In this document: positions 1-6,443 of the stretch, piece after piece | How the letters are laid out: the number at the start of each line of letters is the position of its first letter | How positions within the stretch are numbered: the first letter of the stretch is position 1 | IMG/VR virus record: IMGVR_UViG_2531839666_000013 | Span: 1 to 6,443 of that record | Reading direction: 5' to 3' (one strand) | DNA length: 6,443 nucleotides | Origin: a virus | Lineage: Duplodnaviria > Heunggongvirae > Uroviricota > Caudoviricetes | The notes under the pieces: model-generated | Told to the model about the DNA's origin: nothing | Seen by the model: only the letters and a program-made list of their open reading frames with translations | The model's database searches: none | Program-made: the position numbers and the translations under genes

Positions 1-697
1 CGGCGGGCACTTCTGCCGGTATTATCCGGGAAGGTACGGTTAATCAGCCTGTCACGGCGAAGACCATCCCCCTTGAACAGAAACACCCTGTTGCCCAGTC
101 CGTCACTCCGGCAACGACGCCAGAAACGATAGGCGTTATCTGTCACCCCGGCTTCCCCTCCCGTATCCACAGCCATGGCCATCAGACGCATGCGCACATC
201 CGGATCAGAAGCCAGCGGCCATGTTTTATGGAACACATCCGTCAGCAACAAATCCCAGTCCTCCGGATATGCTGCCGGATCAACCGGCAGACTTTCACCG
301 TTGGGACTGCAGCGTAGTGAATGCCGGATGTTGTAGCGATCAACAATCCAGCGTTCCCCCTGCTCTCCGTATCCGGTGATCTGCACAACAAAACGGCGAT
401 TTTTACCGCCCTGAACGTCAACCGTTGCCTCAATAAAACGCACACCATCCGGCACAGATCTCCGGGGAAACGGCTCGGCACGCTGTTCAAGCAGTTCACT
501 TTTACGCTGTTCCGTGGCTGAACGGGGCAGATAGGGCCGCCCGATATCGGTGTTCACCACCGCTTTCAGGGTCTCTTCACTGCCGGTTCGCTCATACTCT
601 TCTTCTGCCGCCAGCAGCTTAAAAATCAGTTGTTCCCAGGTCTGAAACGCCGCAGCCGGCCCCTCCATCCAGAAACTTGCTATTCTGGAATTTCGGG
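1..697 (-). CDS. A: Terminase large subunit (lambda gpA family), C-terminal portion; in a different frame from the N-terminal ORF, 3' end beyond window start
   Basis: Minus-strand frame with codons ending at 678, 675 ... 3 translates without stops as ...ASFWMEGPAAAFQTWEQLIFKLLAAEEEYERTGSEETLKAVVNTDIGRPY...VDVQGGKNRRFVVQITGYGEQGERWIVDRYNI...AVDTGGEAGVTDNAYRFWRRC.... From memory this is collinear with the lambda gpA region after the CPHCG motif (SPFTTWVQIV...FVNTTLGETWE...IDSQLDRYEMRVWGWG...). It carries no Met start because it continues the 680..1669 ORF after a frame change near 695-699. Confidence 0.75.
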
Positions 698-1669
698 GGT
701 TCCGGTGATACTGCCATCCACCGCTGCCCGTTCGCCTTCCCGCAGCCAGATCCCCTGGTTATTCAGTTCACGCTTCTGTTCCGGAGCAATCAGCCCGCGA
801 CAATGCGGACACATCAGACGGGCCGCCTGCCCGGCAGCCACAAAATCAGGGTTATTCCGGTAACCGGTCATGTTATCCATCACCGGCTGAAAATATTCCC
901 CGCAGTGCGGACACGGCCAGTACCACCGGCGGCGGTCTCCCCTGTTATACAGTGACAGGATCCCCGTTGTTGGCGGTGCCTCATGTGCGCCACCACAACG
1001 CCATTTGGTGTCAGTGATATCCCGCCCCGGTGAACTCTCAACCAGGGTCATCCCCGAAGACATAAAGGTGGTGGTACGCTTTGATGCCAGGGTGAAGGCA
1101 TCCCCTTCCCCGTCCACGTTTTCAGGGAAACGGTCATAATCCGTCAGCGCCACACGACGGTAATCCGAAGAGGAAAATACGGTGATCGACGGCCAGCCAA
1201 TTTTCAGGAATGAGCCGTCAAGAAACATTTTGTCGTGGACGTTGTTGTCATTACGGGAGGGGCTGAGGCGTTTGCAGACCTCCGGGCTGTGGCGAAACGT
1301 CCTGGAAAGACGCGTTCTGGAATGCTCACGCGCCTTCGTCTCGGTCATCTGCACCACCAGCATGTCCGCCGGATCACAGATGATGCCGTACACAATCCAG
1401 CCATCAATCAGCCCTTCGGTTTTCCCGGTTCGCGCAGGTCCGACAAACACCACCGCGTCATATTCACGGGCTGATAATGTATTAATGGGGTCTATCATAT
1501 AGGGCGTCAGCGATGACTCCCACGGACCGGAAGTATTGGCTCCCCGTGGTACCCGCATATAACGCCTGATGGCTTCCGCTACTGGTAACCGGCCAGGTGG
1601 GCGAAACAGCGAGGCCACTTCGCGCCAGATATCGGATGCGCGGCTATGGCTCTCGTTCACCTGATTCAC
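680..1669 (-). CDS. A: Terminase large subunit (lambda gpA family), N-terminal ATPase portion; ends at a premature TAG caused by an apparent 1-nt deletion
   Basis: 329-aa ORF with a P-loop (VVFVGPARTGKTEGL) and the gpA-like motifs SLFRPPG and WYWPCPHCGEYF...LMCPHCRGLI...GIWLREGE, matching lambda gpA SLFRPEP and FHVACPHCGEEQY...GIWTRDG. GTG start at 1669 with GAGG upstream, overlapping the stop of the upstream small-subunit gene. Only about half the expected gpA length before the stop at 680-682. Confidence 0.88.
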   Translation of the reverse strand: MNQVNESHSRASDIWREVASLFRPPGRLPVAEAIRRYMRVPRGANTSGPWESSLTPYMIDPINTLSAREYDAVVFVGPARTGKTEGLIDGWIVYGIICDPADMLVVQMTETKAREHSRTRLSRTFRHSPEVCKRLSPSRNDNNVHDKMFLDGSFLKIGWPSITVFSSSDYRRVALTDYDRFPENVDGEGDAFTLASKRTTTFMSSGMTLVESSPGRDITDTKWRCGGAHEAPPTTGILSLYNRGDRRRWYWPCPHCGEYFQPVMDNMTGYRNNPDFVAAGQAARLMCPHCRGLIAPEQKRELNNQGIWLREGERAAVDGSITGTPEIPE

Positions 1670-2142
1670 ATATCGGCCTCATCACAACAGTCAATGACTG
1701 CCTTTTCCAGTGTGTCGCGGATCTCATCAACCACAATCTGTACTTCATTCAGTTGTGATGCAGTCCACCCCCTGTCCCTCTCCAGCCGGTCAGGCCAGGT
1801 TTCCAGTACCTGAACTATCGCTTTCACCACGACAGAAAAGGACCGCCTGACATCACTGACTGGCACAAGCTGAACAGTTTCATGCTGAAATTTAAGACGC
1901 TCGCGCTCGGACTGATACCATGCCTTACGAGCGTGAGGATCCATATCCTCATCTTCGGAAGATGGTGGTTTTTCCAGCAACGAAGTTATCAAATCCGTCA
2001 GGAGATACAGTTTTTTCTTTTCATTACTGCCTGGTGCAAGAGGAACATCCGCCATTCTGGCGGCAACAGTCTGCCGGTGCAGACCTGAAAGGGCTGCCAG
2101 TTGATTAATATTTAACTTCATATTTTTCAGCTCGCCGTCCAT
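1666..2142 (-). CDS. nu1: Terminase small subunit (lambda Nu1-like, N-terminal HTH DNA-binding domain)
   Basis: 158-aa ORF; N-terminus MKLNINQLAALSGLHRQTVAARMADVPLAPG resembles lambda Nu1 MEVNKKQLADIFGASIRTIQNWQEQGMPVLRG. Sits immediately upstream of and overlapping the large-subunit start (ATGTGA / GTG). GGAGGG lies 6 nt upstream of the ATG at 2142; an alternative start is ATG 2121 (MKLNIN). Confidence 0.85.
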   Translation of the reverse strand: MDGELKNMKLNINQLAALSGLHRQTVAARMADVPLAPGSNEKKKLYLLTDLITSLLEKPPSSEDEDMDPHARKAWYQSERERLKFQHETVQLVPVSDVRRSFSVVVKAIVQVLETWPDRLERDRGWTASQLNEVQIVVDEIRDTLEKAVIDCCDEADM

Positions 2143-2319
2143 TTACATCCCTCCACATAAACCGCAGAACAGAAGTGACTCTGTTTTTTTGTAAAGAAAT
2201 GCCGCCATATAAAGATGTCGAACAAAAAACAACCACAATCATCATCTTTTTAATACTAACAGCATTAAAAACAACAAGTTACCATCATGATGATGATGAC
2301 GATAAAATCACAAAAATGC

Positions 2320-2350
2320 GCCTTTTTCCGCGCCGCCCGCCCCGTGTTCA
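2320..2350 (-). other. Candidate cos site (cosN-like GC-rich element) with an AT-rich cosB-like region between it and nu1
   Basis: Minus-strand ACGGGGCGGGCGGCGCGG (plus 2328..2344 is ccgcgccgcccgccccg) resembles the lambda cosN region ACG|GGGCGGCGACCT|CGCGGG and lies about 190 nt upstream of the nu1 start, the same spacing as in lambda. The intervening 2143..2327 is AT-rich with repeated GATGATGA/TCATCATC blocks and GTTGTTTTT copies. Exact nick positions cannot be derived from sequence alone. Confidence 0.35.
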
Positions 2351-2601
2351 GGCCCACCCCACCAGGAGGACCCGCAAAATGATAATGGTTATCATTTGCA
2401 ATGTAGTCCGGTTTCTTCCACCATCGCACCGGACCAGCGACCATGAGGGGACAACGCCGCGCTCCGTTAACGCGGTAAACCCCGGTGTGTATCGTTTTTG
2501 ATTATCCCCGCACACTCGCGCAGAGGAGTCTCCCTGTCGGGCTGCGGTCTCTGTTAATACGGGAATACGGCGACAATACCGCGCATGGATAATAAGGTCG
2601 C

Positions 2602-2826
2602 TCAACACACTGGCTGTAATGCAGCGGATACCATGCGGCATTTAGCGGCATTCATCGTACACTCAACGGTTAGCTCTTCATTCGTGGCATTCACCTGAAA
2701 GGTCCGGGAGTGTAATTGCGTACATTTACCACTGAACGAACCTTCAACAAGAACACGACCACGCTGCAAAATACGGAACGGAATTGTTCCCTGAAAAGGT
2801 TCTACGGTTACCAGTAATTTCTTCAT
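2602..2826 (-). CDS. Hypothetical small protein (74 aa) between Rz and cos
   Basis: ATG at 2826 with GGAG 6 nt upstream, starting 24 nt after the Rz stop; MKKLLVTVEPFQGTIPFRILQRGRVLVEGSF.... The ORF track extends it to a TTG at 2844 (80 aa). No recognisable family, signal peptide or lipobox. Confidence 0.4.
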   Translation of the reverse strand: MKKLLVTVEPFQGTIPFRILQRGRVLVEGSFSGKCTQLHSRTFQVNATNEELTVECTMNAAKCRMVSAALQPVC

Positions 2827-2849
2827 GCATTCTCCGGATAACAAAAATA

Positions 2850-3323
2850 CTAGTTAATACACTGAGTGCGGATATATTCCTTCGCCCCTTCCAGCTGCTT
2901 CTGCATTGTCATCAACCGTTCTCTGAGGATGAAATAATCCCGTTCAGCGGTGTCTGCCAGTCGGGGGCCGGTTGCATTATCCACGCCGGAGGTGCCGGTG
3001 GCTTCACGCACTGTACCGGGGCAGGTGGCGTTGATCCGCAGGCGCTTACGACCAGCGGCAACATCAGCACGCAGAGTTTCATTTTCAGCTCTCGCATCGG
3101 CTAATTCCCTCGAGTATTTTGCATCGAGCGCAGCAACATCGCGCTGGCGCACCTGCATATCAGTAATGGTTGCGTTTGCCAGCTCCAGCTCTCTGGCTTT
3201 TTTATCGCGCTGCGCTTTGTAGGTGATGGCGTTATCGCGGTAATGATTCAGCCCCAGACTAAGCACACCACAGACCACCAGCAGAATAACGGTAAACGCG
3301 GAAAGCATTCGGTTTATGCTCAC
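2850..3323 (-). CDS. Rz: Rz i-spanin (inner-membrane spanin subunit)
   Basis: 157-aa product is near-collinear with lambda Rz: N-terminal TM segment then [58 protein letters not shown]...[29 protein letters not shown] start at 3323 overlaps the TGA of the upstream small gene. Confidence 0.92.
2912..3097 (-). CDS. Rz1: Rz1 o-spanin lipoprotein, embedded in the +1 frame of Rz
   Basis: 61-aa product [61 protein letters not shown] closely matches lambda Rz1 (MLKLKMMLCV...[27 protein letters not shown]). Lipobox LVVSAC, proline-rich, wholly inside Rz. Confidence 0.88.
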
Positions 3324-3451
3324 CCCAGCAGCCCCGACGAAGATAACATCATCCAGCCCATGGAAAGAAAAAGAGCAACCAGCATTAGTGAAAATGAAAT
3401 GCCGACGATTACACAGAGGATCTTCGCCAGCATTGTGAGTTTGTCTGACAT
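3320..3451 (-). CDS. Small hydrophobic membrane peptide (43 aa), unknown function
   Basis: ATG at 3451 preceded by a strong SD AGGGAGGA 7 nt upstream; product [43 protein letters not shown] is a single predicted TM helix. Its TGA stop overlaps the Rz GTG start (GTGA). Below the ORF-track size cut-off as an ATG-initiated ORF; the track shows a longer alternative-start version (3320..3541). Confidence 0.45.
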
Positions 3452-3465
3452 GTTTAATCCTCCCT

Positions 3466-3648
3466 TCACGATTTCAACGCAATGACCAGTTTTGCCAGCC
3501 CATACAGCATCGGAGACACAGCGATACCGACCGCCACCCACTTAATAGCAAAAGCCAGTGCTCTGCTGATGTCATCAGTTACTGGCGCTTTCAGTTCAAG
3601 GCCGTTTTTCATAGTCAACCTCAACAGAATTCGTTTATACTTTTCCAT
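3466..3648 (-). CDS. Small membrane protein (60 aa, C-terminal TM helix), unknown function
   Basis: ATG at 3648 ([60 protein letters not shown]) with AGGGAG 5 nt upstream. The track ORF starts further up at a GTG (3681) inside the terminator stem, which is less plausible. Followed 14 nt later by the next small gene. Confidence 0.45.
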
Positions 3649-3681
3649 GTTCTCCCTTGCCTTATCCAAGGTCAGAAACAC

Positions 3682-3720
3682 AAAACCCCGCTTGCTGCCA
3701 ACAAACGGGGTTTTTACTTT
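3682..3720. terminator. Rho-independent terminator-like hairpin between the endolysin and the small membrane-peptide genes (possibly bidirectional)
   Basis: Plus strand aaaaccccg-[15 nt loop]-cggggttttt followed by acttttatt: a 9-bp stem with a CCCCG/CGGGG core flanked by an A-run on one side and a T-run on the other. Confidence 0.4.
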
Positions 3721-3804
3721 TATTCACTTAGGTTTTGCCAGTTCGCAGGATTTCGTGTTATCCACCCGCGTTGGCCAACGTCATTTTTCAGCAAAATATT
3801 CTGC

Positions 3805-4338
3805 TTATCTGTCGATTCCCCAGCACGCCAGCGCACTCTCCTGGTCGCGACGGGATACCTGACCGTAGCAATTATTTGAGCGGATACGGCAGTCTCTGCC
3901 ACCGTCCTTAATCCACCAGCGAATCGCTTCACACGCTCCCCTGCGATCGCCTGCATTAATTCGTTTATAAAACGTCGACGGGAAACACTTACCGGGGCCA
4001 ATGTTATACGGGCAGAATGACGCAATACCCGCTTTCTGGGGTTCAGTCAGTGGCACTTTGATGTTTTTCTCCACCCATGCCAGCGCCTTATCACGCTCAA
4101 TGGCGTTAACCCGGTCGCATTTCCCCTTCGACAGCTTCATGCCAGGAATCACAGGCTTACCATCCACCCGGGTGGCTCCACGGCAGATGGTCCAGATACC
4201 CGCACCATCACGGTATGCCGTGGTGTGGTTACCTTCTTTTTCATCCAGAAACTGGTCGAGGATTTCAGGCGCAGAAGCCCCTGCGGCAATCAGCGCCAGA
4301 ACAGCAGCTGACAGGCCGTATTTGATTTTTGCGTTCAT
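3805..4338 (-). CDS. R: SAR endolysin (phage lysozyme, glycoside hydrolase family 24, R21-like)
   Basis: 177-aa product with an N-terminal Gly/Ala-rich signal-anchor-release segment (YGLSAAVLALIAAGASA) followed by EGNHTTAYRDGAGIWTICRG, which matches the E-x8-D-x5-T catalytic arrangement of phage 21 R ([20 protein letters not shown]). Pairs functionally with the pinholin upstream. Confidence 0.92.
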   Translation of the reverse strand: MNAKIKYGLSAAVLALIAAGASAPEILDQFLDEKEGNHTTAYRDGAGIWTICRGATRVDGKPVIPGMKLSKGKCDRVNAIERDKALAWVEKNIKVPLTEPQKAGIASFCPYNIGPGKCFPSTFYKRINAGDRRGACEAIRWWIKDGGRDCRIRSNNCYGQVSRRDQESALACWGIDR

Positions 4339-4374
4339 GGATATATTAAATATTCAGCCGCTGTCCCTGGCCCA

Positions 4375-4563
4375 CTAAATACGCACTTTAAGATAAGTCA
4401 GCCCCGGCTGGATCCAGTTATCAGGCTCAGTCTTAAAGGGTGGAGTATTGAAATCACGAAGAACGGTCTCCCGCACAACTGCATCCTTGTCAGCACCACT
4501 GGCCAGCGCTTCAATCTCAGCAGCTACCTGAAGATATCCCATGCAACGACCAATACGCTTCAT
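4375..4563 (-). CDS. Hypothetical protein (62 aa), second gene of a two-gene cargo module
   Basis: ATG at 4563-4561 overlaps the TGA of the upstream 265-aa gene (ATGA), with AGGGG 5 nt upstream; product [62 protein letters not shown]. No family recognised. Confidence 0.5.
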   Translation of the reverse strand: MKRIGRCMGYLQVAAEIEALASGADKDAVVRETVLRDFNTPPFKTEPDNWIQPGLTYLKVRI

Positions 4564-5360
4564 CAGCCCCTGTTTTTATTGTTCTTCAGGTAATCAATGG
4601 CAAATTCAATGAGCATCTCACAGTGCTGGTGCGATGGCGGTGTTACTTTTCCATTTTCTGATATGGTGATTTTCCCGTCATCACCGGATACAACAAAGGA
4701 TGGCCGGTTACACTCCCGTTCCTGGTTTTTGTCCGACACAGGCACAGTAAAATCACTTTCATGCCCGTTTTTACGACAGTCCTCGCCACGTACCGCAGCA
4801 AATACCGACAAGGCATACTCCTTTGCTCTCGCTTCATAGTCGCTGAATGTTGTTTTCGGATCGTAGTCTTCCCTGTACATAACCGACAGAACTTCCTCAT
4901 GATCAATATGAACACTGACCACGCTGCCTATTCTTTTGGTCAGCACAAGACGAGAATCTTCCCCGACTTTCACTCCTGGTGTCACACGTGCCGGAAGCTC
5001 CACATTAACCATCGCGCTCTGCACATCATCAGGCGCATTTTTTACCGGTTCGTTGACCTTTTCACGCCCCGGGTAAGTGGCGATTTTTTCCGGCATTGTC
5101 CATGAAGAAATATTCTGAAAGCCATATCGCGCAGTCCCTTCGCGTAATCCGAGAGCCGCATCCATGAAAAACTGCTTCGCCTGTTTTTTCGCCTCAGCTT
5201 CGTAAAACTCCAGCGTGGCACCTTCAGTACGGTCAAGACTAATCGCCACATATGGCGACAACAACGACGGCTGCCCGGCAATTACCAGTGCCACAGTAAC
5301 AGTTATCTTATCCGGGTAATGATTTATCCCTTTTACAACCAGTTCATATTTTTTATTCAT
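4563..5360 (-). CDS. Hypothetical protein (265 aa), cargo gene between pinholin and endolysin
   Basis: ATG at 5360 ([18 protein letters not shown]...) preceded by GGGGAG. Long stop-free frame to TGA at 4563-4565 with protein-like composition. In the ORF track it appears fused in frame to the holin as a 355-aa ORF (4563..5630), but the holin part is clearly a separate gene. One hydrophobic stretch ([22 protein letters not shown]) near the N-terminus; no motif I can assign. Confidence 0.7.
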
Positions 5361-5364
5361 CGCT

Positions 5365-5578
5365 TTACTCTCCCCGGGCGCCTTACGACGGTCTTCTTTA
5401 ATCTTGAAATACAGGTTCGTCAGGTACGTCAGCAGACCAAACAGCAGACTCCCCAGCACGCCTATTGCCGCCCACTGAGACGGGGAAACCCTGTCCAGCA
5501 ACTGCAGGAACCAGTAGCCCGTTCCACCGCTGACGTGGTGTATGACACACCTGTTGTGAATTTTTCCATCTGGTACAT
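5365..5578 (-). pseudogene. S: Class II pinholin (phage 21 S21-like) with dual-start motif; reading frame broken twice by apparent 1-nt deletions
   Basis: Frame B from ATG 5578 gives [17 protein letters not shown] (S21: MKSMDKISTGIAYGTSA); frame A then gives [50 protein letters not shown] (S21: [47 protein letters not shown]). Restoring one base near 5372-5381 recreates ...GE-TAA at 5365-5367, as in S21. It may equally be intact in reality if the deletions are sequencing errors. Confidence 0.8.
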
Positions 5579-5652
5579 ACCCGTCTCCGCAATCCGGAAG
5601 CTCACAACAATATAAAGACCACCGGCACACACCGATGGTCCCTTGCGCATGC

Positions 5653-5898
5653 TTACATCATCATGTCGCTGTCAGGTGTGGGGTCACCGCCATCTGAAGC
5701 ACTCCCCTCACCCGCGATACCTTCCGGCTCCGGAACTGCCGGTGCGCCCAGCAGTTCATCCAGAATGGCATCCACTTCTGCATCAAGACGCGCCTCGAGG
5801 TTCTGGCGGAGTTTCTGTTTCAGTGCGCTCAGGACTTCTTCAGAGCGCAGGACTTCCTTCACTGCCTCTGCAGTGACCAGGGATGTAATTTCTGACAT
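5653..5898 (-). CDS. Small highly acidic protein (81 aa), unknown function
   Basis: [81 protein letters not shown]: about 18 Asp/Glu against 6 Lys/Arg, helical N-terminal half and an acidic low-complexity tail. The track's 139-aa ORF (5653..6072) is the same frame with an implausible N-terminal extension. The RBS is weak. Confidence 0.55.
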
Positions 5899-5938
5899 GG
5901 GATTTTCTCGTCGAAAGGTGTGATTAAGAAAGTTGCAG

Positions 5939-6118
5939 CTAAATGAGCGGCTCTTCGGGTTTGCTTCCGGCTGACTGACTGGCGCTGATTTTCTCTGCGG
6001 CCCTTTTATCAATCTGCCTGCGCCAGAAATCGCGCACTGCCCTGTACCCACCCGAAAGAAGATACAGCACACAGACCGCCGTACAGAAGCACAGCATTAA
6101 CTGGTTCAGAAATGTCAT
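5939..6118 (-). CDS. Small membrane protein (59 aa, N-terminal TM helix), unknown function
   Basis: ATG at 6118 with GGTGAG upstream; MTFLNQLMLCFCTAVCVLYLLSGGYRAVRDFWRRQIDKRAAEKISASQSAGSKPEEPLI; stop TAG at 5939-5941. Just below the ORF-track size cut-off; it overlaps, in another frame, the unlikely extension of the 139-aa ORF. Confidence 0.45.
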   Translation of the reverse strand: MTFLNQLMLCFCTAVCVLYLLSGGYRAVRDFWRRQIDKRAAEKISASQSAGSKPEEPLI

Positions 6119-6204
6119 GGTTTCTCACCGTGATAGTTGACATGATTTACTTATTTTTGTAGAAAAACACCGCAGACTTCGGTGTCATCATGGTCGTTTT
6201 ACCA

Positions 6205-6267
6205 GCCGCCAGCATTCATGTAGTGGACAAAGTTCATCCCTTTCCTTCATTGCTGGCGGCCTTTTTT
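6205..6267 (+). terminator. Hairpin with 10-bp GC-rich stem and T6 tract (plus-strand polarity), directly after the stop of the upstream minus-strand gene
   Basis: Plus gccgccagca (6205..6214) pairs with tgctggcggc (6251..6260), separated by a 36-nt loop, followed by cttttttatc. The T-tract is on the plus strand only; on the minus strand the structure is preceded by an A-run. Confidence 0.3.
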
Positions 6268-6268
6268 A

Positions 6269-6443
6269 TCATGCCGCGGCATCCGCGTTGTTCACTTCCA
6301 CCTTCACACTGTCAATCAGCAACGTATATGTCGCCGCCTTTGATATGTCTGTCAGTTGCAGTTTGTCCGCCGCCCCTGATGCCGGAGATTTCACCAGTGT
6401 GAACGGTGTACCCCGTTCTCATCCAGTACCGGCGTCACCTGAA
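6269..6443 (-). CDS. 3' end of an unidentified upstream gene (partial), frame broken by an apparent 1-nt deletion in a G-run
   Basis: Minus frame c reads ...QVTPVLDENGVHRSHW-stop; the adjacent frame b continues as TPFTLVKSPASGAADKLQLTDISKAATYTLLIDSVKVEVNNADAAA to a stop at 6269-6271. Restoring one G in the GGGG run (plus cccc 6411..6414) joins them into one frame. Identity unknown; its position upstream of the holin would fit a late-gene regulator such as Q, but I cannot confirm that from the sequence. Confidence 0.45.

Follow-up and report, generated by a model that had tools for sequence, protein, structure and literature searches.

Are the broken reading frames in this E. coli-type prophage the scars of an element in decay, or did they arise when its sequence was read? 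The window, by which we mean the whole 6,443-nucleotide stretch that was analysed, had been described in an earlier note as holding four frame disruptions, for which pseudogenisation and homopolymer under-calling were offered as explanations without a choice between them. All four disruptions are present, and in every case the loss of a single base, judged against intact homologs, accounts for the frame change, but the list of sites was incomplete, as the alignment to such homologs for which the note had asked placed seven one-base deletions in total. We infer that the disruptions are very probably homopolymer under-calls in a multi-copy prophage repeat, and that the broken genes are most likely not real pseudogenes; the pseudogene branch of the earlier argument was unsupported in the form in which it was described.

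Seven one-base deletions against intact relatives

The nearest relative found, L009, is 99.75% identical across all 6,443 bases and has every gene intact. Compared with L009, the window carries nine substitutions and seven one-base gaps. Every one of these gaps is a deletion on the window's side, with no insertions, and all lie inside homopolymers that are two to six bases long in the reference (G6>G5, T6>T5, CC>C, C3/4>CC, C4>C3, C3>C2 and T3>T2). Five deletions are frame-breaking, affecting the large terminase, the holin (twice), DUF1327 and the DUF6645 tail, and two fall in the untranslated spacer directly upstream of the holin start codon. Gene order in the window is complete, and neither larger deletions, insertions, nonsense mutations nor IS elements were found there; Rfam and promoter/terminator scans of the window returned nothing relevant.

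L009 and a second relative, L006, have full-length runs at each of the seven sites. These two, as close to each other as the window is to its relative, differ by 14 mismatches and no gaps over 6,450 bases. The ratio of gap openings to mismatches is 0.78 (7:9) for the window, against a median of 0.05 in the 206 other comparable pairs at ≥98.5% identity, and across all of the window's close pairs one-base gaps leave the window shorter at 39 places and longer at 2. Bases 1–5378 have no substitutions relative to L009, yet hold two frameshifting deletions. Three substitutions, at 5560, 5797 and 6090, are private, so the record also differs from its relatives beyond homopolymer-length errors. Gaps at 2375, 2583 and 6261 relative to L001 and L002 were considered as extra deletions and rejected, as they are common to L009 and L006 and are therefore natural intergenic polymorphisms outside the deletion pattern. 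Among complete E. coli genomes and phage records the best whole-window identity was ~96%, and the region is multi-copy, occupying a median of 3 and a maximum of 15 places per genome.

Broken genes and their repaired products

The underlying DNA would be unremarkable, the late region of a lambdoid (Stx-phage-like) prophage that is probably intact, with the gene order DUF6645, DUF1378, DUF826, S21-type holin, DUF1327, SAR-type endolysin, Rz/Rz1, small terminase (DUF1441) and GpA-type large terminase. The large terminase gene lies on the minus strand (1..1669), starts with GTG at 1669 and extends past the window edge at base 1; as read in the window, its ORF covers 680..1669. The disruption claimed here was confirmed. 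Residues 1–325 and 325–556 of the L009 terminase are each matched at 100%, in two different frames of the window, with the switch at 699–695, where L009 and L006 both have C6. Deletion 1 leaves G5 on the plus strand (C5 on the coding strand; 695..699) against six in relatives, causing a frameshift at about residue 325 and a stop at 682–680. Once repaired, the protein matches PF05876 (272.7 bits) and PF20454 (177.4 bits) in one polypeptide, with an N-terminal GpA ATPase domain, a C-terminal GpA nuclease domain and deletion 1 between them, and is identical to that of L009 at 556/556 amino acids. The run is G6 in 12 other loci, GTGGTG in one and G5 in none, and a pattern scan of viral contigs gave seven matches to the G6 allele and none to G5. 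Against E. coli genomes, 201 record bases aligned to 200 query bases of the terminase segment; of the 752 places at which the terminase region was located in 5,426 complete E. coli genomes, none matched at 100%, and the truncated 329-aa terminase was absent among ~15 billion proteins in an exact-product look-up.

The cargo genes had been described as intact, a view that does not survive inspection of the accessory DUF1327 gene (PF07041; 4375..5360, minus strand; ATG 5360–5358, stop 4377–4375), which encodes 328 aa when intact and whose frameshift the earlier note overlooked. Deletion 2 leaves T5 on the plus strand (A5 on the coding strand; 4573..4577) against six in the closest relatives, bringing in a TGA at 4565–4563 that divides the gene into 5360–4563 and 4569–4375. 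The intact 328-aa ORF is found in L001, L005, L006, L008, L009, L013 and L014, and the repaired protein is identical to that of L009 at 328/328 residues. Alleles at this site in other loci are TTTTTT (24), CTTTTT (20), CCTTTT (4) and TTTTT (1, in L048). The 62-aa ORF at 4375–4563 is a called gene in three metagenome contigs, but these were rejected as instances of the same frameshift, since the ORF there follows another gene, of 123 aa, as a leftover of recombination.

Deletions 3–6 concern the holin and its leader. The gene (5365..5578, minus strand) would encode a class II holin (phage 21 S-type) of 71 aa when intact, from an ATG at 5578 to a normal TAA at 5367–5365, and begins MYQM, with Met codons at residues 1 and 4 (dual-start motif). 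Its coding DNA is split over three frames in the window by deletions 3 and 4. With two bases restored, the protein scores 109.8 bits against PF04971 ('Bacteriophage P21 holin S'; curated cut-off 26), covers 63/64 profile positions and is identical to that of L009 at 70/71 residues. By homology it is a putative member of the phage 21 S (pinholin) family, and may work as in phage 21.

Deletion 3 leaves a single C (G on the coding strand; 5379..5379, minus-strand gene) where relatives have two, turning the intact GCGGCC into GCGCC, so that the TAA at 5367–5365 is out of frame and the holin frame is fused to the DUF1327 ATG at 5360. This loss of the stop and fusion had been correctly noted; the missing base belongs to the GG at 5379, adjoining the CCC/GGGG originally named. 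Other loci have CC (119), CA (6) or CG (5) here, and none has a single base. The resulting 355-aa holin–DUF1327 fusion ORF was absent among ~15 billion proteins in an exact-product look-up. Deletion 4 leaves CC (GG on the coding strand; 5524..5525) where relatives have CCC or CCCC, shifting the frame after holin residue 18. The earlier note's reading of GG where GGG is expected at 5525–5524 is upheld by 139 of 141 other loci, which have GGG or GGGG on the coding strand; the alleles are TTCCC (108), TCCCC (31), CCCCC (1) and TTCC (1), the last in L120, where this GGG>GG holin change occurs in isolation.

Deletions 5 and 6 lie in the untranslated spacer/ribosome-binding region of the same strand (5580..5588), 2–10 nt upstream of the holin ATG at 5578, where the window reads CCCGTCTCC against CCCCGTCTCCC: C4>C3 at 5580–5582 and C3>C2 at 5587–5588. 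The full-length allele is present in 143/143 other loci and in at least 120 viral contigs, and an exact scan of genome, viral and metagenome contigs for the double-deletion allele returned none. In complete E. coli genomes the holin segment was located at 8,824 places in 2,435 genomes, and none of these places, in the 5,426 complete genomes searched, was a 100% match. The private substitution at 5560 (5560..5560, minus-strand gene), where 144/144 other loci have T, changes A1T6 to A2T5 at a homopolymer boundary and holin Ile6 to Phe, and may be of the same error class as the deletions.

The endolysin gene (3805..4338, minus strand; PF00959) is intact and encodes 177 aa with a hydrophobic SAR-like N-terminus, identical to that of L009 at 177/177 residues. 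Residues 12–174 aligned to PDB 3HDE (E = 5.6e-17), which we take to be the structure of the phage 21 endolysin R21, and the protein is a candidate functional partner of the holin in a role like that in phage 21. The window thus resembles the phage 21 lysis cassette (S21 pinholin and R21 SAR endolysin) in its 71-aa PF04971 holin with two Met three residues apart, and in an endolysin whose alignment to 3HDE includes the N-terminal hydrophobic segment. Unlike that cassette, the window's group has a 328-aa DUF1327 gene between holin and endolysin, and DUF826 and DUF1378 genes before the holin.

At the upstream edge, the C-terminal end of a DUF6645 protein (6269..6443, minus strand; ~650 aa in relatives, by the annotation and Pfam matches of its homologs) extends into the window from 6443 and terminates at 6271–6269. 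The frame change reported in this partial gene is real, but the missing base lies in the A3 run at 6416–6417 rather than the G4 run at 6411–6414; the adjoining run at 6411–6414 is C4 on the plus strand in both the window and L009. Deletion 7 leaves TT (AA on the coding strand; 6416..6417) where relatives, including 32/32 other loci, have TTT, and frameshifts the tail, which after repair is identical to L009 residues 602–658 at 55/57 positions. The private DUF1378 variant had no match in an exact-product look-up, and the private 6090C allele had no exact hit in genome, viral or metagenome contigs.

The expectation that restoring single bases rebuilds homolog-like proteins was borne out, with the complete genes and the terminase 98.6–100% identical to L009 after repair. 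That seven re-insertions open the frames and restore the proteins indicates that the disruptions are not chance.

Sequencing error weighed against real mutation

Long-read and flow-based sequencing are well known to leave some runs called one base short. The window shares with such errors one-base, deletion-biased changes in runs of 2–6 and genes mended by a single base, and it lies in a repeat present in several copies, a setting in which short-read polishing cannot be relied on. Base-calling or consensus building would have shortened seven runs of 2–6 bases by one each, with residual long-read or flow-based error outlasting short-read polishing mainly in repeated DNA, as here. In long-read assemblies, most of the errors that remain are homopolymer indels, and polishing leaves them in place in repeats (Wick and Holt 2022, PMC8812927), and deletion errors have been described in runs of 2–8 bases (Kastor 2025, PMC12007338). 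The same signature is seen in a positive control, L024 (GCA_046575805.1), a public assembly with shredded terminase, portal and capsid genes; over 11.4 kb it has 20 one-base deletions and one insertion, each at a C or G, with 13 of the deletions in runs of 2–4 and 7 at single bases. For randomly chosen bases, the probability that seven of seven fall in runs of at least two is 0.005, and that six of seven fall in runs of at least three is 1.7e-4; at an indel fraction of 10%, at least seven indels among 16 differences would be expected with P = 5e-4.

The pattern also departs from simple error in that four of the seven deletions lie within 210 bp around the holin, tighter than a uniform model would give (P = 0.004), and in the three private substitutions. 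This clustering could reflect selection or local relaxation, and it is one of several points in favour of genuine pseudogenisation, whereby holin, large terminase, DUF1327 and DUF6645 were lost from a cryptic prophage through real −1 slippage, a setting that might be a mismatch-repair-deficient lineage or one under selection against lysis. In vivo replication slippage is a real mutational mechanism that likewise favours homopolymers and is deletion-biased, holin and terminase are genes whose loss profits a lysogen, and in L120 the holin deletion recurs on its own. We nevertheless consider pseudogenisation very unlikely. Seven indels stand against only three private substitutions (nine in total), a disproportion with P ≤ 5e-4 at an indel fraction of 0.1, and raising that fraction to 0.2 still gives P = 0.027 for 16 differences or 9e-4 for the 10 that are private. 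Five of the seven deletions are in runs of just 2–4 bases, in which in vivo slippage is rare. A mutator lineage was judged unlikely given the low substitution count.

Nor does the rest of the window read like a decaying element. It is free of insertions, nonsense mutations, larger deletions and IS elements, and out-of-frame segments have accumulated no substitutions; there are no amino-acid changes in the terminase (556 aa) or DUF1327 (328 aa), arguing that no decay followed the supposed inactivations. The lesions are redundant, with two in the holin and two in its untranslated leader. The earlier proposal of a lysis- and packaging-defective cryptic prophage that keeps its cargo fails on the broken DUF1327 gene and the two non-coding deletions, which show that the deletions are not specific to lysis or packaging and point to a process blind to function. 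Cryptic lambdoid prophages of E. coli and Shigella (DLP12, Rac, Qin) resemble the window in their lambdoid late genes and disrupted lysis and packaging frames. Known cryptic prophages have large deletions, IS insertions, gene loss and divergence common to whole lineages, whereas the window has a complete gene order and lesions that are solely private one-base deletions. These lesions do not appear to be inherited: neither the 5,426 complete genomes nor the other collections contain the deleted alleles, with contig scans covering two deleted-allele patterns (the holin-upstream double deletion and, in viral contigs, the terminase G5), and the combination of all seven occurs in no genome or contig searched (5,426 complete E. 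coli genomes and the contig collections).

The deleted alleles are nearly all private to the record and almost entirely absent from the 151 fetched loci, the exceptions being T5 in L048 and TTCC in L120, once each, which indicates that single sites can vary elsewhere. A mixture in which one or two deletions are real (e.g. the holin GGG>GG or terminase G6>G5) and the rest are sequencing errors draws support from these two occurrences in unrelated loci, and six-base runs are plausible targets of in vivo slippage. We regard such a mixture as highly unlikely, as no site is distinguishable from the others, one error process covers all seven, and the L120 and L048 sequences may have errors of their own. 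That all seven are real, the product of a very recent burst of −1 slippage (e.g. in a transient mutator) in an otherwise pristine prophage, seems very unlikely. Homopolymer sites can also be slippery, such that the genes might be decoded across the runs by programmed frameshifting or transcriptional slippage. Programmed frameshifting is defined by a conserved two-frame arrangement; this layout is absent here and every homolog examined is single-frame at these sites, making the idea barely credible.

Consequences for reading the prophage

The finding is an ordinary one, and its value is chiefly in data hygiene. Taken at face value, the frameshifts would have the prophage scored as cryptic, defective in both lysis and packaging, and would place a spurious 355-aa holin–DUF1327 fusion protein in databases. 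Comparison with the nearest intact relative offers a test that needs no reads, based on the ratio of indels to substitutions, indel direction, run context and allele privacy. Were the deletions real, they would be modestly interesting as prophage domestication caught at its very first step, and the membrane-spanning part of the holin, fused in frame to DUF1327, could constitute a new membrane-anchored protein. If they are under-calls, as we favour, it is better to regard the element as a lambdoid prophage that can probably be induced, belonging to a kind that bears Stx in related strains.

Gene content and closest relatives

The window is the late region of a lambdoid, Stx-phage-like prophage with every gene on the minus strand, as laid out from the ORF list, the annotation of homologous E. 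coli regions, Pfam labels on related contigs and a Pfam scan of the window products. Gene order runs from the C-terminal end of a DUF6645 protein (6443-6269) through DUF1378 (6118-5939), DUF826 (5898-5653), a class II holin of the phage 21 S type (5578-5365), DUF1327 (5360-4375), the endolysin (4338-3805), two small membrane-protein ORFs, Rz (3323-2850) with embedded Rz1 (3097-2912), a 74-aa ORF (2826-2602) and a DUF1441 small terminase (2142-1666) to a GpA-type large terminase (1669-1) that continues past the window edge. The genes are ordinary members of known families, such as the GpA terminase, phage 21-type class II holin and endolysin. As the holin is of this type and has a Met1/Met4 start, and the endolysin aligns from residue 12 on with PDB entry 3HDE, the phage 21 SAR endolysin, the label of pinholin in the earlier note is reasonable by homology, and the gene product is a predicted pinholin. 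Two strong terminator-like hairpins lie on the minus strand, one downstream of the endolysin gene (3714-3682, 15 pairs) and one between DUF826 and the holin leader (5643-5614, 13 pairs); an Rfam scan of the entire window returned no family match.

Searched as a whole against 5,426 complete E. coli genomes and against phage records, the window yielded mosaic matches only, at 93-96% identity. Closer relatives were found via contigs encoding exactly the window's endolysin: L009 (GCA_031799475.1), with 99.75% identity and aligned across all 6443 bases, and L006 (GCA_000943355.2), with 99.5% identity. In both, all genes are intact (holin 71 aa, DUF1327 328 aa, large terminase 707 aa, DUF6645 658 aa). 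An intact 328-aa DUF1327 ORF is also present in the more distant relative L001 (5684-6670; E. coli STEC1585, NZ_CP129252.1), although the RefSeq annotation there is limited to a 225-bp pseudogene labelled 'DUF1327, partial, missing C-terminus'. The Pfam DUF1327 model covers just the first 75 residues of the 328-aa protein, and longer members may be mis-scored as partial for this reason.

Seven single-base deletions in the window

Compared base by base with L009, the window differs by nine substitutions and seven gaps, each gap being one base absent from the window. On the plus strand these are G6>G5 at 699, a frameshift in the large terminase that falls after the GpA ATPase domain and before the GpA nuclease domain; T6>T5 at 4577, which splits DUF1327 with a TGA at 4565-4563; CC>C at 5379, a frameshift in the holin C-terminus; CCC/CCCC>CC at 5525, which frameshifts the holin after residue 18; C4>C3 at 5582 and C3>C2 at 5586, both in the untranslated spacer, 2-10 nt before the holin ATG (5578); and T3>T2 at 6417, which frameshifts the DUF6645 tail. 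The four frame disruptions first reported from the window are thus real, with one missing base each, and the observation is confirmed, if incomplete. Three had been placed correctly, while the fourth falls in an A/T triplet adjoining the G4/C4 run that had been named. As had been claimed, with the base at 5379 deleted the holin TAA (5367-5365) is no longer in frame, and the reading frame, its stop lost, runs into the DUF1327 ATG at 5360. The frameshift in DUF1327 and the two deletions upstream of the holin ATG had been missed, and the former contradicts the statement that the cargo genes are intact.

Re-inserting the seven bases produces open frames. Relative to L009, the repaired large terminase is identical at 556/556 residues, with GpA ATPase and GpA nuclease domains both present, DUF1327 at 328/328, the holin at 70/71 (matching PF04971 at 109.8 bits) and the DUF6645 tail at 55/57. 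Endolysin, small terminase, DUF826, a 60-aa ORF and the 74-aa ORF are 100% identical to their L009 counterparts, and DUF1378 is identical at 58/59 residues.

Five of the nine substitutions bunch at 6317-6407, in the last 130 bases (DUF6645 tail). Four are alleles present in other loci (6407 could not be censused), and the cluster suggests a patch of recombination more than point mutation. A further three, 5560 A, 5797 G and 6090 C, are private to the window: 144, 53 and 50 other loci, respectively, have another base. The first lies at a homopolymer boundary (A1T6>A2T5, holin Ile6 to Phe) and may share its error class with the deletions; the others, synonymous in DUF826 (5797) and Tyr to Cys in DUF1378 (6090, whose exact 59-aa product is nowhere on record), look like ordinary point differences. 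One-base length differences at 2375, 2583 and 6261 relative to the more distant L001 and L002 are common to the window, L009 and L006, apparently outside the main called genes, and, unlike the seven private deletions, look like natural indel polymorphisms.

Homopolymer-length error versus pseudogenisation

The earlier note had offered two readings, a defective cryptic prophage or homopolymer undercalls. We consider it very probable that the frame disruptions are a technical artefact of homopolymer length, because the indel ratio, the direction and context of the deletions, the absence of decay, blindness to function, privacy, a control assembly and the literature agree. Gap openings per mismatch were 0.78 for the window, against a median of 0.05 in 206 other fetched-locus pairs at ≥98.5% identity; the equally close pair L006 and L009 has 14 mismatches and no gaps. 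At least seven indels among 16 differences has P = 5e-4, assuming that indels make up 10% of changes. Every one of the seven is a deletion located in a run (≥2 bases, P = 0.005), six of them in runs ≥3 (P = 1.7e-4), and with its close pairs taken together the window lacks the base at 39 one-base gaps and has the extra one at 2. Over bases 1-5378 there are two frameshifting deletions and zero substitutions relative to L009. The out-of-frame segments show no amino-acid change from L009, and the window is free of nonsense codons, larger deletions and insertion elements. Targets are mixed: two of the deletions fall in non-coding DNA, one strikes the accessory gene DUF1327 and the holin is struck twice besides its upstream pair, a process blind to function.

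The deleted alleles are also nearly private. Among the 151 fetched loci they occur in 0/13 at 699, 1/49 at 4577, 0/130 at 5379, 1/141 at 5525, 0/143 at 5582 and 5586 together and 0/32 at 6417. In complete E. coli genomes there was no 100% match among 8,824 holin-region or 752 terminase-region places, and the best matches, those listed, were each longer by exactly the number of window deletions. In exact-pattern scans the holin-upstream double deletion was absent from the GTDB species representatives, IMG/VR and JGI metagenomes, as was G5 at the terminase site from IMG/VR; the intact alleles gave at least 120 and 7 matches, respectively. The frameshifted products are absent from a collection of ~15 billion proteins.

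Fully real pseudogenisation is improbable on this evidence, and a mixture of real deletions and errors slightly more so. Several points argue against the artefact reading: replication slippage in cells likewise prefers homopolymers and deletions, a lysogen benefits from losing holin and terminase, substitutions as well as deletions are private to the window, and the concentration of four deletions out of seven in a 210-bp stretch at the holin (5379-5586; P = 0.004, uniform model) could be biological. Sites also vary elsewhere: two unrelated IMG/VR contigs, ~92-93% identical to the window, carry one deleted allele each, L120 the holin GGG>GG, an indel that is isolated and unpaired (about 4982-4984), and L048 a T5 run within a DUF1327 remnant (minus strand, about 8802). 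Either real slippage or error has recurred at those runs; a given deletion site can thus differ in other records, though both alleles may be errors too. Against pseudogenisation, the lesions are unshared and decay is absent, so the pattern is not that of inherited prophage pseudogenes. Programmed frameshifting is excluded in practice, since all homologs examined are single-frame.

The artefact reading is matched by L024, a locus in a 5.5-Mb public assembly (GCA_046575805.1, JAVQOD010000001.1; 9076-20459) whose terminase, portal and capsid genes are called in 2-4 pieces each. Over 11.4 kb, comparison with near-identical prophages gives 20 one-base deletions, each at C or G (13 within runs of 2-4 and 7 at single bases), and one insertion. 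The one-sided deletion pattern is the same as in the window, and the assembly appears to be an unpolished long-read one. Leftover errors in long-read bacterial assemblies are mostly homopolymer indels that cause frameshifts, and after short-read polishing they remain chiefly in repeats (PMC8812927); runs of two to eight bases are associated with deletion errors (PMC12007338). The window region is such a repeat, matched at a median of 3 places per E. coli genome (maximum 15), and its most widely repeated part is the holin segment (8,824 places in 2,435 genomes), whose high repetition may have led to the clustering of deletions there. The window shows every defining feature of homopolymer-length assembly errors that these sequence comparisons covered.

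Nothing novel is indicated by these disruptions. The usable product is a corrected map that marks seven bases as suspect, and the prophage is best treated as probably intact.

Follow-up and report, generated by a model that had tools for sequence, protein, structure and literature searches.

The analysed window, a stretch of 6,443 nucleotides from a tailed-virus record of IMG/VR (IMGVR_UViG_2531839666_000013), covers the late region of a lambdoid prophage, in which the genes lie on the minus strand. Read along that strand, it contains genes for a holin/DUF1327 protein, the R lysozyme (3805-4338) and Rz (2850-3323), two small ORF remnants, an intergenic stretch, and the genes encoding the small (terS, 1666..2142) and large (terL, 1..1669) terminase subunits, the latter running off the window start. 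The succession of lysis genes, cos region, terS and gpA-type terL is the gene context of lambda. The closest phage records, with 94-96% identity, are long-tailed Stx-converting phages and VT1-Sakai (Sp15), and none of the complete RefSeq E. coli genomes is identical to the window, the best reaching ~96%.

The terS gene, preceded by a GGAGG Shine-Dalgarno sequence 7 nt before its ATG, encodes a 158-aa protein mapping to DUF1441 (PF07278; E 3.8e-48) and to PHROG 141 (phrog_141, 'terminase small subunit'; E 6e-66). A preliminary description of this DNA had named the gene nu1, a designation that has to be dropped, since the Pfam scan returned only DUF1441 and the protein falls outside the Nu1 family (Phage_Nu1). 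A phmmer search of TerS against the PDB returned no match, and hhalign aligned its residues 9-122 co-linearly, and weakly, with residues 2-138 of lambda Nu1 (P 14%, E 0.0019). The N-terminal region of an AF2 model of TerS (33 homologues, pLDDT 77) presents a strand, a helix (12-19), a turn, a second helix (23-29), a long loop, a strand and a further helix (48-57), which is the order of elements of a winged HTH. Foldseek searches with this model gave no hit at E <= 1e-3. The best local hits, all with E > 0.05, were to regulators of the MerR family and to the DNA-binding domains of small-terminase or packaging proteins (7lw0 and 7lwr) and of gpNu1 (1j9i; 53 columns superposed at 2.9 A, prob 0.92), as well as to 6hn7_B, one of the chains from the Rpp-TerS study. 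The model is consistent with a Nu1-like winged HTH at the TerS N-terminus, but does not establish it.

The adjacent large terminase is of the gpA type (PF05876, GpA_ATPase, E 2.5e-81), and its protein sequence is 99% identical to that of VT1-Sakai TerL. The latter, used as tblastn query, matches in two frames, -2 for residues 1-325 and -1 for residues 324-556. The terL frameshift that the preliminary description had considered is thus real in this sequence, and stems from the loss of one cytosine in a C6 run (C5 at 699..695, GGAAC-CCCCGAAA) that is intact, with an open frame, in two related loci carrying the same terL allele (L111 and L139). The C5 run may be either real decay or a homopolymer sequencing error.

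cosQ, cosN and the predicted cohesive end

The intergenic stretch upstream of terS had been described as a cos-like region, and the described features were all found where they had been placed. Alignment with lambda cos and its relatives, the check suggested at the time, revealed homology to cosQ and cosN of the lambda type; all the features discussed below are read on the minus strand. The best local match to the joined ends of lambda is not the GC-rich block that had been noticed previously, but the segment just upstream of it (ATGATAACCATTATCATTTTGCGGGTCCT, 2395..2367), homologous to the lambda right end and identical at 26 of 29 positions to lambda ATGATAATCATTATCACTTTACGGGTCCT (48,4xx). 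This block ends in the heptamer GGGTCCT (2373..2367), which we take to be the 7-bp cosQ of lambda. In lambda, cosQ is the packaging-termination signal. The heptamer, at 2367-2373, lies outside the coordinates of the preliminary description, which had missed cosQ.

For comparative purposes, we assembled ~150 related IMG/VR loci, 69 of them identified by an exact 18-mer (95 matches minus 26 unrelated GC-rich chance matches) and 80 by TerS. In all these loci, cosQ and cosN are followed by an A/T-tract segment (CGGAAAAAGGCGCATTTTT in the window), with a variable cosB after it. The GGGTCCT heptamer, which occurs a single time in the window, is kept at the same position in nearly all of them. It is separated from the predicted left nick by 24 nt in the window and by 23 nt in lambda, in agreement with a lambda-like cos in the sense of the Feiss laboratory, for which an invariant 7-bp cosQ about 30 bp upstream of that nick is expected. 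The spacer between cosQ and cosN (CCTGGTGGGGTGGGCCTGAACACG, 2343..2366) is conserved in length and sequence across the family, and the composite GGGTCCT-N20-26-CGGGGCGG has a single occurrence in the window and does not appear in any of 200 dinucleotide-preserving shuffles.

The GC block (ACGGGGCGGGCGGCGCGG, 2345..2328) encompasses the putative cosN (2329..2344), consisting of GGGCGGGCGGCG with a CG dinucleotide on each side. Nicks are predicted between 2343 and 2342 on the left and, on the other strand, between 2331 and 2330 on the right, yielding a 12-nt 5' cohesive end GGGCGGGCGGCG at 2342..2331. As previously proposed, the block resembles lambda cosN and differs from it: ACG/GGGCGG (the slash marking the left nick) is identical in both, and bp 7-12, counted from the first base after ACG (G1, 2342), vary. 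Relative to the lambda overhang GGGCGGCGACCT, GGGCGGGCGGCG is identical at bp 1-6 and bp 11, and differs at five of the six positions of bp 7-12. This is the published pattern for lambda-like phages, in which bp 7-12 vary against a constant background made up of the highly conserved 7-bp cosQ site, the left overhang half and the CGs on either side (PMC4669245), and by the overhang comparison taken from that work the window groups with the lambda-like cos sites. With a 12-nt overhang, CG flanks both predicted nicks and 10 of the 16 cosN positions are two-fold symmetric, exactly as in lambda by the same count.

The position of the right-hand nick, and with it the length of the overhang (most likely 12 nt, within a range of 10-13 nt), is uncertain because the right half of cosN varies in length. 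This half is 3 nt shorter in the window than in lambda and 2-3 nt shorter than in phages LLS and cdtI, and differs by 1-3 nt among close relatives. The distance between G1 and the A-tract is correspondingly 15 nt in the window, 16 nt in two related loci (L110 and L114), 17 nt in cdtI and in two of the cosB classes defined below (C and D), and 18 nt in lambda and LLS. This variation would be expected if the site were a genuine lambda-like cos in which the right nick is set by distance from cosB, generating not the 12-mer GGGCGGGCGGCG but a cohesive end of 10 nt (GGGCGGGCGG, followed by CG), 11 or 13 nt. A 10-nt overhang would also be flanked by CG, with 8 of 14 symmetric positions, and a 13-nt overhang provides the best fit for the 16-nt variants. 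In addition, the distant relative Cr-LKS3 has measured 9-nt 5' cohesive ends with the same flanking dinucleotides (PMC9303873), and overhang length is therefore not fixed in the wider group. We nonetheless hold a length other than 12 nt to be unlikely, if well worth considering, given that it is the 12-nt overhang that confers on the window the symmetry and CG flanks of lambda, that nick spacing in lambda has been ascribed to a symmetric TerL dimer (PMC9026076), and that the record starts of two relatives, yong2 and LLS, are offset by exactly 12 nt. The 15/16/17/18-nt polymorphism, detected among very close relatives with an otherwise identical cosB, could also indicate that overhang length itself varies, which, if true, would bear on how the TerL dimer measures nick spacing.

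The ends of deposited genomes fit the 12-nt prediction. Among the 56 records returned by a tblastn search of TerS against the phage collection, three begin at positions matching the predicted nicks. The cdtI record starts at the homologous G1 (GGGCGGGAGCGT), with terS at bp 185, as does the LLS record (GGGCGGCGCGCT), in which terS begins at bp 130 and whose depositors annotated a 5' cohesive site of 12 nt; the record of the Hafnia phage yong2 begins exactly 12 nt downstream of the position homologous to G1. This agreement falls short of physical proof, since record starts are the depositors' choices and the LLS end was derived by its authors from homology to the putative mEp213 cos instead of being measured (PMC12315714). 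Of the 94 IMG/VR stretches containing the exact 18-mer, none ends at the site. Matches near the record ends of mEp460, mEp213 and mEp043 were set aside because these records begin at the terS ATG and their ends are hence arbitrary, and the record of mEp460_4F5, which begins 5 nt left of the predicted nick, was uninformative.

Subsites of the cosB spacer and their covariation with TerS

The first base after ACG (2342) lies 200 nt before the terS ATG (2142), which places this start codon at bp 201. The preliminary description had stated that the distance to the small-terminase start matches that of lambda, and the corresponding position of lambda nu1 is bp 191. The related loci fall into four cosB classes that track TerS identity to the window (A, 93-100%; B, 77%; C, 59%; D, mEp460-like, 56%), with the window belonging to class A. 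An element approximating TTCGWCAYC recurs at three places across these classes. It is present in forward orientation at bp ~40-51 (ATCGTCATC in A, TTCGTCATC in D and CACCATCA-type sequences in B and C), inverted at bp ~95-99 (TTCGACACT in B, TTCGACATA in C, ATCGACACC in D and a weaker ATCATCATC in A, which reads GATGATGAT on the packaging strand), and again in forward orientation at bp ~120 (TTCGACATC in A and C, TTCATCAC in B and D), where it is always preceded by a T-tract. The inverted 9-mers of classes B, C and D are of the TTCGACAC/T type. No variation was seen within the proposed subsites in 35 distinct class-A copies, and the variable positions lie between them, at bp 57-61, 79-92 and 105-112; every conserved position of this class-A footprint is intact in the window.

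The segment immediately following cosN (CGGAAAAAGGCGCATTTTTGTGATTTT, 2304..2330) contains an A5/T5 tract and hardly varies within classes A and B; in the form CGCGG(G)AAA(A/C)GGCTAGTTTTT it is still recognisable in LLS, yong2, cdtI and the two remaining classes, C and D. Its position suggests that it may be the equivalent of lambda I2 (PMC4669245). It is followed by a candidate TerS site resembling R3, ATCGTCATC and then ATCATCAT (2287..2303, bp 40-56), which matches TTCGWCAYC with one mismatch and is invariant in the 35 class-A copies, the next 5 nt being variable. The CATCATCATCAT run of this site is also found at bp ~45 in LLS and yong2, whose TerS proteins are ~50% identical to that of the window and have the APGSN wing motif in common with it; in lambda, R3 spans bp 50-65 (PMC9026076). 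A palindrome at bp 51-60 (CATCATGATG) was considered as a further site and rejected, as it is not conserved in relatives.

The next conserved segment, TAACTTGTTGTTT (2269..2281), is a candidate IHF site equivalent to I1, with its complement AAACAACAAGTTA matching the consensus WATCAANNNNTTR with one mismatch. The corresponding stretch of the window (TAACTTGTTGTTTTTA) is identical at 14 of 16 positions to lambda TAACTTAATGTTTTTA (lambda bp 74-89), which lies between R3 and R2, where I1 has been placed. In 10 of 11 diverged cos regions, the consensus occurs with at most one mismatch and in unchanged orientation at bp 61-64; classes B and D, cdtI and one class-A variant match it perfectly. A single match of this kind is not significant on its own (shuffle mean ~0.5), and it is the constant position and orientation that carry weight.

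Beyond the putative IHF site, an inverted R2-like candidate, AAAAAGATGATGAT (2238..2251, bp 92-105), contains GATGATGAT, the complement of ATCATCATC. It is invariant in class A, including the copies carried by the terminase-less island described below, and the window copy presents two mismatches to the family 9-mer. The following block (2214..2235) combines a T-tract (TGGTTGTTTTTT) with an R1-like TTCGACATC (2222..2214, bp 121-129) that is in the R3 orientation and matches the family 9-mer perfectly. All four cosB classes have a T-tract followed by TTC(G/A)(A/T)CA(T/C)C, and the block is invariant in class-A phage and island copies. This R1-like TTCGACATC had not been listed by the earlier reader. 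The distal conserved block TCTTTACAAAAAAAC (2183..2197, bp 146-160) is the probable right-hand limit of cos, because it is the last segment common to the island copy.

The spacer repeats on which the preliminary description had relied are present, and correspond in part to these subsites. The triplet repeats TTATCGTCATCATCATCATGAT (2305..2284) and AAAAGATGATGAT (2250..2238) coincide with the R3-like and R2-like candidates, respectively, and the two GTTGTTTTT copies (2275..2267 and 2233..2225) are the only ones in the whole window on either strand. The proposal that the repeats are equivalents of R elements and IHF sites is upheld insofar as they are conserved islands in the family-wide footprint and the first GTTGTTTTT lies within the IHF-like site; it fails for the second GTTGTTTTT, which forms the T-tract preceding the R1-like TTCGACATC.

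The 200-nt spacer contains two instances of TTCGWCAYC with at most one mismatch, against a shuffle mean of 0.19, with 4 of 300 shuffles reaching two. Because the 9-mer was derived partly from the window, a fairer test is offered by LLS and yong2, which were left out of its derivation, and in both of these phages a perfect inverted TTCGACATC is found at the R2 position (bp 98-99). The data hence outline a putative subsite order of R3-like, IHF site, inverted R2-like and R1-like elements, the order given for lambda, phi80, 21 and Gifsy-1 (PMC9026076). At the sequence level, the window contains between cosN and terS a putative cosB of the R3-I1-R2-R1 type with R2 inverted, and this layout is observed in the four cosB classes.

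The comparison of the window (class A) with a class-B phage reveals that cosB co-varies with the DNA-binding domain of TerS. DNA identity between them is 96-100% from bp -90 to +29, 3-66% from bp 30 to ~450, and ~100% beyond. In TerS, 58 of 58 residues are identical at positions 101-158, 11 of 36 at positions 31-66, and 17 of 20 in the HTH helices (11-30). The divergent cassette thus encompasses spacer bp 30-200 and TerS residues 1 to ~85, with near-identical flanks, and since divergence is confined to it, the spacer and the TerS N-terminal domain define the exchanged unit. This pattern appears to be that of a specificity cassette of the lambda/21 type. A second covariation is apparent across lineages, with the APGSN wing (class A, LLS and yong2) accompanying a CATCATCATCAT first site and the AGGH(E/D) wing (classes B, C and D) accompanying first sites of the CAYCACC type.

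A terminase-less island and the functional status of the site

A salient feature of the comparative analysis was the presence, at 22 of the loci identified by the 18-mer, of an element without terminase that supplies 12 of the 35 distinct class-A sequences. This island is a ~10-kb integrative element with its own protease-capsid fusion, no rpp and a complete class-A cosB, and it integrates within terL of prophages sharing this cos class. Island and phage copies are near-identical from bp ~-35 to +132 and at bp 146-165, with a 100% conserved cosQ-cosN spacer, and are unrelated elsewhere, including bp 133-145 and beyond ~165. These limits appear to constitute a natural deletion map, delimiting a functional unit of ~200 bp that has the size of lambda cos. 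One possibility is that the island is a satellite, disabling the packaging system of its helper and at the same time mimicking it, in which case the window cos would be one node of a helper-satellite network. That the ~10-kb element is a helper-mimicking satellite, or that overhang length varies (10-13 nt) within one terminase lineage, is a proposition that we regard as rather improbable. The attachment site of the island lies ~30 nt from the terL frameshift, but the frameshift is not a scar of it: the divergent patch is a natural allele, intact in five related loci (L111, L139, L113, L122 and L123).

Based on its sequence, window 2183-2395 on the minus strand is, with high probability, the cos site of a lambdoid prophage whose terminase combines a gpA-type TerL with a DUF1441-type TerS. 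At this site, TerS dimers would bind the R-like 9-mers (R3, bp 40-56; inverted R2, bp 97-105; R1, bp 121-129) and an IHF-induced bend would lie between R3 and R2 (bp 62-74). The bound complex would position TerL for staggered nicks at cosN, leaving a 5' overhang GGGCGGGCGGCG, most likely of 12 nt. Terminase would thereby cleave the replicated DNA into units of genome length and begin to fill heads with them, with packaging running toward terS and hence toward lower window coordinates, and the upstream GGGTCCT (cosQ) together with cosN would act as the termination signal on arrival of the next cos. The binding of TerS and IHF, the nick positions and the activity of the window copy are all predictions from this comparative evidence.

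The site could instead be an inactive relic, descended from a cos but no longer cut or packaged in a decaying prophage, as might be suspected from the terL frameshift and from a window that covers only 6.4 kb of the prophage. We deem this improbable. All conserved positions of the class-A footprint are intact, E. coli O145 RM9872 contains a 196-nt core at 100% identity, 290 complete genomes match this core at 99% or better, and the frameshift is a single homopolymer change that may be a sequencing error. Unless it is such an error, the site requires terminase in trans, as the preliminary description had suggested, and a second prophage of this cos class resident in the cell could plausibly provide it. 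Terminase-defective prophages of O157 Sakai with an intact cos are packaged in trans in this manner, with the defective Sp4, whose putative cos is identical to that of Sp14, being most likely packaged by the Sp14 terminase (PMC2669165).

A reading of the AT-rich repeats as a terS control region (promoter, operator or terminator) and of the GC block as a terminator stem, with no packaging site, is highly improbable. The stretch is intergenic and AT-rich, bears T-tracts and short repeats directly upstream of a gene, and contains one weak sigma-70-like match, on the plus strand. The corresponding scans, however, remained at chance level, with no terminator-like sites found in the region and a count of promoter-like sites equal to the chance expectation of 1.0, and the RNA fold of the GC block region was unremarkable (z-score -0.12). 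Furthermore, such a control region would leave unexplained the homology to lambda cosQ and cosN, the constant cosQ-cosN spacing and the retention of this segment by an island devoid of terS. A coding role for 2143-2350 was rejected on account of single-nucleotide indels throughout the segment among close relatives, and headful packaging is at odds with a gpA-type TerL and with the cosQ/cosN homology.

Understood as a cos site, the region is an ordinary yet well-preserved case of a known type. The lambda packaging model is extended to a sister TerS family, and the concept of cos packaging is unchanged. This cos class was identified in 700 of 5,426 complete E. coli genomes (~13%), with up to five copies per genome. 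The site would set the probable virion genome ends and packaging direction for a prophage type that includes those of O157, O145 and Stx-converting phages, and it predicts which co-resident prophages could package each other's DNA, virulence cargo included, when one terminase is broken. As far as our literature search found, the anatomy described here is also the first explicit subsite map for the cos sites of DUF1441-type small terminases.

Comparison with known packaging sites

The likeness to lambda cos encompasses the cosQ heptamer and the 26/29 block that contains it, the spacing to the left nick (24 versus 23 nt), ACG/GGGCGG, the CG flanks and the 10/16 symmetry of cosN, the layout of R-like, IHF, inverted R-like and direct R-like elements, the 14/16 match at the IHF site and the adjacent gpA-type TerL. 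The two sites differ in that the R elements of the window conform to TTCGWCAYC/(CAT)n and those of lambda have a CGTTTCC core, in the distance of R3 and I1 from cosN, which is ~10-12 bp less in the window, and in their R2-R1 spacing (~24 bp in the window versus ~50 in lambda). In addition, the window TerS belongs to DUF1441 and that of lambda to Nu1, and the right flank of cosN is 3 nt shorter in the window. The relationship between classes A and B parallels that between lambda and 21, with shared cosQ and cosN and a different cosB and TerS N-terminal domain (PMC4669245). Here, however, the HTH helices are nearly unchanged and the divergence is located in the wing and helix 3 (31-66), and the associated specificity is putative.

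The putative cos sites of mEp213/LLS and cdtI are related to that of the window by TerS family (50% and 37% identity, respectively), by the cosQ-cosN layout and by the A/T-tract after cosN. LLS also presents the CATCATCATCAT run and the inverted TTCGACATC at bp 98, but its terS starts at bp 130, leaving no room for an R1 at bp ~121, and its end is an inferred one (PMC12315714). The cdtI site is without TTCGWCAYC elements, and in both phages the right half of cosN has a different sequence and is 2-3 nt longer. The cos sites of Gram-negative PICIs of the EcCICFT073 type likewise combine a lambda-like cosQ and cosN on a mobile element with the use of a helper terminase (PMC6092414, PMC9026076). 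Their cosB consists of R3 only, with rpp at bp ~102 and recognition by an Rpp-TerS complex, whereas the window presents a full R3-IHF-R2-R1 array. The R3-only cosB, rpp at ~bp 100 and lack of terminase genes that define these elements (PMC9026076) are not observed in the window, where terS and terL follow cos. A parallel to the situation of the window is offered by the lambdoid prophages Sp4 and Sp14 of O157 Sakai, in which a putative cos was likewise found by alignment with lambda and a terminase-defective copy is packaged (PMC2669165).

An apparent mosaic junction and a variable cosN at the cos region

Comparison with phages carrying other packaging modules (ASU11, Stx1a phages and JLK-2012) revealed that similarity to the window ends sharply within positions 2350-2406. 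The match to ASU11 stops at 2350, just before cosN, that to the Stx1a phages stops at 2367, at cosQ, and a third breakpoint lies at 2406. These abrupt ends within the aligned sequences suggest that the cos region has been a recurrent mosaic junction between the lysis and packaging modules.

The right half of cosN also differs in length among close relatives. When window positions 2328-2342 were compared with five related loci (L110, L114, L117, L143 and L165), variants of 15 nt (GGGCGGGCGGCGCGG), 16 nt (GGGCGGGCGGGCGCGG and GGGCGGGTCGGCGCGG) and 17 nt (GGGCGGGAGCGTCGCGG) were identified. The variation does not extend to the left half of cosN, to cosQ or to the A/T-tract. The length of the overhang may differ between these variants. 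The mEp460_4F5 record (LR595868.1; L104:1-20 and L105) opens with CCACGGGGCGGG, at a point 5 nt left of the predicted nick, and the right half of its cosN (GGGCGGGAGCGCGG) lacks 3 nt relative to the other loci of class D, the cosB class typified by mEp460. Both the short cosN and the start of this record may be an artefact of assembly at genome ends.

Atypical reading frames around cos

Two small minus-strand ORFs with partial PHROG matches are located between Rz and cos. In the 97-aa ORF (2348-2641), within which cosQ would fall, the match to an Rz-like spanin is confined to residues 20-64, and in the 80-aa ORF (2602-2844) the match to phrog_2571 is confined to its C-terminal part (positions 98-172 of 291). 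Both look like gene remnants. Further away, a single mechanically called ORF of 355 aa (4563-5630, minus strand) has a P21-type holin domain at residues 34-84 as well as a DUF1327 domain at residues 91-165, and could represent either a real fusion or an artefact caused by a missing stop or by a start called too early. On the same strand, a C homopolymer in terL (695-699) is one nucleotide short, reading C5 where the same allele in two relatives (L111 and L139) reads C6. The loss shifts the TerL frame at about residue 325, with a TAG downstream at ~680, and could mean either that the gene is truly becoming a pseudogene or that the homopolymer was misread in sequencing.

An integrative element within terL

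In prophages with a DUF1441-family TerS, terL is interrupted by an integrative element of ~10.4 kb, with copies at L016:4780-7208 and L190:2597-13015 (E. coli O157:H7 ECP19-198, NZ_CP066759.1) and further instances in L097, L010, L012, L026, L070, L112 and L114. Its att core, TTGGATG, maps to terL nt ~999-1010. The element encodes an integrase, an HTH regulator, a BRO-N protein, an Icd-like protein, a D5-type primase, SSB, a ClpP-protease/capsid fusion and a 93-aa ORF (phrog_1561), and carries a cos that is identical from bp -35 to +132, counted from the first base after the predicted left nick, to class A, the window's own class. This element may act as a satellite, disrupting the terL of its helper while mimicking the helper's complete cos. 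Since it contains no terS, terL or rpp, it is unlike the published EcCICFT073-type PICIs, which combine an R3-only cosB with rpp.

Follow-up and report, generated by a model that had tools for sequence, protein, structure and literature searches.

What occupies the interval between the endolysin gene R and the spanin gene Rz in this E. coli prophage (Caudoviricetes), and does it contribute to lysis? The stretch of DNA analysed, called here the window, comprises 6,443 nucleotides (positions 1 to 6,443 of IMG/VR virus record IMGVR_UViG_2531839666_000013). The initial annotation had described, between the endolysin stop at 3805 and Rz at 3323, about 480 bp inserted with respect to lambda-type R/Rz junctions, containing a terminator-like hairpin and two tandem small ORFs, each with a strong SD and encoding a hydrophobic peptide. 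This description was borne out: the interval from R (4338-3805) to Rz (from 3323) measures 481 bp on the minus strand, its status as an insertion is supported, and the hairpin, the two SDs and, by Kyte-Doolittle analysis, the hydrophobic character of both products (the C-terminal segment of the first, denoted ORF A, and nearly all of the second, denoted ORF B) were recovered. The features are as follows, from R to Rz.

3805..4338, minus strand: endolysin R, SAR type, 177 aa (Pfam Phage_lysozyme, E = 3e-24).
3715..3804, minus strand: non-coding stretch from the R stop to the hairpin, with the motif GGATAACAC, conserved across loci.
3682..3714, strand ".": intrinsic-terminator-like hairpin (15-bp stem, 3-nt loop, U tract).
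3655..3671, minus strand: small hairpin CCTTG-GATAAGG-CAAGG, a predicted fold that pairs part of the ORF A SD.
3466..3648, minus strand: ORF A, encoding a 60-aa small membrane protein, predicted to be tail-anchored (PHROG 1115/4493; called from dN/dS and the PHROG match), with the SD AAGGGAG at 3658-3652.
3610..3622, minus strand: internal SD GAGG (3622-3619) and Met13 codon (3612-3610) of ORF A, a putative second start for a 48-aa isoform.
3320..3451, minus strand: ORF B, encoding a 43-aa hydrophobic peptide (PHROG 4906), with the SD AAGGGAGGA at 3466-3458.
3320..3326, minus strand: GGGGTGA, the last codons and stop of ORF B, nearly invariant in 293 loci.
2850..3323, minus strand: Rz i-spanin (Pfam Phage_lysis, E = 8e-49), starting at GTG 3323 or ATG 3308.
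3097-2912, minus strand: Rz1, embedded in Rz (from the ORF list).

The N-terminal stretch of endolysin R (residues 9-27) is weakly hydrophobic. The holin gene and the gene for the large terminase subunit (TerL) are both frameshifted in the window, so this particular copy may not belong to a working phage. Plaque-forming, functional phages of the PhiR12 and PhiR5 series retain both ORF A and ORF B.

The hairpin is followed immediately by TTTTGTGTTT, and the fold of its region beats 200 of 200 shuffles (z = -3.6); flanked as it is by an A tract and a T tract, it is bidirectional in form. A terminator-like hairpin lies upstream of ORF A in 28-32 of the 33 family loci. When a strict finder was applied to the 140 nt preceding the ORF, 28 of 33 distinct family loci had a comparable structure; among random windows, 71 of 600 had one. 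The stem sequences vary among the loci with compensating changes. From the end of the hairpin at 3682 to the ORF A ATG at 3648 there are 33 nt, and in this leader the small hairpin keeps its stem, with a variable loop, in both E. coli and Salmonella. The hairpin is, in fact, the 5' part of a mobile cassette made of hairpin, leader and ORF A, while the preceding 3715..3804 segment is kept in E. coli and Salmonella loci 3' of differing endolysins. A search of the coding strand between positions 2500 and 4600 revealed no sigma-70-like promoter, and a candidate within ORF A (TTGACx) was rejected as having no usable -10. An Rfam search of the region yielded no family, the best match being a sub-threshold one to the rimP leader (E = 0.67). 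Antiterminator pairing of the hairpin with the conserved segment ahead of it, considered by eye, was dropped, since the variants of the hairpin seen in Salmonella show no covariation with that segment. As for the Pas sRNAs of Stx prophages, they map upstream of the holin and not in the R–Rz region.

ORF A is a real gene under strong purifying selection. Its dN/dS is 0.16, its variable sites are distributed 16/6/32 over the three codon positions, and the excess of synonymous changes is highly significant (p = 3e-8). The product matches the profiles of PHROG 1115 and 4493 over its full length (E = 1.4e-42 and 4.8e-30), and divergent relatives match the same PHROGs, whose function is listed as unknown; in contrast, Pfam and NCBIfam, including the holin families PF04971, PF05106 and PF16080, gave no match even at E = 10. 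The protein has a basic N-terminus (10 Lys and Arg against 4 Asp and Glu overall) and a hydrophobic segment at residues 38-56 (KD hydropathy 1.90), and its AlphaFold2 model consists of only two helices, 3-15 and 22-59 (pLDDT 75). Together with the transmembrane domain, a (K/R)Y(K/R)...AP motif is kept among family members of 35-50% identity. The topology suggested by these features is that of a basic cytoplasmic N-terminus held by a weakly hydrophobic C-terminal anchor. In a single comparison, the start of the transmembrane segment resembled transmembrane domain 2 of the resident S21-like pinholin, weakly and over 16 residues (E = 0.006); a junction fusing a holin to ORF A was found exactly at the place of this resemblance.

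A second trait of ORF A concerns its translation start. The outer start, Met1, is preceded by a conserved SD, and a second in-frame ATG lies 12 codons downstream. GAGG stands 6-9 nt before this internal ATG in all 23 distinct family sequences, while 1.8% would be expected under synonymous recoding, and the rare Arg codon AGG of the internal SD is likewise used in 23 of 23. Many gene callers start at Met13, giving 48-aa forms.

The ORF A family is small and confined to enterobacterial phages, Salmonella prophages included; it is rare in isolated phages (about 14 of 50,697 records), and scans of genome contigs, one genome per species, found no relative. The initial annotation had feared that both ORFs could be missed by automated pipelines. 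This turned out not to be so: PGAP calls ORF A (WP_052834940.1) and ORF B (WP_001280968.1), and both carry the label "hypothetical protein" in the roughly 990 complete E. coli genomes that have the region. Neither an experiment nor a paper on the two families, or on the R-Rz junction, was found in the literature. By reading of gene neighbourhoods, 19 of 30 diverse ORF A loci are lysis cassettes. There, ORF A is found 3' of at least four endolysin classes (GH24/SAR lysozyme, GH19, GH108+PG_binding_3, PG_binding_1 and M15) and directly 5' of Rz (PF03245), DUF2514 or other i-spanin-like genes with embedded lipoprotein ORFs, the i-spanin neighbours representing at least two families. Its stop is often 1-3 nt from the ATG of the next gene. 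At two loci (L318 and L319), it is the sole small membrane ORF beside the endolysin, and in the Salmonella and GER2 cassettes, ORF A abuts Rz with no ORF B between them.

The case of ORF B is different. The initial annotation had treated both ORFs equally, a view that is not supported, since ORF A is well constrained and ORF B weakly so (p = 3e-8 vs 0.2 for the synonymous excess). The ORF B product is hydrophobic almost throughout, with a core segment at residues 11-29 (KD 2.89), and it matches the PHROG 4906 profile over its full length (E = 3.3e-20). Its homolog lacks annotation in many deposited Stx-phage records. The gene always lies directly 5' of Rz, whether it is preceded by ORF A, by ant or by a 26-aa ORF. 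An origin as a duplicate of the N-terminal transmembrane domain of Rz was considered and rejected, as BLASTP produced no alignment. Where Rz itself starts bears on the overlap between the two genes that had been proposed: the TGA of ORF B (3322-3320) does overlap a GTG at 3323, but the Rz start is ambiguous, and PGAP places it at ATG 3308. In related alleles, GGGGTGA constitutes the SD of Rz, 7 nt before an ATG that reads ATA in the window; with this usual ATG lost, GTG 3323 is the only start that would give Rz an N-terminal arginine.

Could ORF B be kept for its ends and not for its product? In such a scenario, the ORF would encode no functional protein and would amount to a leftover, or to a translated spacer under weak constraint, retained only for the SD at its 5' side and the Rz ribosome-binding site at its 3' end, leaving ORF A and the hairpin as the only functional elements. 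Several traits agree with this: synonymous changes amount to 34% of all changes against 28% expected (p = 0.2), the variable sites are evenly spread over codon positions (25/19/26), the ORF is found in E. coli only and is absent from the Salmonella and GER2 cassettes, and GGGGTGA, the SD of Rz, is the only invariant part of its 3' end. However, the frame is intact in 293 of 303 loci, at a length of 43-44 aa, and there is no premature stop among 83 variants, when 3.2% of random changes would create one. Moreover, replacements are more conservative than random in the ORF B frame only (p = 0.01 against 0.35), pairwise dN/dS is 0.42 in frame against 1.0-1.35 in the other open frame, and each of the three upstream contexts supplies an SD-like motif together with a start codon. 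We consider that ORF B is probably a gene beyond what chance would produce, under weak constraint at the protein level, and a pure spacer or leftover is somewhat unlikely.

The remaining alternatives concern ORF A. One of them, already raised by the initial annotation, is a module resembling type I toxin-antitoxin systems, in which ORF A would be the toxin and a cis-antisense RNA of about 80 nt, starting within codons 1-12 on the plus strand (TAGTCA-18-TATACT, 3612-3641), would mask the SD together with the start codon before terminating at the hairpin, bidirectional in form. A promoter-like site does exist on the opposite strand at the expected place, with a -10-like hexamer (TATACT, TATAAT or TACAAT) that recurs in divergent members; the RNA predicted from 3647 to 3730 on the plus strand would fold into a small hairpin and then a terminator (z = -3.1), and the main hairpin, which gives a U tract whichever strand is transcribed, is a constant companion of ORF A. 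Yet, when the codons are replaced by random synonymous ones, the antisense promoter score equals or exceeds the natural one in 5-45% of trials for all 23 variants, hence there is no sign of selection for the promoter itself, and the promoter scan found one site where 2.1 were expected by chance. In addition, nothing downstream of the hairpin qualifies as a promoter dedicated to the ORF A mRNA, and the Rfam search described above provided no family. With no sense promoter, no Rfam match and an antisense site at chance level, this option lost most of its ground, and we regard it as very improbable. A stronger contender, if still an unlikely one, casts ORF A, alone or together with ORF B, as a mobile accessory gene, a moron in the broad sense, acting for example in superinfection exclusion, abortive infection or host takeover, with no role in lysis and with the endolysin/spanin junction serving as a tolerated insertion site. 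A precedent would be HK97 gp15, a small inner-membrane protein encoded in a tail operon that excludes superinfecting phage. About one-third of the diverse ORF A relatives follow tail-fibre genes or reside in operons for tail or baseplate proteins, which makes the family look more like a general movable accessory gene and keeps an exclusion or moron role for ORF A in play. Such relatives are found after tail-fibre genes (L171/L316), between the genes for the tail tube protein and its chaperone (L325) and between baseplate genes (L331-334, L340), and at one locus (L172) two tandem paralogs are flanked by probable terminase and portal genes. The hairpin, the leader and the ORF travel as a unit from one context to the other, lysis or tail (a single leader is common to L325 and L339/L342), duplications and fusions mark the region as recombinationally unstable, and the cassette stands in differing junctions as an extra gene inserted between otherwise adjacent operon genes. 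Against this, a classical moron comes with a promoter of its own, has its terminator on the downstream side and is expressed in the prophage state, whereas here the terminator lies upstream and no promoter was found. PADLOC models gave no match at E ≤ 1 for ORF A, GER2-type ORF A or ORF B, and the PHROG families carry no exclusion annotation. Furthermore, most loci are in lysis cassettes, where spacing with the spanin gene is tight across unrelated neighbour families.

The explanation that we favour, tentatively and at slightly less than an even chance, is that both ORFs are genuine late-transcribed genes for small inner-membrane proteins of the lysis cassette, with an accessory role in lysis. 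ORF A is the conserved core of the movable cassette of terminator hairpin, leader and ORF. The hairpin, with no promoter downstream of it, would silence the genes unless late transcription antiterminated by Q reads through, so that expression of ORF A and ORF B would be late only. ORF A may be made in two forms, from Met1 (60 aa) and from Met13 (48 aa), which could constitute a timing pair like that of dual-start holins. Its site of action would be the inner membrane, where a holin- or antiholin-like accessory role would let it tune the timing or efficiency of the envelope breach through helix-helix contacts with the pinholin or with the transmembrane domain of Rz. Translation of ORF B would end on or at the Rz ribosome-binding site and, in consequence, would at a minimum deliver ribosomes to Rz. 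A role of this kind would be non-essential, because lambda, 21 and P22 lyse without ORF A, and neither sequence nor profile searches linked ORF A or ORF B by homology to any holin, antiholin, releasin or N4 gp63. A bolder version, which we deem improbable as a whole, holds that the ORF A family is an undescribed class of lysis control: a C-tail-anchored mini-holin or antiholin of about 50-60 aa with two isoforms, which would slot in between the endolysin and spanin genes of unrelated lysis cassettes and which its own hairpin would restrict to antiterminated late transcripts. Where the phage is of the S21 type, it would assemble jointly with the pinholin via a W-x-A-x-G-x-x-x-S motif copying the start of transmembrane domain 2, and ORF B would be an E. 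coli-specific membrane partner coupled to Rz translation.

The interest of the question lies in the fact that lysis timing sets phage burst size and, in Stx-type prophages, also affects toxin release. To our knowledge, the known lysis regulators (antiholins, releasin, accessory proteins of N4 and P1) are few, and each was found by genetics in one phage. The ORF A family fills the same slot in cassettes of unrelated endolysins and spanins and carries the dual-start signature, which makes ORF A a concrete candidate for a portable lysis modulator that is cheap to test. Should it prove to be an exclusion or toxicity factor, a constant hairpin-plus-ORF cassette would still be an unusual packaging for an accessory gene; should there be no phenotype, the outcome would be an ordinary one, that is, two hypothetical prophage genes.

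How does ORF A compare with known systems? Like the type I toxins (Hok, Ldr, TisB and Ibs among others) and HK97 gp15, it would be a short hydrophobic inner-membrane peptide of prophages. Unlike the type I toxins, it lacks both a promoter of its own and any family match, an antisense RNA for it is not supported, and its terminator is upstream; HK97 gp15, for its part, resembles some ORF A relatives in lying within a tail operon. By gene position, the counterpart is P2 LysA, a non-essential membrane protein whose gene has the endolysin gene K on one side and the spanin genes lysB/lysC on the other and which is reported to affect lysis timing, albeit LysA is much larger and has several transmembrane domains. 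A search of PDB sequences with ORF A and ORF B gave nothing usable.

Mu gp25, the releasin (DUF2730), has an N-terminal transmembrane domain, oriented N-out and C-in, and an acidic cytoplasmic domain of 73 aa (PMC9239132). It shares with ORF A the condition of a small, membrane-tethered, mostly cytoplasmic protein encoded near a SAR endolysin and spanins, and it is a non-holin accessory lysis factor; in contrast, the transmembrane domain of ORF A is C-terminal and follows a basic 36-aa N-terminus, its Pfam search gave no match to DUF2730, and it also accompanies non-SAR endolysin classes. The dual-start pairs of lambda (S107/S105) and phage 21 (S71/S68), summarised in PMC12642591, are small lysis-cassette membrane proteins too, made from two in-frame starts, each with its own SD, the longer form bearing extra N-terminal positive charge; with its two conserved SDs and its putative second start, ORF A would resemble them in this. 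Here, the differences are in the distance between starts (2-3 codons, vs 12 in ORF A), in the number of transmembrane domains (2-3, vs a single C-terminal one) and in the fact that ORF A matches no holin Pfam family. ORF A has, as holins do, at least one predicted transmembrane domain and a gene in the lysis cassette next to the endolysin.

The closest architecture is that of the N4 pinholin gp63, which is anchored by its C-terminus, keeps an N-terminal helix in the cytoplasm and has Met17 as an alternative start (PMC12642591 = bioRxiv 10.1101/2025.11.12.688109). ORF A is not its relative, as judged by hhalign (probability 0.1%, E = 0.49). Gp63, whose partner is the lysis regulator gp62, has 110 aa and is encoded upstream of the endolysin, while ORF A has 60 aa and lies between endolysin and spanin, in a phage that already has an S21-type pinholin gene. 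Both, however, are small lysis-cassette proteins from a SAR endolysin context, with a single predicted C-terminal Gly/Ala-rich transmembrane domain. In both, the N-terminal part is helical and predicted to be cytoplasmic, and an alternative start lies within the gene, at Met17 in gp63 and, putatively, at Met13 in ORF A. In view of this gp63-like architecture, of the position in the lysis cassette, of the dual start and of the promoterless arrangement behind a terminator, a holin- or antiholin-like modulator is the best fit of the three options that the initial annotation had put forward.

The window corresponds to the late region, on the minus strand, of a lambdoid prophage akin to phage 21 and to the Stx phages, in which the genes are arranged as follows.

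Gene order in the late region of the prophage
6118-5939, minus strand, DUF1378 protein
5898-5653, minus strand, DUF826 protein
start at ~5577, minus strand, S21-like class II holin
end at 4563, minus strand, DUF1327 protein
4563-4375, minus strand, 62-aa ORF
4338-3805, minus strand, SAR (signal-anchor-release) endolysin R
3804-3324, minus strand, R-Rz gap (region under study)
3323-2850 and 3097-2912, minus strand, Rz and Rz1
2826-2602, minus strand, 74-aa ORF
2142-1666, minus strand, Nu1-like small terminase
from 1669, minus strand, large terminase (TerL)

R, Rz and the two small membrane-protein genes between them (ORF A and ORF B) are all intact in the window, unlike the holin and TerL genes. 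In the segment 5590-5360 (minus strand), the holin gene carries, relative to the closest genome, 1-base deletions in G runs at ~5526 and ~5380, and is frameshifted so that it continues into the DUF1327 ORF; other one-base homopolymer differences lie at 5589, 5583 and 4578, and the TerL frame is broken near 690-700. Either sequencing errors in homopolymers or decay of the prophage would account for this. The match of the 62-aa ORF is limited to the final 62 positions of PHROG 1085 (296 positions) and that of the 74-aa ORF, found in a segment of ~250 bp missing from the closest genome, to positions 100-172 of PHROG 2571 (291 positions); mosaic recombination seems to have left both as pieces of larger genes. 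A long inverted repeat, GCCGCCAGCA...TGCTGGCGGC, is located at ~6258-6160 (minus strand), right after the end of the SASA esterase gene, and a second terminator-like hairpin at 5643-5614 (minus strand), between DUF826 and the holin. By position alone, this stretch corresponds to the location of the prophage sRNAs PasA and PasC, which a 2026 preprint maps to the interval separating the sialic acid esterase from the holin-lysozyme operon.

The initial annotation had described, between R and Rz, a gap of about 480 bp containing a terminator-like hairpin and two small ORFs of 60 and 43 aa with strong SD sequences, and all these elements are real. The gap measures 481 bp, and the hairpin (AAAACCCCGTTTGTTGGCAGCAAGCGGGGTTTT, 3714-3682) has 15 pairs followed by a U-rich tail, its segment folding better than 200 of 200 shuffles (z = -3.6). 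ORF A (60 aa, 3648-3466, minus strand) is preceded by AAGGGAG, 5 bases upstream of its ATG, and its proposed C-terminal transmembrane domain is a single, moderately hydrophobic segment (Kyte-Doolittle, KD, 1.90), comparable in this respect with the SAR domain of R and with transmembrane domain 2 of the holin. ORF B (43 aa, 3451-3320, minus strand), with AAGGGAGGA 7 bases upstream of its ATG, is strongly hydrophobic (KD 2.89). The suspicion that automated annotation could miss both ORFs proved unfounded: the region (at least 80% of the 531-bp query covered) is present in 990 of 5,426 complete E. coli genomes, where PGAP calls both, and seven isolated phages of the PhiR12 and PhiR5 series carry it with 95-99% identity, both ORFs being annotated there as hypothetical proteins. 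ORF A and ORF B are already catalogued, as hypothetical genes. Both ORFs are assigned to PHROG families of unknown function, neither has matches in Pfam, NCBIfam, PADLOC or PDB, and no functional annotation or paper was found for them in databases or literature.

ORF A is a genuine gene under constraint. In a set of 29 distinct nucleotide versions, the three codon positions account for 16, 6 and 32 variable sites, respectively (chi-square p = 7e-5), the pairwise dN/dS ratio equals 0.16, 61% of the changes are synonymous versus 28% expected (p = 3e-8), and both other frames contain stops. The proposed check of protein-level conservation across homologues found strong in-frame constraint for ORF A and a loose one for ORF B. 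A profile search against 1.84 billion representative proteins yielded only 21 clusters at E <= 1e-3, so the ORF A family is small. Its members are 35-50% identical and display a (K/R)Y(K/R)... -x-AP motif, after which come a helix rich in Ala and a transmembrane domain with ALKS or RWW at its end; the AlphaFold2 model of ORF A contains helices 3-15 (low confidence) and 22-59 (pLDDT ~88).

Within ORF A, GAGG(T) precedes by 6-9 nt an internal ATG that never varies (3612-3610, Met13 of the window's protein), and in 23 of 23 distinct 5' coding sequences the rare codon AGG, with a G before it, specifies the Arg that precedes Leu-Thr/Ser-Met. Random synonymous recoding of the same peptides produced such an internal SD in 1.8% of trials, and many gene callers begin the protein at this Met (48-aa forms). 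At the upstream start, every lineage has retained an SD together with ATG or GTG, and the 12 extra N-terminal residues are conserved at the protein level, the longer form having four more basic residues. The simplest reading of these features is that ORF A probably yields a 60-aa and a 48-aa isoform.

A homologous or equivalent hairpin (A-tract, GC stem, T-tract) is found 30-80 nt upstream of ORF A in many settings: in E. coli, Salmonella, phages GER2 and phiSTEC1575-Stx2k, 30 diverse IMG/VR loci, a metagenomic phage carrying the gene after tail-fibre genes, and a contig with two tandem paralogs. A strict finder detected it in 28 of 33 distinct ORF A loci versus 71 of 600 random windows, and four of the five loci missed show a bulged hairpin by eye. 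The stems vary with matching changes on both arms (CCCCG/CGGGG, CCCCTGA/TCAGGGG, GGCCCCGA/TCAGGGCC, GCCCCGCCAG/CTGGCAGGGC). Since one leader is common to locus L325 (tail context) and loci L339 and L342 (lysis context), the mobile unit is hairpin, leader and ORF A together. ORF A with its hairpin is a conserved, portable small membrane protein gene, most often placed between endolysin and spanin.

According to a reading of gene neighbourhoods, 19 of the 30 diverse loci are lysis cassettes, and further cases are the window, the Salmonella loci, GER2 and phiSTEC1575-Stx2k. The endolysins encoded upstream of ORF A include GH24/SAR lysozyme, GH19, GH108+PG_binding_3, a PG_binding_1 protein and M15, while the i-spanins directly downstream are Rz PF03245, DUF2514 or unclassified with an embedded lipoprotein ORF; in most cases 1-13 nt separate the ORF A stop and the start codon that follows, and in L318 and L319 ORF A is the sole small membrane ORF beside the endolysin. 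The association with lysis is strong, albeit not exclusive, as the remaining 11 of the 30 loci are in tail/baseplate operons or after tail-fibre genes. Among the functions considered, including the type I toxin, holin/antiholin-like and exclusion roles initially suggested, an accessory role in lysis control ranks first, as a tentative choice; an accessory role unrelated to lysis comes second and is rather unlikely.

Several further features were observed around ORF A. E. coli and Salmonella share a conserved ~90-nt non-coding stretch from the R stop to the hairpin (3804-3715, containing GGATAACAC), which follows GH24 as well as GH19 endolysins and may be part of the cassette; neither a promoter nor a known RNA was found in it. 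In Salmonella and GER2-type loci (L166-L169, L003, L320-L323), an insert of 27 nt immediately before ORF A gives rise to a mini-ORF of 8 codons (ATGTGTAGGGAGGTGTGTTCCCTGTGA), the stop of which overlaps the GTG where ORF A begins; the window lacks this insert, and there the SD and ATG of the mini-ORF serve ORF A directly. At L172:325-737, two tandem paralogs of 59 and 46 aa, both ending in AAIRWW and each preceded by a hairpin, lie between the apparent end of a terminase gene and the apparent start of a portal gene. The junction is recombinationally unstable: its variants include fusions of ORF B to ORF A (ORF B::ORF A), one of the holin to ORF A (holin::ORF A), and tandem arrays of as many as three partial copies of ORF A (L347, a metagenome scaffold; P0203, P0194 and P0208, encoded in complete E. 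coli genomes).

A scan of the coding strand between 2500 and 4600 revealed no sigma-70-like promoter, and the hairpin is only 33 nt from the ORF A ATG. Given this and the hairpins at 3714-3682 and, before the holin, at 5643-5614, ORF A, ORF B, Rz and the genes beyond must be transcribed from upstream, through terminators. Lambdoid Q-modified RNA polymerase transcribes through terminators, and a read-through of this type would predict late-only expression of ORF A and ORF B. Expression of ORF A is probably late-only, a logic that counts against a lysogen-expressed moron and a self-contained toxin gene. A type I toxin-antitoxin system, with an antisense RNA over the ORF A start, would draw on the one promoter-like site of the region, which lies on the opposite strand within codons 1-12 (TAGTCA-18-TATACT, 3612-3641); the transcript would span the SD and stop at the hairpin, bidirectional in form, and the predicted 84-nt RNA folds with z = -3.1. 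However, random synonymous codons gave an equal or better antisense promoter score in 5-45% of trials for every variant, and Rfam gave no match; the type I toxin is kept only as a highly improbable rival.

ORF B represents a weaker case than ORF A. Its homologs were found in E. coli only (112 clusters, all hypothetical); the phage records that contain them number 276, many of them from Stx phages, and most leave them without annotation. It always lies directly upstream of Rz, preceded by ORF A, by the gene ant, or by a hydrophobic ORF of 26 aa that ends much like the C-terminus of ORF A, and 293 of 303 loci have it intact (43-44 aa). The pairwise dN/dS ratio is 0.42 in frame versus 1.0-1.35 in the sole other open frame, this frame alone shows replacements that are more conservative than random ones (p = 0.01), and none of 83 variants contains a stop, which 3.2% of random changes would create. 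Variable sites are even over codon positions, and the excess of synonymous changes (34% versus 28% expected) is not significant in a site-based test (p = 0.2). ORF B is probably translated and loosely constrained as a hydrophobic peptide, and it possibly matters mainly for Rz translation. Its final seven bases, GGGGTGA, are nearly invariant and constitute the Rz SD in alleles with an ATG 7 nt downstream. In the window's allele (~200 of 293 loci) this ATG is replaced by ATA, which leaves Rz two possible starts, the overlapping GTG 3323 and ATG 3308. The former yields MSINRM..., retaining the N-terminal Arg of other Rz proteins, and the latter, chosen by PGAP, leaves no positive charge before the transmembrane domain. 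Regarding the stop/start overlap initially proposed, the ORF B TGA does overlap the GTG opening the Rz frame, and use of this GTG by Rz is plausible; if correct, Rz translation would be coupled to that of ORF B.

Among known systems, the N4 gp63 pinholin comes nearest to ORF A in architecture: it is anchored at its C-terminus, its helical N-terminus lies on the cytoplasmic side, Met17 provides an alternative start, and its partners are a SAR endolysin and another lysis regulator, which is non-essential (PMC12642591). A comparison of ORF A with gp63 revealed no detectable homology. The Mu releasin gp25 is opposite in polarity and charge and contains DUF2730, absent from ORF A. Classical dual-start holins share the putative two-start logic of ORF A but differ in topology and family. 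Regarding the resident pinholin, the start of the ORF A transmembrane segment aligns with its transmembrane domain 2, with W, A, G and S at matching intervals in both (BLASTP E = 0.006, in one comparison only), and a holin::ORF A fusion on a metagenome scaffold, possibly an assembly chimera, is joined precisely at the aligned point; this is a lead towards a direct helix-helix interaction between ORF A and the pinholin, not evidence of it. ORF A is, in sum, a candidate portable lysis modulator rather than a categorically new kind of system.

Follow-up and report, generated by a model that had tools for sequence, protein, structure and literature searches.

The question raised by this locus is whether two short reading frames between the lysis genes of a tailed phage represent two genes or one, and what their product might do. 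The stretch of DNA that was analysed (the window) comprises 6,443 nucleotides from the IMG/VR record IMGVR_UViG_2531839666_000013. According to the ORF listing, all genes of the window lie on the minus strand. Two minus-strand ORFs, one of 265 aa (5360-4563) and one of 62 aa (4563-4375), are indeed present between a phage-21-type pinholin and a SAR-type lysozyme, as a sequence-only reading of this DNA had stated. That reading took them for two translationally coupled accessory genes. Pfam confirms the DUF1378, DUF826 and DUF1327 assignments, and the remaining genes of the window are confirmed by annotated relatives. The layout is as follows.

6118-5939, minus strand: DUF1378 gene, 59 aa (Pfam PF07125, E 3e-36).
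5898-5653, minus strand: DUF826 gene, 81 aa, upstream of the holin (Pfam PF05696, E 3e-41).
5578-5365, minus strand: phage-21-type (class II) pinholin with the dual start MYQMEK (annotated relatives, which have an intact holin of 71 aa there).
5360-4375, minus strand: YdfR-family cargo gene, about 328 codons once repaired (relatives, Pfam, PHROG).
4338-3805, minus strand: intact SAR-type lysozyme of 177 aa, whose N-terminus has a hydrophobic SAR-like segment (annotated relatives).
After the lysozyme, minus strand, in this order: Rz/Rz1, a DUF1441-type small terminase and the large terminase (annotated relatives).

The ATG of the cargo gene (5360) is located 4 nt past the expected stop of the holin, and the gene ends 36 nt before the ATG of the lysozyme, the exact sequence of which is recorded as lysozyme on 85 contigs. 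The ORF listing counted the 265-aa ORF inside a fused ORF of 355 aa (5630-4563), which arises because the pinholin upstream has lost its stop.

Other features of the window were also recorded. Between the DUF826 stop and the pinholin start lies a 13-bp stem-loop (5614-5643, minus strand; RNA fold -23.1 kcal/mol, z -3.0), which is followed by a U-rich stretch and is identical in close relatives; it could be terminator-like or could serve to control translation of the holin. Two small overlapping ORFs of 71 and 73 aa, both containing a hydrophobic stretch, lie between the lysozyme and Rz (3320-3681, minus strand), and a possible 1-nt deletion (3674) is located at the start of the first. In relatives this slot holds other small hypothetical genes or an antirepressor. 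The stretch 2100-2400, between Rz and the small terminase gene, is low in GC (~0.40), and its runs at 2379 and 2190 are shortened compared with relatives.

Comparison with relatives draws attention to two short features at the junction between the 265-aa and 62-aa ORFs.

4577-4573, minus strand: A5 run, the site of a 1-nt deletion; relatives have A6 or AAAAAG (alignment to relatives).
4565-4561, minus strand: TGATG overlap, a by-product of the frameshift; intact genes encode Leu-Met there (ORF comparison).

The stop/start overlap had been read as ATGA; the actual sequence is TGATG, with one shared base at 4563. In FHI_NMBU_10, which is 99.2% identical at the DNA level, the region is an uninterrupted ORF of 328 aa (L004:5345-6331), and the same is true of strain 48 (96.8% identical). 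The closest relatives differ from the window at the junction solely by an extra A. The homologue in phage Stx2_95 (BCI50300.1) is a single ORF of 329 aa. In relatives the junction reads AATAAAAAACAGGGGCTGATGAAG or ...AAAAAGCAGGGG..., which encodes N-K-K-Q-G-L-M-K. The window has one A fewer and reads ...K-N-R-G-stop, so that an in-frame Met is exposed as an apparent start.

The same picture emerges from larger samples. Exact matches to the window junction in IMG/VR number 0, while the intact junction occurs in at least 120 contigs; the ORF crosses the junction in all of these viral contigs, and its sizes include 296, 185, 268 and 325-330 aa. Loci found by a protein pattern, a search that is independent of the junction DNA, have both halves in one frame in 80 of 80 cases. 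Their junction is spelled AAAAAG in 51 of the 66 that were scored, and all are in frame. The length of the single ORF ranges across viral contigs from 185 to 330 aa. Furthermore, the conserved core of the protein, HRDxII...L...(K/R)x(L/I)GR(C/S/A)xxLLQxAAEIE...DxPPxK...W..PG..YL, is unbroken over the junction site in distant Salmonella enterica homologues. In the C-terminal domain predicted by AF2, the place where the window is split is a loop that joins two helices. The claim of two translationally coupled genes is thus not borne out, since the closest relatives and 200 of 200 viral contigs among the matches listed have one ORF across the junction. The region 5360-4375 is one gene, not a pair, whether the deletion is an error or real decay. 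Loss of one A from the A6 run (4577-4573) shifts the frame into a TGA and exposes the in-frame internal ATG; the lost A thereby creates the illusion of a coupled pair of 265 aa and 62 aa.

A genuine coupled two-gene accessory system, acting in toxin-antitoxin, abortive infection or superinfection exclusion, would agree with the TGATG overlap and with an AGGGG located 4 nt before the internal ATG in the window. In addition, 62-aa products are on record, namely WP_001371175.1, which is the exact 62-aa protein, and phrog_26186, a family of 62 aa. The database entries examined, however, are alleles that are frameshifted upstream and keep an open frame through the junction. Three metagenome contigs with the exact 62-aa sequence (L211-L213), which come from different samples, carry the same allele of the 213-aa type; its frameshift lies further upstream and it was called as 123 aa + 62 aa. 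In this allele an open frame of 154 aa crosses the junction; gene calling picked an internal ATG within it. Because the frame stays open and the internal ATG was merely chosen, the 62-aa entries examined do not contradict a single gene. Disrupted alleles of the YdfR family therefore circulate, or recur as assembly errors. An internal translation start as a conserved feature was also considered and rejected, because the Met is not kept in distant homologues. Outside the window the two halves form one ORF and one predicted domain.

Superinfection exclusion, abortive infection and toxin-antitoxin functions had been put forward for this region, and the searches did not favor them. PADLOC gave no match at E up to 0.1 and NCBIfam gave chance-level matches only. 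The gene lacks a promoter-like site of its own, and its K-12 homologue, YdfR, reportedly does not inhibit growth when overproduced (PMC13232886). We therefore consider a genuine two-gene system very improbable.

The A run itself suggests another mechanism, programmed ribosomal frameshifting or phase variation with alternative products, and the site is in fact a homopolymer (A6) in the closest relatives. However, most of the scored junctions carry AAAAAG rather than A6, all of them in frame, and the Salmonella homologues have other residues at this position. The window's A5 junction is without a match in IMG/VR, and like deletions are scattered over unrelated genes and intergenic DNA of the window. 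Such a mechanism is hardly credible here.

These scattered deletions bear on the origin of the frameshift. The window was aligned to its best references, and indels were judged in well-aligned stretches. There, about eleven deletions that shorten homopolymers were found and no insertions.

6417: AAA to AA.
5586 and 5582: GGG to GG and GGGG to GGG, in the Shine-Dalgarno region of the holin.
Near 5525 and 5379: 1 nt each, inside the pinholin, the stop of which is put out of frame.
4577: shortened A run in the cargo gene.
3674: possible deletion, less certain.
2584: GG to G.
2379: T6 to T4.
2190: A8 to A7.
699: C6 to C5 (run 695-699, minus strand), which cuts the large terminase ORF to 329 aa.

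In the large terminase gene (1-1669, minus strand) the frame past 699 is open, with 0 stops over 240 codons to the end of the window. The best 2.7-kb alignment contains 6 homopolymer deletions versus 24 substitutions. We judge six deletions per 24 substitutions to be too high a share of indels for natural divergence. One-directional errors that include very short runs, in otherwise pristine genes, are the signature of homopolymer under-calling by the sequencing platform. An error in sequencing is the likeliest source, because the window shows about eleven deletions of this kind but no insertion; the deletion in the cargo gene is probably a homopolymer error of sequencing or assembly.

The frameshifts could also be real. 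The window would then come from a decaying cryptic prophage, in which the cargo gene, the pinholin and the large terminase are pseudogenes. Four genes are affected, and three independent metagenome contigs carry frameshifted family alleles. Shortened ORFs are seen in about 15 of the 120 viral contigs among the matches listed, and cryptic prophages such as Qin retain the same gene layout. Against decay, the well-aligned stretches reveal only homopolymer shortenings of 1-2 nt, even GG to G and AAA to AA; insertions, nonsense mutations and larger lesions are absent there, and the broken genes are otherwise fully open. We regard real, recent decay as possible but rather unlikely, and favor sequencing error. 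Because of the roughly eleven indels, an ORF-level reading of this window needs comparison with relatives. The case also carries a more general caution, since one homopolymer indel can mimic a convincing coupled two-gene module, including a Shine-Dalgarno-like sequence.

Once the frame is restored, the protein can be divided into three parts.

5360-5133, minus strand: N-terminal DUF1327 domain, aa 1-76, with three beta-strands and then a long helix (Pfam, AF2).
5132-4716, minus strand: variable middle, aa 77-215, allele-specific (alignment, AF2).
4715-4375, minus strand: conserved C-terminal domain, aa ~216-328, a beta-hairpin region and four helices; it spans the frameshift (AF2).

HMM searches, which the sequence-only reading had proposed as a check, returned DUF1327 (PF07041) and PHROG 1085, that is, a family of uncharacterised function. 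Although the sequence-only reading saw no resemblance to any lysis, packaging or regulatory protein, the product does resemble a known family: residues 1-76 match positions 1-76 of the 93 positions in the DUF1327 profile (113.5 bits against a gathering cut-off of 25, E 5.4e-33). This part is 42% identical to K-12 YdfR over 79 aa (E 1e-17), and the block-mean pLDDT of the AF2 model is ~70-93 for residues 1-70. In the intact allele (P0001; L004:5345-6328), residues 1-328 align with positions 1-296 of the 296 positions in PHROG 1085 (E 4e-115). P0001, with 328 aa, is present in NCBI nr at 99% identity under the name "DUF1327 domain-containing protein". The system is also not undescribed, as it belongs to a catalogued family (DUF1327/YdfR, PHROG 1085) that is routine at the slot between the S and R genes. 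What is new here is an allele of a known, functionally uncharacterised prophage gene family.

The middle segment is where similarity to Stx2_95 is lost and where other alleles have unrelated sequence. It has only 13 homologues, all from E. coli and all hypothetical, and its AF2 pLDDT is <50. Among 5426 complete E. coli genomes, only 8 have the full-length allele. With a shallow alignment, AF2 modelled the full 328-aa protein at a mean pLDDT of 50.7, and a Foldseek search of this model against the PDB gave nothing meaningful (best E 0.07). The family as a whole is a mosaic, which combines a DUF1327 or a coiled-coil-like N-terminus with alternative middles and a conserved C-terminal domain; alleles at the S-R slot measure 103-333 aa and have swapped modules. 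In hundreds of Stx phage records a DUF1327 gene follows directly after the pinholin, for example the 114-aa "YdfR family protein" of Stx2a_WGPS2.

Existing annotation of these genes is uneven. In RefSeq/PGAP the annotation covers the first 75 codons only, under the label "partial DUF1327 pseudogene" (L004:5570-6367, L005:2070-2867, L006:1617-2414 and many E. coli genomes). Despite this pseudogene label L004 has the complete 328-aa ORF, and no frameshift appears in the alignment of strain 48. A "COG0188 topoisomerase" label on Stx2-86 gp05 was not supported by any search and was rejected.

The C-terminal domain was modelled separately. With a diverse alignment AF2 predicts one compact domain (mean pLDDT 82, pTM 0.73), and the supposed 62-aa gene corresponds to its last three helices. 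Structure prediction had likewise been suggested as a check; it yielded one domain that spans the split between the two ORFs and has no structural relative. Pfam and structure searches returned no relative of this domain in Pfam, the PDB or BFVD, and HMM searches against PDB sequences gave only chance-level matches. Only 40 of 1.84 billion cluster representatives match the C-terminal profile, all within the family, which indicates that the family is narrow. The named sources of these 40 are E. coli and Salmonella prophages, and several distant members come from Logan assemblies. A contig scan with the Salmonella-type alignment found no locus. Of 5426 complete E. coli genomes, 771 (~14%) carry the DNA of the domain, and in a spread sample of the 771 most genomes have no annotated feature there. 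Because alleles that lack DUF1327 retain the C-terminal domain at the same slot, the constant function of the family may lie in this domain rather than in DUF1327.

Next to the structure, the position of the gene is informative. Among the matches listed, 111 viral contigs have flanks; the start of the gene is at most 50 nt from the pinholin in 95, and its end at most 50 nt from the lysozyme in 84. A gap of ~450 nt follows the gene in 22 of the 120 viral contigs among the matches listed (about a fifth), and this length fits a convergent ORF of 104 aa. Such an ORF lies directly after the cargo gene in Stx2-86 (gp06, L003:3585-3899, minus strand) and is likewise annotated in Stx2_12E129. In Salmonella Dublin a convergent 105-aa ORF (L208:3807-4124, minus strand), 46% identical to gp06 (E 2e-34), follows the homologue. 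The 104-105-aa ORF has no Pfam family and is absent from the window; it may be a functional partner of the cargo gene.

The suggestion that the region is variable cargo of the late/lysis unit stands: the gene is lower in GC than its neighbours, highly mosaic and non-core. Its lower GC content, which had been judged by eye, is confirmed by calculation: the cargo gene has 47.8% GC, the holin 53.7%, the lysozyme 54.3% and the large terminase 57.0%. The comparison with related prophages, also proposed earlier, indicates that the gene is not a conserved core lysis component, given the range of allele sizes and the different location of the Salmonella homologue. In a Salmonella Dublin prophage (L208, GCA_029142665.1, 2127-3801) this homologue follows just after Q and a hicAB toxin-antitoxin pair and precedes the holin. 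Because of this location between Q/hicAB and the holin, the gene is better described as late-operon cargo than as an obligatory part of lysis.

A consensus scan for sigma-70-like promoters found 0 sites in 3700-6443, against 2.5 expected by chance, although a scan of this type gives weak evidence. Since the gene has no promoter-like site of its own and follows the holin at a distance of 4 nt, it should, judged from the DNA, be made only with the late/lysis transcript. A hydropathy scan of the cargo protein found no transmembrane segment, signal/SAR sequence or lipobox. The maximal 19-residue Kyte-Doolittle mean is 1.46, in the beta-strand region of DUF1327, and the pI is 6.0; these values show a protein that is predicted to be soluble and mildly acidic.

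The location also invites the idea that the protein regulates or times lysis by acting on the pinholin or the SAR endolysin. The gene fits closely between S and R in most E. coli loci and shares their transcript, and a genetic screen mentioned in PMC13232886 linked ydfR to envelope integrity. This envelope phenotype of a ydfR deletion could, however, be a polar effect on rrrQ. A regulator of this kind is also at odds with the missing transmembrane segment and signal sequence, with the extreme mosaicism of the alleles and with the Salmonella homologue upstream of the holin, beside Q and hicAB. To our knowledge, phage 21 itself has no gene at the S-R slot, which we also count against this idea. 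A role in lysis timing is therefore improbable. Taken as a whole, the observations are best explained by one long-form YdfR/DUF1327 gene, carried as late-operon cargo by a lambdoid, Stx-phage-like E. coli prophage, and we hold this explanation to be highly probable.

The family is common in the lysis regions of E. coli and Stx phages, where it is placed on the late transcript with the lysis genes, downstream of the stx region, and it has hardly been studied. The C-terminal domain, the family's most conserved part, is without a Pfam model and is often left unannotated by RefSeq. In the literature found on DUF1327/ydfR the only functional lead is a 2026 report (PMC13232886), and the Stx-phage lysis-region literature found does not discuss the gene. 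In this report a two-hybrid screen picked up residues 1-72 of K-12 YdfR three times, the full-length protein interacted with Rne 1-597, and Rne 1-598 co-eluted with Strep-YdfR (PMC13232886). The YdfR eluates contained DNase-resistant nucleic acid, although, according to the authors, the RNA binder might have been a contaminant (PMC13232886). Overproduction of YdfR changed few transcripts and did not inhibit growth (PMC13232886).

Because of the two-hybrid, co-elution and eluate data on YdfR, one can guess by analogy that the cargo protein is a late-expressed accessory protein that binds RNase E or RNA; we offer this tentatively, as a possibility that is more doubtful than likely. The N-terminal DUF1327 domain would then act like K-12 YdfR, bind the catalytic half of RNase E and associate with RNA. 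The cargo protein would modulate RNA turnover late in infection, and the orphan C-terminal domain would supply a second activity or partner. The link to RNase E draws on one paper and on a 42%-identical homologue, and the other ~200 residues, the C-terminal domain included, lie outside it. A broader proposal is that these proteins are late phage effectors, in which DUF1327 docks the catalytic half of RNase E or RNA, the C-terminal domain brings a new activity and the 104-aa ORF serves as a partner in about a fifth of loci. This is a long shot; if it were true, it would amount to a previously unrecognised phage system that manipulates host RNA decay in late development of the Stx-phage type. 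The RNase E interaction report (PMC13232886) provides a testable starting point, and the residual interest of the locus lies there and in the orphan C-terminal domain.

Finally, the window protein can be compared with known systems. The nearest named relative is YdfR from the cryptic Qin prophage of E. coli K-12 (P76160), which is homologous to the N-terminal 76 residues. Its slot in Qin is identical, with the order essQ (class II holin)-ydfR-rrrQ (lysozyme). YdfR, with 103 aa, consists of DUF1327 and a short helix, whereas the window protein of ~328 aa adds a middle of ~140 aa and a C-terminal domain of ~110 aa. The long forms of Stx phages (Stx2-converting phage 86 gp05, YP_794052.1; Stx2_95, BCI50300.1; PHROG 1085) have the same architecture and the same position after the pinholin, and their C-terminal domain is 74-83% identical to that of the window. 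In contrast, their middle is unrelated to that of the window and their genes are intact; Stx2-86 and Stx2_12E129 moreover have the convergent 104-aa ORF after the gene, which the window is without. Short forms of 185 and 213 aa (e.g. WP_033883328.1 from strain JNEC-KY174) share the slot and the C-terminal domain with the window but have a coiled-coil-like N-terminus (MNHEEMNQRFSRLENEIAELNKK...) in place of DUF1327.

On the functional side, the closest parallels are proteins that act on RNase E. RraA and phage-encoded RNase E modulators are further protein modulators of this enzyme. No sequence or fold similarity between such modulators or adaptors and the window protein was found. With RapZ, an adaptor of RNase E, the likeness is in the proposed mode only, in that YdfR 1-72 reportedly binds the catalytic half of RNase E and YdfR co-purifies with RNA, as RapZ does (PMC13232886).

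What the first reader, a model, noticed from the sequence alone, without database searches (positions are those of the whole stretch)
4563..5630. The 355-aa ORF is a chimera of the pinholin and the downstream cargo gene
The track ORF begins [32 protein letters not shown] (out-of-frame translation of the holin start region), then reads the pinholin TM2 and C-terminus, then runs with no stop into MNKKYEL.... The S21-like terminus RKAARGE-stop is converted to RKAPGESKA by one missing base, and the real cargo gene has its own SD and ATG at 5360. Annotating this as one 355-aa membrane protein would be wrong, although as written the sequence would express the cargo both alone and as a holin fusion.
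Basis: seen in the sequence. Interest (0 to 1): 0.4.

Follow-up and report, generated by a model that had tools for sequence, protein, structure and literature searches.

The report
Frameshift-made holin–cargo chimeric ORF
The 355-codon reading frame is not a gene but a stitched-together artefact: single missing bases in short base runs break a phage lysis gene (pinholin) and its neighbour and weld pieces of them into one frame, most likely through sequencing or assembly errors.

Summary
On the minus strand, 5630..4563 is a 355-aa ORF. It contains 5'-UTR and out-of-frame holin codons 1-18, then in-frame holin codons 19-67 (Pfam PF04971, phage 21 S family), then the first 265 codons of the next gene (DUF1327/YdfR family, ATG 5360).

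Against the nearest relative (L017, 99.75 % over all 6443 nt), the window differs by 9 substitutions and 7 gaps. Every gap is a 1-nt deletion in the window inside a base run: 6416-17, 5587-88, 5580-82, 5524-25, 5379, 4573-77 and 695-99. None of them occurs in any of the 6-20 relatives that cover each site.

- Two deletions break the holin.
- One also truncates the cargo gene. The real product is 328 aa and ends at 4375, so the "62-aa ORF" 4563-4375 is its tail.
- One breaks terL and one breaks the esterase.

Window 1-5522 has 0 substitutions against L017 but 3 frameshifts. No holin-cargo fusion appeared in the protein search, and the deleted junction is absent from three DNA collections.

Best reading: homopolymer-type sequence errors in an ordinary Stx-phage-like lysis cassette (pinholin, YdfR-family gene, SAR endolysin, Rz/Rz1). 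Real pseudogenisation is the minor rival. Interest is low.

The parts
4563..5630 (-). The mechanical 355-aa ORF (artefact). It reads 5'-UTR in the native holin frame, then out-of-frame SD and holin codons 1-18, then holin codons 19-67, then the junction 'PGESKA', then cargo codons 1-265.
5365..5578 (-). Phage-21-type class II holin (pinholin) gene, 71 codons when repaired. ATG at 5578, second Met at 5569, native TAA at 5367-5365. Broken by 1-nt deletions at 5524-5525 and 5379, and it carries a private A>T change at 5560 (I7F). As written, translation from ATG 5578 gives a 38-aa peptide that ends at 5462.
5580..5588 (-). Holin SD region with two private 1-nt deletions. GCGGGAGACGGGGTATG in all 20 relatives reads GCGGAGACGGGTATG here. 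The runs are CC at 5587-88 and CCC at 5580-82 on the + strand.
5524..5525 (-). G-run shortened by 1 nt (GGG or GGGG in relatives, GG here) at holin codon 18/19. This is the first frameshift inside the holin.
5379..5379 (-). GG>G deletion in holin codon 68. It turns RKAARGE-stop into [13 protein letters not shown] and puts the holin frame in phase with the cargo ATG.
   Evidence: the deleted junction has 0 hits and the intact junction 5 hits in public contigs
4375..5360 (-). The real 'cargo' gene, a YdfR-family protein with an N-terminal DUF1327 domain. It is 328 aa once the A-run is restored (99 % identical to P0001). SD GGGGAGAG, ATG at 5360, stop TAG at 4377-4375.
4573..4577 (-). A6>A5 (T5 on the + strand) deletion that truncates the cargo gene after codon about 264 and creates the ORF's stop at 4565-4563.
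   Evidence: the A5 form has 0 hits and the A6 form 5 hits in viral contigs
4375..4563 (-). A 62-aa ORF that is really the C-terminal tail (aa 267-328) of the cargo gene.
   Evidence: phrog_26186
3805..4338 (-). Intact endolysin, 177 aa, PF00959. It has an N-terminal hydrophobic Ala/Gly-rich stretch (aa 9-23), consistent with a SAR-type signal.
2850..3323 (-). Rz spanin gene (PF03245), with an embedded 61-aa ORF at 2912-3097 in the Rz1 position. Both are intact.
   Evidence: a PF06085 Rz1 gene is called at the same place in L017
1..1669 (-). Terminase large subunit. It is 99 % identical to relatives on both sides of a C6>C5 deletion (G5 at +695-699) that shifts the frame at codon about 324.
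6416..6417 (-). AAA>AA deletion in the 3' end of the SASA/DUF6645 esterase gene.

Best explanation
The window is the late (lysis-to-packaging) region of an ordinary Stx-phage-like lambdoid prophage of E. coli, read on the minus strand. The gene order is esterase, DUF1378, DUF826, phage-21-type pinholin (71 aa), a 328-aa YdfR/DUF1327-family gene, SAR-type endolysin, Rz/Rz1, terS and terL.

The sequence as given has lost one base from each of seven short base runs. Three losses just before and inside the holin (total 3 nt) open a frame from an upstream GTG and regain the holin frame at codon 19. A fourth loss, at holin codon 68, removes the stop from phase and joins the frame to the next gene. 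A fifth loss, in an A6 run, ends that gene early. The result is a 355-aa ORF with no biological counterpart.

The deletions are most likely base-calling or assembly errors of the homopolymer-undercall type, as seen in long-read or pyrosequencing-type data. They may have stayed uncorrected because these prophage modules are repeated within STEC genomes. That last step is inferred. In the real DNA the three genes are then separate and intact.
For: Shown here:
- The nearest relative, L017, aligns to all 6443 nt at 99.75 %, with 9 mismatches and 7 gaps. All 7 gaps are 1-nt deletions in the window inside runs. L015 shows the same 7 gaps, and L002/L003/L004 show them wherever they overlap.
- None of the 7 deletions is shared by any of the 6-20 related loci covering each site. 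Six of the 9 substitutions are shared polymorphisms, so the private changes are 7 deletions against 3 substitutions.
- Window 1-5522 has 0 substitutions against L017 but 3 frame-breaking deletions, in the holin, the cargo gene and terL.
- Proteins on both sides of each break remain 99-100 % identical to relatives: terL 99.4 % and 99.1 %, holin aa 19-67 100 %.
- Re-inserting the 7 bases restores a 71-aa holin, a 328-aa cargo gene and a continuous terL.
- All 8 contigs that encode the identical endolysin carry a separate 71-aa holin. Seven of them have the 328-aa gene called 4 nt downstream.
- No hit in the 5.8-billion-protein search spans both holin and cargo; the maximum query coverage is 75 %.
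- The deleted junction has 0 hits in genome, viral and metagenome contigs, while the intact junction has 5 in viral contigs. The A5 form has 0 hits and the A6 form 5.
- The same kind of one-base holin-to-next-gene fusion is on record from another assembly: P0060, 'RKAARESKLMSRK'.

Background: long-read assemblies are known to carry frameshifting errors that pseudogenise genes (abstract of PMC12007338).
Against: - I could not identify the source record or its sequencing platform, and there are no reads or quality values. Error versus true mutation is therefore an inference from pattern.
- Real replication slippage also favours base runs.
- Four of the seven deletions cluster within 210 nt around the holin (about 0.2 expected if they were spread evenly). 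Selection to inactivate a lysis gene in a resident prophage could produce such a cluster. So could a locally poorly polished repeat.
- Two of the shortened runs are only 2-3 nt long, shorter than classic homopolymer errors.
Confidence: 0.8

Rival explanations
1. The deletions are real. The prophage is defective: slippage mutations have inactivated its pinholin, its terminase and the YdfR-family gene. The 355-aa ORF is then a pseudogene read-through with no function.
For: - Prophage lysis and packaging genes are commonly inactivated in resident prophages (general knowledge).
- Slippage in base runs is the usual mutational route to 1-nt indels.
- The deletions cluster at the holin.
- Similar broken fusions exist in other assemblies (P0060).
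Against: - The private indel-to-substitution ratio is 7:3, and 3:0 over 5.5 kb. This is far from the substitution-dominated pattern of real divergence (my background knowledge, not measured here).
- All 7 events are deletions.
- Several hits fall in one already dead gene.
- No other decay is visible: no nonsense substitutions, no larger deletions, no IS elements. Flanking proteins remain 99-100 % identical.
- None of the deletions appears in any relative or public contig searched.
Confidence: 0.17
2. The fusion is functional. A membrane-anchored holin-TMD2/DUF1327 protein is made from GTG 5630 or an internal start, as a new way of tethering the cargo protein to the membrane while lysis is disabled.
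For: - The ORF is open and keeps the strongly hydrophobic TMD2 (aa 54-68 of the ORF).
- A weak AAGGGA motif lies 7 nt upstream of GTG 5630.
Against: - No homologous fusion appears among the hits of the 5.8-billion-protein search.
- The first 34 residues are UTR or out-of-frame sequence.
- The cargo part is itself truncated by another frameshift.
- The normal holin start leads to a 38-aa dead end.
- The same error signature hits unrelated genes, terL and the esterase.
Confidence: 0.02
3. The A-run at 4573-4577 is a programmed or phase-variable slippage site that yields 265-aa and 328-aa forms of the cargo protein.
For: PHROGs holds a 62-aa family (phrog_26186) equal to the tail, and a 122-aa family that ends at aa 265 (phrog_36381). 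The same split has therefore been annotated in other phage records.
Against: - The A5 form has 0 hits in IMG/VR even with degenerate flanks, against 5 for A6.
- All 17 relatives covering the site have A6.
- The split annotations can equally come from the same sequencing error at an A6 run.
- This was not tested further.
Confidence: 0.01

Closest known systems
Phage 21 S21 pinholin / R21 SAR-endolysin lysis cassette (Pfam PF04971 'Bacteriophage P21 holin S'; annotated 'class II holin family protein' in E. coli prophages)
   Same: - The repaired 71-aa product matches PF04971 over profile positions 1-63 of 64 (109.8 bits).
- It has two Met starts (M1 and M4), a weakly hydrophobic first segment and a strongly hydrophobic second segment, and the basic tail RRKAARGE.
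- It sits upstream of a lysozyme with an N-terminal hydrophobic SAR-like stretch and of Rz/Rz1.
   Different: - As written, the gene is broken twice and cannot make the holin.
- The start reads MYQM and lacks the Lys of phage 21's MKSM (the phage 21 sequence is recalled from memory and was not aligned here).
- An extra 328-aa gene sits between holin and endolysin.
YdfR (Qin prophage of E. coli K-12), DUF1327 / PF07041 family; PHROG 1085
   Same: - The cargo N-terminus (aa 1-75) matches PF07041 (112.7 bits).
- It occupies the position directly downstream of the class II holin, where many relatives in the DNA searches annotate a YdfR-family protein next to the holin and lysozyme.
- The full length matches phrog_1085.
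   Different: - It is 328 aa, against 103 aa for K-12 YdfR.
- It has a variable middle and a conserved C-terminal module of about 110 aa that also occurs without DUF1327 (P0067).
- Its function is unknown. K-12 YdfR aa 1-72 was reported to bind the RNase E catalytic domain and possibly RNA (PMC13232886). That was not tested for this protein.
Gene-fusing frameshift errors in error-prone assemblies (for example P0060, a 250-aa holin-endolysin 'fusion')
   Same: In both cases a one-base loss in the G-rich 3' end of the same holin gene removes the stop from phase and joins the holin to the next ORF.
   Different: In P0060 the partner is the endolysin, because no cargo gene intervenes. The cause there is likewise unverified.

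Membership tests
Phage 21 S-type class II holin (pinholin), PF04971 | Sequence match to the family profile above the curated cut-off | tested here: met
   The ORF's aa 34-84 score 88.5 bits (cut-off 26). The repaired 71-aa sequence scores 109.8 bits over profile positions 1-63 of 64. The PHROG holin families 9876 and 20 also match.
Phage 21 S-type class II holin (pinholin), PF04971 | An intact reading frame of about 68-71 codons encoding two transmembrane segments | tested here: not met
   As written, ATG 5578 gives a 38-aa product with no hydrophobic segment. The frame is intact only after two bases are restored. Relatives are all intact at 71 aa.
Phage 21 S-type class II holin (pinholin), PF04971 | Dual-start motif (two Met codons three codons apart) | tested here: met
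   ATG at 5578 and at 5569 (MYQM). Whether the longer form acts as an antiholin cannot be tested here.
Phage 21 S-type class II holin (pinholin), PF04971 | Partner endolysin with an N-terminal signal-anchor-release (SAR) domain | tested here: inconclusive
   The endolysin (4338-3805) is PF00959 with a hydrophobic Ala/Gly-rich stretch at aa 9-23 (Kyte-Doolittle 2.05). This is consistent with a SAR domain. Membrane release cannot be tested in silico here.
Phage 21 S-type class II holin (pinholin), PF04971 | Formation of small (about 2 nm) heptameric pinholes and membrane depolarisation | not testable with these tools
   This is a functional property and needs experiment.
YdfR / DUF1327 family (PF07041) | Profile match above the cut-off | tested here: met
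   112.7 bits (cut-off 25), aa 1-75 of the repaired protein and aa 91-165 of the ORF.
YdfR / DUF1327 family (PF07041) | Location next to the holin and endolysin of lambdoid prophages | tested here: met
   the gene starts 4 nt after the holin stop and lies upstream of the lysozyme in relatives.
YdfR / DUF1327 family (PF07041) | Binding to the RNase E N-terminal domain (reported for K-12 YdfR aa 1-72) | not testable with these tools
   The report is in PMC13232886. It is a lead only.
Genuine holin-cargo fusion protein | The same continuous fusion is present in independent genomes | tested here: not met
   no hit covers more than 75 % of the ORF; junction absent from three collections; 20 relatives keep the stop.

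The most novel reading that the evidence does not exclude
The seven deletions are real and recent. This prophage would then carry a disabled pinholin whose second transmembrane helix is fused to a truncated YdfR-family protein, giving a membrane-tethered DUF1327 protein expressed from the late operon. That would be a domesticated lysis cassette.
Probability: 0.03. Interest if true: 0.35.

Novelty: not a real feature. Interest (0 to 1): 0.08.

Why it matters
The main value is in annotation hygiene. Taken at face value, the window would yield a false 355-aa 'membrane protein', a false 62-aa gene, no holin and a split terminase, and it might lead someone to call the prophage lysis-defective. Recognising the run-deletion signature (7 private 1-nt deletions against 3 private substitutions) shows that every frameshift in this record should be distrusted until it is resequenced. 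The underlying biology is a standard pinholin / SAR-endolysin cassette with a YdfR-family gene inserted. That gene family is still of unknown function and is the only part of modest biological interest.

Tried and rejected
- Finding the source record. Exact-product look-ups of the 355-aa ORF, the 265-aa cargo form and the 157-aa Rz found nothing. The window is not in the INPHARED phages or the RefSeq complete E. coli genomes at more than 96 % identity over full length. The platform therefore remains unknown.
- Looking for the deleted junction and the A5 form in public contigs. Both gave 0 hits. A real, shared polymorphism is therefore not supported.
- Looking for a natural holin-cargo fusion by protein search. 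None was found.
- Predicting a function for the cargo protein by structure. The AlphaFold2 model from a 34-sequence alignment was poor (mean pLDDT 56.9, pTM 0.31). Foldseek against the PDB gave nothing at E <= 0.001. The top weak hits (E 0.02-0.1, TM < 0.15) were dsRBD proteins, which I do not treat as evidence.
- Programmed frameshifting at the A-run was considered and set aside (see rivals).
The Pfam family built on it was used instead.

Full report
**What is at the coordinates**

The mechanical ORF list contains a 355-aa ORF on the minus strand, 5630 (GTG) to 4563 (stop TGA at 4565-4563).

Reading the minus strand gives these landmarks:
- A holin-type start, ATG TAC CAG ATG (MYQM), at 5578-5567, preceded by GCGGAGACGGGT.
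- The sequence ...CGT CGT AAG GCG CCC GGG GAG AGT AAA GCG ATG AAT AAA AAA..., so the cargo ATG is at 5360-5358. The triplet TAA at 5367-5365 is out of phase.

Pfam places PF04971 'Bacteriophage P21 holin S' on ORF residues 34-84 (profile positions 12-63 of 64) and PF07041 DUF1327 on residues 91-165. The ORF really is a composite of two unrelated families.

**Context**

The window matches the late region of Stx-converting and related lambdoid prophages of E. coli. On the minus strand the order is:
- the C-terminus of a SASA/DUF6645 esterase
- DUF1378 (6118-5939)
- DUF826 (5898-5653)
- the holin
- the DUF1327 gene
- an endolysin (4338-3805)
- a small phrog_1115 gene (3681-3466)
- Rz (3323-2850), with an embedded ORF in the Rz1 position (3097-2912)
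- a 74-aa gene
- terS (2142-1666)
- terL (1669 to the window end)

This rests. In annotated relatives the holin is a separate 216-nt gene (71 aa). It is followed 4 nt later by a gene of about 990 nt, and then by the lysozyme.

**The breaks**

tblastn with the relatives' proteins shows:

| Protein | Part | Frame | Window coordinates |
|---|---|---|---|
| Holin | aa 1-18 | -2 | 5578-5525 |
| Holin | aa 19-67 | -1 | 5525-5379 |
| Cargo | aa 1-266 | -1 | 5360-4566 |
| Cargo | aa 264-329 | -3 | 4575-4378 |
| terL | aa 1-325 | -2 | 1669-695 |
| terL | aa 324-556 | -1 | 701-3 |

A look-up of the window's intact endolysin brought in contigs that carry the same prophage module. Two of them align to the entire window:
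- L017 (GCA_031799475.1) at 99.75 %: 9 mismatches and 7 gaps.
- L015 (LK999954.1) at 99.5 %: 23 mismatches and the same 7 gaps.

Every gap is a single base missing from the window inside a run:

| + strand position | Window | Relatives | Location |
|---|---|---|---|
| 6416-17 | TT | TTT | esterase |
| 5587-88 | CC | CCC | 5' of the holin ATG, in the SD |
| 5580-82 | CCC | CCCC | 5' of the holin ATG, in the SD |
| 5524-25 | CC | CCC or CCCC | holin codon 18/19 |
| 5379 | C | CC | holin codon 68 |
| 4573-77 | T5 | T6 | cargo codon about 264 |
| 695-99 | G5 | G6 | terL codon about 324 |

**How the ORF arises**

In intact relatives, the frame of the holin is open upstream as far as the DUF826 stop, and the GTG at 5630 lies in it.
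- The two SD-region deletions push the holin ATG out of that frame.
- The third deletion, at 5524-25, brings the total to 3 nt. The frame that began at GTG 5630 therefore coincides again with the holin frame from codon 19.
- The fourth deletion, at 5379, shifts RKAARGE-stop to RKAPGESKA and lands in phase with the cargo ATG.
- The fifth deletion, in the A-run, produces ...YLKNNKNRG-stop in place of ...[17 protein letters not shown]....

The ORF therefore holds only 265 of the cargo gene's 328 codons. The '62-aa ORF' 4563-4375 is the rest of the same gene. Re-inserting the seven bases gives a 71-aa holin, a 328-aa cargo protein and an uninterrupted terL. The repaired cargo protein is 99 % identical to P0001, a 328-aa 'DUF1327 domain-containing protein' of E. 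coli.

**Error or mutation**

None of the seven deletions occurs in any of the 6-20 related loci that cover each site. Six of the nine substitutions against L017 are polymorphisms shared with other loci. The changes private to the window are therefore 7 deletions and 3 substitutions (6090, 5797, 5560). One of those substitutions, 5560, sits at the edge of an A-run (A6T becomes A5TT).

From position 1 to 5522 the window has no substitution at all against L017, yet it has three frame-breaking deletions in three conserved genes. The proteins flanking each break remain 99-100 % identical to relatives.

The deleted holin/cargo junction is absent from the genome, viral and metagenome contig collections, whereas the intact form is found five times in IMG/VR. 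The same holds for the A5 and A6 forms.

Taken together, the signs are: an excess of one-directional indels in base runs over substitutions, hits in essential genes of an otherwise pristine module, and uniqueness to this one sequence. This is the signature of base-calling or assembly error (the general phenomenon is described in PMC12007338). Real decay would be expected to be dominated by substitutions, which is background knowledge and was not measured here.

I could not find the source record, so this remains an inference, which I rate at about 0.8. The main rival is real slippage mutations in a defective prophage (about 0.17). Its best support is that four deletions cluster within 210 nt around the holin. 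A repeat that polishing could not resolve would explain that cluster equally well, since related genomes carry up to 15 copies of this module.

**Is there a real fusion anywhere?**

No hit in the search of 5.8 billion protein clusters covers more than the cargo part (75 %) of the ORF. All eight contigs with the identical endolysin have a separate 71-aa holin.

The search did return other odd fusions. One example is P0060, a holin-endolysin fusion reading 'RKAARESKLMSRK'. It comes from loss of one G in the same G-run, which shows that this spot is prone to the same accident.

As written, the window would not obviously express a fusion. Initiation at the holin's own SD and ATG ends after 38 codons ([38 protein letters not shown]-stop). 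The fusion frame is reachable only from GTG 5630, TTG 5501 or GTG 5459.

**What the real genes are**

The repaired holin has the features of the phage 21 class II (pinholin) family:
- a full-length PF04971 match
- two starts three codons apart
- a weakly hydrophobic first segment and a strongly hydrophobic second segment
- a basic C-terminus

The endolysin has an N-terminal Ala/Gly-rich hydrophobic stretch, consistent with a SAR signal.

The cargo gene belongs to the YdfR/DUF1327 family (PHROG 1085, unknown function). It has three parts:
- a DUF1327 domain at aa 1-75
- a variable middle
- a conserved C-terminal module of about 110 aa, which also occurs without DUF1327

A 2026 study reports that aa 1-72 of K-12 YdfR bind the RNase E catalytic domain and that the protein may bind RNA (PMC13232886). 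That is a lead for this protein, not a result. The structure prediction was of low confidence and the fold search was uninformative.

**Verdict**

The 355-aa ORF is an artefact of single-base deletions. It is incomplete at its 3' end for the same reason, and it is part of a window-wide pattern that points to sequence error. The underlying locus is ordinary and already known.

Noticed in passing
window 1-1669 (minus); break at +695-699: The terminase large subunit is frameshifted by a C6>C5 (G5 on the + strand) deletion at codon about 324. Both halves remain about 99 % identical to relatives.
   Followed up: yes
window 6416-6417: The 3' end of the SASA/DUF6645 esterase gene has AA where relatives have AAA. 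This is another private 1-nt deletion.
   Followed up: partly
window 4375-4563 (minus): The 62-aa ORF is the C-terminal tail of the 328-aa DUF1327 gene. PHROGs contains a 62-aa family (phrog_26186) and a family ending at aa 265 (phrog_36381). The same split at this A-run has therefore been annotated in other deposited phage genomes.
   Followed up: partly
L002 5545-6531 and L003 5545-6531 (RefSeq NZ_CP046539, NZ_CP129252): PGAP annotates only the first 225 nt of the intact 328-codon gene, as an 'incomplete DUF1327 pseudogene, missing C-terminus'. The ORF is in fact open for 328 codons in both genomes, so this looks like a mis-annotation of a modular protein.
   Followed up: partly
P0060 (250 aa), P0088 (198 aa), P0076 (213 aa): Other assemblies contain class II holin sequences fused to a lysozyme (P0060, P0088) or to the tail of a radical-SAM-like protein (P0076). 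P0060 arises from a one-base loss in the same G-run at the holin 3' end.
   Followed up: no
P0001 vs P0004, P0029, P0054, P0067; window 4375-5360: The YdfR-family genes downstream of the holin are mosaics: a conserved DUF1327 head, swappable middles, and a conserved tail of about 110 aa that also exists as a 213-aa protein without DUF1327. Function is unknown. K-12 YdfR aa 1-72 was reported to bind RNase E (PMC13232886).
   Followed up: partly
L009 (IMGVR_UViG_2617271340_000006), holin region: This IMG/VR contig has its own small private indels in and before the holin (for example ATCG--GTGTG and CACA--CAGGG). It is another error-prone copy of the same module.
   Followed up: no
window 5560: A private A>T change at the end of an A-run (GAAAAAATC becomes GAAAAATTC) changes holin Ile7 to Phe. 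All 20 relatives have Ile, so this is probably another run-length miscall.
   Followed up: partly
window 6090 and 5797: Two further private substitutions: TAC>TGC (Tyr>Cys) in DUF1378 and a synonymous CTT>CTC in DUF826. Neither is associated with a base run.
   Followed up: no

Follow-up and report, generated by a model that had tools for sequence, protein, structure and literature searches.

A conserved pair of small genes, DUF1378 and DUF826, in E. coli prophages and its association with a nanS-p-type esterase gene

Organization of the region

The window, i.e. the whole stretch of 6,443 nucleotides that was analyzed (IMG/VR record IMGVR_UViG_2531839666_000013), carries all of its genes on the minus strand, in the order nanS-p 3' end, DUF1378, DUF826, class II holin, DUF1327, SAR-type lysozyme, Rz/Rz1, and the small and large terminase subunits (Table 1). 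It is the late region of an E. coli or Shigella lambdoid prophage of the Stx-phage type. The two small open reading frames which the initial annotation had placed immediately upstream of the holin are both present as described, on the minus strand and spanning positions 5653-6118, and the gene directly downstream of them does encode a P21-type class II holin (PF04971), though its frame is broken in the window. The best match to the approximately 1.1-kb stretch containing the pair is 98.9% identical. Relative to the closest relatives the holin frame is interrupted by 1-nt homopolymer deletions at approximately 5378 and 5522, and a further 1-nt deletion lies near position 6415 in the 3' end of the esterase gene.

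Table 1. Features of the region surrounding the DUF1378 and DUF826 genes
Feature	Position	Strand	Basis
nanS-p-type sialate O-acetylesterase gene, 3' end (SASA + DUF6645), runs off the window	6269..6443	-	Alignment to relatives, tblastn synteny
Putative PasA/PasC-type sRNA gene, convergent	6137..6270	+	Sequence; hairpin z -4.2; conserved geometry
Short hairpin and U-run between esterase and DUF1378, weaker terminator-like	6166..6186	-	Fold -12.6 kcal/mol, z -2.0
DUF1378 gene, 59 aa	5939..6118	-	Pfam PF07125, PHROG 494, AF2, dN/dS, hydropathy/charge
DUF826 gene, 81 aa	5653..5898	-	Pfam PF05696, PHROG 311, AF2, dN/dS
Terminator-like GC-rich hairpin with T-rich tail, 9 nt downstream of the stop codon of DUF826	5614..5643	-	Terminator scan; fold -22.1 kcal/mol, z -3.4
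P21-type class II holin gene (pinholin family), frame interrupted	5365..5578	-	PF04971, 88.5 bits; comparison with NZ_CP046539 and NZ_CP129252

Single-base indels, most of them homopolymer deletions, were found in the window at 5378, 5522, 5579-5586, 6415, 4572, 2583 and 672-695 upon comparison with the closest complete genomes. They disrupt the frames of the holin, the esterase 3' end and the large terminase subunit, leave DUF1378 and DUF826 untouched, and create an artificial 355-aa ORF in which the holin is fused to the DUF1327 gene. These indels are either homopolymer sequencing errors or signs of a decaying prophage. The DUF1327-containing frame which follows the holin (4563-5360, minus strand) is approximately 265 aa long here, other relatives having a frame of approximately 114 aa. 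The closest genomes list it as an incomplete pseudogene, and its C-terminal 150 residues were without a family match.

Coding status and protein families

Membership in a Pfam family requires a score above the curated gathering threshold across the whole domain, and both proteins score in this manner. The 81-aa protein was matched to PF05696 (DUF826) with an E-value of 3e-41 and 139.8 bits (cut-off 25), its residues 1-75 aligning with positions 1-75 of the 75-position profile, while the 59-aa protein was matched to PF07125 (DUF1378) with an E-value of 3e-36 and 123.8 bits (cut-off 25), residues 1-59 aligning with positions 1-59 of 59. In the PHROGs collection the two proteins fall into PHROG 311 and PHROG 494, respectively, both of which are annotated as of unknown function.

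DUF1378 is intact in all of the 251 related loci and DUF826 is of full length in 244 of them; the acidic ORF is thus upheld as a conserved coding frame. The median pairwise dN/dS of DUF1378 was 0.19, equal in the transmembrane segment and in the tail, and that of DUF826 was 0.13 for residues 1-51 and 0.49 for the tail. Since both frames are intact and under purifying selection, DUF1378 and DUF826 are to be regarded as expressed proteins. They are genuine protein-coding genes and ordinary members of catalogued families.

The DUF826 protein of the window is 94-100% identical to many E. coli/Shigella prophage proteins and shares with its family relatives (C-terminal part of 933W L0106; WP_001290219.1) the slot between DUF1378 and the holin. 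Its DUF1378 protein is 93% identical to the commonest E. coli cluster (WP_000143455.1) and shares with its relatives the slot after the esterase gene. Nothing notable differs in either case. Identical or near-identical copies of both proteins are present in thousands of genomes, and the feature as such is already known. A functional account was not found in the literature on L0106 and Z1467/ECs1208-9, and the one paper of the searched literature in which both families were named described them as proteins of unknown function.

Predicted structure of the two proteins

The single N-terminal transmembrane helix and basic stretch attributed to the 59-aa protein agree with its hydropathy and charge: the Kyte-Doolittle maximum (19-residue span) is 2.05 at residues 3-21, and residues 25-45 have a net charge of +4. 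AF2 predicted one continuous helix from residue 2 to residue 50. The protein is laid out as a transmembrane helix (residues ~2-22), a conserved SGGY motif, a juxtamembrane helix of basic, amphipathic character and, last, a short Pro/Glu tail, and its transmembrane segment contains invariant residues under a constraint equal to that on the rest of the protein. DUF1378 is accordingly predicted to be a bitopic inner-membrane protein. Based on the positive-inside rule its topology would be N-out/C-in, with the basic amphipathic helix facing the cytoplasm.

The composition reported for the 81-aa protein (approximately 22 percent Asp/Glu, net charge roughly -12) was reproduced, the 18 Asp and Glu residues (22.2%) and six Lys and Arg residues giving a net charge of -12. 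This charge is divided between a helical domain (residues 1-51, net -5) and a Pro/Glu/Asp tail (residues 52-81, net -7). An AF2 model of the monomer, based on a 24-sequence alignment, contained helices at residues 10-17 and 20-50 (pLDDT 89-97), while residues 55-76 had a pLDDT below 50. The tail is variable in length and sequence, rich in Pro, Glu, Asp and Thr, and ends in a hydrophobic tripeptide; it is missing from the distant homologues of Salmonella and Pantoea, which are 59-61 aa long. The difference in dN/dS between the two parts (0.13 vs 0.49) indicates that it is the helical domain, and not the acidic tail, which is the conserved part of the protein. DUF826 is predicted to be a cytoplasmic protein in which an acidic amphipathic helix is followed by a disordered, loosely constrained acidic linker.

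The C-termini of DUF826 (window positions 5653-5661, and homologues) are almost always rich in Met/Leu/Thr (MMM, TML, MML, TMM), while the preceding 25-40 residues vary freely. This Met/Leu/Thr-rich tripeptide could be a short linear motif, e.g. a docking site or a degron.

Transcription and hairpins

The initial annotation regarded this position as one where a late promoter region is normally expected. In phages of this type it is not a promoter region, because Q and pR' are located several kb upstream, on the far side of nanS-p; in relatives the distance to the antiterminator gene Q is 3.5-5 kb, and stx and/or nanS-p occupy the interval. A scan of positions 5300 to 6443 detected no sigma-70-like promoter on the gene strand, and the sole strong promoter-like element near the pair faces the opposite strand. 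Transcripts of nanS-p have been observed to increase by 1-2.4 log with mitomycin C, alongside those of late genes (PMC10462455). Because Q lies upstream, nanS-p is induced by mitomycin C and the gene strand is without a promoter of this type, the pair would most simply belong to the Q-dependent late transcript.

The terminator-like hairpin which follows DUF826 (at least 8 pairs) was present in 241 of 241 loci, the Mu-like loci described below included. Among the 37 unique sequences which these represent, there are at least six unrelated versions of the stem. The hairpin forms the 3' boundary of the conserved module and, in the lambdoid context, lies upstream of the ribosome-binding region of the holin gene. 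The weaker hairpin between the esterase gene and DUF1378 was missed by the consensus terminator scan.

On the minus strand between the terminator-like hairpin and the holin start (5583-5613), the segments CUUCCG and CGG(G)AG can pair, which would sequester the holin Shine-Dalgarno sequence. This pairing recalls the structures by which dual-start usage is determined in the S genes of lambdoid phages.

A convergent small RNA gene

The opposite-strand promoter-like element belongs to a putative sRNA gene that is convergent with the late genes. It consists of a perfect TTGACA (6137-6142), a spacer of 17 nt, TAGAAA (6160-6165), a body of approximately 95 nt, and a long GC hairpin (~6204-6261) with a T-run abutting the esterase stop codon; the 5' end of the RNA is predicted near position 6172 on the plus strand. 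The same geometry, i.e. TTGACA, 17-18 nt, T(A/T)A(A/G)AA, a body of approximately 75-95 nt and a hairpin with T7, was identified in 234 of 242 loci, again including the Mu-like ones. The -35 box is located 19 nt from the start codon of DUF1378, and over its whole length the RNA is predicted to be complementary to the part of the late transcript which precedes that gene. Read on the gene strand, the region upstream of DUF1378 shows a conserved TGTCAA motif and a conserved T-run at a fixed spacing; the TGTCA motif is explained as the -35 box of the putative sRNA promoter on the other strand. A stem between TGTCA and the start-codon sequence UGACA was considered and rejected, since changes in the start region leave the upstream motif in place.

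A search of the whole window against Rfam (E <= 1) returned chance-level matches only, none of them at 6137-6270. PasA and PasC (EcOnc51/52) are Hfq-dependent sRNAs which were validated in EPEC E2348/69 (PMC8550237, Table S6), and they have been surveyed between sialic acid esterase and holin-lysozyme genes (bioRxiv 10.64898/2026.05.13.724894). The main text of that survey refers to none of DUF826, DUF1378, small proteins or open reading frames, and the published descriptions of PasA/PasC are without mention of the two small ORFs that lie between the sRNA and the holin.

The element at 6137-6270 resembles PasA/PasC in its position between esterase and holin, its convergent orientation, its putative intrinsic terminator and its promoter-to-5'-end spacing (TTGACA approximately 30 nt before the mapped 5' end), as well as in its length of approximately 80-100 nt and a 3' GC hairpin with a U-tract abutting the esterase stop. 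By these features it may be classed with them. Its body has diverged from those of E2348/69 PasA and PasC, with partial similarity near CGTTTTA.CCAGC; no alignment was obtained with blastn-short, and by eye only the pre-terminator segment and the stem motif resemble PasC.

Distribution of the gene pair

The approximately 1.1-kb stretch was matched in 2435 of 5426 complete E. coli genomes and in 345 phage records, mostly of Stx-converting phages. The phage collection contained 306 records with DUF826, 307 with DUF1378 and 351 with the esterase. DUF1378 and DUF826 are always adjacent and occur almost one-to-one, both in the phage records (307/306) and in the 251 loci. Approximately 44 phage records (351 vs 307) are esterase-only, so that the pair shows the presence or absence at the same position in close relatives that is characteristic of morons. 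An exhaustive profile search of 1.84 billion representative proteins yielded 53 matches only, the named members being from E. coli/Shigella, Citrobacter, Salmonella and Pantoea. When the DUF826 profile was run over one genome per species no confirmed locus was obtained; the species representatives presumably lack the cassette.

Synteny

Lambdoid loci show, with hardly any variation, the order esterase, DUF1378, DUF826, class II holin, (DUF1327), lysozyme, and the esterase gene lies upstream of the pair in every locus with enough flanking sequence. This order by itself cannot tell which neighbor matters. A second arrangement was identified in Mu-like E. coli prophages, where the genes are ordered baseplate/tail-fibre, tail-fibre assembly, Gin-type invertase, SASA + DUF6645 esterase, DUF1378, DUF826, Com, Mom and host genes, and where neither holin nor lysozyme is encoded within 8 kb of the pair. 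The genes form a diverged subfamily, its esterase being approximately 62% identical and its DUF1378 approximately 55% identical. Two DUF826 representatives of the Mu-like type, P0231 and P0254, were present on at least 1000 and on 614 contigs, respectively.

In the Mu-like loci of E. coli chromosomes (L242-L249; e.g. L242, 5584-9864) the NanS-p-like esterase has SASA and DUF6645 but is without DUF1737, and the trio is situated at the end of the prophage. A link between nanS-p and Mu-like prophages was not found in the searched literature.

There are also natural lambdoid elements which keep the esterase, the sRNA and the same holin but are without the pair, for example LC727892.1, which is a Stx1a phage, and PP2, a prophage of EPEC E2348/69. 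Two such pair-less variants (L261, 2267-2713, which is E2348/69 PP2, and L255, 4852-5298) were seen to carry the esterase, a degenerate PasC-like copy, PasA, a terminator-like hairpin and the holin. They look like deletions or replacements of DUF1378/DUF826.

The trio in Mu-like prophages without lysis genes, taken together with the holin-bearing loci without the pair, leads to the conclusion that the conserved unit is esterase plus pair and not pair plus holin. On this comparison the pair is dispensable for both lysis and the esterase. The earlier description of the two genes as an accessory pair stands insofar as they are always adjacent and are absent from some similar phages; the anti-defence and lysis-timing roles attached to that description are without support.

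A short form of DUF826 occurs alone, without DUF1378 or esterase, between the lysis and terminase genes in Pantoea and in a small prophage-like island in Salmonella.

DNA methyltransferase genes have been inserted into these cargo regions as well. In some Mu-like loci they follow Com (L219, 4088-5140), and in the closest lambdoid relative the insertion lies within the lysis cassette (L002, 3569-4504). These insertions show how rich in cargo the positions are.

Proposed role of the pair

The explanation which we favor is that nanS-p, the convergent PasA/PasC-type sRNA, DUF1378, DUF826 and the terminator-like hairpin make up a mobile accessory module. In lambdoid and Stx prophages this module occupies a slot which has Q/pR' (plus stx, if there is one) on its upstream side and the pinholin/SAR-endolysin cassette on its downstream side, and it would presumably be transcribed by Q-modified polymerase reading through the hairpins. 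DUF1378 and DUF826 would be non-essential cargo of the late operon, and a membrane-tethered complex of the two may serve the esterase module or another late host-directed function, and not holin gating. Taken as a whole, this explanation has in our estimation a slightly better than even chance of being correct.

Within it, the acidic helix of DUF826 may dock on the basic juxtamembrane helix of DUF1378. Across all unique sequences the charges of the two are complementary, residues 25-46 of DUF1378 carrying +2 to +4 and the helical domain of DUF826 -2 to -5. Direct pairing of the proteins is proposed tentatively from these charges, and we hold it to be somewhat unlikely.

Several observations argue against a role in the module. 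Short-form DUF826 is found without DUF1378 or esterase, and therefore the helical domain can work without either partner; the roughly 44 esterase-only phage records indicate that the esterase does not need the pair; and co-inheritance of the three genes can reflect a single transfer plus linkage and need not denote a shared function. DUF826 is near lysis genes in three of four contexts, which makes a lysis-related role possible.

The best surviving alternative is that DUF1378 and DUF826 are lysis-timing accessories, tuning either the P21-type pinholin or SAR endolysin release. It draws on the position of the pair, directly upstream of the class II holin in every lambdoid locus examined, on the highly conserved transmembrane helix, which suggests a specific intramembrane partner, and on the short-form DUF826 genes, which lie downstream of lysis/spanin genes in Pantoea and beside a weak spanin-like match in Salmonella. 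Analogous layouts are known among lysis regulators. The T4 RI/RIII antiholin comprises a small membrane-anchored protein and a small soluble helical protein of approximately 80 aa in a phage with a holin, and LysA of P2 is a lysis-timing accessory of analogous layout. The pair considered here resembles RI/RIII in combining a small membrane-anchored with a small soluble helical protein of about 80 aa; it differs in that no sequence relationship was detected and in that linkage to a holin is not obligatory. Against a holin-specific role, pair and esterase are kept under selection in Mu-like prophages at a distance of at least 8 kb from any holin or lysozyme gene, and phages and prophages with the same holin and endolysin occur without the pair. 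Moreover, a terminator-like hairpin separates the pair from the holin, and no similarity to holin or antiholin families was detected in Pfam, PHROGs or NCBIfam. A part in lysis timing, which the initial annotation had suggested, is consequently considered improbable.

A more elaborate possibility is that esterase, PasA/PasC-type sRNA, DUF1378 and DUF826 form a four-part unit. In one version the small proteins at the inner membrane would position, regulate or release the signal-peptide-less NanS-p before or at lysis. In another the sRNA would pair with the late transcript upstream of DUF1378 and thereby gate the transcription or translation reaching DUF1378, DUF826 and the lysis genes. That such a unit exists, by membrane handling of NanS-p or by sRNA gating, is judged to be a little less probable again than a part in lysis timing.

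The pair could also be a conversion or superinfection-exclusion cassette, expressed in the prophage state from its own promoter and protecting the membrane of the lysogen. In its favor, the pair has traits that morons typically show, namely a small membrane protein, presence/absence polymorphism and, in the hairpin found after DUF826 at all 241 loci, what may be a terminator of its own. However, an upstream promoter of its own, the remaining property of a moron, was not seen on the gene strand of 5300-6443; the interval between the esterase gene and DUF1378 is without a promoter-like site on this strand, and the 50 nt upstream of DUF1378 are taken by the oppositely oriented sRNA promoter. Expression of this kind in lysogens is therefore thought to be quite unlikely.

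Even less likely is an anti-defence function, in which DUF826 would counter restriction or some other defence, either by mimicking DNA or by serving as a sequestering decoy, and would be assisted by DUF1378. The acidity that led the initial annotation to this reading is real and extends over the family (net charge -7 to -16), the location is rich in cargo, and in Mu-like prophages the pair adjoins com-mom, an anti-restriction DNA-modification module. The DNA-mimic anti-restriction proteins Ocr and ArdA are small, very acidic, rigid folded mimics that are made early. DUF826 is likewise small and very acidic, but it is predicted to consist of a single long helix and a tail that is both disordered and variable, and its gene belongs to the late operon; such a slot, deep in that operon, would be ill suited to countering restriction at DNA entry. 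Structure prediction, which had been suggested as a means of recognizing mimicry of B-form DNA, gave a monomer without a rigid acidic scaffold and without an ordered array of carboxylates, and the acidic tail is the fastest-evolving part of the protein and is missing from the short homologues.

The database searches likewise gave no support to an anti-defence function. The 81-aa protein does not belong by sequence to a known mimic family; in NCBIfam it had a far-sub-threshold match only (HspR, 15 bits vs 300), the Pfam scan gave a single far-sub-threshold match beyond the two DUF families, and PADLOC gave no match for the pair. A sequence search of the PDB with both family profiles returned a helix of the tail-spike protein gp29 as its sole match, which was rejected as a chance similarity (E 0.14; domain i-E 0.86). 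Foldseek comparison of the DUF826 model with BFVD gave no match at E <= 0.001, as expected of a single helix.

Finally, the proposal that the ORFs are chance frames or mis-annotations, the real gene being, for example, a 139-aa ORF with a GTG start which overlaps DUF1378 in another frame and matches the old 933W annotation L0106 and long database entries, owes its appeal to older records that give one longer ORF over both genes (933W L0106; PHROG 8301) and is already refuted by the conservation analysis, since the N-terminal extension overlaps DUF1378, whose own frame is constrained (dN/dS 0.19) and intact in 251/251 loci, and the long forms differ by the choice of start codon only. Apparent fusions of DUF1378 with DUF826 (PHROG 8301; entries of 128-141 aa), which might have been taken as Rosetta-stone evidence, were discarded as over-extended starts in another frame or frameshift artefacts.

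Significance

As a discovery the present finding is modest, both families being catalogued and neither a structural nor a mechanistic surprise having emerged. The small new points are that the trio of esterase, DUF1378 and DUF826 is shared by lambdoid and Mu-like prophages, that it has a conserved terminator-like boundary, and that the pair lies between the sRNA gene and the holin. The analysis also removes two labels, DNA mimic and holin regulator, which were tempting and unsupported.

Nearly all Stx phages have the pair in the stretch that leads from the toxin to the lysis genes, and almost half of the complete E. coli genomes carry it. Recent papers that deal with this stretch refer to the pair briefly, if they do so at all. 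That it travels with nanS-p and with an sRNA of a validated Hfq-dependent type, even into Mu-like prophages, provides partners to test. If the four-part unit proposed above were true, it would constitute an unrecognised layer of control in Stx phages.
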